NCBI RefSeq assembly: GCF_032191835.1 | Contig: NC_083226.1 | Span: forward strand, 103,664,001-103,728,000 | DNA: 64,000 nt | From: Heteronotia binoei | Taxonomy: Eukaryota | Direction of reading: 5' to 3' | In this document: positions 1 through 64,000 of the stretch, in pieces | Numbering within the stretch: position 1 is the first letter of the stretch | Layout: each line of letters opens with the position of its first letter | The notes under the pieces: generated by a model | Databases searched by the model: none | The model's input: only the letters and a program-made list of their open reading frames with translations | Told to the model about the DNA's origin: nothing | Made by a program: the position numbers and the translations under genes

Positions 1-171
1 TTAGGCACTGGATCCATAGGAATTGTAGCAAATTCTTCTCTTCTGTTTGGCATTGTGCAGTAAGAGAATAAGTAGAAGGCTGAACCACGGCTCTGAGACT
101 TGCCTTCACTTTTTGAAGCACCACTGTAGCATGTGTGTGTAAGGATATGTTTGTGTATATGTATGCATATT

Positions 172-372
172 CAGGTCTTTTTTGCAGAAAAAGCCCAGCA
201 TTAACTCATTTGCATATTAGGCTATGCAATGAGTTATGTCACCATTGTTTCACCCAGGGCTTTTTTTGTAGAAAAAGCCTAGTAAGAACTCATTTGCTTA
301 TTAGGCCACACCTCCTGACACCAACCCAGCCAGAACTGTGTTCCTGTGTGTTCCTGCTCAAAAAAAAAGCCG
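172..372. mobile_element. hAT-type MITE (CAGGGCTTTTT-type TIR family, octamer-bearing)
   Basis: Decayed TIRs CAGGTCTTTTTT / AAAAAAGCC(CT)G. 8-bp TSD tgcatatt (164-171) / tgtatatt (373-380). The internal CTCATTTGCATATTAGG motif is shared with copies at 13259, 53090 and 54529. Confidence 0.7.
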
Positions 373-380
373 TGTATATT

Positions 381-1975
381 AATTTCCAAACTGTTCCTCA
401 TCAAAGGTTCCTTAGTAAGCTCGAGAGTCATGGAGTAAAAGGACAGGTCCTCTTATGGATCAAAAACTGGCTAATTAATAGGAAGCAGAGAGTGAGTATA
501 AATGGGCAGTCTTTGCAGTGGAGGACGGTAAGCAGGCCTCAGTACTGGGTCCCATGCTCTAACTTGTTCATTAATGATCTGGAGTTGGAGTAAGCAGTGA
601 AGTGGCCAAGTTTGCAGATGGTACTAAATTGTTCAGGGTGGTGAGAATCAGAGAGGATTGTGAGGCACTCCAAAGGGATCTGTTGAGGCTGGGTGAGTGT
701 GCGTCAACGTGGCAGATGACATTCAATGTGGCCAAGTGCAAAGTAATGCACATTGGGGCCAAAAATCCCACCTACAAATACAAGTTGATGGGTTGTGAAC
801 TGGCAGAGACTGACCAAGAGAGAGATCTTGGGGTCATGGTAGATAACTCACTGAAAATGTCAAGACAGTGTGCGATTGCAATAAAAAAGGCCAATGCCAT
901 GCTGGGAATTATTAGGAAGGGAATTGAAAATAAATCAGCCAGTATCATAATGCTTCTATATAAATCGATGGTGTGGTCTCATTTGGAATACTGTGTACAA
1001 TTCTGGTCACCGCACCTCAAAAAGGATATTATAGCATTGGAAAAAGTGCAGAAAAGGGCAACTAGAATGATTAAAGGTCTGGAACACTTTGCCTATGAAG
1101 AAAGGTTAAAACGCTTGGGGCTCTTTAGCTTGGAGAAACGTTGACTGTGGGGTGACATGATAGAGGTTTACAAGATTATGCCTGGGATGGAGAAAGTAGA
1201 GAAAAAAGTACTTTTCTCCCTTTCTCACAATACAAGAACTCGTGGGCATTCGATAAAATTGCTGAGTAGTCAGGTTAAAACGGATAAAAGGAAGTATTTC
1301 TTCACCCAAAGGGTGATTAACATGTGGAATTCACTGCCACAGGAAGTGGTGGTGGCTTCAAGCATAGCCAGCTTTAAGAGGGGATTGGATAAAAATATGG
1401 AGCACAGGTCCATCAGTGGCTATTAGCCACAGTATATATATGTGTGTGTGTGTGTTTATATGTATGTATGTGTGTGTGTGCGTGTGTGTGTATATATATA
1501 TATATCTCTCGGCTTGGCTTCGCGAACGAAGATTTAAGAAGGGTGCAATAGTCCACGTTTGCTGCAGGCTCGCTGGTGGCTGACAAGACCAATGTGGGAC
1601 AGGCAGGTCCGGAAGTTAGTCTGAAGAAGACAGAAGTTCTCCACCAGCCTGCACCCCAGGAAGATTATCACCCTCCCTGCATCACTGTGGGTGAATCAGT
1701 TCTGAAGACAGTCCAGCAGTTCAGCTACCTGGGGTGCATCATCTCCTCAGATGCCAAGATCGACAAGGAGATTGACAACAGGCTGGCAAAGGCAAACCGT
1801 GCATTTGGCCGACTGCACAAAAGAGTGTGGAGCAACAAGCATCTGAAAAAAGGCACAATATATATATATACATACATATATGCACACATATTTTGGCCAC
1901 TGTGTGACGCAGAGTGTTGGACTGGATGGGCCATTGGCCTGATCCAACATGGCTTCTCTTATGTTCACTGATATG
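381..1975 (+). mobile_element. CR1 LINE 3' portion (RT C-terminus plus 3'UTR with an internal microsatellite, interrupted by an RTE insertion)
   Basis: ORFs 135-593, 602-1144 and 1157-1426 encode CR1 RT motifs (FINDL, KFADGTKL, CKVMHIG, ERDLGVMVD, HLEYCVQFWSP, RKYFFTQRV). The 3'UTR resumes at about 1885 after the RTE fragment. Confidence 0.92.
1506..1858 (-). mobile_element. RTE-clade LINE fragment with a 5' inversion, inserted in a (TA)n tract
   Basis: 1506-1610 is the RTE 3' end on the - strand, nearly identical to 55606-55712. 1611-1858 is RT-coding sequence on the + strand (SLKKTEVLHQPAP...FSYLG...RLAKANRAFGRL). (TA)n lies on both sides. Confidence 0.8.
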
Positions 1976-2290
1976 ATGATAATCACTGCATAACAAAATG
2001 GGAACTTATTCAATGTCAACATGACAACATAAAGAGAGAGTGGTTATAGTGCTGAATTGTAACAGGGGAGACACAGTTTCAAATCACTGCTCTGCCATGA
2101 AGCGCTCTTGGGTGACTTTGGACCATTTGTTCTCAGCATAACCTACCTCATAGCGTTGGTATGAGGCATACTATTTATGCTACCCTGTGGTAGTCCTCGG
2201 AGAAAGGGTGGGATAAAAATCAAATAAACCTGTTAAGACAAGGTGCCCTAAAGTGCAAGAGAATCCCTAAAATGTTTGTTTTTCCTTCAG

Positions 2291-2381
2291 GATCACATTG
2301 TACAAACCAGGTTGTTACACACAAGGAGACTGGAGAAAATGAACAAACTACTAGAATTATTGCCCCCTCGCCAATAAAAAG
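2291..2381 (+). CDS. EPB41L4A: EPB41L4A coding exon (91 nt; SHCTNQVVTHKETGENEQTTRIIAPSPIKS)
   Basis: ttccttcag|...AAAAG|gtaat. Matches the recalled human segment ENGENEGTIKIIAPSPVKS. Phase-consistent with the next exon. Confidence 0.9.
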
Positions 2382-2568
2382 GTAATGATAAAAAGTCCAG
2401 AACTGTGCAGTTTGGTCTTGGCTATTCCTGCAAATAGCTATGGAGATAAGCAGCATCAGTGAAAGCAAATGCTTTAAAGAATTTCTTTAAAGTAGAGTTT
2501 TAAAATACCTGCATTTAATCAATTAAAAAGATGAGTTTTTCAATAGAGTTATTTCTCCATACTTTTAG

Positions 2569-2652
2569 TTTTAAAAAATCAAGAAATGAAAGCAGTCCAG
2601 AAACCCAAAGAAGTAAACCTAATGCACCATGGGAAGAAAACTGCTCTCAGAG
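2569..2652 (+). CDS. EPB41L4A: EPB41L4A coding exon (84 nt; FKKSRNESSPETQRSKPNAPWEENCSQS)
   Basis: cttttag|...CAGAG|gtaagg. Matches human FKKAKNENSPDTQRSKSHAPWEENGPQS. Confidence 0.93.
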
Positions 2653-2999
2653 GTAAGGAAGAATGTAATGACTTGCAAAGATAATTCCGTTATCCGTATT
2701 TGCTTAGTGAAGAGCATACTTTTTTTTTTTGCCTGCATATATGCCCCTTCTGACATCTGTACTCTGTTCTTGAATTCCAAGCATCTATATTTTGGTAGGA
2801 CAGGAAGATTAGGAGGTGGGGCACAGTCAGTTTAGCCACCATTGGTTCCCTAGGTATTGTTTGCCAAGTACTAATATCTGAGAGGTTGGGTTGATTTTGC
2901 CACAGTCAACCCACCTCCAGCTCCAGGCAACTATTGGAAGCTCTGCTTGGGATGCTTGGCAGAGCTTCTTTTCCTTGATTCTCTGTAGAATAAAGATGG

Positions 3000-3065
3000 A
3001 GTCCAGTAGCAATAAGACCAACAAAGTTTTGTTCAAGATATAAGCTTTCGTATATACACACGCAC
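3000..3065 (-). mobile_element. Outer part of the left arm of a fold-back Penelope-derived element (3' half of a hammerhead motif)
   Basis: Joining 3000-3065 to 8009 onward gives the reverse complement of 8935-9015. It contains AAGCTTTCG, which reads CGAAAGCTT on the - strand. Confidence 0.8.
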
Positions 3066-3436
3066 ATCTTCATCGTGGTCTCTGTGCAGTCCCACATATG
3101 GGTTTATCCGCCAGGATCGAGCCCATCTCGGAGTATTCAAAGCAATCCTAAAGCGTTATTTTTGGCGCACCTTTCCCCTCGTCCCGGGGAGGGGGCAGCG
3201 ACTGCGCATGCCCAGACGAGGGGGGAGGCGGCCAACCCACTCAGTTTCTTCTCTACCGCCGTCCGGAAAACACCTATCTCGCTGATCTCCCGCTTCATTG
3301 CAGTCCTTTCACCCTTTCCGATCTACGTCGTTCTTCGCTTCGTTCCTCTTCTCTTTATTCTGGTATCGTTAAAAAAAAAAATCTTTCTCTCTACTTCGTC
3401 TTTTCGTCCTCCTCCCCCCCCCCTCTCTCCGGGCGG

Positions 3437-5881
3437 ATGGAAGGGAAGGTAAAAGAAAAAATTACTTTCAAAAGGTGCGTTCGCTGTGCAGCGAAAATAC
3501 CATCGACCGACGGGCATTCTCTTTGCCTTTTCTGCCTCGGGGAGTCCCACCGAACAGACTCGTGTGTGCACTGTAGCCAGTTCGGCAAACAAGCGAGAAA
3601 AAACCGCGCGGCAAGACTCAAAAGCCACTTGCTAGAGTCCTCTCTTCACCCGGTTATGGCGCAAGCCTCAGTCTCGCAGTCCTCTCCGTCTTCCCTACTT
3701 TCGAAGGGAGCGAATCCGCCGGTTGCTTCCGTGGCGCAGGCTCCCAGCAAGCATAAATCCAGCAAGCACCACAAGAAGTCTGACGACTCTAAGAAACGAC
3801 ACCGTACCGAGTTGACCCCGAAGGATTCTTCGACTCCGGATGACCCTTCGAACCCGAAGTCTCCCAAGAGACAGAAACTCAGCCGCAAGCCTCTCGAACC
3901 CGGCACCGTGATTCGACCTCTCGAACCCGTCGTCCTAATCAGGCCCGACACACCTCGACCGACTACGACCACCGTTCCCTCGAACCGGACTACTCCGGCT
4001 TCGAAATCCACTTCGACTCCGGCCATCACGCCACTGGAAATAGTGCGCATCAGCTCAAGATCTCCATCAGTGCACGAATCGCTGCCAGACCAAATCTTAG
4101 ATACTGAGTCCCCGAAGTCGATGAGAAGTCAACACCTCATTCCTCTCGAGGACCGCTTCCGTGAGATTCCTACGCTCCATCCTGTCACTACACCAGTGTT
4201 AACCAGGAACCCCTCGACTCCGAGAGAACTTCCTCGGCCCCGAGAATCCCCTCGACCCCGAGACTTCAGATCCCGAAGTGGACATAAGGACCATTACTAT
4301 TATTATTCTCCTTCAAGATCTCGATCTCCATCACCTCACAGATATTACAGATACCCTAGATCACCCTCTCCCGGCTTCTACAGACATCGCAACCGGGAGC
4401 GCTCTCGGTTCCGCGAGGATTCCAGATTCCGAGAGAGGCCTTACTACAAGGACCATTCCGACGAACGTGTCCGCCCTAGGTACCGAAACCCGTCTCCTCA
4501 TGAATACCAGAGGCCTAAACTACCTTCTCCTATCAATCCGACACAACCTCCTAGACCGGAGCCTCCTGCACCTGAAAAGGTCAACAAAACTCCAGACGCT
4601 GACATTAATGATTCAGAGACTGAACAATCTGTATCGTCCAATTCCTCAGTCTCAGACCTCCATTCTCCAGACTCCGACATAGTTAAGCCTGCAGATCTCT
4701 CTCCATCAGAAGGCCCTAAGTCGTACCTGGACCTTCTATCTAACATGGCTACTTCTCTTAATGTGAAGTTGACTACTGATGTACCAAGAGTCTCTGACGT
4801 GGTCTACGACCTGGTGCATGCAGATCTTCCTACAGGATCTTCCTTTCCCATGCTCCCATTCCACCTAGAGACTTTAAAAGAAGCATGGGACAAGCCAGCC
4901 TCCGTACCTTTGACGTCTAAGAGAGTTGAGGCACTTTACAAGGTACACCACCATATTCGTTACAAGAAATTCCGAATGGTCACACTCCAATCCATCCTTC
5001 CGTTGATCCCAGAACAAGCTTGGATGGCTTCAATAGATCTCCAGGATGCGTATTTCCACCTTTCCATCAGCCAACATCACAGGAGATTCCTCAGATTTGC
5101 CATAGGGGATCAACACTACCAATTCCGTGCTCTTCCTTTCGGCCTCTCTACAGCCCCGAGGGTGTTTATGAAGTGCATGGCGGTGGTAGTAGCAATGCTG
5201 AGACAACAACGCATCTCCATTTACCCATACATAGACGACTTGCTAGTCGTCTCCCACTCCAAGGAACAACTCCAGTCAGATGTCTCGACGACCCTGTCTC
5301 TCCTGGCCTCTTTGGGCCTCCAAGTCAACATCTCCAAATCGAATCTAACCCCTACTCAATCAATACAATTTATAGGGGCCCACCTCTCGACTGTGTCATG
5401 CAAGGCGTATCTACCAACAGACAGAGCACAACACATTATGTCTCTGGCCAGGGACATTATTCTACATCGTTCTCAGACAGCCTTCACCTTTCAGAGGATG
5501 CTGGGCCTCATGGCCACCACCACCTCGGTGCTTCAGTTTGCCAAACTGCACATGCGTCCTCTGCAGTTGTGGTTTGTGAGGACCTTCCATCCTCAGCGTC
5601 AACACCAGCTCACTATGCTCACGATCCCAGCTCACATCATCCCTTCTCTCGAATGGTGGACTGTGCGCCATCACCTTCTCAAGGGGATGTCCTTTGTCCA
5701 GACTCCTCCCTCGGTGATTGTCACCGCAGACGCTTCAAAGTGGGGATGGGGAGCCCACTTAGGACAGCTTACAGTTCAGGGCCAGTGGACGGAGTACGAG
5801 CGCTCCCTCCACATAAATTGTCTGGAGCTGATGGCAGTCCACAGGGCCCTACGATCTTTCCTGCCATCGCTTCACAACTAG
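3437..5881 (+). CDS. DIRS gag-like ORF1 fused in frame to RT-RNase H (deletion derivative, premature TAG)
   Basis: N-terminal Cys/His cluster (CVRC...CLFC...H...CVHC) and Ser/Arg/Pro-rich gag. RT motifs IDLQDAYFH, ALPFGLSTAPRVF and YPYIDDLL. RNase H motifs TADASKWGWG and HINCLELMAV. TAG at 5879-5881. Confidence 0.9.
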   Translation: MEGKVKEKITFKRCVRCAAKIPSTDGHSLCLFCLGESHRTDSCVHCSQFGKQARKNRAARLKSHLLESSLHPVMAQASVSQSSPSSLLSKGANPPVASVAQAPSKHKSSKHHKKSDDSKKRHRTELTPKDSSTPDDPSNPKSPKRQKLSRKPLEPGTVIRPLEPVVLIRPDTPRPTTTTVPSNRTTPASKSTSTPAITPLEIVRISSRSPSVHESLPDQILDTESPKSMRSQHLIPLEDRFREIPTLHPVTTPVLTRNPSTPRELPRPRESPRPRDFRSRSGHKDHYYYYSPSRSRSPSPHRYYRYPRSPSPGFYRHRNRERSRFREDSRFRERPYYKDHSDERVRPRYRNPSPHEYQRPKLPSPINPTQPPRPEPPAPEKVNKTPDADINDSETEQSVSSNSSVSDLHSPDSDIVKPADLSPSEGPKSYLDLLSNMATSLNVKLTTDVPRVSDVVYDLVHADLPTGSSFPMLPFHLETLKEAWDKPASVPLTSKRVEALYKVHHHIRYKKFRMVTLQSILPLIPEQAWMASIDLQDAYFHLSISQHHRRFLRFAIGDQHYQFRALPFGLSTAPRVFMKCMAVVVAMLRQQRISIYPYIDDLLVVSHSKEQLQSDVSTTLSLLASLGLQVNISKSNLTPTQSIQFIGAHLSTVSCKAYLPTDRAQHIMSLARDIILHRSQTAFTFQRMLGLMATTTSVLQFAKLHMRPLQLWFVRTFHPQRQHQLTMLTIPAHIIPSLEWWTVRHHLLKGMSFVQTPPSVIVTADASKWGWGAHLGQLTVQGQWTEYERSLHINCLELMAVHRALRSFLPSLHN

Positions 5882-6508
5882 CATGTCCAAGTCACATCGG
5901 ACAACATCGCTACTGTCTTCTACATAAACCGGCAGGGGGGCACTGCCTCCATCAGACTTTGCAAAAGAGCCCTAAGCCTGTGGCACTGGAGCATTGCCCA
6001 CGGCATTTTCCTGTCTGCTGTGCATCTACCCGGAACCCTAAATGTGCAAGCAGACACCCTCAGCCGATGTCCCATCAACGATCACGAGTGGTCCATCAAC
6101 CGCCGTTATCTCCTTCCGCTATTTCTGAGATTCAGCACACCGGACATAGATGCCTTTGCAACACAGGACAACGCTCAATGCCCGCGCTTCTTCACACGAG
6201 GCCAGCCGTCTCCACTGTCAGCAGGGGACGCCTTCCTACAACCCTGGAGCGGTCCAATGCTGTACATGTTTCCACCAGTTCCTCTCATTACGAGAGTGTT
6301 GCAAAAAATCATGACGGATGGTGCCAACTGCATCTTAGTGACTCCATGGTGGCCATGTCAACCTTGGTTCACCACTCTCCTCCTGCTGTCGCACGGCCTC
6401 TTTCACCGCTTCCCGCAAGCTCAGGACCTTCTCTCTCAACAGAACGGCAAGGTTCTTCATCACAACCCGACTCTCCTCCGCCTCACAGCATGGAGAATCA
6501 GTTCCTAA
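5882..6508 (+). pseudogene. DIRS RNase H C-terminus plus methyltransferase-like (MT) domain, same frame past the premature stop
   Basis: SDNIATVFYINRQGG, HLPGTLNVQADTLSR, DIDAFA, LYMFPPVPLI and LVTPWWP are typical DIRS RH/MT motifs. Same reading frame as 3437. Confidence 0.88.
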
Positions 6509-7524
6509 CCCTCTCTCCTGAGGTTCGTCATATCATCCTCAATGCTAGGAAGCCTGCTACCAGAAAATCCTATGCCTTCAAATGGAAACGTTTCTCCAAA
6601 TATGCTGAACTTCATTCCTTTCGACCTGAGCTTGCCAGCATCAACCAGATTTTGACCTACACCTTGACTCTCTCCAAAACTGGTCTATCTCACTCCTCCC
6701 TGAAGGTGCACCTCGCAGCTATCTCTGCATTCCATCCTTCCATCGATGGCTCCACTGTTTTTATTCACTCCGCAACCAAGGCATTCCTGAAGGGAATTCT
6801 TCACCTCCACCCTCCAATCCGTAAAATACAGCCTGCTTGGAGCCTATCCCTAGTCCTCAGTCAGTTAATGAAGCCACCGTTTGAACCCATGGCTTCCATT
6901 CCCTTACACCTTCTGACGTGGAAAACTGCCCTTCTAGTAGCCATTACTACTGGCAAGCGAGCCAGCGACATCTGCGCCTTCAGGGCTGATCCCCCGTACA
7001 CCATTTTTCACCATAACAAGGTAGTACTACGCCCTGATCCCGCTTTCTTGCCTAAGGTTGTCTCCCCCTTCCATCTAGGGAGGCCTTCCATCCTTCCTGC
7101 GTTCTTCCAAAACCCTACAGACACGGCCCAACGCACCCTACATCACCTCGACGTGCGTAGAGCTCTAGCCTTTTACATCGACAGAACTAAACAATTCCGA
7201 AAAGACAACAGACTTTTTGTATCTTATGCTACCCATAATCAGGGTACCAGAATCTCTACCCAGAGATTCTCTAAATGGATTACCTCCACTATATCTTTAT
7301 GCTTCGAATTGGCTAAACAGCCCTTACCTGAGCACTTGCGAGCTCACTCCACCAGAGCGGTCGCAATCTCAACAGCCTTCTGTAAGGGCGTTCCGATGGA
7401 GGACATTTGCGCTGCTGCAGTCTGGTCGTCCCCATCCACTTTCGCCTCGCACTACGCTCTCGACGTTCGTGCCCGGTGTGACACATCATTTGGGCAGGCC
7501 GTGCTGAGATCAATCTTCGACTGA
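6490..7524 (+). CDS. DIRS tyrosine recombinase (frame open from 5020; probable ATG at 6490)
   Basis: Catalytic R-H-R-H-Y motifs are present: GKRASD, HLDVRRAL, RAHSTR and FASHY. Confidence 0.93.
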   Translation: MENQFLTLSPEVRHIILNARKPATRKSYAFKWKRFSKYAELHSFRPELASINQILTYTLTLSKTGLSHSSLKVHLAAISAFHPSIDGSTVFIHSATKAFLKGILHLHPPIRKIQPAWSLSLVLSQLMKPPFEPMASIPLHLLTWKTALLVAITTGKRASDICAFRADPPYTIFHHNKVVLRPDPAFLPKVVSPFHLGRPSILPAFFQNPTDTAQRTLHHLDVRRALAFYIDRTKQFRKDNRLFVSYATHNQGTRISTQRFSKWITSTISLCFELAKQPLPEHLRAHSTRAVAISTAFCKGVPMEDICAAAVWSSPSTFASHYALDVRARCDTSFGQAVLRSIFD

Positions 7525-7635
7525 AGTCGTCTGCGACCTGTTGTGAGTACAATTTTATTTTACTTGCTCTACTCTAACTTGCAGACCTTCTTTACAGATC
7601 CAGCACCCGCCTCCTGCAAGATAGCTTGCCAGTCA

Positions 7636-7732
7636 CCCATATGTGGGACTGCACAGAGACCACGATGAAGATGGACAGGTTTCTTACCTGTAACTGATGA
7701 TCTTCGAGTGGTCATCTGTGCAGTCACACATA
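7636..7732 (+). other. DIRS internal complementary region (ICR)
   Basis: 7636-7673 is the reverse complement of 3065-3102. 7674-7732 is the reverse complement of about 7949-8007. Confidence 0.95.
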
Positions 7733-8008
7733 CCCACCCAGCCTTCCCCGCTGCTGGACTTCCACATCTTGCATTTATACACCTACCTACGGCGGGAAGA
7801 AACTGAGTGGGTTGGCCGCCTCCCCCCTCGTCTGGGCATGCGCAGTCCCTGCCCCCTCCCCGGGACGAGGGGAAAGGCGCGCCAAAAATAACGCTTTAGG
7901 ATTGCTTTGAATACTCCGAGATGGGCTCGATCCTGGCGGATAAACCCATATGTGTGACTGCACAGATGACCACTCGAAGATCATCAGTTACAGGTAAGAA
8001 ACCTGTCC

Positions 8009-9055
8009 TTCTTCAGATACAATGAAATGGGAGAAAAGCATTCAAACTTGTAGACAGGTTTGAGAAAAAAATTAGCATATAACGTAGTAGACATGTAGAG
8101 ACAAAGGAGGGACAACAAGCAAAGTGCACATGGTCAACAGCAGTATGGGAAACAATTAACGGGAAACAATAAGTGAAGCAATAAATACGTCAAAATAGGA
8201 GACAATCTTTTCTAATTGGAGAATCTTTTCTAATTGTGGGGAAATTAACTTTATGATGCCCATCTGCTTTCCCTCAAGCACGAAGCTAACAATTGCTATA
8301 TGTTGTTCTAAATACCATACTAATATGTTGTTCTTAGAGGTGTTGTAACTGAAAAAATCTATACCTATTTATTGCATTCTATTATAAACAGTATTACATT
8401 GTACAAAGAGAGGAGAGAGGGGGGGGATGCATAAAAATATATAGGGTGTATAGATCTTACAGAGGATGTATAGAAAAGAGAAAAGAAAAGAGAGACAAGG
8501 ACTATACATCCTCTGTAAGGATTATACATTCTTTTTATTTTTATGCATTTTTCTCTTTCTCTCATGCTTTTCTATACATCCTCTGTGATGACTATACATG
8601 CTATGTATTTTATGCATCTCTCTCTGTCTCTCTTCTATACATCCTCTATACATATAGCAATTGTTACCTTCACACTTGAGGGGAGGCAGATGGGCATCAT
8701 AAAGTTAATGTTCCCATAATTAGAACAGATTCTCGTACACACTTATCTCCTATTTTGACATATTGTTGCTTTAAATGTTGTTTCCTCTTAATTGGATCCA
8801 TACAGCTGTTGACACTGTGCACTTTGCTTGTTGTTGCTGCTTTGTCTTGAAATGTCTACATCATGTTATATGCTAATTTTTCCCCCCTCAATCCTGTCTA
8901 TAAGTTTGAATGCTTTTCTCTCATTTCATTGTATCTGAAGAAGTGTGTGTGTACACATAAAAGCTTATACCTTAAATAAAACTTCGTTTGTCTTAAAGAT
9001 GCTACTGGACTCTATTCTGTTGCTTCAGACCAACATGGCTACCCACCTGGATCTT
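8009..9055. mobile_element. Fold-back non-autonomous Penelope-like element: inverted arms of about 300-370 bp with hammerhead motifs
   Basis: 8009-8305 is the diverged reverse complement of 8652-8945. The + strand GTATCTGAAGAAGTG...AAAAGCTTATAC at about 8931-8968 is a minimal hammerhead motif. The centre has repeated CTATACATCCTCT units, one of them inverted. Confidence 0.78.
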
Positions 9056-10549
9056 GATTCTCTGTGTCACTGAAAAATAAAGGATGAAGGATGACGCTGG
9101 GGATTGGGGAAAGGCATGAAGAGACTAAGACATAAAGGGGAGTGGTGGAAGCAGATAGATGAGATGCCCTGTAATTATGGGGGGGGGGGGCATTTGGAAG
9201 TCCCCCTTGTAAAAGACAAAGGGAAGATTTCCTCTCTCACCACCCATCCCCTTCTAAATGTTTGCGTAACTATGTGAGGATGAATGGAGGGGCATATTTT
9301 AATCTGTAATGTATTTGGCCATGTAAGTATATTTAGCACATATGTATTATGGCTATATGTAGATGTGTGTAGGCATACTGTTGACAACAGTGGATATGAC
9401 TAGTTCATATCTGTTCCTCTCTTCCCCCCTTCCCCCAAATAGCTTGTCCTCACTTGCTTTTTTCATGTTAGAGAACTGTGACAGGCTTGCTGGCTCATAA
9501 ATGCCACCAATAATTTACAGGGCACTTGTAAATGAATGTTAATGGGAAAATTGGGAGTGAAAAGAGGATATGTCCAAAAATAAAGAGTTGTAATCACATG
9601 CATAGTTACATCTCTTAAAAAAATTTACCTCCATGGGAAGTGCAGTATCTTATCCTCATCATTAGTATAAGAAAAACATGTAGTTGAAGGTCTAGGGCTG
9701 CAATTCACAAGGACTCTTTACTGTAAAAATCCCTCATTTGCAGTAAATGTTTGTTTGCTGTTCGGGGTTGGGGCTGTTGCCCCTCCTCCCAGTCTTCCGG
9801 CCCGGGAGGTCACAGGAGGCGATGCAGGCACCAGCTATCCTGCAGCAACTTCCAACAATGCGGCCTCACCCTGTGGATTCCTCAGGAGTAGCTCCCCAGT
9901 GCAGGGCCAGGAGATCGATGCCCACACCCTTCTGGGATTGGCTGGAGGCAAGGGATGGGGGAGGGGACTGGGGATTTAACTGTTGAGCCAAAAGCCTGCC
10001 AGGGAGGAAGGGCCACAACAGAGGTACAGATAGAAAACAAACCAGTGGGTAAGCACGGGAGAGTACCGGAGAGGGAAGAAGGGTGACTGTCCACTCCCCT
10101 TCCCAGCCTCAATTCTGAGGCAGCGCATCCACCACCAGTTGAACTCCCACCCTGGAACATCCACCCTTGCCTCCGACTGATGCTGAGCTCCGCAAAACAA
10201 ACATTTTCTATTCTGCTTTGTGGTTTTCCACAAAAATTGCACCAGTGAAAAAGTCCTTAACATCCTGTAAGCATTCTCTGAAGGCTTATTGTGTAATTGT
10301 CCTTTTGTTTCAGGAGTTCTATGTAATATATTTATTCATGGAAAAGCAATAACATCTTCAATCCTGGCTTGACCAAATCTTGTTATCTTGTGCACCTTTT
10401 AAATAACATGCCTGTCAGCACAGGAAATGATAGATTTTCCAACACTGCCAACAAAGTAATAATACTAAAAAAGAAATGGTATATATCTGCATGGTATATG
10501 CTCTGGAAAGCCAGTGAGATCCTTTGTTTTTATTCTTCTTTAACCCTAG

Positions 10550-10663
10550 TGGACTCTATAATTCTCCCAGTGACCGTAACAGATCACCAAAGTTTCCCTA
10601 TTCACGACGACGGCAACTTTCAGGTGGGAGTGAAAATGAACCTGGTCAGCTGCTCAGAAGGAG
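10550..10663 (+). CDS. EPB41L4A: EPB41L4A coding exon (114 nt; [38 protein letters not shown])
   Basis: aaccctag|...AGGAG|gtgag. Matches human [21 protein letters not shown]. Confidence 0.94.
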
Positions 10664-10883
10664 GTGAGAGTTGATATGTTAGTTGTACAAGAGAAGCATT
10701 TTAAAGTTTTCTAGTCTGTATAAAGGCTGCAGAAACCAGGATGAGGCGATATCTAGCAAAGTGGGTTGGCTATTGTTTTGTGGTAAGATGTTTTATAGTA
10801 AGATGTTCTCATAGTTTTCAGTTTTGAATTTGTAACTTAGAAATATTCAATTACTTGCAAAACTGCTTCTTTGTTCTTTTTAG

Positions 10884-10961
10884 ATCACGATCCCGTTGTA
10901 ATACCAGCAGTGGTAGTGAATCAGAAAATTCTAACAGAGAACATCGGAAGAAGAGAAACAG
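10884..10961 (+). CDS. EPB41L4A: EPB41L4A coding exon (78 nt; [26 protein letters not shown])
   Basis: ttttag|...AACAG|gtaac. Near-identical to the recalled human peptide. Confidence 0.96.
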
Positions 10962-11099
10962 GTAACTGTTAAATTCTGTAAACATTCAGAAAGAACCCTA
11001 TAATTTGCTTAACCTAGAAACAAGACGTCTGCTTATATGAAATTATAAAGAGTTTAATTTGCATGGAGTAGCGTTTTTTCCCCTCACTCTCCATCTCCT

Positions 11100-12670
11100 G
11101 CCAGGTAGTAGTGTGACATATAGTGATTGGAGTGCTGGACTAGGATCTGGGAGGCCTAGGTTCGAATCCCCATTCTGCCATGGAAGTTCATAGGGTGACC
11201 TGGGGAAAGTCATGCACAATAACATACGGTTATTTTGAGGATAAATGGAGGGGAGGAGACTGATGTAAGCCAGGGGTGTCAAACATATGGCCTGCGGGCC
11301 GGATCAGGCTCCGATCAGGCCCTCCAGAGACTGGCTGTCATCTGCTTCATTTTCCCTTGCCTGCTTTTTTCAGTTGCCATTTTGTGTTTCTCCCCAGGTA
11401 AGCCAGAGTAGCAAAGCAGCCTTTCCCTCTCCCCACTCCCTTTTCCCAAAAGGAGGAGGAGGGAGGAGCAGCCTCAGCCAATGAGGGAGGTTGGCTCTAT
11501 AGCTCTGCTGGTTGATTAAGTTTGCCAGGCTCAATTAATCACCCTGCAGAGCTACTGAGACAAGTCTCTCTTCCTTCTAATAAATGGCTGAGGCTCCTCC
11601 CCCTCCTCCTGCCCTGGGGAAGGAAAGAAAGAGCCAGAGCTTCCTTTGCCCAGTCTCCACCATCGGGAGAGCTACAAAGAGTGCTTTTAAGACTAGCAAC
11701 ATTTTAGTGAAGGTATTTGCCTTGCCACAGAGAGGGAGAGAGTTTAGTGAAGCTTTTTGCCTTGCTACAGAGAGGGAGAGAGTTTTGCTGGACTTGTAAC
11801 TGGGTTCCCCTCCTCTTTTTCACTGTACTCATGCCCTCCAGTCTTTCTCAATAGGAAAGCATGTGAACTATTTAGAAGAGAAATATCAGCAATAGGCTGA
11901 GAGTGTGTTCCACCCCAGGTTTACCCAGCATATTTTCCTTAATTTTTCTTTCGCATTTTCCTTTGATTGGGGGTGTTGAATTTAGACTTCCCAGATAGTA
12001 GACTGACACTGACCACTGTACATGGCTCTCTCTCTGTTCTTGTAGTTGTTTTTTGGGGGAAACTTGTATTTTTTTTTTAGTTGTAGCTATTTTTCTGGGG
12101 GAAATTATAGTTTTGTAGACAACCACATAGCCCTCAGTCTGTGCCATGGTGCCTCCACATGTTATTGACTAGTATGTGAAGCAACGTCTGTACAAAAGCT
12201 CACAATGCCCAGCTGCTTCATGTTCCTCTGGGTCTTAGACTCAAAGCATTGACCATAAGATGTCTGTAATGAATGTCAATGAATCAAAAGTAGGTTTGCA
12301 ACTTGCAGATGTGCACACCTGAACAGCACATATTTAAGACTGGCACAGCACAGACGTTGTCTCCAGTTTTTGATGCAATAATTTATTGCAAGAGGTGACA
12401 TTTATCAAAGACTGTAAAACAAAATATTGCAAGTGGGCTAATATTTTAAGCATGTTTTATTTTAAGCAAAAAAAAATCTTTAATTGTGTCTGTGCCCTTT
12501 ATAAAGTTTATATGTCCACTATCTGGCATTACATTTTATGATACACATGGCTCGGCTGGACAAGGTCTCATATATGTCAAATCTGGCCTTCATAACAAAT
12601 GAGTTAGACACCCCTGGGCTGTTTTGGGTCCCCACTGGGAGAAAGGCAGGATATAAATGAAGTATATAAA
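11100..12670 (+). mobile_element. tRNA-derived MIR/CORE-like SINE (11100-11270 and 12617-12670) split by a hAT-Charlie-like MITE (11271-12616)
   Basis: SINE head with B-box GGTTCGAATCC. MITE TIRs CAGGGGTGTCAAAC / GTTAGACACCCCTG. No clean TSD was seen. Confidence 0.7.
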
Positions 12671-13258
12671 TAGTTTCAGTGTAAAAATTGTTTCCAAATG
12701 GCAAATATTTCACAACTAAACATGAAATATTATAGGAAGAATACAAGTCTGTATGTCATTGAATAGATTTTTATTAAAATCTTTTTGACAAAGACCCTCT
12801 TGGTTGCCTTTGCAACTCACAGTATCAACTATTGAGGATAATTTGAATGCCTTCAATAAGAATGCTATGTGTGGACATAAGTTATACTGACATAATTCTT
12901 GTGTTATTTCTGTGTCTTTTCCCATATTTCCTGGGGTGTCAGGAGCTGCCACAATTAGGGATTCTCATTTTGATACAACTTGGTAACTTTGTTTTACTAA
13001 GGACATGTCCATATTGGTCAGGTAGAGATCTTGCAGTTTTACCTTAGTGTTTCTTCATGTTGTTTTTTGGTAGAAAGGTATCCGTAAAGCTGTATTGTAC
13101 AGTGCAGATTGATCTGTGGCAGACTATAGGTAGATGGTCCTGCTTTAGGGAATTAGATAACTTTATTCCCTTCTAGCAGGGTCAGTCGGTGATATGACAA
13201 TTTTGTTTTTTTAACTTTATTTAATAGACGAGATAGCATAACAGTACATAGAATTAAC

Positions 13259-13428
13259 CAGGGCTTTTTTGACTGGCTTAGCATCAGGGGTGTGGCCTAA
13301 TATGCAAATGAGTTCCTGCTGGCCTTTTTCTACAAAAAAGCCCTGTGTGAAACAATGGTAATGTCTGGGGGTGTGACCTAATATGCAAATGAGTTCCTGC
13401 TGGGCTTTTTCTACAAAAAAAGCCCTGA
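13259..13428. mobile_element. hAT-type MITE (octamer-bearing family)
   Basis: CAGGGCTTTTTT...AAAAAAGCCCTG, with two ATGCAAAT octamers at 13302 and 13382. Confidence 0.7.
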
Positions 13429-14577
13429 AATCCATACAGCCTAATACATATGTTGCTGTTTCAAAATTTTCCATGATTAAGAGGCAACAAAAAAATTAAA
13501 GACAACTATATTTAATATGAGCTAATCAGAATCTATATTTGACTGAATCTGTTTGGCGATATATATCAAGGTAAGGCTATAACAGAGTGAGGCTCCCAAA
13601 CATAAAATAAACCCTTATAGGGAATAGACCTTGGCTTTATATATCCAAACAGAATTGACTATATATTATTTAGTAGGACTATATTGTCCATTTGCAAACT
13701 GCCAGGACTAAAGACCAACCCAAAATTAATCTTCAAAACTGGCAGCTGTACTGGGTTGCTAACTGTGCAACAATCTTAAACCCTAGCAACTAGTCTTTGA
13801 GGATATTATCATTACAGCTGCATAGATTAAACTCAGCAAATGAGTTTAATGAGATAATTAAGGGAAATTAATTAAGGCAAATATGCAAATGAGGGGGGAA
13901 AATAAAATTTAGGAATTTTTTAAAAAATTAAAATTGAAAAATCAATCAGGTACTCAGGAGGCCTCTTGACCTGAACCAGCTGTTACTTATTCATCTATAT
14001 ATTAAACTGTTTTCTAGGCCCCTTCTGCTATTATTTAGTCAATAATGCATTCAGAGCAACTCTCCTCAGGTTCTGATTCCTCAGATGTGCTATTGCAGTA
14101 TGCCTGTCTTTTTTCCCCCTTAAGATGATACATCTCCATAAAAGTCTCCTTTATGGTCTCTATAATCTCCTTGGTCTTTAATTTTAAAAAGTCTTCCTGC
14201 TTGTTGTGGCAGGGCACTCAAAATTCATCTGCTGCTCTGGATCCATAAAGATCCCCTCTGGAGCTGTGCCCACACTTTGGCCTCCCAAGTTGTTTTCCTG
14301 TCCTATGGTGACAGGACTTTCAGAGTTTGACTGTTGTTATGTGGACTATCATTAAGATCTACAGTTCTTGGCTGGAATCTTGGTTTTCATGGGAGAGGAT
14401 GAGTGGGGGGAGCTAGAATGGTCAGTCAGGGAGTCAAAAGTGCCTACAGATCTCACCTTTTTCTGCTTGCTTTCAGTTTTGTTGAGATCCAGATTAGTTG
14501 GTTGGGGGTTTGCATGCATTAGTTGCTGGACTTGAGAATTTTTAAAGTACCTTTGCCAATTTTGTTGATAGTTCTAG

Positions 14578-14700
14578 ATGGGTAACCATGCTAGTTTATA
14601 GTAGCAAACTAAAACAGGAGTCCAGTGGCACTTTAAAGACTAAGGACTTAAAATTTATTCTAGCATAAGCTTTCATGAGTCAGAACTCACTTCATCAGTC
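14578..14700 (-). mobile_element. Penelope-like terminal remnant with a hammerhead motif
   Basis: The - strand reads CTGATGA-AGTGAGTTCTGACTCAT-GAAAGCTTATGC, followed by the same TTAGTCTTTAAAGTGCCACTGGACTCC tail as the other copies. Confidence 0.7.
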
Positions 14701-15029
14701 ACAATCTTGTTATCACAAGAATTCACACCACTGTGACAAAATTCTCAGCACTGCAAAATGTCACTAAAACAAAAGTGAGCCAACCCAGACTCAAATGCAA
14801 AAAAAGGTGTTTGAATGTAAAGAATAGTGTGAAGAGAATACCATCTCCTTTGCAAGTGTCAGAGAGATGTTCTTGGAATACACTTTGGTGCTCAGTCTTA
14901 GGAGTTCCACTTCTACATAGATGTTGGTCCAAATTAATTTTTTTACTGTGCATTGTGCCCAAATTGGTATTCTGCATTGCCTCAGTTTTGTGTCAGTGTA
15001 ATCTAAAAGCCTGTTCTACGACATGATTT

Positions 15030-16495
15030 TTCAATGACTAAGTGTGAATGTGGATCTGGAAACCCTGGTCTAATTGCTTGTTTGTTGGTTTCTATTTATA
15101 TCCTGCCCTCCCCGCAAGTGGACTCAGGGCAGCTAACAAGCCAAAAAGGCATCATAAAACACAATAATCAATATAAAACAATATTAAAACAGTAGATCAT
15201 AAAACATTCAGACAATAACATTGGTGCTGTTTCCAGATAGAACATATTATAAAAAAACTAGGCAGTGTTCCCATAGTTCTCCACAGTTTTCAGATCTACT
15301 AATGGCATCAGTTGACGGCATACAGGTGTGCGATAATGGTAGAATAAAACATTCAGCTTCGAAGTGGTTTGGCAGCTCTCTCCCATCTTAATTCCCAAAT
15401 GCAAGTTGGAACACTGCAGTCTTACAGGCCATACAGAACTGAATGATGTCATCCGCAGGGCCCTGATGTCATCTGGGAGAGCATTCTGCAACATTGGCAG
15501 TGCCACTGAGAAGGCTCTGGCCCTCAATCTGGCCAAGGAACTGTCAAAAGATTCAGGGCCCTTGAATGCAGCACTCTCTGGGGTATGTGCGGGGAGAGGT
15601 GATCCCATAGGTAGGCAGGTCCCAGGCCATAAAGACAGCCCTGGCGTGTGGGGTTCTGTCACCCCAATGCGTGCCCCCCAAAGTAGACTTCTCGTGCGTG
15701 GCATGATGACACCACCAACGTGTGATGTCATCATACCATGCGCTCAGCACGTCCCCTCCACAGTGCTCAGCAGGCGCTGGAGAGGGGAGATCCCTTTATT
15801 TGCTTTAATGAGTCAGTGGAACTCCTCTGACCCCTTAAAGCCAAGAAAAAAACCTGAACAGTTTCCCTCTGCAGTGCTCACCGAGTTTGGCGGGCGCTGG
15901 AGAGGAAAAGCCCCATTTTTTTCTTGGCTTTAAGGGGTTGGTGGAACTCCACCTCCCACCCCCTGCCCCTGCTGGGAGCTGGTGCCCTAGGCATTTGCCT
16001 AGTTTGCCTACTCCCACACCACCAGCCCTGCATATAGGGCTTTAAAGGTTAATACCAGCACCTTGAATTGGTTCCGGTATGCAACAGGCAACCAGTGCAC
16101 TGCTTTCAGCAAAGGTTGGATGTGCTCGTGCATAGGAAGCCCCATCAACAACCTGGCTGCAGCATTCTGCAGCAGTTGCAGCTTCCAGATCTGAGACAAA
16201 GGCAGCCCCATGTAGAGGGCATTACAGTAGTCTATTCTTGAGGTGACCATTGCATGGATCACCATTGCTAAGTATCTGAGTTCAAGGAAGGGGGCCAATT
16301 GCCTTATCCACTGAAGGTGATAGAAGGCTGATTTGGCAGTGGCTGCTACCTGGGCCTCCATTGACAGGGAGAGTTCCATGAGTACTCCCACGCTCTTGAC
16401 CTTTGGCATCAGTATCAGTGGCCGGTAAGGGGATCTCCCTTCCCAGGCTGCCATAGTTTAGGTAAAGGACCTCCGTCTTCATTGGATTGTACATG
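15030..16495 (-). mobile_element. L2-clade LINE fragments (15030-15545 and 16020-16495) interrupted by an inverted-repeat-containing insert
   Basis: ORF 16008-16454: VKSVGV...SRIDYCNALYMGLP...LQLLQNAAARLL, the L2 RT C-terminus. Confidence 0.8.
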
Positions 16496-16922
16496 TAACT
16501 TGTTCTTTAGGTCTTCCCTCCTTGTAATTCTTTTAGGGGAAAATGGACTTTCCACTTGCCTTTACCTCAAGAAGGCAGACTGAAGTTATTTTGCCTTATT
16601 GTGAAGGGTAGACACCTTTTGTTTCTTGTTTTCTGAATAGGCTATTACTCATATTTGTCCCACTGATTCAGTTGAAGAGTTAAACGTGTTTCCCATTGAA
16701 ATAAATTGATGGGATTTAAAAATGCCTAACATTCACTGAACTTCCACCCGTAATGTTCATTTTTTCTCTCCTGTTCTTTATTGGTTTGTATGAAGTATGA
16801 ATTCATAGGTCTTTTAAAATGTTCACATCCTTAAACATGCTTTTCTGGAAGTGATATAATAACCAAAGCTCAAACAATTGATTCTTCAGATGTTCATGGT
16901 TAATATGCGAATCTTTCCACAG

Positions 16923-17042
16923 GTTGCGGCAGGAAAATGAGATGGTTGATTCAGCTCCACAGTGGGAAGCAGTGCTAAGGAGACAGAAAGAGAAAAACCA
17001 ATCTGACCCTAACTATCGGCGATCCAGGCACAGATCTCGTTC
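16923..17042 (+). CDS. EPB41L4A: EPB41L4A coding exon (120 nt; [40 protein letters not shown])
   Basis: ttccacag|...CGTTC|gtatg. Matches the human peptide. Confidence 0.96.
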
Positions 17043-18926
17043 GTATGTTAATCCTCTTGAACTTTTACAAAACATCTAGAATTCTGGCTACAAATACAAT
17101 GTTCTTTCAGGTTTTGTGCTCTCAATTAAGTAGATTCTGAAAATAATGAGTTTTGCTTTGCCACAATCCAAGAGAACTACATACCAGAGCGGGGGTTGTG
17201 TGGGTTCTGATAACTCCTCTCATACTGCAAATGATATTTTCAAAATCCAGGAGAAAAGATGAGAAATGGTAGATGCAGAAAAGGAAATGGTTTGGGATCA
17301 TAGCCATTTATTCCAGGTAAAATTCCAACCCCAACAGAATGAGTTTGCTGGAGTCAGCCAATGTTGTAGTATTTATTATAATTGACAGGCAGCCAGATTT
17401 TTTGTTTGCTTCTGATTTCCTGAACTCTACCCTTGCATTCTAAGTAGTATTCTTGTGTTTGATTTTAACGTTTGAAATTCATACAAAAAGTATATTTTAA
17501 ATTGGATAGTTTTGCTGCTATATTGATACTATTTTAATTAAAATACATTTTAAAAATATGCATGTTCAATTTAGAGATTTCTTACATACACATTTTTGGT
17601 TTTGTGCTTAAATATATTTTCTGATAAGAGAAATTCTCTTTGTGCTTGAGAGTTTTAGATATCTCTTTTATGACAAAATAAAACAAGATTGGTGGAGTTG
17701 AATGGAATAGAAAAATGCTAAACAGCTCCAGGGTCACAGGTGGAAGGACCCAAGGCAATACTGAAGTCTGTTTCAGAAAGACCTCTGAATGCCCTCTAAA
17801 TGTATGTCCAAAATAGATTTATTATCCAGTCCATGACTTACTACAGCATCTGTTCATGATGTTAATGTAGTTGCTTAAGCAGCTTGTGGCTTTATGTAAA
17901 TGTGCTACTAGGTAATAATTCCATGCAAATCAGATTAACTATTTTGCATTATAAGGATGTGCAAGACTGCATCCTGAAGATAATATATGTATAGAACATC
18001 CACTGAACACAGTAGGATAACACAGCCCTCCCCCCCATACTTGATTCAGCCTAAGAACTCCGTTTCTATGGTGTAAACCCCACTGAGCTCAATCAGACAT
18101 ACTTTAGAGTAATCAAGTTTAGGACTACATTGAACATCTTAGACTTTATGGCTTTCATTTGTTTTCTTGTGATGCTACATGTATAGAATGGGTACCATGA
18201 TTCAAATTGTTGGAATCCAGAGGCTCTGCCTAAGAACATTGCAAAATATTTTAAGGGAAAAACCTTCCTCAGAGGAAATTTGGGTGTAGGGGGTGGGGAA
18301 GCTTGATCATTCACTCCAGTAAAGTGTGCTGCTCATTGTGTAGAGCTAAAGACAAGGAATGTAGCTGTGATAGACAGATCCATATTTTTGCAATAAGCTG
18401 ATCTCACAGGTTAACCATTTTGGTTGGTGTTGAAATGCCAAGTTTGAGCATTATTTCATTCTTTGAACACCTACATTCTTATTAGATAGTGACATGGATC
18501 AGCTGGATAATCTCTGCTAAGGAAGGCATTTCCCTCAGTGGAACAGGATTGTTGCACCCATACACACGTATGCACACCACATCTTGAAATAATCCTCATA
18601 ATGCTGCTGTACACAGAACCCCCAGCAACATCATGAGGGACACACTGGAAGTCTGCAGCCAGAGGAAGGAATTTGCAAAAATCACTTCCCTTTTGGGAAA
18701 TTTACTGAGGGATCCAACTTTTTCTGTCAAAAAAAAGGAAGTGATGGCAGGAGAACTAATTTCAGCTAAGATTCAGAACTTCAGGCTAATTTCAGGCTAA
18801 GGTGCAGAACAGTTTGGGGAATTCATGGTAAAGTTGGTAGTGTTCTATTATGTGTACATGTGTTCAAAGTTTGGATCCAGTTGCACCTTTTAGATCAAAA
18901 AAATTCTATTCATATTTTATTTAATT

Positions 18927-19200
18927 TAGAAGAAGACAACGACTGCAGATTTATACCCTGCCCTTCTCTCTGAATCCGAGACTTGGAGAGCTTACAATCT
19001 CATATGTCTTCTCCCTCCACAACAGACACCCTGTGAGGTTGGTGCGGCTGAGAGGGCTCTCACAGCAGCTGCCCTTTCAAGGACAACTCCTGCGATAGCT
19101 ATGGCTGACCCAAGGCCATTCCAGCAGGTGCAAGTGGATGAGGGGGGAATCAAACCCGGTTCTCCCAGATAAGAGTCCACACACTTAACTTCTGCACCAA
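18927..19200 (-). mobile_element. tRNA-derived CORE SINE (Squam3-like)
   Basis: A/B-box head (GGTGCAGAAGTTAAG...GGTTTGATTCC) and a simple-repeat tail. Related copies at 35180, 40095, 43650 and 60722. Confidence 0.8.
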
Positions 19201-20220
19201 ACAGGCTATACCTTGAATAACATTTTGTTAGTCTTAAAGGTGCCACTGGACTCAAACTTTGTTATGCTGCTTCAAGCCAATAGTTACCCACTTGAATTCA
19301 GTTTTGTTCAGTAACTAACAAGATAAAAGACTCCCTCTTGTGGGCAATTTAAACATTACAAAATCAGCTTTTAATTTGACAGTCAAATAACTGTCTAGTT
19401 TCTTAGCTTTGTTGCCTGTTGTTGAAGTAAGTGTCCAGTTTTTGCAATGAATTAAAAGAAATCTGTTTAGAAACAGTGTATAAGATTATATGGCACCCAT
19501 ATAGGATTATTATTCTCAATTAATCCCATAGCAAAATGCTTCCCAATATTCAGCAATGTAGATCAACAACCATTGACTCTGAGCCCAACAATACACCAGA
19601 TGGTTGTGGGCTCATTCCTGCCTTTGCATTCACACAGAACAGTCCAGGCAGGAGAGCCATTGCTTCTCTCACAGCCCCAATCAGCTTCCAGGCAGCACAG
19701 GAAGCAGAGAAACTTGGTACTTCCGTGTTAGTAAGGAACTAGTGCTATGTATTACTTCATACTGAAGCCTTTTGGGTGCTGTTTTCTTTTCCACATTTTG
19801 GTGCTGTAAGGCTCATTTCTAGAAATTCAAGCACAATACCAATGTAGCCAAAGGGCTATTTTAAAAGAATATTATAAAGAACCATTAAAATCACTTACTT
19901 AGAAGTACAGAATATTGCTTACTTACAAATAATTACCGTATTTTTCGCTCCATAAGACACACTTCCCCCCCTCCCCCCAAAATGGGGGGGAAAGTGTGTG
20001 CGTCTTATGGAGCGAATACTGCAAAAAAAAGAGTGCCTCCAAGCGTGCCTGCGCAAACGCCGCACGAGCGGTCGGAGCGGGGCCGGGACCCCTGTCTAGG
20101 GCTTTGCCGCCGCTGGAGCCAGGCTGGCCAGCCGCATTCAGGTCCTTATCCGCATTCAGGGGAGCTGCTGGACTCCTGCCTGCGTGGGGCTTGGGGAGGG
20201 AGCAGAGGGGCGCAACCTAC

Positions 20221-20466
20221 CAGCTGGGTGGGCAGGCAGGCGCGGCACAGGGCCTCGGAGATGCTGGTGCTGCTGGTGGTGGGGGGCCTGCTGTGGGCGC
20301 TAGCGCCGCTGGTGCTGCTGGGCGAGGTGGCCGAGGGCACGGCGGCCGAGGAGGTGCAGGGCGAGGCAGAGTACAGGGCTGAGTACTTGGGCGCGTGCAG
20401 GCTGCCGCCCCTGCCACCGTGGGCCATGGCGAAGGGCTGCTTGCTGGTGAGGGACATCATCATCAT
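20221..20466 (-). pseudogene. POU4F2: Captured POU4F2 (Brn3b)-like exon 1, copy A (82 open codons ending at a GTAGGT donor)
   Basis: MMMMSLTSKQPFAMAHGGRGGSLHAPKYSALYSASP...SEALCRACLPTQL, compared with recalled human MMMMSLNSKQAFSMPHGGSLHVEPKYSALHSTSP...SEAMRRACLPTPP. The phase-0 donor sits at the homologous position. Confidence 0.85.
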
Positions 20467-20599
20467 CGCGGAGGGGGCAGCATGCCAAAGTGGCCTCAGT
20501 CGCTGCTGCTTGCAGCTCGGGGGCGCCCACCTGCCTCGCTGCCACTGCCGCCTCCTGCCTGCGCGGGGCTTGGGGAGGGAGCAGAGGGGTGCAACCTAC

Positions 20600-20772
20600 A
20601 GGTGGGGTGGGCAGGCAGGCACGGCACAGGGCCTCGGAGGTGCTGGTGCTGCTGCTGGTGGGGTGCTGCTGCGGGCAGTAGCGCTGCTGCCGGCGCTGGT
20701 GCTGCTGGGCAAGCTGGCTGAGGGCACGGTGGCCGAGGAGGTGCAGGGCGAGGCGGAGTGCAGGGCCGAGTG
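20600..20772 (-). pseudogene. POU4F2: Captured POU4F2-like exon 1, copy B (5'-deleted, frameshifted)
   Basis: SALHSASPCTSS...SEALCRACLPTPP|gtaggt. Tandem duplicate of copy A with the same intron-start sequence. Confidence 0.8.
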
Positions 20773-22357
20773 GCCTTAGTCGCTGCTGCCTGCAGCCCGG
20801 GGGGCGCCCGCCTTCCTCGCCGCCGCCTCCTGCTGCTGCCGCTCTGCCTCCCGCCACTCTCCGCCGTCCGACTGGCCCCGCCGCCGCCTCGCCACTCAAT
20901 TTTGACTGGCCCCGCAGGCCCCCTCCCCGCCTCGTCGCCGCAGCCCCTAACTCTGTGGGAAAAGTGCGGCGCTTCGCCTTCCTCAAGTCCTCCTGGTCTG
21001 CCCCCGCCCTCCCCTGCAGCAACAGCAGCTCCTCCTCAGGTGCCCCTGCCTGCCCTGTCCAGTCCTGTCCCGCCGGCCTCAGCCCTCCTTGCCCTGGTGG
21101 GACAGAGCGCCCCTTATTGTTCTTGGTGCGGCTGGCGCTGCCACCCCCTCTTGGCTAGACAGGTGCCTCTGCCTGCCTCGCGGTGCACCAGAGAGAGACT
21201 GAGACCTCGCACCAAGTGGGCTCTGCGTGTCTTTCTCACTCCCTCTGTTGCCGGCTGCTTGGTGCCCATTGGATGGCTGCGAGGCTGGAGCTGACACGCG
21301 GAGGGAGACTCATGTGTCCTGCAGAGCGTGCGTGTGGCAGTGCCACCGGGGGCCCAGAGTGGGGCGGGGGAGGACTCGGGAGGAGGGGCCGAGGGAGAGC
21401 GGGGCCAGGCAGAGGAGAAGCGGAGCAGAGGTGCTGGGTAGCCTCAGGGGCTGCTGCTGCTGGTGCTGACAAAAGTGGTGAGCCTGAGCCCAATTGGGAG
21501 GAGGCCCTACCCCCCCCCCGCTTCAGGGTCATCAGAAAGCACGGAGAGGGGAGGGAAATGTCTGGTGGCATCTTAAAAGATTTACGGTAATAGATTTACA
21601 GCACAATCCTCTGCAGCCTGCTTTCCTGTCTATACTAGATTTATTTCAGTGGGCCAAAATGGATTCTGATCTACAAAATTTAGGATAACATCCTGTTGGT
21701 CTTCAAGGTGTCATAAGAGTCTCAGTGTTTTTTTTTTTGGCTCCCCCTTCCCCCCAAAAAAGATTGCACTTTTAGGCTGCTGTTGTGATGCATGTTGCTT
21801 TGAGAGTTAGCCCCTTCGAATGTGGTGTGATTTTATTATGAATACACATCCATAGAATTGCGCTGCTGTTGTAACACAAGAATTTGTGGATATGAGTTGA
21901 CTTTCATTAGAGACTATACTTGAACTTAAGCCAAAAAGCCCAGATGTTGTTTGTAAACTTTTACCATAACACATCTGCGTTTTTTAAAGGGTGCCCCAAG
22001 ACTTTTGTGTTTTGTTAGTAGCAGGCTTGTGAATTTGTTGTAGCTGTTCAGAGTCTTTTGATGTTTTAAAGACTGAAACATTTATTGTGGTAGAAGTTTT
22101 GTTTGCTGTTGGTTGGATATGTTTGGATAGATGCAGTAGTCTTCCATATTGAGTCAATTCATCTCATGTTGGGTTTTATTCTTTTCCTACTGTCTTAGAC
22201 TTTTCCCAGCATTGTTGTCTTTTCCAGTGAGTCTTGTTATCTAATAATGTGACCAACGCACTATAACTTTATTTTTTTCCCTGTTTTCCTCCTCTAAAAA
22301 CTAGGTGCGCCTTATGGTCAGGTGCGTCTTATGGAGTGAAAAATACAGTAATTCATG

Positions 22358-22510
22358 CTGATGATAGAGGTTTACAAAATTATGCATCGGATAGCGAAGG
22401 TAGAGAAAGAAGTATGTTTCTCTCTTTCTCATAATACAAGAACTCGTGGGTACTCAATGAAATGAGCAGTAGGCTTAGAACAGATAAGAGGAAATATTTC
22501 TTCACCCAAA
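22358..22510 (+). mobile_element. CR1 3' fragment
   Basis: Homologous to 1157-1310. Confidence 0.8.
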
Positions 22511-22769
22511 GACCCTGTTCGCACAGCATGTTGAGTCCATGTTAAACTGACCCGGTTCTGTTCCAATTAGCTTTGTTCTGGATATTATCGATCAGACTGC
22601 CATACTGCAATTTGAATCACTCCGCCTTTAAAACCGCGGTGAAACCATGACGGCAACATGCAGTTATTTGTTTTGTTTCCCCCACTATTATGCACATAAG
22701 TGCATAATACACATAGGTCAGAAAACATGCGCATACTGCTAAGTTGTAAAAAAAAATGACATCTGGATG

Positions 22770-24970
22770 TAGGGTGGCCAGACCGTCCCGGTCTCCCGGG
22801 ACTTTCCCGGTTCTGGCCCCCAATTCCCGGCTCCTGGGCTGGCTATACCGGGACCATTAGAAGTCCCGGTATAGCCAGCGGGGAGCCGGTGGGCCGCGCG
22901 CGCGGGCGGGGAAGGCGGGGAGTGAGGGAGCCAGCGTCCCTGCATGTGCGCACGGTGGTGTGCGCACGCGCAGGGACTCTGGCTCCCTCACTCCCCGCCT
23001 TCCCCGCCCGTGCGCGGGGCCCGGCGGCGGTGGCGGAGGCCGGGGAGAGGCCGCCGAGGGTCCCTGGAGGGCCTCCTGAGGCCCGGGGAGGCCGTGGAGA
23101 GGCCGCCGCGGGTCCCTGGAGGGCCTCCAGAGGCCCGGGGAGGCCACAGAGAGGCCGCCGCTGGTCCCTGGAGGCCCTCCAGAGGCCCGCGGAGGCCGCG
23201 GAGAGGCCGCCGCTGGTCCCTGGAGGCCCTCCAGAGGCCCGCGGAGGTCACGGAGAGGCCGCCGCGGGTCCCTGGAGGGCCTCCAGAGGCCGCGGAGAGG
23301 CCGCCGCGGGTCCCTGGGGGCCCTCCAGAGGCCCGCAGAGAGGCCGCCGCTGGTCCCTGGAGGGCCTCCAGAGGCCCGCGGAGGCCGCGGAGAGGCCGCC
23401 GCTGGTCCCTGGAGGGCCTCCAGAGGCCAGCGGAGGCCGCGGAGAGGCCGGCGCTGGTCCCTGGAGGGCCTCCAGAGGCCAGCGGAGGCCGCGGAGAGGC
23501 CGGCGCTGGTCCCTGGAGGGCCTCCAGAGACCAGCGGAGGCCGCGGAGAGGCCGGCGCTGGTCCCTGGAGGCCCTCCAGAGACCAGCGCCGGCCTCTCCG
23601 CCGCCTCCCCGGCCTCCGCAGCCGCCGCCAGCCCCGCCAGCCGCCCGGAGGAGAGGCAGCCACCCGCCCTGGAACAAGGTAAGCAGGGGGGGGCCGAAAG
23701 CGGGGGGGGCAGCNNNNNNNNNNNNNNNNNNNNNNNNNNNNNNNNNNNNNNNNNNNNNNNNNNNNNNNNNNNNNNNNNNNNNNNNNNNNNNNNNNNNNNN
23801 NNNNNNNNNNNNNNNNNNNNNNNNNNNNNNNNNNNNNNNNNNNNNNNNNNNNNNNNNNNNNNNNNNNNNNNNNNNNNNNNNNNNNNNNNNNNNNNNNNNN
23901 NNNNNNNNNNNNNNNNNNNNNNNNNNNNNNNNNNNNNNNNNNNNNNNNNNNNNNNNNNNNNNNNNNNNNNNNNNNNNNNNNNNNNNNNNNNNNNNNNNNN
24001 NNNNNNNNTCCCATCGTTGTGGGGCCCAGGGGGCTGGCGCAGCGGCACGCTGAAGCAGCCTGTCGCTCACTTCCGGGTTCCTGTCCTGCATCTCGACCTG
24101 TGTTATTAGTGACAGGCTGCTTCGGCGTGCCGCTGTGCCGGCCCCCTGGGTCCCACAACGATGGGACCGATGCCACAGGGACAGGCTCGAAACACTCTAT
24201 AACCCCTCAAAAGAACAGCAGTCTAGCTCGCTTCCCCCGAGCCCTGCCGCCATAAGCCTCAAGGGGGCTCATTTTGCGGCATCTCCCGGCGGGAGGGTGG
24301 CACCCGCACGGGACACATATCAAATGAAAGAGGGGGCGCAGGGCTATCAGAAACAGCCAGCGGAGGGAGTCGGGAGACCACCCCACTGGGGGATCCACAC
24401 CCCGAAAGTGATGAAGGTGGCGCAGATAGAGCCAACAGAGCAAACAGGACAAAATAAATAGGCTGCATTATGCAGCACAGTCTCACTGGAATCTCACTGG
24501 AATCTGACTTGCTTCTCAGCGTGGAACCCGTTCTCTCTAGTCTTCTCACTTTGAAAAAAGTAAAAAAAGAGTTTTATTTAACTTTATTTCCCCCTTTCCC
24601 TCTCTATAAATAATCTTGGTGTTTCCGGCGGTGATATTTGGGGGATTTTTGGGGACATCACAGGAAGTGCTGTGAAGTCACTTCCTGTTTCCGGCAGTGG
24701 CATTTGGGGAAAATGATGTCATTTTGGGGAAATGATGTCACAGGAAGTGATGTCACTTTCTGCTTCCGGCAGGTGGCGCGGGGGGATGATGTCACAGGAA
24801 GTGATGTCACTTCCTGTTTCTGGCAGGTGGCGCGCGCGGGGGGAAATGATGTCACAGGAAGTGATGTCACTTCCTGTTTCCGGCGGCGCGCAAGCTTTGC
24901 GCGCGCACACCCCTACCTCCCCCCCAAAAAAGGTGTCCCTGGCTGGCCTTCAGACATTATGGCCACCCTA
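22770..24970. mobile_element. Non-autonomous hAT (Blackjack-type TIR) element with GC-rich internal repeats; assembly gap at 23714-24008
   Basis: TIRs TAGGGTGGCCA / TGGCCACCCTA. Perfect 8-bp TSD TCTGGATG at 22762-22769 and 24971-24978. Confidence 0.9.
23050..23590. repeat. GC-rich minisatellite, unit of about 51 bp
   Basis: About ten variant units of GGTCCCTGGAGGGCCTCCAGAGGCCCGCGGAGGCCGCGGAGAGGCCGCCGCT. Confidence 0.9.
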
Positions 24971-25249
24971 TCTGGATGTCTGAGGCTCTTTTTGCTCTAA
25001 GACAGACTTCAGACATCTGGAAGTTGGTCAAGAACTATCCAGACGGAGAGAACTATGAGGTGAAACCGGACAACTCAAAAAACACTGCAAAGGAGCAAGT
25101 AACAAAATAATCCGGTTTGGAGAAGGATTGGGGAGGGGGGAGGCGACAATGATTGACTGCCGGGAGGCAGATGTTGCTGTCTGATCAGCCACTTTTAATC
25201 CAGTAGGAAACAGCAGCAACAACTGATTAAACTGTGCATCTGAACAGGC

Positions 25250-26480
25250 CCACTGAGTCATTAACATGTTGAATTCAGTGCCGCAGGAAATGGTGGTGGC
25301 TATAAGCATAGACAACTTTGAGAGGAGATTGGATAAACATGTGAAGGAGAGGTCCATGGGTGGCTATTAGCTACAATATATAGATAGAACAATATGTCTG
25401 GGGCAACGATGCTCTGTATTCTTAGTGCTTGGGAGACAACAGTGGGAGGCCTTTGGGAGTTGTGGACCTGCTTGTGGACTTCCTGATAGGACATGGGTTT
25501 GGGCACAGTGTGACACAGAGTGCTGAACTGGATGGGCCTCTGGCTTCTCGTATGTTCTTATTAATAAGGGTGCAGATGCAACCATAGCATTAGCATAGAT
25601 GTGTTAGCATGTGTTTCTGGTTAGAATTTTAATGGGGATAAATGTAAAGTTCTGCATTTAGTTAGGAAAAATCCAGTGTATAATTATAGGATGTGGGAGA
25701 CTTGTCTTGGCAGTAGTATATGTAAACGATCTAGGGGTCTTAATGGACCATATGCTGAACATGAGTCAGCATGTGATGTGGTAGCTAAAAAGGCAAATGT
25801 GATTTTGGGCTGTATCAGCAGAAGTATAACATCCAGATCAAGTGAAGTGATGGTATTGCTGTAGTCTTCTCTGGTTAGACCTCACCCAGAGTATTGTGTT
25901 CAGTTTTGGGTAATACAATTTAAGAAAGATATAGACAAGCTAGAATATGTCCAGAGGAGGGCAACAAAGATGGTGAGGGGTCTGGAGATCAAGTCCTGAG
26001 GAAAGGAGCTGGGTATGTTTAGCCTGGAGAGGAGACTACTGAGAGGTGATATGATCACCATCTTCAAGTACTTGAAGGACTGTCATAGGATGGTAGGGAG
26101 TTGTTTTCCATTGCTCCAGAAGATTGGAGCAGAACCAGCAGGTTGAAATTAAATTAAAAGATGATCATCTAAACATTAGGAAGAACTTCCTGTCAGAGCA
26201 GTTCCTCAGTGGAAAAGGCTTCCTTGAGAGGTGGTGGGCTCTCCGTCTTTGGAGGTTTTTAAACAAAGGCTAGATGGCCATCTGACAGCAATGCTGTTTC
26301 TGTGATTTTAGGCAGATTATGAGGGGATGGGCAGGAAGAGCTGCATCGGTGCTTAGTGCTCATGACCCTTTCTTACATGCCCAGGGAAATGCTGATCACC
26401 ACTTTTGGGATCAGGAAGCAATTTTCTCAAGGCCAGTTTGACTAGGGATCTTGGAGGTTTTTTGCCATCTTGTTTAGTTT
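25250..26480 (+). mobile_element. CR1 3' fragments (25250-25560 and 25625-26480; the tail continues at 27760-27880)
   Basis: Decayed CR1 RT ([31 protein letters not shown]) and 3'UTR. Confidence 0.82.
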
Positions 26481-27760
26481 ATTTATGATTTATATCCCGC
26501 CCTTCCCACCAAGGTGGCTCAGGGCAGCTCACAACACATGAAGTCTAACATAACAATATTAAGTTTTAGGCATTTTACACAGTTAAAAACATTTAAAACA
26601 TTAAAACATTAAAAACATTAAAACATCAGAAGTCTATTGGAACTACACTTAATTTCCTATGCCGGTTAGTTGTAAGCCAGCCGGAAGAGGGTAGTCTTAC
26701 AGGCCCTGCGGAATTGAGCAAGGTCCCGCAGGGCCCTCACCTCCTCCGGCAGCTGGTTCCACCAGGAAGGTGCCATTACAGAGAAAGCCCTATCCCTGGT
26801 AGATTTCAGGCGGGCTTCCTTTGGCCCAGGGATAACAAGAAGATTTTGGGTTCCTGATCTCAGCACTCTCTGGGGAACATGTGGAGAGAGACGGTCCCTC
26901 AGGTAGGCAGGTCCTAGGCCATATAGGGCTTTAAAGGTAATGACCAGCACCTTGTACCGGACTCGGTATGTTATTGGCAGCCAGTGCAGAGCCCGGAGCC
27001 CTGGCCGAATGTGCTCCCATCTTGGGAGCCCCAATAACAGCCGGGCCGTGGCATTCTGCACTAACTGCAACTTCCGGGTTCGGCACAAGGGCAGCCCCAT
27101 GTAGAGGGCATTGCAGTAGTCCAATCTCGAGGTGACCGTGGCATGGATCACTGATGCTAGATCGTCGCGCTCCAGGAAGGGAGCCAGCTGCCTTGCCCGC
27201 TTAAGATGAAAAAATGCTGACTTGGCAGTGGCTGCCATTTGAGCCTCCATCTTTAAGAAAGGCTCCAATAGTACCCCCAGGCTCTTGACCCTGTCCGCCG
27301 CTAACAACGACGCACCGTCAAAACCCGGCAGTATGCTTTCTTTGCGGTTTTGATTGCCATCTCATAGGACTTCAAACTCTCTCTATAAGATGTTCGAATC
27401 GCTTCGTCTTGAGTACACCGCCATTGCCTCTCTAGTCGTCTGAGTCCCCATTTTAATTGTCGCAGCTCCTGGTTAAACCAAAGCGTCGACTTCAAACGGG
27501 GACGCAGAGGGCGCTTAGGTGCGATCTCCTCGATGGCTCTGGAGAGTCTGTCATTCCAGGACTCTACCAGAGTATCCAGGGAGTCGCCAGGGGGCCAGGG
27601 ATCCTGCAGAGCCGTTAGGAACCATTCCGGGTCCATCAGGCTCCGCAGGCGAGCTAAAATACGCTCTCCGCCTAAATAGGCTTGGGGTGGCACATCCACA
27701 CGAGCCTTGAGGACATAGTGATCCGACCATGGCACTGCTTTAGCAGCAGTATCGTTCATC
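26480..27760 (-). mobile_element. L2-clade LINE, internally deleted, nested in a CR1 3'UTR
   Basis: ORF 26666-27307 is the L2 RT C-terminus. ORF 27301-27759 is the upstream post-endonuclease region (WSDHY...WFNQELRQLK). Confidence 0.88.
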
Positions 27761-28289
27761 TTCTGGGCATGGAACAGGGGTCACTAGGGATGTGTGGGGA
27801 GGTATTTGTGAATTTCCTGCATTGTGCAGGAGTTTGGACTAGATGACCCTGGAGGTCCCTTCCAACTCTGTGATTCTAGTTTATGGCTAATAATATCAAG
27901 CAGTAGAGCAGCCTTTCCAAACCTAATTCCCAAGCAGCCTGGGACCCACTGAGCTGTAAGAACCTGACATCACAGTCACATGGCCAGAAGAAGAGGAGCT
28001 AGAATTCTGGCCTCAGTAGTCTCAAAGTCAAGACCAAGAGACCCATGAGTAGAAAGCACATGCCTAACACCAGGAGGTACACTGCAGTGAAGGTCAGAGC
28101 CATCAAGGAATCAATCCTCTCCTCCAATAAGTGACCATCTCTCATCTGTCTGCTGCTCTTGTCAGTATGCATGCATGCAAAAAAAAGTTATCCCAATCAC
28201 TCATACATGTGCAGCCCCTGCAGCTAGCAAAAGTGTCCTTCTGCTAGCAAAGAGAAAACACATGTATTGTGGGGTAATTTAATTTAATC

Positions 28290-29075
28290 TATTTGATTTA
28301 TTACCTGCCCTTCCCTGCGAACACAACTCAGGATGGCTTACAACAATATATGTTCAGTACATAATTTAGATTAAAACCAAGTCCAGATAAAAGCAGTTTC
28401 CATTACAAGATGACAAAAAAGTTGCAGTTCCTGAGCCTCCTGGGGCTTTTCAGGAGGTGGGAGAGAGTGTGAAAGTGCCAGACTGTATGCTGTCCTATCG
28501 CTGTCCTCAACCAAATGCCTGGCAGAACATCTCTGCCTTACATGCCCTGCAGAAAGGTAGTAAATCCTGCAGGGCATAGATGTTCTCTGGCCGAGAATTT
28601 CACCAGGTGGGGAGCAGGGTCAAAAAAGTCTTGTTGAGGACAGCTGGATCTGTCTTGGGCTGGGAACCATGGGTATTTCTTATTCCCTGAGTGCAACACT
28701 CTTCTGGGGACATACTGAGAGAAGTGGTCCTGAAGGTATGTTGGTCCCTGACTGGTAAAAGCCTTAAAAGATGAAGACCAAGACCTTGAAACTGACCTGG
28801 TCCTCCACTGGAAGGCTGTGCAGCTTGTACAGCACAGGTTTGTCACCTCCGAGGGGTCCCCATGAGCTCCCGCATGGCTGCACTCTGGATCAGTTGGAAC
28901 TTCTGGGTCAGGCACAAGGGCAGGCTTGAACAGAGAGAATTACAGTAGTCTATCCTGGAGGTGACCAGTGTGTAGATTACTGTGGCTAGGTCAGGACAGG
29001 ACAGGTAGGGAACTCGTTTCCTAACCTGGTGCAGTCAGAAAATGGCCAGCTTGGCAACTTTCACAACCTGGTATT
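28290..29075 (-). mobile_element. Decayed L2 fragment
   Basis: Homologous to 26480-27250 with frameshifts. Confidence 0.75.
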
Positions 29076-31535
29076 CATTACTGAGACCATAATCTATGTA
29101 TTCAAGGGTCGAGATACAGACCAACACTTGAAACAAATGAAGGGCAATAAGCTTCTTAAGTTAAAAAAAAATTAACAGAAAGAGAAGCAAGTCAAGTAAA
29201 TAAAAACTGAAGTAAGTGTACATGTGGATTATAAATACAGTTTAAATCTTCTCCCTAATAAACTACCTGCTACTAAGGGAGAAAATGAAAGGTAAGAATC
29301 AAAGACATACAAGCCTGCTTCTGGCTGCAAAGCTCTGGAGAAGTGTAGCAGAATGAGGTGGAAAAGTAGAGAAGCCAACTGTACAGTTGGGGTAACAGAC
29401 TGGGATCAAAAACCTGCTATGAATTGGCTGAACTGAGGGATGACTTTTTATACATTTTTGCTAAGATTGAGAGGAAAAGGTGTTGGCATTGGAATGTGGG
29501 AGGGAGTAAAAGTCCATCTCTCCAGAGATGAGCTAATTTGAAAAGGGTTCTTTTTGTGTACATTGTGGAAGATAGTTTTTCTTTATTTGCATTACAAGTA
29601 AGTATCAAGAAGTGTTCCTTTAGAGAAACTGAGAGTTCAGTAGGCAAGTAGATGACTGAATACTTGGCATGATGGAGTAGATTTGACAAGGAGGAAATGG
29701 CTAGTGCTGGCACCTTGCTCATTGCTTTGGTTATTTGGGCCAGATTATCAGGATTATTTGGGCCAGATTATCAGGAAGGGTACCCTTTAGGTCCTTTGGG
29801 GGAAAGGCCTTAGGTTGACTCCCATTAGATTTGGCTTTCATATGATTAACAGAGGAGTTGCATCACATTCCTTGAATGGCCTCAGTATGACTCACTGTCA
29901 TTTTGATATCAGTTTGATCGAGACTTCATTTTTATTGCTAGGCCCATGCTAGGATGTGCAAGTGTACAGAGATCCAGAACAAAGGTCCCCTGTGAGGGGG
30001 GAGTCCCATGGCATCAGAAAGGCAAGAAACAACACTTTTTGCTCACTACATAGGCAGACTCATAACATGTCTTTAAAAAGCTGCAAAAAGAAATCTGCTT
30101 CCTGTGTGGCTCTGTGACCCACCTTGGGGTTTCAATCCATGAGTTGAAGACCATTGATATAACAGATGTGGGCTACATTTCCTTTATATTTTTCACATAT
30201 TTAGTCAGCTGTGTTGATATTTGATGTTTTTATAGTGCTTTCAGGTTCTCAAAGTCTTTCATGTACATAGTTTGTTATCATCCCTGCAATAACTCTGTAA
30301 AGTAGGTGGATTTTGTCATCCCCATATTAAAGATGAGGCTGAAGCTAGTGCCACCTATTGAGATATTGGCAGAGGTAAGATTTGAACCAGGAAGCCCCTA
30401 TGCCATACCACTAACTTTCACAGTTAAACTATTACATGTACATGAATGATGTGATACTCCTAACAAATAATTTAAAAAAGAAAAAGTGCCTTTTAATCTA
30501 ACATTTATAAAGTCAGGTCATGTATGGTTGTTTTGTTGCCAATAAAAGGGCCTGTGATGTATCCCAAGTCCATTTTTACTAACGTGTCTTAATCTGGTGG
30601 ATGTCACAGTATGTGAGCATGTTGAGAATGCTGAACTAAGCACTGACCTCAGGGCTTTTCCCTTGCCATGCTAGGTGAGTCATAAGCCTTATCAAAGCAA
30701 TTCACTCCATTTCCCTAGAGAATTTGAGATTCATCACAGATTGCCTTTGCATCCTCTGATGCCTGATTATTACTTATTCAGAAGGGGATGCCAGCTCCTT
30801 GGGGTAAATGCAGAGTTCACAGCTGCCACTTTGGGTGAATGGGACTTAATGAAAGAAGAAAGCAGCTCAACATTTAGGCTGAAAGGCATCATTAAAATCC
30901 CCCTCCTCCCACCTTCTCATATTAACTAATGCACCAGGCTTCTGCCTTAGGGAGGAAAAGCACCAATGCACTTAGGAGGGAAAATAGAAGAGGCAACAAG
31001 AAAAGGTAACTGAGAAAGATAAGGAACATAAAAACACAAACAGAACAGTAAACTAATGCATAGTATTTGATAGCCTCGGGGTAAACTACAGAATAAAATA
31101 AGGCTATAGGTCTCTTGTGAGTTTAGTTCTTCCCCCTCTGGAAGGTAATATTCATACTCTATGGAGATGGATGCATGTTGTTTGTTTTTCAACAATTTGA
31201 TTCATTAGGTGACTGGATGTTAAGGGAAAATGATCATAGCATTTAAAACAAAACCATTCTACTTCCAAGTAGCTGATGTGGCTTTTGCCTGGCCTCGCTT
31301 CTGCTAAAAACAGCTTGTGTCTTATGTGTACTTTTTCTAAAGGCTTGAGATTGATGTCACGGAAATACATATTACAAATAAATTTCTATTATCATAGAAA
31401 TATGTTTTACAAAAATGACATTTCCTTGTCATGGAAGTTTAAATGATTTCTACTGAAAAGTCACTGTTCTTGACTGCCACAATTCTGGAGTTTACTCACG
31501 TTTATGAAGACATGTCTTTTTGTTGCCATTTATAG

Positions 31536-31583
31536 GAGAAGTCCAGATGTGCAAGCAAAGGAAGAATTATGGAAACACATTCA
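31536..31583 (+). CDS. EPB41L4A: EPB41L4A coding exon (48 nt; RSPDVQAKEELWKHIQ)
   Basis: tttatag|...ATTCA|gtatg. Confidence 0.95.
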
Positions 31584-31680
31584 GTATGTATTATGGCAGG
31601 GGTGGGCTGCTATTAGTGAATTTAGTATTGCTCTGTTTTTATGCATGCAGTAGCATAATTAATGGCTGATCCTTTTCCAG

Positions 31681-31749
31681 AAAGGAACTCGTGGATCCAT
31701 CTGGCCTCTCTGAGGAACAATTAAGAGAGATTCCTTACACCAAAATAGA
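31681..31749 (+). CDS. EPB41L4A: EPB41L4A coding exon (69 nt; KELVDPSGLSEEQLREIPYTKIE)
   Basis: ttttccag|...ATAGA|gtgag. Confidence 0.96.
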
Positions 31750-32774
31750 GTGAGTATATTCACTAGAGGATAACACTTTCCCTATATTCCAGTATTGTAA
31801 AACTCACTCCATCTTCCATTCACATGACTCATTTCTACAGGCCGTTGGGCTTGCATTAGGTACTGGATAAATATGGTACTGCTTTGTTAAAAGATTGTTT
31901 GTTGGATGATAATGCAAGATAGAAAAGGGCAGTAAATCTTTAATTGAAAGAATTATGGCACAGTCTACTGAGACAACTCTCAGACCTCCCAGAGATGACC
32001 ATGAATTGTCCTGTTCCCTTTCATTTTAATCAGATTGGTATGGGTATGTTCCTAGTAGCTTGTTCTGTGAGTCTCACTATACTTCTGGCTTCACTAAAAT
32101 CTTTGTGCATTTTCTTCCAAAAATTCAAACAGAATCAGGGCCAAACTATGCATAACTTGGGCAGATCCATGTGTTTAATCCTGGGTCAGCCCTAATCACA
32201 CCAAAAGAGGGGTGATGAGGGATCTGACACTGGGGGACAGCAAAAGGAATGCAGAGGTGCAGAACCCAAGAAATATTAAAGTGTTTGGGTTTAAAAAAAA
32301 CATGACTAAGGGGGAGATAGAGGTTTATAAAATTATGTTGGGTTTGGAGAAAGTGGATAGATACAGTCCCCCCATACAAGAACTTTGAATGAATTCATAT
32401 AAGGCCGCTATTTATTAATATATTCTGCATCTACTCTTCATGCGGAAGGTCTGATCTTCAATTCCCCTCATAACCATCTGAAATAGCAGGTCTTGGGGAA
32501 AAACCTCTCTCTGGCTGAGACTCTGAAAATGGCTGCAAGACAATAAGACATTTACTGAGCTAGATGGACCAGTGGCCTCACAATATAAGGGCAACTAAGG
32601 CTGAATAAAAGTATGACCTCTGTAACCTCTAGTATGAACAACAGTATGACCTCTAGACTAAAACAAGTCAAGACTCTGCTATACAAGTGCACCTTTGCAC
32701 AGATGCTTTCCTTTAAAACATTTTGGCATGTCTTTCTCTTGTGAAGGACGTGTTTATTTTGACAAGCATTCATA

Positions 32775-32870
32775 AGATCTACTGAAGTATGAATGCACAC
32801 AAAAGCTTATACCCAGAATTAAACTTTGTTGGTCTTATAGGTGCCAGTGGACTCAGATTTTGTGCTGTAA
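32775..32870 (+). mobile_element. Penelope-like terminal remnant (decayed hammerhead)
   Basis: CTGAAG...AAAAGCTTATACCC...GTTGGTCTTATAGGTGCCAGTGGACTC, the same family as 8931-9015. Confidence 0.65.
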
Positions 32871-32891
32871 AAACTGTTATTTTCCCTTCAG

Positions 32892-33002
32892 GACTCAAGG
32901 TGACCCTGTTCGCATTAGGCACTCTCATTCTCCTCGGAGCTATCGTCAGTCTCGACGGTCCCAGTGTTCTGATGGAGAGAGATCTGTTCTTTCAGAAGTG
33001 AA
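32892..33002 (+). CDS. EPB41L4A: EPB41L4A coding exon (111 nt; TQGDPVRIRHSHSPRSYRQSRRSQCSDGERSVLSEVN)
   Basis: cccttcag|...GTGAA|gtatg. Confidence 0.96.
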
Positions 33003-35179
33003 GTATGTTAAGTATTTGGTCATTAATGAGGAGTAGTGTCATGATAAAGAAGCTTCCCCTTCCTCCACATACATTTAGGATCACACACTGTATGTAACTA
33101 ATGTGTAACAAGATAGTTCATCAGCATCTCATTCACAAATTTTTCATTCTCTGGCTGACTCATCAGGAAAAAGCTGATTGGGAAAGTCCAATGATTGGCA
33201 CCTTGACTTCGCCACCCTCCCCCTAGTTCAGCAAATACTGCCTAAAGAAAGAACTATACCTTTACTGACAAGAAGTTAGACCTCCTGGTATTTCCAGGAG
33301 AAAATGAGACACGTTAAGAGGAAAGGACAGTAAGAGGAAAGGACAGTATAAGAAAACAATTGCATCTTCTGGATTGTGAAGCTGCCTGAGGGAGGTAATG
33401 TGAAATAGTTGTCAGCTTTTACACTACTCCCCAAATTGGTATCTTCACATGTAGCTTCCAGAAAATGGACATTAGATCTTTCCCATTGTAGAAATATGGG
33501 GGGAGCAAAGTTGTTGACTGCTTTTAAGGTAGAGACCTTTTTGAAAACAAAATAGCCTTCTCTTCAAAAATATATCAAGATCTTTATACTGTTTTGGGTA
33601 CATGAAAGCACAGAAATTATGGGGCTTTTACCTCAAAATTTCTGGAGATAAAGCATAAACAGCTGCTGCACATGTTCTCCTGTTACTGAGATAGTGCTTG
33701 TGTTTCAAAAGAAACTTTTATATGAGAACACTGCATCTACAGTGATCTGTTAAATTCAAGGAAAAGGTCAGTTTGTACCATAGGTGATATATCATATTTT
33801 GTTTAGTAATGACATTAAAGGGAAATCTATGTCATTAAGCATTGTGTTGAAATGTCCTTGTATTGTTTTCAAAGTCTTATTAGAGATTATGTTGATGCTT
33901 AGTGCACAACTCACAGTTGTATGGATCAGAATCAACACCCACTTGGAAGTTAGCATGCCACTACAAAGTTTGGGATCCTGGGGATAGGGCAACACTTAGC
34001 ATTCAATTAGATGAAGTGAAGATGACCATCTTCTGCAGATAAATTGTAGCCTGTTTGTCTTGAGGTTGGGCAGGAAAGACAAAGGTTTTTTTCATCCTTC
34101 AGTCACCACTGTTGTTGTTGGCATTTTGAAATAAAGACGACATGGATTTTAACAGCTCTTCATAGCTGTGGTGCCACTTAATTGACTTAAGAGTTGGGGG
34201 TATGTGCATCCTGTTAAGATACAGTTGCATAAAAATTATTTATGTGGAAAGAGAACCACTATGGAAGCATTTAATCATGTTACCTAGACTTCTGATTGAT
34301 TTTATACACTAATTTGTGCCCTTGCTCCTAGTGTTTCTAAAGGTCTCTCCCACCCCTGCTACATTTCTGTAGGGCTTTCACATGTCACTGTATTATCAAT
34401 ACTATAGAAAGGGTTTATTTAGCAGTGTGCTACAAACTGAAATACTATTCCCATGTTTTTTGCATACTTGGTGATGGAATTAAGTATATAGGCTTTGGTC
34501 AGTTATGAACATACGAAGCTGCCTTATACTGAATCAGACTCCCAGTCCATCAAAATCAGTATTGTCTACTCAGACTGGCGGCAGCTCTCCGGGGTCTCAA
34601 GTTGAGTTTTTTCAAACCTATTTGCCTGGACCCTTTTTAGTTGGAGATGCTGGGGATTTAACCTGGGACCTTCTGCTTACCAAGCACATGCTCTACCACT
34701 GAGCGACCGTCCCTCCCCTTAGAAAAAATAGAACTGCGAATGAAAGCCTTATTAGAATGCTCTTCTGTAATACCTCCTTTAACATTGTGGTTAGGTTCCT
34801 GAAACAGCTCTATAAGAGGTATTGATACCATTTGTTTAATGGAGATGTGCTTACAAGATAGCAATTGGTTGAGGTGGCAACCACCAACTGACTGCCTCTT
34901 TGGCTCATGTGCTGGAACCTCCCAGGAGGCATCTCTGGCTTGCTTTCCATGCTGAGGCTCCTGCCTAGACTGCTGTAGCCATCTTCTCTGTCAACTCTGC
35001 AGCTCCTATTGATCCTTTAGTAGTTAGCTGTACAACTCTTCTGTAGGTCTGTGACGTAACTGGGAGGTTGCTGCACTGCCAGAGCCACATTTTTGTCCCA
35101 ACTGTATTTTGGGATGATTATCCTGTGGAGCTCCTGCCTTAGCCCCTTTTACCCACATTTTTTTTAAAGAAAAGAGCCA

Positions 35180-35370
35180 GTTTGGTGTATTGGTTAAGAG
35201 TGGTGGACTTTCATCTGGAGAACCAGTTTGATTCCCCACTCCTCCACATGCAGCTGTCAATTCTCTCAGAGCTGCTCTCTCAGCCCCATCTACCTTACAG
35301 GGTGTCTGTTGTACGGAGAGGTAGGGAAAGAGATTGTAAGCCACTCTGAGTGAAGGGCAGGACATAAATC
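35180..35370 (+). mobile_element. Squam3-like SINE, internally deleted
   Basis: tRNA-like head plus a CORE segment homologous to 60722-61030. Confidence 0.7.
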
Positions 35371-35540
35371 CAACTCTTCTTAAATTACACCCAGGACAAA
35401 GAGTGCTGTAATGAAACAAATTTATACAAAGCAGCTTTATACGAGGTATTATTGTATTCTTATGCAGGTGACTTTTCCAGCCAGAAACTCCTTTTACTCC
35501 ATAAACACCAAACATCTTGCAGCTTGTTCTCTTTTTCCAG

Positions 35541-35622
35541 CTCTAAAATGGACCTTGTGCCTCCATTACCTGTAACTCGCTCTTCAGATGCTCAGTACTC
35601 CACCATCACAGTATCACACCAG
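35541..35622 (+). CDS. EPB41L4A: EPB41L4A coding exon (82 nt; SKMDLVPPLPVTRSSDAQYSTITVSHQ)
   Basis: ttttccag|...CACCAG|gttggt. Confidence 0.94.
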
Positions 35623-36293
35623 GTTGGTAATGGTGTATTTTTAATTGTTGTCTAAAGCTGATTTTTTTTAAAAAATAGGGCCTATTGAGCAATGGCATTT
35701 CTAAAAACCTTATTGGAGAGGGGCTCAGAATATAATACATACATTCTATGTTGCATTACAATAGTTTTCCTGTTTTGAAAAAGCATATGCATAATAAGTA
35801 GGGTCTTACCAGATTTTGAATACTTAGATAGGGAATTTCATTGGATTCATTTTGTCAGTATTTGGCATGAAAGCAGTGCTCGTAGCTGTAAATGTGAACC
35901 TAACTAGCTGCTAGATAGATGTGAGCAGGAACACTGCTCTGGCTGGCTTGGCATCAAGAGGTGTGGCCTAGTATGCAAAGGAATACCCGCTGGGTTTTTC
36001 CATTAAAAAAGCTCTGGATGGTCATTCCAATAAACAATTTCAAATGTCCCTATTAGACTAAAAGCAAAAAAAAAAGTTAATGTTTAGCAATTCACTTTAT
36101 CTTGAGACTTACATATATGGTTACTTTTAGATATATTTCTATTTTGAAAACACAAGTCTAACTCAGCCTTTATTAGCTAAAGTCTACAACTGTTCTAAAA
36201 TTTCTAAGTATATCGGCAGGACTGACAGGATTAGAACAGGAATTAATTCCTATTCAGTTCTGCATTAAAAACTGTTTTATTTATCCTCTTCAG

Positions 36294-36422
36294 AAGAGAA
36301 ATGGGTCTAAAGACAGCATGATAGAAGACACGACACACACATCCATTAACAACCTGGATGGAAAGCATAGCACAAAGACAATAAAAACTGTACAAGCATC
36401 ACAGCTGAAGATGGAGACCTGA
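36294..36422 (+). CDS. EPB41L4A: EPB41L4A last coding exon (KRNGSKDSMIEDTTHTSINNLDGKHSTKTIKTVQASQLKMET*)
   Basis: ctcttcag| acceptor and TGA at 36420-36422. Matches the human C-terminus ...TIKTIQASRLKTET. Confidence 0.95.
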   Translation, partial: KRNGSKDSMIEDTTHTSINNLDGKHSTKTIKTVQASQLKMET

Positions 36423-39400
36423 TTCCAATGAGTGCTGAATGGATGCCCTCTGAAGGAATTTGTGAATGACACAAAAGTCCAAATACACTTTTGCCAGAAG
36501 ATATGAATCATGAAAGAACATTTGAACTGCTGCTTCATTCCTCTGGAGCACACACTTTTTTTCTCCTTCAGCATTCCCATCAAAAGCAGTGAACGAAAAT
36601 TCAGCTGCTGACATGTTAGCAGTCCTTGTAGGAAAAGCCTGTTTTGAAAAGCTACAGCCACTACATTTCCTAAACCAGATCAGATGAAAGTTTCTTATGA
36701 CAGCCTAGTAACTTCAAGATCAACAGTGTCAAATACTGAAGGTTTGATGCTTTTTCTAAATGTGACATAGTAAATGTTTTCTATGCTGAATGAGAGCAGT
36801 AAATTCTTATGTCTGTACTTCCCCTAGCAATATACCATACGCCAGTGTTTAATCTTTTATTAGAATGACAAAATGAATTCTTCATACAAGTATTGGTTAT
36901 GGGGAGTTTTTCCCAACTATTTTATATGCTGATTTTCAGATTTAAGCATCTCTGTATATAATTTGTAATAGTGACACCACTGCCAAAGCTCCTAGGCATT
37001 TACTTCAATCTGCAGCTTTGCATGAGGCATCTATTATAGTTTAGAACATAGATTTTTTTTAGGAAAGTGTTTTTAATGGATACATCTGAAGCAAGCATTG
37101 CATTCTTTGAAACCTTCCCTGGCTCTTGCTGCTTTGTTTTTTAAGCAACCTGCCCCTTAAAATGTTCCTATACGTTTTAACTGCTGGGAGTTTAAATTTC
37201 AACAAGTCCATTAGTGGTGAAAAGGAGACAGTGACCATTGCAATGGGACAATGCAGGAGAGGAGTCCCTACTGAAGCCCCCCCCCCCCCCAGTAATCAAT
37301 TCTGTTTACCATGCAGCTTAAAGAGAACAGGATTTAGACCAAAATGGGATGTGAGCAAAGCCCTTACAGTCTCAGCTCTCTCACTGTGGGTCTCTGTTCA
37401 TTTTTCTGAACAGTTGTGATGATTTTTAGTTTAATTGTTTAAGCTTTGTGTCTGACAACTAACAGTAACATGACATGAAGGGGGGAGGAAATATTACTTA
37501 GAACGGAACCATCAGAGCAAAACCTCTGTAAGAAAAATTGTAAAAATCAGTACAGAAATACTGTGGATGTACTTGCATTTAATATGACTTTCCCCATGAG
37601 ACAGTGCCATGGAAAACATGCTGTTTTCAAGGGTGTTACTAATGGCATTTCCCTGTTAGTGTAACGTCTCTGCAAACTCAGCAGCTTGTTTTCCAATATG
37701 CACAAAAACTAAGCCACATTTCATTTTAGAATTGGTTAGTTAATAAGAGAACAGTCAAATCAAAATTAAGCATTTCATATTTATTCAGTGAGAAACACTC
37801 AAATATATACGTTTACTCAAATTATAAACATTTGGTGAATTTTTCCAACTGAAATGAACAGACCACATGCTGAGGGGGCAGATCACAACATTTTCTCATT
37901 ACTTTGTACTTTTCTAACTCCGTGACCTCTGTTGGTATCATGCTTACCAATCTTAGCAGTTTACATAATTTTGTCTGCAGGATATATGATAATTCTATTG
38001 TGATATAAAAGTTAAGTGGTTGTTTTTCCCAACTTCTTATGAGATCTTGTCATACATTCCTTTAATATAATCCAAAAGATCTTCAGTGTTTTCATGGACT
38101 GTAAATGTCACCAGAAGAACCTGTATTGCTAAAATTGCTTGTTATTTAGTAAATCTGTGTGTCTGTCTCACAATAACTACCACAATGAAATTATGCCTGT
38201 AGCTGTCTGCAGGCTTCTAAAAAGAAGACTGCAGATTCTGCCATCTGGCCACATCCCTACTACAATGTTTATTAAGCCAGATGTATATTGCTGATAGTAA
38301 CACACCCTGTCCAGGACTTTGCTTACTGGAAGCTATTATTCTGTTACACCTAAAGAAAGGTGTGGCTGCCAAAGGATGCTTCACAGCGGCTTGATGTGAA
38401 TATTTCTCATTCACCAAATTGTAAATTAGTTGTTCTATTTGGCCAAGGAAACTTGTGGCCAAGTATCACACATCTGTTTCAAGCCAAACTCTGACTGGTG
38501 ATTCTTTAAACAAGTTCCTCTAAACTCAGAATGTCTCAATGTCTTACAGCACTACAGATACAACAGCAAATCAAGGCTGGCCATTAAGTGAATAGGTCAG
38601 AGGAATACTCAGTCTCTTGGGCTATCCTTTTACTCTTCCCTTGCTACTCTTTAAAATGCTTCACAATGTAAGAAGCAGTGGTATGACAGACCATTGGAGT
38701 TACATTTTTTGTTCCCTGTACTAATCCTGAATATTGTCTGGTCATTGCTGATGCTCTTTCAGTGGGTTACGCCAATGAAGTTATACAGTCCAAACCATTT
38801 TTAATCACAAGCTTCTCAAATACTTAGAAAATTTCCTCTGCAATGGTTCAAGTATGCAGCTCTTCACTCACTAAAACCTTTTCCTCAATAAGGATGATCA
38901 AAACACTCCTAAGTTGCAGCATTAGTAGAGTCATCCAACTGTACTGCAAGCTTGCTAGTTTAACATCTTATCATCTGAGATCACAGAAACAATAGGACTA
39001 ATGGTATTTGAAGAGCAATAGCATGCGTCTTACCGTATGCTCTCCTATAACTGCTTTCACCAGCTCTATTGTGACTTTTTTAGCTTTTGCCATATGTAAA
39101 GCTAACATAGAAGATGCAGCAGAACTCAGCCATTTTAACGAGCAAATAACTGATGTTGTTTCATTTGCTCATTTTTGCACTGTACAAGCTCAGCTGGTTT
39201 TGTCATGGGTTCATGTGCTTAGTTTTAACGTTTTGCATCAGCCTTGATAATTTCATATGAGCAATAGCTACCATCCTCTAAGTATGTCACTGTGGTTTTA
39301 CAACAGGATTCCAGCACAGAAAGGGGTATCCTTCAAGTCAGCTTCATGTTGGTCTGAAAGGTGAAAGAGAACACATTGATATGCTGTCCAGTTGGTCCCA

Positions 39401-40094
39401 CAACCCCAACTTGATATTTTCAAATTTGAGATCAATGTTGTTAAAGTTGTATATTTCAAGTAGCAGAGTATTTTGTCCTCCTTATAGATGAAAAGGGACT
39501 GGAACCTGTGTTTCATACATCCAATTGCAGAACTAAACTCATCACACTGGATCAGAAACAGAATTCCCAGGAATAAGACAGATCAGACTTCAGACACCCA
39601 GATGATCCAAAGCAGATGTGCCAAATTTTCACCCTGAGAAGCATTCCCTCCATGTTTTCCAAGGGCTTCCATGGATCAAGTCAGAACCTAGCAAGCACTA
39701 GCTAGGTAAAATACATAGGTACAGGGCCTAAAGATTTGGAAGTTTATTTAGACCAGATAATTCCATAGGGACTATTCTTGTAAAGAATTCCCACCCTAGC
39801 AAGCTGACACACAAGTTTTAATAGGATATACATTGTTACATGCACAGTAAGCCAAACAGTTAAATTATACAAAAGAGCCTGGTGTGAAATATTTGGAAAA
39901 CAACTCCTATCTTTACTGGTTCTGTAGTTAGCATATTCCGTTAAGATAGCAAGCATGCTTCCTTCCTTCACCCAGCTATCTACATGCCGATTAGTCTTCA
40001 TGGACCTGCTTATGAGAGTAAAGGTCCTGGAACTACTAGTTATGTGAATACTAAAAAGTTATCCAACCCCAAAAGCTAATAAATGCCTTTAAAA

Positions 40095-40370
40095 GAAGAA
40101 TTGCAGATTTATACCCCCGCCCTTCTCCCTGAATCAGAGACTCAGAGCAGTTTACAATCTCCTGTAGCTTCTTCCCCCCACAACAGACACCCTGTGAGGT
40201 AGGTGGGGCTGAGAGGAATCTCACAGCACCTGCCCTTTGAAGGACAACCTCTGCCAGACCTATGGCTAACCCAAGGCCATTCCAGCAGGCGCAAGTGGAG
40301 GAGTGGGGAATCAAACCCAGTTCTCCCAGATAAGAGTGTGCACTTAACCACTACACCAAACTGGCTCTCT
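40095..40370 (-). mobile_element. Squam3-like SINE
   Basis: Full head-CORE-tail structure homologous to 18927-19200. Confidence 0.82.
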
Positions 40371-40970
40371 TAAAGCCTTAAAAGAGTAGTTGACTGTGGA
40401 ATTAATTATTTTGGAGGCTAACAAAAACTAATAATCTTTTTGAACAAAGTAATGTGATCTTTACATGCACCAACCAAAAACAATAGCAAAAAAAGCTTTT
40501 GAATTCTGATTAGGTTGGATGTTCAATACAAAAACCCCTTTTTGCTGGGGCTTCGGAGTGAAAATTAAATGTTATTTCAGGGCATGGTGGAAAGAACACC
40601 CCCCGCCTGCAACCTGGAGTTTTAAAATAGAATATAGGATGTGATGCAGACTTAATTACATTAGTTAATGCTGGATTCAGAAGTTTTCAAATTGTACAAA
40701 AAATAGCCTAGCTAGGCCAAGGAAGAAGAGAGGAGATAACAGGGAATCTCCCTGTGTGTCTCAAATGAAATAGTTTGATGAAATCTAGCCAGAAATGCTA
40801 CAACCATATAGAATATTCTCTAATTCAATGCTACCTTAGAGTAAGGATCTGGATTAGAACCACAGGGTTCCTTACATTTCAAGTCTCATGCTATAAAATA
40901 AGCTTGTACATACATAAATGGCTGCAGCTTTCCCACTTGCTCAGGAAGATAACAGTTCTTTTACATAAGG

Positions 40971-41098
40971 GTATGTTCTGGCTGAAATGCAGAGAAGGTA
41001 CATGACCAACTCCTAAACACATAACAGCTAGATTTACTGTATGCCTTTTCTGACACCACATTCATTGGAGAAAATAATGAATGGGCAACACAAAGGCA
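40971..41098 (-). ncRNA. SNORA13: H/ACA snoRNA SNORA13-like, copy 1
   Basis: 5' hairpin GCCTTT-GTGTTGCC-CATTCATT..AATGAATG-TG-GTGTCAGA-AAAGGC. H box ACAGTA 14 nt from the pocket; ACA box followed by 3 nt. The pocket is complementary to 18S UUUGAC-U-CAACAC. Syntenic with EPB41L4A. Confidence 0.88.
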
Positions 41099-41163
41099 AA
41101 ATTAAAACATGTCAATTAAACATTAGACACTAGATTCAGCCTATCCAGAATCTTTTGACATAC

Positions 41164-41220
41164 CTGTATTCTGAAACATAACATTCATCATCCAAAACTG
41201 TGGGTGGACTTTGCCTGCCT
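41164..41220 (-). ncRNA. Probable internal exon of the snoRNA host lncRNA
   Basis: - strand tttgtttttttcag| acceptor and CAG|gtatg donor, 65 nt upstream of SNORA13 copy 1. Confidence 0.6.
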
Positions 41221-41829
41221 CTGAAAAAAACAAACAAATGGACAATGAAGTAATTAATCATTTTTTAGTATTGCTGCACATAGTTTAGAATCATTAGCAA
41301 TGTGGTCCGTTAAAACAACCCAAAGCAACTCCTTCAGCTGAAGTTAATTACTTAATGCAAGCCTGGAATGAGATAAATATACCAAAGTAGTTAGCACATC
41401 TTAAAAACAAAGCTGTGTTTCTTGGTGGGAGATATTGGTGTCTGCCTGGGGTAGCTGCTGTACATGAGTTAGAAACAAAAGTGTACATGCTACACAGCTT
41501 CAATATGAATTATTCACCCTTAAAACTAGGACAGAATCTCTGGAACAGAGTGCATATCCAACACAATTTTTCTGAGTGGTAAAGAACAGCAGCAGAGATT
41601 TGCTCTGAAACAAAGCTGTGGTGGGGATTTGAAATAACCCACATTGATCTCAGTGGGATTAGTTTTCCTTCCTTGTTCCATCTTACTATTGGAAACTAGA
41701 CAAGGAATTCCCAAAATGCAAGGAACAAAAAGCCTCTCTAAGAAATCCAGATTTTCTCATTTTAACCCTTTGCTTGTCTGGAGAACCTAGCAAGTATTCT
41801 CTTACTGCAGGAGAGCCCTTAGTATTTTA

Positions 41830-44560
41830 AGTTTTTTATTAAGTTTAAGCAGAAGGGGAGGGGGGAAGAGGGAGCAATACCAAAGAAAAATAAAATATAC
41901 ACGCTACAGTTATTTCTACTAAAGAAAAAGATTCATTATACTTGCAAGCTACCGTATCTTAACCAAATATTACCATTAAATTCCACAAACGTTTTGTGAC
42001 CTTTTGTGATTTCTTATAGTTCTGTTAATCAAATTATAGATCATATCCATTTGTCCTTAATACCTATAAGAAGAAAGAAGGAAACGAAAAGAGGAAGGAA
42101 AAGCAACAAACAGAATAATTAAAAACAAGAAAAAAGGAAAATGTAAAGGAGGAAGTGAGGGAAGATTTTTAGTCTGTCATACAAGCCCATTACTACCAAA
42201 AAATAAGATAACTTCACAATACAACCATTTGACTAGCTATATTAATGAGAATTCCAAGCAAAACATGAAAAGCGGATCTCCAGTGTTATACAGCATATCT
42301 AAGATACCATAAATTGACAACACTAAAGCAAACACTAAAAAAGTTATTCAAAATTAAACATTCTTGGAGACAACATATGCTGAAGTGCCATAATACTTAT
42401 AGAGAGAGGAGAGAAAACAAGAAGTCTTAATCTACCATACAGGCTTGTTTACTACTCAAGAAAGAGAGAATGCTTAATTATGGCATAACTTCCACTAAAT
42501 TGCTTTAACCAAATCTAAACAAAAAAATCACTAAAATAATTCTTTACATAGCTAAAATTTCATCTAACTTACTATAAGCCAATAGAAATACATATCTCTT
42601 GAATACTATTCAAATTAATTTAAATTATTAGGGACAATGCATACCCAATATTCAAACATATGTAAAAGCAGAAAAATACATTCAAAAATGTCAAAACAAA
42701 GATGCTTCCAAACTGTGATCTTAACTTCTAATTTGTAAATAATACTTCTAGGTTCACTGAGGATTTAGCTTCTAAAATAAAATATAAAATATTCCTTTAG
42801 CTATTTAAAATATTTAATTCTCTATAGTTTGTTATTAGCTATTGTTTTATCCTTTTAATATTTTCTCCCCAGTATGCTTTAAGTTTTTTAAAAAACACCC
42901 TTTATAAAAAAACGCTTATAAAACCTTCCCTATATCTTTGATATCACAATTTCCTAGACTCCAGCCTATTTTTCCATCCAGTTCCCTATTTTAGGTCCAT
43001 ACAAACCTACAAATCCCCTTATACCATCTTTTTATACCATACAATTGAAAAATATAAAAAAATGAGAAAGCCCTAAAGATCCAAATTTCCATCTCAAAAT
43101 AATACACCAATTCCATGAAGATATGACAGTGTTAATCAAATGAAGATGCCAGAGCTCATAGTCTTTTCTTCTTAAAAGCTTTCCAAGTTTTAATTGTCCT
43201 AGAGATTGCCACAGAACTGTGGATTTATGTTGAATCTGCCAATTCTCCCCTTAAGTTGCTCATCAATTCAACAAGAAGCATTGAAGCCAAAACAAAGTCA
43301 CTCCCCTTTGTGTTAATCTTGATAGGTTGTAGTTTGGATTTCTGCTATGAAACTGCATATATCACTTCCATTTTGAGTTCACACAAAACATTTCAGATAC
43401 TTGTTTGTTCACTTTTCCCAGCTTATTAGGAAGATCTTGATCGTCTTGGTCTATCTGCTCCTGTATAATATCAGCCTCATTACGTTTAACCAGAAACTTC
43501 TGCACCCGTTCTGTTATCAACTCCTCTAAGAAACCAATTCCCTGTTTTATAGAGAATATGAAAGCCATAAAGTCTTTTGGATAATCCGTTTTTACTTGCA
43601 GTGTCATCTTTCCACAAAATAATTCAGTTTAATAGTGAAAGATAATGATGATGATATTGGATTTATATCCTGCCCTCCACTCCGAAGAGTCTCAGAGCGG
43701 CTCACAATCTCCTTTACCTTCCTCCCCCACAACAGACACCCTGTGAGGTGGGTGGGGCTGGAGAGGGCTCTCACAGCAGCTGCCTTTCAAGGACAACTAT
43801 GCCAGAGCTATGGCTGACCCAAGGCCATGCCAGCAGGTGCAAGTGGAGGAGTGGGGAATCAAACCTTGTTCTCCCAGATAAGAGTCCGCACACTTAACCA
43901 CTACACCAAACTGGTGTAGCTGAATAATACCTCAAAGTCCCAAATTAACAAATCCTTCCAAATCTCCACTTAAGATATTTTTCTCTTACATTCCAGTTTG
44001 AATCAATTCAGTCCCAATAAGTCCTCAAATGCACTTCCCCCTTTTAACATCACAGTCAGCCTTTGTTCAAGTTGTAATATATGTTGTTTAGTTTAAACCA
44101 AGACAGCCCAAATCTGTTCGTTCTTTTCTTTTGGAAGCCTCTCTTATTGGGGGGGGGGTTCGCCTCCTCCTCCTCTTTCAGAACAGTCCAAGTTGGTTTT
44201 GTAATGAGGATTTCAGTGTTCTGATAGTAGTAGAAAAGATGCTTTGAAAGATCATTAGCATGAAAAAGAGAAGAAGCCAGTGGTCATCTGTTACCATTCA
44301 GAAATGGTGATCAAAGCAGCGGGGCATCTAGACAGCTGCTCAGGGTCGCCACCAAACTCCAGAGCCTTGTCAATCTGCTTGCCTCTCAAGACCCTCCCTG
44401 GGCCTTGGAGTAAAGTCTCCCTGCCAGAAGACTCTCCCCCAGCTGCCAGATTTACGAGCAGCTGCTGGGAGTGAGTCCGGGGCTGCTCCTAATGCTGAGA
44501 TGCCAAGACCGGAAGTCTCAACAGGGAGAGCCTGCAGGAGAGCCCTTGAATAGCTTTTTG
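41830..44560 (-). mobile_element. Heavily decayed L1-like LINE, interrupted by a SINE at 43650-43915
   Basis: A-rich sense strand and L1 ORF2-like remnants with C-terminal similarity to 51600-51810. Boundaries are approximate. Confidence 0.55.
43650..43915 (-). mobile_element. Squam3-like SINE
   Basis: Homologous to 40095-40370, with an (ATC)n-type tail. Confidence 0.85.
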
Positions 44561-44989
44561 ATCAACTACAGGGATAATGTGAATGACTATGAATATCGAA
44601 GAGGCCTCTAGCTATTGCTGAAGCCTCATGGACACAAACACAACAGCATACCAGCTGCTTCCTTTCTCTCCCATGACAACAAAATGGGTCAACTGAGTCA
44701 CCTGGCATCTCTGGGCTAGAGAATTCTGTCTTTAGTTCCGCATCTTCTCAGCAACCCTACTGAAGAGTCATTAGCTCCTTTCATCTAAGCAAGAGAGCCA
44801 TCCACGTAGCAATGTGTAACAGCACTGAGGCTTCCCAGGTGGAACAGCCCTAGTAATGGGTGTGTTACAGATTGTGTAAGTTGTAAAGGGCACAAGACAT
44901 CCTACTGGATTAATCTTTGTTTCAAGTGCACAGTGTAAGTTAGGAAAAGAACCAAGATTGCCCAACAGACAGCTTTAAAACCAATGGTT

Positions 44990-45118
44990 TTATGTTTGAT
45001 TTAGATGCAGACAGACAACTCCTAGCATGGGAAAAAGCTGCAAGGGGGAAGCTTGTTTTGTGCCTTCTCAGACACCACATTCACTAGTAGCCATGATGAA
45101 TAGGCAACACTGAAGGCA
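44990..45118 (-). ncRNA. SNORA13: H/ACA snoRNA SNORA13-like, copy 2
   Basis: GCCTTC-AGTGTTGCC-TATTCA..GTGAATG-TG-GTGTCTGA-GAAGGC. H box AAAACA 14 nt from the pocket; ACA at 44993-44995. Confidence 0.82.
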
Positions 45119-46349
45119 GCGGGTACAAACAAAAAATGCACACTGTATGAACATTCAGAGAATAAGTGCCCTTCTCCACACTGTCATTCTCTACTAGAGG
45201 GAGCCAAACTGTGGCTCGGGAGCCATATGAGGCTCTTTCACACACATTGTGTGGCTCCTGGAGGTCAAGGAGGAACTTAATACAGGCTTACTTTCAAGTA
45301 AGCATGCTTAGCATTGGGACCTCTGTCAGCCTCTGAGTGCTGACCCAAAGGTAGGCAACTATTTCCACGATGTGTGAAACAGGGAAGGAGGGGGGAACAG
45401 GCAGGCATGCAAGTTCTTTTCTTCCACCAGAGAGGTTGTCCAGAGACCTAGAGTAGGGAAAGAGTGCAAGAGCCAAGGAAGCCTATGGAAGGAAGGATGA
45501 AATTAAAGAGGGTGGTATAGGGTTCCCCCATAGTTTCACATATCTTGTAGGGACTGTATTTACTAACCTTGGTGTCAAGGCAAAGAGAGATGCACAATGA
45601 TGCAAACAGTAGTCACTGATTTATATGGTACATATGTTTCATTTTCAGATGGTGCCAAAAATAATTCTCTAACCTTTCCCTATGCTGGTCTTATGGTGAA
45701 TGCTATTACCAGCTTTTGTTTTTTAAGAAGTCTCCTTCTAGCTTGGTCATGTTGTATTTTATCGTTCTGTGCAAAGAAAGTATTAAAAATTTTTATTAAA
45801 CCGGTGTGTGTAGTATTTGTTCATGTTTTGTGGCTCTCAAACATCTGACATTTATTTTATGTGGCTCTTACAAGTTTGGCCACCTATACTTATTTGAGTG
45901 ACTACTCTCCAGCTAACATCCCATAGCTCCTACCAGAGAACAAACTGATTCAGAGCTCTCCAGCCATGGTACAGCATGCCACTACTTCCTGTAAAGGGGC
46001 CCTCCTAAGGCCTAGTTTAAATCTGAAGCAGGAGGTGGAAGTGAACACTACATGATGGACTCAGTGCAGTAGATATAGCATAAGATTATGATGCAGGAGA
46101 CCCATATCTGAATCCCTGTTCTGCCATCAAACTTGCTGGATAACCTTGCACTACTCACTCTCAGTCTAACCTACCTAAACAGGGTTATTATAATGCTGGC
46201 TTCGGTCCAATTAGGGAGAAAAGTGCTTATGAATATATAAGTAATTATTTAAGCTGTAACAAGAAATGCATTAAAAAAACCCACACAAAATAAAACTCTT
46301 AAACAGCAGACAGCCAACTGCATTAGGACTTTTATGCTAGGAATACTGT

Positions 46350-46750
46350 GCCTCTGCCCTAACCAGAATTGTCCAGACCAGTGTTCCCTCTAAGCTGAGT
46401 TAGCATGAGCTAATGATTTTTAGCCTCCAGCTCACATATTTTTGTTTTCGCTCAGGGATGACCCTAGAGCACAATAATTTATGAAGTGGCTCACAACTTT
46501 AATGTCAGTAGCTCACAAAGTAGGGCTTCTGCTCACAAGATTCTGCAGCTTAGAGGGAACATTGGTCCAGACTAGCCCATTTTAATCTAAGCGGTCAGCC
46601 CTATTTAATACTTGGATGGGAGACCACCAAGGATGTCCAACTTCGTTATGCAGAGGCACACAATGGCAAAACACCTTTGTTTTGATTCTTGTCTTGAAAA
46701 TTCTAAAGGGTCACCATAAGTAGACAGCAGCTTGATGGCACTTACCACCA
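46350..46750 (+). mobile_element. 5S rRNA-derived SINE (5S-Sauria-like), interrupted by a hAT MITE
   Basis: 5S box C-like TAATACTTGGATGGGAGACC followed by a BovB/RTE-like tail (GGGTCACCATAAGT...GATGGCAC). Confidence 0.72.
46379..46564. mobile_element. hAT MITE
   Basis: TIRs CAGTGTTCCCTCTAAGCTG / CAGCTTAGAGGGAACATTG. Perfect 8-bp TSD GTCCAGAC (46371-78 and 46565-72). Confidence 0.9.
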
Positions 46751-47299
46751 CTATGTTATGTTTACATACTACATACACCAAACTTAAGGCATGATTTAAA
46801 TACAATACTGGCTGAGGACCCATTAAACTAAACTACAACCCATAAAAATCAGTGATGCATGCTTAACTGACAGCCTAGAGTGCGGTACTGCATGGACAAA
46901 TTGTCCCGATGTGCTTTGCACGGGTGGCAGCTTAGTTTAGAGCAACTAACATGAGTGCAAAGATGCACAAAGAAATTATTTTGCTTCACCAGCATCTTAC
47001 ATCAGGAAACTCAAGGGGAAGGGGGACCAGATGCAAGTCAATTTTACTTCTCCACACCCGCCCGCTCCACGTGGATACCCTGCCTTAAGAGCCTATACAG
47101 GGAGCAGGGAGCATCTACATCAATCGGGTGTGAATCAAATTCTTGTATGTTTATCTATAGAGAAGTCCCTCCGCAAATACGAAACTTGTATAATACAGTG
47201 AAAACGAAAATATTGCATGTTCCGGATGCGCTAGGTTGTTTTTATCATCATTATTGAAATGAAATAAAGTCAGACATTATTTATACTCAGTACTCATTC

Positions 47300-47900
47300 A
47301 AGAACGCCGCACCCTTCATGATCAATGGTGGTAACGCTCCCCCTCACCGCCAATTCCACCATCGAGTTACGACTCTACTGTTCGCAGCCACTTACGAGTG
47401 TCGCCCAGGGCACCACAAAACCGTAGGCTGCACGTGTGGCCTCCGCCGTTAGCTGACTGTTTTTCAGGACTGCCGCCCCACACGCCTATAAGCCACCTAC
47501 CTCCAACACAGCCCCGCCAGCCGCCTTCAGCCTGCACCACGAGGGAAAAGAACGCTTCTCCCCGCTCACTTCCCTATATGCTCTGCATCGGGACAGACCA
47601 TTATTTCTGGAAGGGTGGGGGGAGCAGGGCGGACGACATCACGCCCGGCCGAAGGAGGGCAACATACCAGCCCCTTCCCGGGAGAGGGCGGAGGCACGGG
47701 ATGTGCCAAATAAATGTGAATATCGCCCTGTTTCACAATCAAGAGGACAAGGCGGAATGTACCAACTGCGCTTTCCCCTTTTAAGGGAAACGTCAAAAGG
47801 GTGGGACGGCGGGGTTAAAATAAGGTCACGGAAGGCGCCTCGCTGATTCGACCGCAAAGCTGAGCAAATGAGACTGGCTTGATGCTGTTTAGCGTGAGAC
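47300..47900 (-). promoter_or_regulatory. CpG-island promoter with a TATA-like box and TCT/5'TOP initiator
   Basis: CpG-rich island. The - strand has CATATAGG (47580-47573) 30 nt upstream of C(+1)TTTTCCCTC at 47550, plus GC boxes and a GGAAGTG ETS site. Confidence 0.75.
47501..47550 (-). ncRNA. EPB41L4A-AS1: Probable first exon of the SNORA13 host lncRNA (EPB41L4A-AS1 positional ortholog)
   Basis: 50-nt exon from the 5'TOP start to a GAG|GTAGGT donor, on the same strand as and upstream of both snoRNAs. Confidence 0.62.
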
Positions 47901-48253
47901 GAACCTGTGGTTGTTTCATACGCCAGCTGCGGCTCCTTTTTCTGATTTTGGTGCCTGAGGATTGACTTTTCATTCATCAAATGTAATTTTGTTGCACTCA
48001 AAATTTATTTGCTATATTTGCAATGACATATTTAATAGAGTTAATATTACTTGATTAGATGTGTATGTTGGTGGGGTAGGGCATTCCGTAATGTAACTGC
48101 GAATGAGGCGGTCTGTAAACCTTGGAGTAACACTGGGGTGTCTTGAGAGGGTAGAGTTGGCTGCATCCACGTTGCCTTTTCCACCACAGTCTCTTGCCTC
48201 GGGCCTGTAAAGTCTGTGACATAACAAGGGTTCAACAGAAGGATGTGAGTATG

Positions 48254-48445
48254 GTTGCCAACCTCCAGGTGGAGCCTAAGGAACTCACAGAATTACAAGT
48301 GATTTTCAGACTACAGAGATCAGTTCGCCTAGAGAAAATGGATGCTTGGGAGGATGTACTCTATAAAACCCTGAGGTCCCTCCCCTCCCTAAATCCTGCC
48401 TTCCTTAGGCTCTGGGAGTTTCCCAGCCTAGAACTGGCAATCTGG
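48254..48445. mobile_element. hAT-Blackjack-type MITE remnant (GGTTGCCAAC family)
   Basis: Homologous to 56520-56680 and 59160-59320. Confidence 0.6.
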
Positions 48446-49595
48446 ATGGGAGCAGACAGAGATTGCAAGTAGAGGTCAGAAGGCCATGCCAAGGTGTGAT
48501 ATGTTATATTTCAAAATACACTTAAAAATAATACCCAGTTAAAAGAGTAAACAACCCATTCATGTGATAAACTATCCCTAATCTCTGTTGAGTCCAACAG
48601 TGTTGAATCTGCATACAGTCAAAGGTTGCAGGTGGTCATCTAGGTACAATCAAAATACAAAAACCCCCAAGAAAGTCAGCATGGTGATGTGATGGACAGC
48701 ACTTTTTAAGAGGCTTAAAAGTGCTGAACATATAACTACAAGACTGAATGGTTAATTCTTCACAGAGCTTTGAGTGACAGGCTGCTCCAGACAATCTGAT
48801 TGGTCAACATCAACTGAGCAGAAAAAGTCTTGTGAGAGCTCTATGCTGAGGAGAGGGAGTCAGATTCCTGCTTTAACTGAGAAGATACATACAGGTGGGT
48901 AGCAGTGTTGGTCTGAAGCAATAGAAGCCACTGGACTCTAATTTTGTTCTGAGAAGAGATGTATACTGAGACTATCTGGGAATAGCCCTGACAAAAAGGG
49001 TTTAGTGCTGACAAAGTCAGATTTCAGCCGTTGACTGAATACAGTCTGAATTCAGCATTAGCTGATAGCAGTTTGACCACAGAGAACTGGGAGGAAAGTT
49101 TGGCAAAGGGTTTGTAGTAGAGAGATTCCCATTCAGACCAGAAGAAAAGGGGATAGATAGAAGAAGAATCTCTACCCAGTCAGATAGGGAGCATTATCTC
49201 TGAGGAGTACAGAGATCCCTGGACTGGTATGATTAGAAACTGCCTTTAGAGACCTACGTCTGTAAACTCGAAAAAAGTACTGATGTACCAAGAGAAGGGG
49301 GCTGGGTACTGGGAAGAGGGTACTAGTGTTCTGGGCACAAAAAGAGTCAAGGGTTTAAGTTAAAAGATGATCCTGTCCCTTCAGGTTCCTGGGCTGAGAA
49401 ATTAGCCAATATACAGTACGTCACAGAAGCAGGCCTCAGATTTAGTAGGAGCTCAGAGGAGCGCAGCTCCTGAACCTTTCTTAGAGTTCCACCTCCTTCT
49501 GAGAGTTCCACCTCCTTGTCCATTGAATAGTAGTGCAGCTGCATAACAATCCCTGGATGAGCTCCACCACCTATTTTTCTGTAAAACGACCCCTG

Positions 49596-50228
49596 CACAG
49601 AAGTGAGTACACCCCTCACATTTTGTAAATATTTTATATCTTTTCATGTGACAACACTGAAGAAATTACACTTGGCTACAATGTAAAGTAGTGAGTCTAC
49701 AGCTTGTATAACAATGTAAATGTGCTGTCCCCTCAAAATTACGCAACACACAGCCATTAATGTCTAAACTGCTGGCAACAAAAGTCAGTACACCCCTAAG
49801 TGATAATGTCCAAATGGGGCCCAAAGTGTCAATATTTTGTGTGGTCACCATTATTTTCCAGCACTGCCTTAACCCTCTTGGGCACAGAGTTCACCAGAGC
49901 TTCACAGGTTGTCACTGGAGTCCTCTTCCACTCTTCCATGACGTCACATAGCTGGGTATGTTGGAGACCTTGCGCACCTCCACCTTCCATTTCAGGATTC
50001 CCCACAGATGCTCAATAGGGTTAGGTCTGGAGACATGTTTGGCCAGTCCATCACCTTTACCCTCAGCTTCTTTAGCAAGGCAGTGGTCGTTTTGGAGGTG
50101 TGTTTGGGGTCGTTATCATGTTAGAATACTGCCCTGCGGCCCAGTCTCCGAAGGGGGGGATCATGGTCTGCTTCAGTATGTCACAGTACATGTTGGCATT
50201 CATGCTTTCCTCAATGGACTGTAGCTCC
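49596..50228 (-). mobile_element. Tc1-like (DD34E, IR/DR type) transposon 3' fragment
   Basis: ITR of about 200 bp with two AAGT(G/C)AGTACACCCC direct repeats. The - strand encodes HDNDPKHTS...[15 protein letters not shown]. Confidence 0.9.
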
Positions 50229-51035
50229 CTAATACTTGTCTTGCTGCTATGATAGTCCAGGATATTGTCATAGATGCATGGTCAGCAAAAAAAAGGGACC
50301 TATAAACACATCTCAGATCTGAGACATAATTCCTGCTGAGACAATATAGAAGCTTTACCTCAAATACATTTCATGTGGTGTGGAATAAAATGTATAGTCT
50401 CTTTGCCCCAGATGGACAAGCCTCCAAGCTTCAAATAATTTTATTTGATTGATCACAAAAAGGCTTCAGCAAAGAACTTGTAGTTTTGATTATTAGATGA
50501 CCTATTGAGTTTTAGTGGAACATCACTGTTTTAGTGGAACACCACTAAAACATCCTAATACAATCTCCCCTTCTGAAAAGTTTTCTAGTTGTGCCATCAG
50601 TAGTCTTAAAATTTTAGACTGATTTTGATTAGATCCGTACACATTCACAAAAGTATAGAAGTTACCTGCCACCTGACATTTTAACATTAAGTATCTACCT
50701 TTTGGGTCCTCAGTCTTCTACTTAACCACAATATTAGGGTTTCTCAAAATAATTGCCACATGCTCCTGCCTTCTTACAGTTATTACATGCCATCAATGTC
50801 TTACCAAGATTCACTAAAAACAAATTAGTTTCTGAAAGGAAAAATGCATCCACTTTCTCTTAAACATATACATTTCCTTTGACAGTTGAATTAAGTCTTT
50901 TAATATTTATTGCACTACTAATAAAACCACTTATCTTTATTTAGTAAATATACAGCTACCTGATTACAACTAAGGGACCCTTTGTAAACAAACATAATAC
51001 CAAATATCACAGCTTATGTATTTCAGATACATGAG

Positions 51036-51945
51036 TAGGGTTGCCAAGTCCAATTCAAGAAATATCTGGGGACTTTGGGGTGGAGCCAGGAGTAAGGGTG
51101 TGACAAGCATAATTGAACTCAAAAGGGAATTCTGGCCATCACATTTAAAGGGACCGCACACCTTTTAAATGCCTTCCCCCCACTGGAAATAATGAAGGGT
51201 AGGGGCACCTTCTTCTGGGGCTCAGAACTGAACCCCCTGGTCCAATCCTTTTGAGACATGGAGGGTTTTTTGAGGAGAGGCACTGGATACTATGCTGATA
51301 ATGTGGTGCCTCTATCTCAAAAATTAGCCCCCCTCCCAGAGCCCCAGATACCCATGGATCAATTCTCCATTATACCTTATTGAAATCATTCTTGTTTGTA
51401 ATAAACAATTTTTATTAGTAACATATGGTAGCAAAACTATATCTACATCTTATAAAGACTTAGAAATGAGAAATTCTTCTACCCCATATCTTACTTTTCC
51501 CCCACCCCTCCCCCCTTTACTTGACCCCTGCCAGTGTTATTTACTTAAAAAAAACAAATATTAAAGGTACCTTTAACTATTAAAAAACCAAAAATTATAT
51601 TTTGTTTTTTTTAAAAAGAAAAACTTAATCATTATCAAAAATTGTCCAATGTCCTTTTATTTTCCACTTTTTTTCTACGTATCTTCTGAACTTCTTCCAC
51701 TCCAACTTAAAAAGCTCCAAATTATAGTCTCTTAATTTTCTTGTTAATTTGTCCATTTCACTCCATGACATAATTTTTATAATCCAGTCCCATTTCTCTG
51801 GTATTTTTTCCTATGGAAATCATTCTCCATAGGGAATAGACATTTCCCTCCCGCCCCCCGCCCCCGCTTTCTGATGACCCTGAGGTGGGGGGAGGGCCTC
51901 CAAACTGGGGGATCTGCTGCCCCCACCTGGGGATTGGCAATCCTA
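51036..51945. mobile_element. hAT-Blackjack-type MITE containing a nested L1 3' end
   Basis: TIRs TAGGGTTGCC / GGCAATCCTA. Perfect 8-bp TSD TACATGAG (51028-35 and 51946-53). Confidence 0.88.
51393..51811 (-). mobile_element. 5'-truncated L1-like LINE 3' end
   Basis: ORF2 C-terminus KIPEKWDWIIKIMSWSEMDKLT...WKKF. 15-bp TSD TAT(T/G)GAAATCATTCT at 51378-92 and 51812-26. Confidence 0.8.
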
Positions 51946-52429
51946 TACATGAGGAATATCCTCCTCTAAACCTTTAAGAAATTGCTGTGCTTCCTCTGTA
52001 GTATGTATTATTGTCCAACTATTCCTATAAAAAATTACTCTAAAGGGAATGCCTCAACTGTATTGGATTCTTAAAGTCTTAATTTACTAGTTAAAAACTA
52101 AAATTGACACCTTTTGGACAGTGTCCAGATGAAGGTCGTTTAGAATCTGTATTATGTTCAACAAGAGGCTTTCCATTCCATATATTATGCAAAATTGCAT
52201 CCTTAGTTCTCAGCATAAAGTTTTTTTTTCACTTTTTTCTATCCCTACTGCTGCACTATGATCTGTACCCAAATACCCTTTTAGTACATCTTCCAAAAAG
52301 CCCACAATGTCTTTCCTTTCAATATTTTCTGGTAGGCCTTGAAATTTTAAATTATGTGTTAATTTTAAATTATCTACCAATTTAGCTTTGCCCTCCTCCT
52401 GTCTTGTGGTACATCTCCCATCCTCTAAG

Positions 52430-53089
52430 AGGTTTTGAAGATGATGGACTAAGGCTCTGCAGTCTCTCTAGAAAGTTATTTGAACATTTTGGGGTGTATA
52501 TCATCTGGCTTGGGGATTTGTGCTCATCCAGCAGAATCAGGTGCCTCTCTGTCCACGTCAACCAACAGCCTGGATCCTGTGCATTGCCAACTACTGTCTC
52601 TAGATAAGCCTGTTTTCTTTAGCGGGGGGGAAACCAAGGCAAAATAGGCATTGAGCCTTTCTGTTTTCTCTCTGCCTTCTGTCATAGTTTCTCTATTTTC
52701 ACCCAACAGTGGACCTATTGCATCATTTACCTTGTGTTTGCTCCTCACCAGGGCCTTGTTTCTGGAAATAGAGGAGCTGGAACTCTGAAATGGGAAATAA
52801 AGGAGAAGCACACAAGTGCCCCTCATGAACTTTAATTTCTTTTTGTATAATTTTGTTTCCACAAAGAAGTTCTGGAACTCCGTTCCACCATGTTCTCCCA
52901 GAAAAAAAGCCCTGCTCCTCACATAGACAAAGAAGCTATGGCCTCTTGTCTGGATGACTTACAGTGCCTACCAGCCCTCAGATACACTTCTTTAGAGGCA
53001 TGTCCTTCCCTCCATTTCTTGAACATTCCTCTTTTCTTCTTTAACTCATCATGGAGTTCTCTGTTCATCTCTTGTCTGAATCCTGTGTA
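52430..53089 (-). mobile_element. CR1 fragment split by a hAT MITE
   Basis: KKKRGMFKKWREG..., VNDAIGPLLGENRETMTEGREKTERLNAYFALV. Confidence 0.8.
52749..52914. mobile_element. hAT MITE
   Basis: TIRs CAGGGC.../...GCCCTG. Perfect TSD CTCCTCAC (52741-48 and 52915-22). Confidence 0.85.
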
Positions 53090-53268
53090 CAGGGCTTTTT
53101 TTGAGCAGGAATGCAATTCCGGCTAGCTTGGTGTCAGGGGGTGTGGCCTCATACACAAATGAGTTCCTGCTGGGCTGTGCAAAACAATGGTGATGTCAGG
53201 GGGTGCAGCCTAATATGCAAAATAAGTTCTTGCTGGGCTTTTTTTTTTTTTTAACAAAAAAAGCCCTG
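53090..53268. mobile_element. hAT MITE (octamer-bearing family)
   Basis: CAGGGCTTTTTTT / AAAAAAGCCCTG. Perfect TSD CCTGTGTA (53082-89 and 53269-76). Confidence 0.88.
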
Positions 53269-54528
53269 CCTGTGTAGAATGTCACAGTAGATATGTGTAG
53301 ATATGGACAGTGGTGCTGGGTGGAGCTGTTATCTGCACATGTTCAAATATACTGAAGGTAAATATTATTTTGCAGTGTTTTTCCAGCTGATGTAATGGAT
53401 GCCAACATAGCACTCCTTAAAGAGGATCAAATGACTGAATTCCTAAATTGGCCTAATAGAACTGTCCAATAAGTATTGGGATATTTCAAATGTCACTCCT
53501 TCAGTAATTAGTTAATCTGTTTGCTCATATATGCTAATTCTTAGTTAGTTAGCCTAGAACCAATTAGGTTCTAGGCATGTATTTTCAACCAGAAAACATG
53601 AGGTGTTATTCCTAATGAGAGCTGTAGTTTGTCAATTGGCTGATCAATAAATTGGTTGGATGCAGGAGGTGGGGCTTTGGGGTAAACTTCATTCCCTTTG
53701 TGTTCAGCTCACAGAGTGAAAGAGAGTTAGCGTTTTAGACCATGAGATGTAGACCAGTTAGTTAGACTGTTATTGTTTTCTTAATGCTAATTACACACAT
53801 GTGCTGCGGTACTTTTTATTCTGCTAAGTATATCCAATAAAAACCTCTCCCCTTTGTGGACAGGGAAAGCCCTACCCCCAATTGGCATTTCCTGCCACTT
53901 CTCAGAGTAGGTTCTCCTCTAGACAAAGTACACTGATTCTCATTTTCTATGCCACTTTAAACCTTACATGGTTAAAAAGCAGTGGCTAATTTGCAGTTTG
54001 CAGGACATTTGCTTATGCCCCACAAATAATTCTCTTTCCCCCTTTAAATAAACTGGAATTTCAGCAGCAGAGCTTAAATATAAAATTGTTAGGGAAAGTT
54101 AAGTGAAGAATCTATATTGCTCTCTTTTCTTTTACGTGGCACAACAAAAGCATCAAAGTAACCTATGTAAGTGTTCTTCAAATCTGTAACTACTAAGATG
54201 ATAGAACTGGAAGATACGAAATGCAGAGTGTATTTTCAAGAACCCACACCATAAAGAAAATGTACTAATATCTTTGCCAATAAATGTAACACATCGGAAT
54301 CTTGTTCTTGGTTCAGCAGTGCCTTGGTTCATGGATAATTGGGTTGGGAAATCATTCTGCATGTCTATATTTTTCAAGTTTATAAAAGAGCACTTATAGA
54401 ATATCTATATTTGCTGCCTTTGGGTATTTAGAATGCAAATATATAGTTATACCCCCCCCACCCCAAGATATAACCATATAACCATATGTGTTACAAATGT
54501 CTTCAAAAACAATGATCTTAGAAATAAT

Positions 54529-54715
54529 CAGAGCATTCTTTGTAGAAAAAGACCAGCAGGAACTCATTTGCATATTAGGCCACACCCCCTGATATCACCA
54601 TTATTTCACATGGGGCTTTTTGTAGAAAAAGTTCAGCAGGAGCTCATTTGCATATTAGGCCACACCCCCGGCACCAAGCCAGCCGGAACTGCGTTCCTAC
54701 TAAAAAAAAGCCCTG
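54529..54715. mobile_element. hAT MITE (octamer-bearing family)
   Basis: Two CTCATTTGCATATTAGGCCACACCCC units, with ATTTGCAT at 54566 and 54646. Confidence 0.75.
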
Positions 54716-55595
54716 AAAATAAAACTTTATATTATCATTCTAAATATACATTTGTTTATTTTAGTTGAACTGACATATAGGTAGGGATTGCTTTGTAGAA
54801 AAATAGGTGGGGGAGCTCATCTAGGGATTGTTATGCAGCTGCACCTACTATTCAATGGACAAGGTAGGTGGGGGAGAAGGAGGGGGAACCCTCAGAAAGG
54901 TTCAGGAGCTGTGCTCCTGTGAGCTCCTGTTGAATTCAAGGCCTGCATATAGGTGGTGTTCAGTCTACTTTCACATGGGTAATTTACTCAAAAACAAGTC
55001 CCACTGACTTCAATAGGACTTACTCGCAAAAAAGTGTGCATAGGATTAAAACTGAAGCCTGAAATGTCCTTTCTTAAATTGGTCATTTTTAAATTATAGT
55101 AAATTTACTGAATTCAAATTTGACTCAGTGATTTCTTCTGGTTAGTGATCACCACCAGGTGTCTCTATTAGTCTAATAATTCTAAGGAATAAGAAAAGGA
55201 AGCAAGAAAAATGATTGTCAATTGTTTTTAAGGCTGCTGCACAAATAAGGTTCTGCTTTCATGGGTACAAGAAAAATGTTTTGTGTAAGCTATTAAATGT
55301 GGAAACCATATTATGTATTCAAAAATGTATTGTGCTGTTTATGTAAATCAGTTTCCAAACAAGCATTATGATCGTGAAAAAGACACTTCTATCATGTTTT
55401 TCTTTCTCCCTTAGAAGAGTTCATACCTTGTTCTCCCCATGTTGGCCTCACAACAACCCTGTGAGGTAAATTGACTGGGTGAGTGACTGGGCAAGGCTTC
55501 ATGACAGATGTCCTCAGCCTTAATCACTCTAAACTCTGCACTGCAGCATATGTATCATAACTAATTCAAAGTAAATTATCTCTTGGTACTTGCTG

Positions 55596-55926
55596 TTCTC
55601 TCTCTCTCTCTCGGCTTGGCTTCGCGAACGAAGATTTAAGAAGGGTGCAGTAGTCCACGTCTGCTGCAGGCTCGCTGGTGGCTGACAAGACCAATGCGGG
55701 ACAGGCAGGTCCGGCCACAGTGGCTGCAGGGAAAAGTCTGATTTAGGGTTGGTGCTGTAGCAGTGCGATTCTTCCTCAATCTCCTTTTGTCCTCAAGACC
55801 AGCTATGCGTGCGTTCTCAAAAGAAGAAACAGCCTGGTGGATGGTGTGCCTCCATGCTTTGCGATCTGAGGCTAGGTCAGACCACTGGTGATGGTTGATG
55901 CGACAGGTGCCAAGGGATTTCTTCAA
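55596..55926 (-). mobile_element. RTE-clade LINE 3' end with a (GA)n tail
   Basis: ORF 55636-55926: DRKAWRHTI...FPCSHCGRTCLSRIGLVSHQRAC. Confidence 0.88.
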
Positions 55927-56696
55927 GGAGTCCTTGTACCTCTTCTTTGGTGCCCCTCTATTTCAATGGCCGGTGGAAAGTTCGCCATACAGAGCAATCT
56001 TGGGTACATAGTAGATAATGGTTTATTTAGGTGGTTCAAACTACAAAAATTCATTCTGTTGCTACAAAATTGACCTGAGACCCTGGAGAGCTGCTGCCAG
56101 TTTGGAAGCTGATTTACAATACTAATTGTAAGGCTCACATGCTTTCTCTCCTTGTTCCATGAGCTAAGATGGAAAATGGAGCTATTTGTAGTGTCTCAGT
56201 GAAGATATCTTGACTAACTGTGGTTTGTTACTATTCAATAACTGGGGTACATTTACTGAGATAAACCTCACCTAGTGAAGGCACCTCCATTTGGTATCAT
56301 GACTAATAGGAATTAGACCAAAAGCCTCTGTCTTCCATTATGACATACTGTAAGAGGGAGGAAGCAGATTCATGTTCATCTGGTGTACTTATGATATATG
56401 AACTGAAAGTTTATGACTGGCCTAAATCAACGAATGAGATTCTACAGCAAAAAGGGTATTTGAACCTGGGAGTACCAGTGCCTACTCTGAAGCTCTGTTA
56501 CACCACTCTGGCTTTTATAGGATGGCTGCTGTTGAAGAGTAACAAGCAGCCAGGCCTAGGTGAGTCCACCCTCCAAAACAGCCATCTTCTCCAGGGGAAC
56601 TGATCTCTGTCATCTGGACAGTAGTTGAAACTTTGAGTGATCTCCAGCTCCAGCTCCTGCCTGGAGGTTAGAGTAACACAAAGAGTAACGTGGAAA

Positions 56697-59148
56697 AGTG
56701 AAGCAGGAGCAAAGCTCGAAGGCATCCACGAAAAACTAGCCTCAATATTGAAAAATTTTATACAAATTACTTCCTACAAAAACAACAATACTTCTAATAA
56801 ATCCAATTACAAAATACCCCGAAACCAAAGTCCTTCCGTTCAACGGATTGACCAAAACATTACAATAAAATTCTTTCTCTAAATAGTTCTGAAACCAAAA
56901 AAAAATGTTCTAAAAGGGAGGCAGAAGTGGAAACAATAGGTTTCCGCTTCTGACTCCCTTTTAGAACCTATCGGTCAGTATGTGGATTTTTTTCTAAAAC
57001 CTTTTGTGGCGCTGTCACCTACCTACATTAAGGATACTACTGATTTTATAGCCAAAATAGGTCTTCAGGTGACAGAAAATGCAGTGTTGGTGTCTCTTGA
57101 CACCAACGCTTTGTATACCAACATTCCTCATGATGAGGTGAGACTTGTGTTGGAAAGCATCCTAGAATCTAGAGAGGAACGTCTGCCCCCTACTCATTTT
57201 CTACTCGAGCTTATTGATATAATTTTTGAGCACAATTTTTTTGTTTGTTTCAGGATCTATTTTATGTACAATTCAAAGGGGTCTCAATGGGAAGTCCCTT
57301 TTCTCCTAGTGTTGCATGTTTGTTTATGGACTATTTAGAGAAAGAATTTTATTGTAATGTTTTGGTCAGTCCATTTTTTTCTTCTGTAATATGGTTTTGT
57401 TGTTATATAGATGATGTCATGGCTATTTTTTCTGATGTTGACAGAGTGGATTCTTGGATAGATTGGATGAACAGTATCCATCCATCTATTCAGTTTAGTC
57501 ACAAGGCTGATAATCGATCTATGGCCTTTTTGGATACTGTTGTGTACAAATTACAGGGCAATACCTTAGCTGTTAGACCCTATAGGGAATCAATTGATAA
57601 ATCTCTTCCATTGAGATACGATAGTTGTCATCCCACCCATTTAAAAAAGAGCTTGCCTGTTTCATAGCTAATAAGGGCTAAATGTAACTCCATGAATATG
57701 GAAGACTTTGAGGGTGAAAAAACCCATGTTTGCACCAAATATGTTTCATGAGCATGTCCAAAACACATAATTAATTCTGCTTGTAAGCGTGTTAATAACA
57801 TGTCTAGAATAACAATGTTTTCTAAACACAATCGCTATGAAGAAAAGGCGGGGACAGTTAAAAATAGATTGACATGTGCCTTTCAATTTTCCTTTGGCCT
57901 ATCCTATCCAAAATGTTCTTTAAAAATTTTGGCTTGTAGTAAGAGACTTTCCTGGTTGTGAGAACTTTCCCAAAAATGGATATAGGAGGACTAGAAATTT
58001 ATCTGATTCTCTGGTTCGATCTGACTTTAAGAAAACACCTGTGTTTAAAGGGAATGCAGGACATCATAAATGCGGGGCTTGTTTCGCTTGCACATTATCT
58101 TTGGACTTGAAAGAGTTTATACATCCCACCAAAGGCTTTAAGGTCATTTTGAATGACATTACAACTTGTTCCACTAAGGCTTGTATTTATATTATTTTAT
58201 GTCCGTGTTTGAAAATTTATTGTGGCTGTACAAGATGCGCAGTTAGGACATGTGTCTTGGAACACAAGTATCATGTGAAGAATTTAATTTCTGAAGCTCC
58301 TCTCACAGAGCATTTTCGCCAATTTGTACATGATCCTAATGATTTGAGGTTTTTTGTTTTGGAAAAATTTCTTCTGCGGCTTCAGGGTAAAGTAGATATG
58401 CATAGATGGTTGCTCAGGCAAGAAATGCGCTGGATCTTTAAATTGAACTCCCTGATACCAAACAGACTGAATAATAATTGGGATCTTTCTTGTTTTTTGT
58501 AGTAACAATTTCATGTAAGTTCTAATGTAGATCTCATTGGATACTGTGTCTCTAACTTTAAGAATTAAAGAGTTATAGTATGTAACTTAAAGGGCTAAAG
58601 TAATGTTTAACACCTGTTCGTACATATATCATGTGAGGTGTGGCTGTGTGGTGCCATTTTAATCTGCAGAAAAAAAGTTCAGCTATTGCTATGAATGAAT
58701 TATTCAAGATCAGTGAAGGTTTGTATGTTTGCTTGTATGTTCTATTCAATTCTGTTCTTCAGCTTGTCAGTGATTTTTTGACATTATCTTTTGTGCAGCT
58801 TGTTAAAGCCTCAGGTGAAACAGGGCTATATGTGCTTCCCTGTTGCGAAATTGCACTGTGCTGCCTATGCAAAATAGTGTTGTACTGCTTTTCGTCTACA
58901 CACCTTCCTTGTTGAAAGGACTGTTGAAGTGTTGGACTCCTACTTCACGGCTTGTCAAGGATTTTCCCGGACTTCCACTACACAAAAAAATGAACTTTGG
59001 CATTGAACGTAAGGACTTTGGTTTTGGGGTATTTTGTAATTGGATTTATTACAAGTATTGCTGTTTTTGTAGGAAGTAATTTGTATAAAGTTTTCACTAT
59101 TGAGGCTGGTTTTTCGTGGATGCCTTCAGGCTTTGTTCCTGCTTCCTG
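56697..59148 (+). mobile_element. Penelope-like element (RT + GIY-YIG), frameshifted, with an inverted partial terminal repeat
   Basis: RT motifs SLDTNALYTNIP, GVSMGSPFSP and YIDD. Also CxxCxxC and a GIY-YIG-like IYIILCPCLKIYCG...EH. 56697-56850 is the reverse complement of about 58995-59148. Confidence 0.88.
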
Positions 59149-60194
59149 CCTGGAGGTTGGAAATCTTAGTTCCCTTGGAGGAAATGGCTGATTTGGAGGT
59201 TGGAGTCTATAGCATTATATCCTTCTGAGGTCCTTCCCCTCCTCAATCCCCACCTTCCCTAAGTTCCACTCCCCAAATTCTAAGAATTCTAAGAATTTCC
59301 TAACTTGGGGTTGGCAACCTTATGTCCTTCCCACCAAATAGCCAACCTACTTTTATCTGCTCTTCTGTGTTAAGTTCCCCCCACAGCAGCCTCTGCCTAG
59401 GAAAACTGTGACCCAGTTGTGTGGTACCAGCCACTAGGCCAGGCACACTGCATGGCAGAGAACCCTCAAGGACTTGTGGGGCAACATTTTACTGCAGACA
59501 TTATTCTCCTCACAACAACCCTTTGAGAGAGTATGCGACTGGCCACAGATCACACAGTGAGCTTCCACAGCAAGATGAGTCATGCAAGTTGGGTGGTATC
59601 AAGTCACCCAGTTTGCTGCCAGGCAGCCTACATTTCTCTGGCCCTTTGTCTTCAGGTTTCCCTCTCCTCACAGCCAGTCCAGAGTGGGAGCTGCCAGGTC
59701 CTCAAAAGTAAGTCAGACCCTCAAAAGTAAGTTAGACCCTCAAAATGTCAGACTTCACTTTTAGTTTGGTTGGGAATTTTTTTTAAAAAAAAACCCATGG
59801 TTTTTTTTTTAAGATTTCAGATTTTTCTGCACACCTAAAATCTGTCAAATGAAGACCACTGGACCACTGGCTTAAGAGCTGGAGCAAGGACTGCAGGTCA
59901 GGCGCTGCATCTCCACTGGGCTGCTTCTGTGTGAGCCCACTGTCTCTTGGCTCCCACTGGCTGGTGACCCCAAACCTGGACTGGCCAAGCAGAAGACTAG
60001 TTTTCACTTAGGGGAGCTTTTGGTGACAGGGGTGGGTATGATACCGCAACATCACGTCTGGTCATATAACTGGAAGTGATGTCACATGTCTCCATGACTT
60101 TCAAGCACAAGGTCTGCTAAGAATATCTTGACATGTCTTTAAAAGTCAAATTCTGCCAGAGCCAACACTGTAGCTGTCTGCACTCCACCATGTT

Positions 60195-60715
60195 GGATCT
60201 TCACCAGCCGGAGAGGATCCACGCAGCTCCATGAGTCATATATCTTCAGATGTAAAACTGAGATTGTTGGAGTTGGAGGAAATGAAACTATGCCCAACAG
60301 ACCCTTATATCCGCTCCCCAGCATCCTTAGGCCTCAATGTTTATTGTGGTAAAATGCCCCATTATTTATCAGACTTAACCATTCCAAGTCATCACAGGGC
60401 ATTCATGTTGGCTAGATTAAATGTGTTCCCCTCCAAAGTCTTGCAGGGGAGATCATTGATTACCTTTATGTGATAGACTCTGTACATGTGGAGCAAATAT
60501 TCCCGACTCAATACAGCATATATTGCTTGATTGTTCCATATATCCTAATTTCCGTAAGGAACTACCTTGCAAACTTTCTTTGTCCCCAGATCCATCTATT
60601 CTGCCACCCTGTCATTATTTACTGAATGACACTGAGTGGGAGGTTACTGAGGCTGTGGCAAAATTTTTGGCTGACATTCTTAAATGTAAATCTGATCTTG
60701 TATAAATGCACATGT
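60195..60715 (+). mobile_element. Non-LTR retrotransposon C-terminus with a CCHC zinc knuckle (RTEX/Rex-like; clade uncertain)
   Basis: YLSDLTIPSHHRAFMLARLN...LCTCGANIPDSIQHILLDCSIY. A 3' remnant continues at 61030-61130. Confidence 0.55.
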
Positions 60716-60721
60716 TTGGTG

Positions 60722-61030
60722 TAGCCAGTTTGGTGTAGTGGTTAAATGTGCGGACTCTTATCTGGGAGAACCGGGTTTGATTCCCCACTCCTCCACTTGC
60801 ACCTGCTGGAATGGCCTTGGGTCAGCTGTAGCTCTGGCAGAGGTTGTCCTTGAAAGGGCAGCTGCTATGAGAGCCCTCTCCAGCCCCACCCACCTCACAG
60901 GGTGTCTGTTGTGGCAGAGGAAGGTAAAGGAGATTATGAGCCGCTCTGATACTCTTCGGAGTGGAGGGCGGGATATAAATCCAATATCATCATCATCATC
61001 ATCTTCTTCTTCTTCTTCTTCTTCTTCTTC
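60722..61030 (+). mobile_element. Squam3-like SINE with an (ATC)n(TTC)n tail
   Basis: A-box TGGTGTAGTGG, B-box GGTTTGATTCC and a CORE body. Confidence 0.87.
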
Positions 61031-61789
61031 GTTTCTTATTGATTTTATCTCCTATGTTTAACTTTTTATATTCTGTGTACTCTTATTTGCAATTGTTATG
61101 CCATTAAAGGTTTGGATTTTTTTTTAAACTTTCAAGCACTCCCCCCTCCCCCATCTGTAAGTTAAAATCATAGGGTTTGAGGTGGGGATTGCTAGAGTGT
61201 CATGATAGGGTATGGTATCATTTCCAGTTATGCATTGCTGTGGTGGCACTCTCCCCCCCCCCTAATTTCTCCTGCTGCTGCACTGAGCAGCAGTGGAGGC
61301 AGGGGTCACAAGGTCTCCTACTGATCCCCCACCAGATCTAGAATGTCTACTGGGTCTCCCAGTGGTGAGTGCAGGTTCTTGACACACAAGGAACTGGAGG
61401 TGCTGGGTCTCCCAATCACAAGGTCTCAACTACAGGCTCAGAGTATGGTCTTTCAGGACTATTAAAGAAATGCTGTGGTGCTGGGTTTTCCCAAGCCCAC
61501 CCCCCACCAGATCCACCTCAGAGAATGTTCCTGTTTCTTCCTCCAACTCATCTGTTTGTGCCTCTGAGGCTGCTTAACAGAGGTCATGACACCCCTGAAT
61601 TATACAGTGGAGAAATTTTTTGAAATAATTTTTTTTTAAAATTAGATTATAAAATGTTAGGTGGGTGTATGGGGAAGGTGATTGTGTCTCTTATTACCAA
61701 TAAAATCATGGTGTTGGTGCCTCTGCCCCTTGCATAGATTCATTCTCCAAATCAGGGCAGATCATTTATCTCGTATTATCTATATGAAA

Positions 61790-62190
61790 ATTTGCTAAGG
61801 GGGGACATGATAGAGCTTGATGAAATTATGCACAAGATGGAGAGTGCTGACAAAGAGAATTTTTCCTCCTCCCAAAATTGTAGAACTTGGCATCCAATGT
61901 GGCTGATGAGCATTAGATTCAGGATGGAAATACTTGACACCATGAGTAATTAAAATGAGGAACTCACTGCCAGAGGATGTAGCGATGGCCACTGGAATAG
62001 ATCTATCAGTGGCTCCAAGCCATGGTGATCAAAGGGAACTTCCATGTTCAGAGATAGTAAACCTCTGAATACCAGAGCCAGGAGGCAACAGCAGGGGAAG
62101 GCCTTGGCCTCTATGCCCTATGGTTGGGCCTCCAAAGGAACTGGTTGGCTACTGTGAAACAGGATGCTGGACTAGATAGACCTTTGGTCT
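61790..62190 (+). mobile_element. CR1 3' end
   Basis: Homologous to 1150-1430 and 25250-25560. Confidence 0.78.
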
Positions 62191-64000
62191 TTACTTATGT
62201 TCTTATCAAACATGGAGTTTCTCTCATTACATGAAGTTCCACCATCACAATAGTGATCAGTGCATTACCTGAGGAAAGTAGTGCTTTGCAGATGCCAAAG
62301 TGAACAATGTCTTATCTTTACAACATAAATGTAACCTTGTAGGAAGATAAAAGGATTATGCAAACATGTAGGAAAGAAGCAGATGTATATCAACTGCATA
62401 GTGAGTTGCTTTGTGTGGAAATAATGTTAGATTTCAGGGTCATTTTTCATCGTCTGTTGCAGAGAACAGAAACAGACCTGGGAATTGCTCACTAGACACA
62501 AAGCTCCATACTAAAAAAGCAACTGTGTCCAGCATGTTAGTCACTGACTTGGAATGTCAGCAACTCTGGTTAGCTGCCAAGCTTGAATTCCTGATGAATA
62601 CAGCACTATGTAGCTGCCCGTGCTTTTCTCAGGAAAAAATATAGTTTAATTTAAGCATGTACTTATGCGGGAAGATTGCAGTATACTATCTGAGCCATGT
62701 TTTGGTATTCCACTATGGGAAGAATTTTTAAATATATTTTTAAAAATGTTCTTCACTTGTGGGTTGTCCACAAAATTGTGGGAAGGTATATGAAAATGTA
62801 GCCAAAGTTAGACACATTCTTTGCAAGCTGGTTTTGGCCCACCTTTCCTCTCCTGTTTTTACTGCCTCATCTGCATCTTTCCATGGACCACAGGCTGATA
62901 AAAATGCAGATGATGGGGTAAAGAATTGGATGGGAGGACATATCAAACACTTCTGAACCTGCTGTTTCTCCTATGCAAATCACTCTCCCATAACACTGTA
63001 TAGAGAATTGGCAACTGTGGTTTCCATAATGAAGGTGGTTGCAGTACGTTCCTCTTACTGAAACCAGTGGAACTTGAAATTAGTCAAGTTTAGCCAATCT
63101 TACCCTGAATGATAACCATTCCATATAGAAGCATAATATATGTTTGTTTGTAAAGGCATTCCCAGTTGCACAATTGTGATCAAGGTCAGGTTTCAGTGTT
63201 CCAAGGCTTTTTTCATCCATCCTTGAAACATACATTATTCATAGCCATGCAAAAGCAGGAAAGATCTTCTTGGCATTCCCATCCCTTGGTATGTTAGTAG
63301 AGGTGCCAGTTAAAAACAAACTCCACTTGTGGAAATCAACTTTTATTGAAACAACACTGTAATACAGTTGTTCTAAAAATTCCAGCTATGGTTTGAAAAC
63401 CATTGTATGTTCCTTGTGATTTACATGCAACACCTGAAACATTTACACATGATATACCACAGCTTTGCTGTAATCCACCGCGCCGTGAGAAGTCCCATCA
63501 ACACCTTAATGTAGTATGCCTCCCTCTCGTCTTCCTTTGTAGGATATTGGACATCACACTGCATCTTAATCCTCTTCTTAGGTTCCCGTTGCCTTGCCCA
63601 TCTGTTGTTTTGGCATCTACAGTGCCATCTATGTGGATGTGTAACCCAGTGTCAATAGGGATTCTGTTTTTGTTTTGTTTTGTTTTTTAAAAAGGGGGAC
63701 ATATGGCATTCCTGGGACAGAGAAATGGATCTCTGGGAGAAGTGAGGGAATTTCTGCGCTTTTCTATTAAGTACCTGTTACTGGAACTGACATATCATCT
63801 TGCAAGTGGGAAGAATAGTGGTTCTTTGACAGATGGGCATGCTGTAAATAGCCAAGGTTATTACTCCAATGTGCAGGTGGGGGAGTATGGTTCCCAGGAA
63901 GAAATGCAACAGCTGCTGCTATTAGGAGGTCTTTTCCAAGCACATGCAAGCTTTAAGATTTGAAAAATATTATCTTTTGTGCAAGGCTACTTAAGTGCTT

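Follow-up and report, generated by a model that had tools for sequence, protein, structure and literature searches.

How did part of POU4F2, a developmental transcription factor gene, come to lie between inverted ends of a DNA transposon family, and do ends and cargo form one element? These questions are raised by positions 19936-22348 of the 64-kb stretch of DNA analysed here (hereafter the window). A preliminary description had proposed an element bounded by terminal inverted repeats (TIRs) and TA dinucleotides that carries exon 1 of POU4F2, and had suggested that it might belong to a family spreading this exon.

The POU4F2-derived cargo

The minus-strand ORF 20146-20466 spells the peptide quoted in the preliminary description and includes, at 20221-20466, the coding part of a POU4F2-type exon 1 (copy 1), with 82 open codons and an MMMM start. 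A native exon 1 used as tblastn query hits the window with an E-value of 9e-27, which bears out the earlier recognition of a class-IV POU exon foreign to this locus. The N-terminus is 73% identical to a whale POU and homeodomain protein and shares the motif MMMMSL..KQPFAM...KYSAL..SASP...SEA..RACLPT with native POU4F2 (Brn-3b). Assignment to paralogue 2 relies on features that we take to be distinctive, namely the MMMM start, the Ser-rich spacer and a His run in exon 2 of the native locus L003. The exon-1 peptide has no match in Pfam, and a literature search for its N-terminal string returned none.

The native loci used for comparison (L003, L004 and L001) all come from other species. Their architecture is one of two exons, and class-4 POU clusters take in the ORF that follows exon 1 in L004. 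Exon 1, its donor, the start of intron 1, the 5'UTR and a promoter block are colinear with both L003 and L004, and over 20102-21336 the order intron 1, exon 1, 5'UTR, promoter is that of L003; the alignment to a native gene thus upholds the earlier identification. The phase-0 donor described before is indeed present as GTAGGT at 20220-20215, as in L003, whose exon 2 begins SNIFGGLDESLL. Intron-1-derived DNA then occupies 20031-20220 on the minus strand (CpG o/e 0.81). Local alignment to the L003 intron gives at least 119 nt of homology (20102-20220), and the intron-derived stretch probably measures about 190 nt and reaches 20031, with 20031-20101 being GC- and CpG-rich; the 45 nt or so of intron-like sequence first proposed was an underestimate.

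Nor is the cargo confined to exon 1, as had been supposed. Upstream of the coding part, a 5'UTR-derived segment of copy 1 (20467-20551, minus strand) extends up to a junction defined by repeat analysis and, beyond a tandem copy of the exon region, 5'UTR- and promoter-derived DNA colinear with L003 occupies 20841-21336 (minus strand; blastn and local alignment, score 133). This includes a conserved promoter block at 21105-21336, equivalent to L003 1458-1689 and about 870 bp upstream. The GC-rich tail that follows (21337-21475, GC 0.74) may derive from POU4F2 sequence farther upstream; when 21337-22300 was compared with the distal part of L003, no homology rose above shuffled controls.

Exon 2, with the POU-specific domain and the homeodomain, was sought in the 64-kb window by tblastn with the L004 exon-2 ORF, and the best E-value was 1.6. 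Since there is no exon 2, the remainder of the POU-IV box, the POU-specific domain and the homeodomain are all lacking, and the feature amounts to part of a gene only. A native POU4F2 locus is ruled out by this absence and by the duplicated, decayed state of the fragment. A processed retrocopy was rejected because intron-1 and promoter DNA are present, exon 2 is absent and no polyA occurs at the 3' side of the fragment, and Helitron or LINE transduction because inspection of the sequence revealed neither a CTRR end with a hairpin nor a polyA at the correct side. The colinear content from intron 1 to promoter therefore identifies a DNA-level copy, and the earlier argument against retroposition stands, now with promoter and 5'UTR added to exon 1 and the intron start.

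The exon region underwent a tandem duplication of about 380 bp (20173-20551 and 20552-20840), whose junction carries a 7-nt CTCCTGC microhomology. The second copy (20552-20840, minus strand; repeat analysis) consists of an intron start (20552-20599), an exon part (20600 to about 20771) and a UTR part up to 20840. About 100 nt, the ATG among them, are missing from it, and a donor is retained at 20599-20594, reading CLPTPP and then GTAGGT. The two copies differ by 13% over 284 aligned sites (K2P 0.144). CpG o/e has fallen to 0.56, as against 0.8-0.9 in a native locus, dN/dS of exon 1 copy 1 relative to L003 is 0.93, and residues otherwise invariant are altered in this copy (N7T, H32Y, AMRR to ALCR, PP to QL). 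Over 20088-21375, runs X1 and X22 gave an RNA depth of 0 and run X23 about 5 reads; these five reads match copy 1 exactly save for a G at 20247, so that another copy or allele may be their source. The POU4F2 copy is old, decayed, neutrally drifting and nearly silent, a dead gene fragment which neither functions nor spreads and shows no sign of function.

Terminal repeats and interior of the unit

The unit, whose first base is C19936 and last base G22348, is delimited by a 32-nt inverted repeat, 91% complementary, with arms at 19931-19962 and 22322-22353; all three mismatches are CpG-type transitions. This pairing argues for a single element. TA dinucleotides read from the sequence lie outside the left end (19934-19935) and the right end (22349-22350) as a candidate target-site duplication; a 2-bp TA is weak evidence, as it is expected beside any end of the family, paired or not. 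The termini read C(C/T)GTATTTTTC next to TA, in keeping with the TA target duplication and CAGT-like terminus by which Tc1/mariner elements are recognised. On the strength of its TA flanks and C(C/T)GT termini, the unit can be placed no more closely than in the Tc1/mariner superfamily, as a non-autonomous member, and the Tc2/pogo-like affinity first proposed is a possibility only; the window contains no autonomous partner that encodes a DD(E/D) transposase of the Tc2 or pogo clade. None of the ORFs in 19936-22348 matches any Pfam family, and the earlier picture of TIRs and TA flanks around an interior devoid of transposase is confirmed. The unit contains no Ns. An assembly gap is located at 23714-24008, 1.4 kb from the unit.

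The left arm is real, as first described, and is at the same time part of something smaller. Inverted-repeat analysis and folding delimit a complete 86-nt foldback MITE at 19936-20021, in which the outer arm (19936-19962) is the left TIR and 19998-20021 an inner copy in inverted orientation; its single strand folds with -29.1 kcal/mol (z -10.2). The left TIR thus belongs to a self-sufficient MITE that could have inserted independently, which counts against a single element. CA and a run of eight A follow its inner end at 20022-20030. Two details at this edge count in favour: the dinucleotide is CA instead of TA, and the GC block begins at most 10 nt from the inner end. In run X3 of another organism the family reaches a very high copy number, with a summed contig k-mer depth of about 449,000 for bin 19927-20087, and organism A likewise has multiple copies.

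The right arm of the family (22146-22348, with the right TIR at 22322-22348) was delimited from the inverted repeat, depth, contig pieces and consensus differences. It is multi-copy from about 22146 in organism A and from about 22270 in organism B, and bears subterminal CCATAAGRCGCACC motifs at 22304-22334. That it has no left TIR of its own favours a single element. We rejected its interpretation as a second foldback MITE, as its self-complementarity is weak and its folding z only -1.9. The MITE core 17-mer occurs 3 times in the 64-kb window against an expectation of 0.02, and all three matches fall in the two loci that bracket the cargo, a further point in favour of a single element. Ends of the same family, inverted at 19936-20021 and 22146-22348, with a POU4F2-derived block between them, compose the arrangement by which a Pack-TIR is recognised. 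Scans for the TIR pattern gave 0 matches in metagenome contigs, 1 in viral contigs and 10 in prokaryotic contigs, the matches being judged at chance level.

Between the POU4F2 block and the right arm lie two pieces of another nature. Positions 21476-21568 (plus strand) are a fragment of an unrelated dispersed repeat, R, a second copy of which lies in the window at 51838-51950 on the minus strand. Repeat R is multi-copy in organism A, and the loose end at 21568 shows that its family goes on beyond the point at which the 21476-21568 copy is cut off. The adjoining 21569-22145 is AT-rich (37% GC) and apparently single-copy, either local DNA or a second piece of cargo; the CpG-rich interior of the preliminary description holds from 20031 to about 21455 only and does not extend to this part. 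Three observations on it argue against a single element, namely a composition equal to that of the outside flanks, a single-copy state in organism A and a patchy coverage in organism B, as seen for the left flank. In organism A, it is covered by one locus-specific RNA contig only (21814-22278). These approximately 580 nt of interior look like ordinary local ancestral AT-rich DNA.

One element or neighbouring insertions

We see about an even chance that 19936-22348 is a single non-autonomous TA-targeting Tc1/mariner-type TIR element in which, on one occasion, foreign DNA either took the place of the interior or enlarged it. Such an element would be a single-copy Pack-TIR. The POU4F2 locus supplied the main cargo, a DNA-level copy of some 1.4 kb that spans probably about 190 nt of intron 1, exon 1, the 5'UTR and about 0.9-1 kb of promoter; the repeat R fragment and the AT-rich piece adjoin it. 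A break at the hairpin-forming MITE, or its excision, may have been followed by repair synthesis with a template switch into the GC-rich CpG island of POU4F2; alternatively, two family ends may have mobilised the DNA between them. The sequence also records what came later: the 380-bp internal tandem duplication arose at the 7-nt microhomology, about 100 nt were then lost from copy 2, and CpG decay and neutral drift of the coding sequence ensued.

Joints between family ends in other organisms bear on this reading. One contig and two reads of organism A join 20028 to 22291 via 12 other letters, which means that a short form with both arms in that order exists; the few joints of this type, which pass over the interior (20017/20028 to 22273/22291, organisms A and B), are low in number and reach only 20-43 nt into their sides. 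Organism B often has units that lack a left TIR, lie next to one another or follow in tandem-like order, with joints from 22348 to 22301 and from 22351 to 19968. Half units being so common there, the right arm need not pair with 19936. It also counts against this reading that neither a second copy of the composite nor an empty site turned up. With a foldback MITE complete in itself on the left and only part of a unit on the right, 19936-22348 is at most a putative single element.

A rather unlikely rival ties only the left foldback MITE to the cargo and takes 21569-22145 as local DNA and the right arm as a nearby family member that has no connection with the cargo. The immediate contact of GC block and MITE, the strength of the MITE hairpin, and the behaviour of the AT-rich part, which resembles the flanks in GC, is single-copy in organism A and has left-flank-like coverage in organism B, all suit it, and the truncation of repeat R would place a breakpoint at 21568. 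However, an outward-facing second family end 780 bp past the cargo must then be put down to chance, a coincidence of roughly 4% given that 64 kb hold only two family loci. Moreover, the candidate for a cryptic right end at 21563-21587 (TACGGTA plus TA), a "third TIR" that we considered as the true right end and rejected, is equalled or surpassed in score by 176 of 2544 background tiles. On this rival, cargo and MITE would have come together in one of two ways: break repair copied the POU4F2 block to a place beside the fragile hairpin MITE, or a MITE located in POU4F2 intron 1 bypassed its own end and carried flanking DNA along. Still less probable, and in our judgement unlikely, is an ordinary segmental duplication of small size that brought the 5' region of POU4F2 here with no part played by a transposon, two MITE copies having inserted nearby independently. 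This reading agrees with the extreme abundance of the family in relatives, where units often adjoin or sit inside one another, with a left MITE that is complete by itself and with the lack of any second copy of the composite among the matches; yet the cargo and MITE edges would have to fall within 10 nt of each other by accident, the window's two family loci, its only ones, would have to bracket the cargo in the right orientation, and both the CA at the inner flank of the left MITE and the lack of a left TIR in the right unit speak for a different history.

The spreading family envisaged in the preliminary description, an active or once-amplifying Pack-Tc1/mariner carrying POU4F2 exon 1 to many loci, now seems very unlikely. 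A TIR-cargo-TIR unit with TA flanks fits it structurally, and the deviating G in the five X23 reads might betray another copy. Nevertheless, no second copy of the composite occurs in the 64-kb window or was returned by two protein-level searches of 5.8 billion ORFs, in libraries apparently without this genome: the 106-aa and 265-aa ORF queries retrieved only native POU4F2 exon-1 contigs of other species, and a 48-aa MITE ORF matched nothing in these libraries. The copy is moreover old, as the divergence between its internal duplicates attests, and in organism B the exon region lies under a single contig with no excess depth. Least probable of all, to the point of being hardly credible, is an assembly artefact in which POU4F2-like reads were chimerically joined into an unrelated repeat-rich region. 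No read or contig among those obtained bridges 19936, 20031, 21568 or 22348, the junctions lie at repeats and the assembly gap is close by. Against this, reads from another individual match copy 1 and the unit is free of Ns; as the cargo is duplicated, CpG-decayed and mutated at invariant residues relative to the native gene, a diverged copy must truly be present in the genome.

Relation to known gene-capturing elements

The organisation of the locus recalls plant Pack-MULEs, which likewise capture a promoter and first exon at the DNA level from the GC-rich 5' region of a gene between TIRs and whose interior may join fragments of different origin. Mutator elements produce a 9-bp target duplication, in contrast to the TA target found here, and neither amplification nor transcription nor chimeric RNA was seen at this locus. 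Compared with native POU4F2, the fragment has no second exon, its invariant residues are mutated, its exon is tandemly duplicated and its CpG o/e is reduced.

Parallels are also found in animals, and the novelty claimed at first is weaker than it seemed: a survey of 81 vertebrate genomes has already listed their Pack-TIRs, among which those of alligators and frogs include multicopy examples (Tan et al. 2021, Nat Commun 12:4280, PMC8277862). Like the single-copy animal Pack-TIRs of that study, the present unit has host DNA and no transposase between ends of one TIR family, a fragmentary GC-rich cargo and a single-copy state best explained by gap filling or template switching, not by repeated transposition. 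It differs from them in its mosaic interior of POU4F2 block, repeat R and AT-rich piece, and in its unequal ends, a complete foldback MITE on the left and a partial unit on the right. Ssk-FB4 of Drosophila, a case of foldback-mediated capture (PMC8277862), resembles it in having ends of short subterminal repeats that form hairpins, and such hairpin-forming foldback ends are prone to breakage and template switching (PMC8277862). Ssk-FB4 is, however, young, multicopy, expressed and under selection (PMC8277862), whereas the copy described here is old, apparently unique, decayed and nearly silent.

The locus looks like a one-off, TE-bounded capture of a kind already described, a reading that we hold with roughly balanced confidence, and not like a spreading gene-carrying family. 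Unlikely in our view is a lineage-wide habit in this gecko-like genome by which non-autonomous TIR elements, both TA-targeting MITEs and hAT MITEs, capture GC-rich promoter and first-exon fragments time and again; if it were true, hairpin-forming MITEs of a vertebrate would be the sites at which template switching into CpG islands is concentrated. The value of the finding would grow only if a genome-wide count showed unusually frequent captures in the lineage. If 19936-22348 is a single element, it offers a clear squamate example of a MITE that captured the promoter and first exon of a developmental transcription factor as DNA, and its dated internal history of capture, tandem duplication, deletion and decay would help to explain how single-copy Pack-TIRs originate.

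Identity of the copied gene fragment

The minus-strand ORF at 20146–20466 encodes the same peptide as that given in the preliminary description, where it was ascribed to exon 1 of POU4F2. An exhaustive HMMER search with this ORF matched only vertebrate-contig ORFs reading exon 1 into the intron, and a word-based search retrieved a whale protein with Pou and Homeodomain Pfam domains whose N-terminus shares 73% identity with the ORF. Two native POU4F2 loci fetched from other species, L003 and L004, complete the picture: in L004 the exon-1 ORF precedes one that carries Pou and Homeodomain domains and falls in class-4 POU clusters, and in L003 a 445-nt intron separates exon 1 from an exon 2 starting with SNIFGGLDESLLARAEALAAVD. 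The whale protein, these native loci and the colinearity with L003 uphold the assignment to POU4F2 exon 1; the source is presumably paralogue 2, not 1 or 3, given its hallmarks (MMMM start, Ser-rich spacer and exon-2 His run).

Colinearity with L003 runs from the first part of intron 1 (20102–20220) through the coding part of exon 1 (20221–20466, 85% nucleotide identity) and the 5′UTR (from 20847) to a conserved upstream block (21105–21336, equivalent to L003 1458–1689). The phase-0 donor of the cargo, GTAGGT, matches that of the native gene, in agreement with the earlier description. Together, this colinearity and the native donor make the cargo a DNA-level copy of the promoter, 5′UTR and exon 1 plus at least 119 nt of intron 1, and the presence of intron 1, 5′UTR and promoter DNA in the cargo bears out the proposed capture at the DNA level. 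The intron stretch, first put at about 45 nt, has to be extended, since homology covers at least 119 nt and the intron-1 part probably amounts to ~190 nt. As had been noted, exon 2 is missing: native exon 2 has no match in the 64-kb window (tblastn, best E 1.6), which rules out the native POU4F2 locus.

Ends of the unit and the case for a single element

The unit 19936–22348 ends in an inverted repeat of 32 nt (arms 19931–19962 and 22322–22353, 91% complementary) whose three mismatches are all CpG-type transitions. As read from the sequence, C19936 is its first and G22348 its last nucleotide, with TA directly outside both. The 17-nt core of the inverted repeat has 3 matches in the 64-kb window versus 0.02 expected, all at the two unit ends, to which the subterminal motif CCATAAGRCGCACC is likewise confined. 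None of the ORFs in the unit matches a Pfam family, and the unit therefore holds no transposase; the TIRs, outer TA and missing transposase previously described are thus all recovered. As to the superfamily, where a Tc2/pogo-like type had been proposed, only TA targeting of the Tc1/mariner type is supported.

Whether this is one element has to be weighed. Against it, a complete 86-nt foldback MITE (19936–20021; −29.1 kcal/mol as single-stranded DNA, z −10.2) has the left TIR as one of its arms, and the MITE family is hugely amplified in organism B (run X3), where some units lack the left TIR and others are adjacent or tandem-like (joints 22348→22301 and 22351→19968). Summed contig k-mer depth in X3 reaches 450,000–750,000 in bins 19927–20087 and 22181–22341, at both unit ends, and the family may be satellite-like in this organism; that the whole unit, cargo included, is an amplifying family is improbable. 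The interior also speaks against a single element, with a fragment of the dispersed repeat R (about 21476–21568) broken off at 21568, where a loose end shows the truncation of this copy, followed by a segment (21569–22145) of 37% GC, like the flanks, which is single-copy in organism A (RNA runs X1, X22 and X23) and has patchy matches in organism B, as does the left flank.

On the other side, only two MITE-family loci are found in the 64 kb, and both flank the cargo with their termini outward; we regard mere coincidence as quite unlikely. The GC block starts at most 10 nt from the inner end of the left MITE, whose inner flank is CA, not TA, and the right arm, a partial unit of the same family (22146–22348), lacks a left TIR and a foldback of its own; its multi-copy stretch begins near 22146 in organism A and near 22270 in organism B. 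A cargo tied to the left MITE alone is unlikely, though the least so of the alternatives. Organism A has one contig and two reads, and organism B one contig, with short-sided joints from 20017/20028 to 22273/22291 via 10–12 other letters, which favours a single element. An assembly artefact seems highly improbable. With the corrections made here the earlier observation stands, and its interpretation is supported in part: the DNA-level POU4F2 exon-1 cargo holds, and a single TE-bounded unit arising from a one-off capture has about an even chance.

Other repeats in the window

In a large retroelement (3437–7524) two long ORFs overlap, one of 814 aa with a reverse-transcriptase domain (RVT_1, E 4e-23) and one of 834 aa without a Pfam match; the element appears DIRS-like. 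Another decayed retroelement lies at 57245–57664, with a weak RVT_1 fragment (E 1e-5, under the gathering score) and more ORFs around it (56982–58502). The repeat at 18961–19282, probably a SINE, is extremely high-copy and strongly transcribed (X1 contig depth ~390,000; hundreds to thousands in raw RNA reads), and its many joints that go back (e.g. 19175→19097) indicate an internal tandem or variable structure. The unit is adjoined on the right by a LINE-like 3′ fragment (22361–22511), 81% identical to a copy at 1157–1300 and, from loose ends, 5′-truncated at 22361 compared with the expressed family. A GC-rich minisatellite (23033–23673; 52-bp unit, ~11 copies, 87% identity, higher-order periods 189–293) heads into the assembly gap 23714–24008 and yields long artefactual ORFs on both strands, and a tandem repeat of 54 bp × 2.8 copies (24726–24884) contains the palindromic motifs GATGTCAC/GTGACATC. 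Repeat R (…GGGTCATCAGAAAGC…GGGAAATGTCT…), present at 21476–21568, has a second copy on the minus strand at 51838–51950 and is multi-copy and transcribed in organism A.

Decay of the copy and relation to known Pack-TIRs

Within the cargo, 20173–20551 (copy 1) occurs again at 20552–20840 (copy 2) as a tandem duplication with a 7-nt microhomology (CTCCTGC) at its junction; copy 2 lacks ~100 nt, ATG included. Divergence between the copies is 13% over 284 sites, with 22 transitions and 15 transversions, so that the duplication is old and the capture at least equally old. The GC block has a CpG o/e of 0.56, versus 0.79–0.89 in the native exon-1 and upstream regions of L003 and 0.05–0.2 in the flanks, dN/dS between copy 1 and L003 is 0.93 over 80 codons, and residues invariant across all native sequences are altered (H to Y in KYSALH, EAMRRAC to EALCRAC, PP to QL). 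The 82-codon open frame has no evidential weight in DNA of 72% GC. The sequence itself records a tandem duplication, then deletion and neutral decay, after capture.

Some contigs of organism A show 0–2 differences from the window over 144–183 nt, which makes this organism the same species or a very close one. Over 20088–21375 its RNA depth amounts to ~5 reads in X23, with none in X1 or X22, and its RNA data list no splice joints from either donor. At position 20247, all five covering X23 reads have G (Arg, CGC) and not A (Cys, TGC), as does a contig of organism B. Apart from this site, one or more of the five agree fully with copy 1; these reads may stem from an allele, a close paralogue or native mRNA.

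A hairpin-forming MITE may have been broken or excised at the outset, and repair synthesis would then have jumped to the POU4F2 CpG island as its template; alternatively, two family ends at the source locus could have mobilised all that lay between them. The former is the route by gap filling that has been proposed for single-copy Pack-TIRs. A catalogue of Pack-TIRs from 100 animal genomes, of which 81 are vertebrate, includes multicopy ones in frogs and alligators (PMC8277862). Vertebrates, reptiles included, are therefore already known to harbour captures by TIR elements, which weakens the suggestion that this had not been described in a reptile. The locus would join the Pack-TIRs as a squamate member whose cargo is the promoter and exon 1 of a developmental transcription factor, a finding of modest significance unless a genome-wide count reveals recurrent capture.
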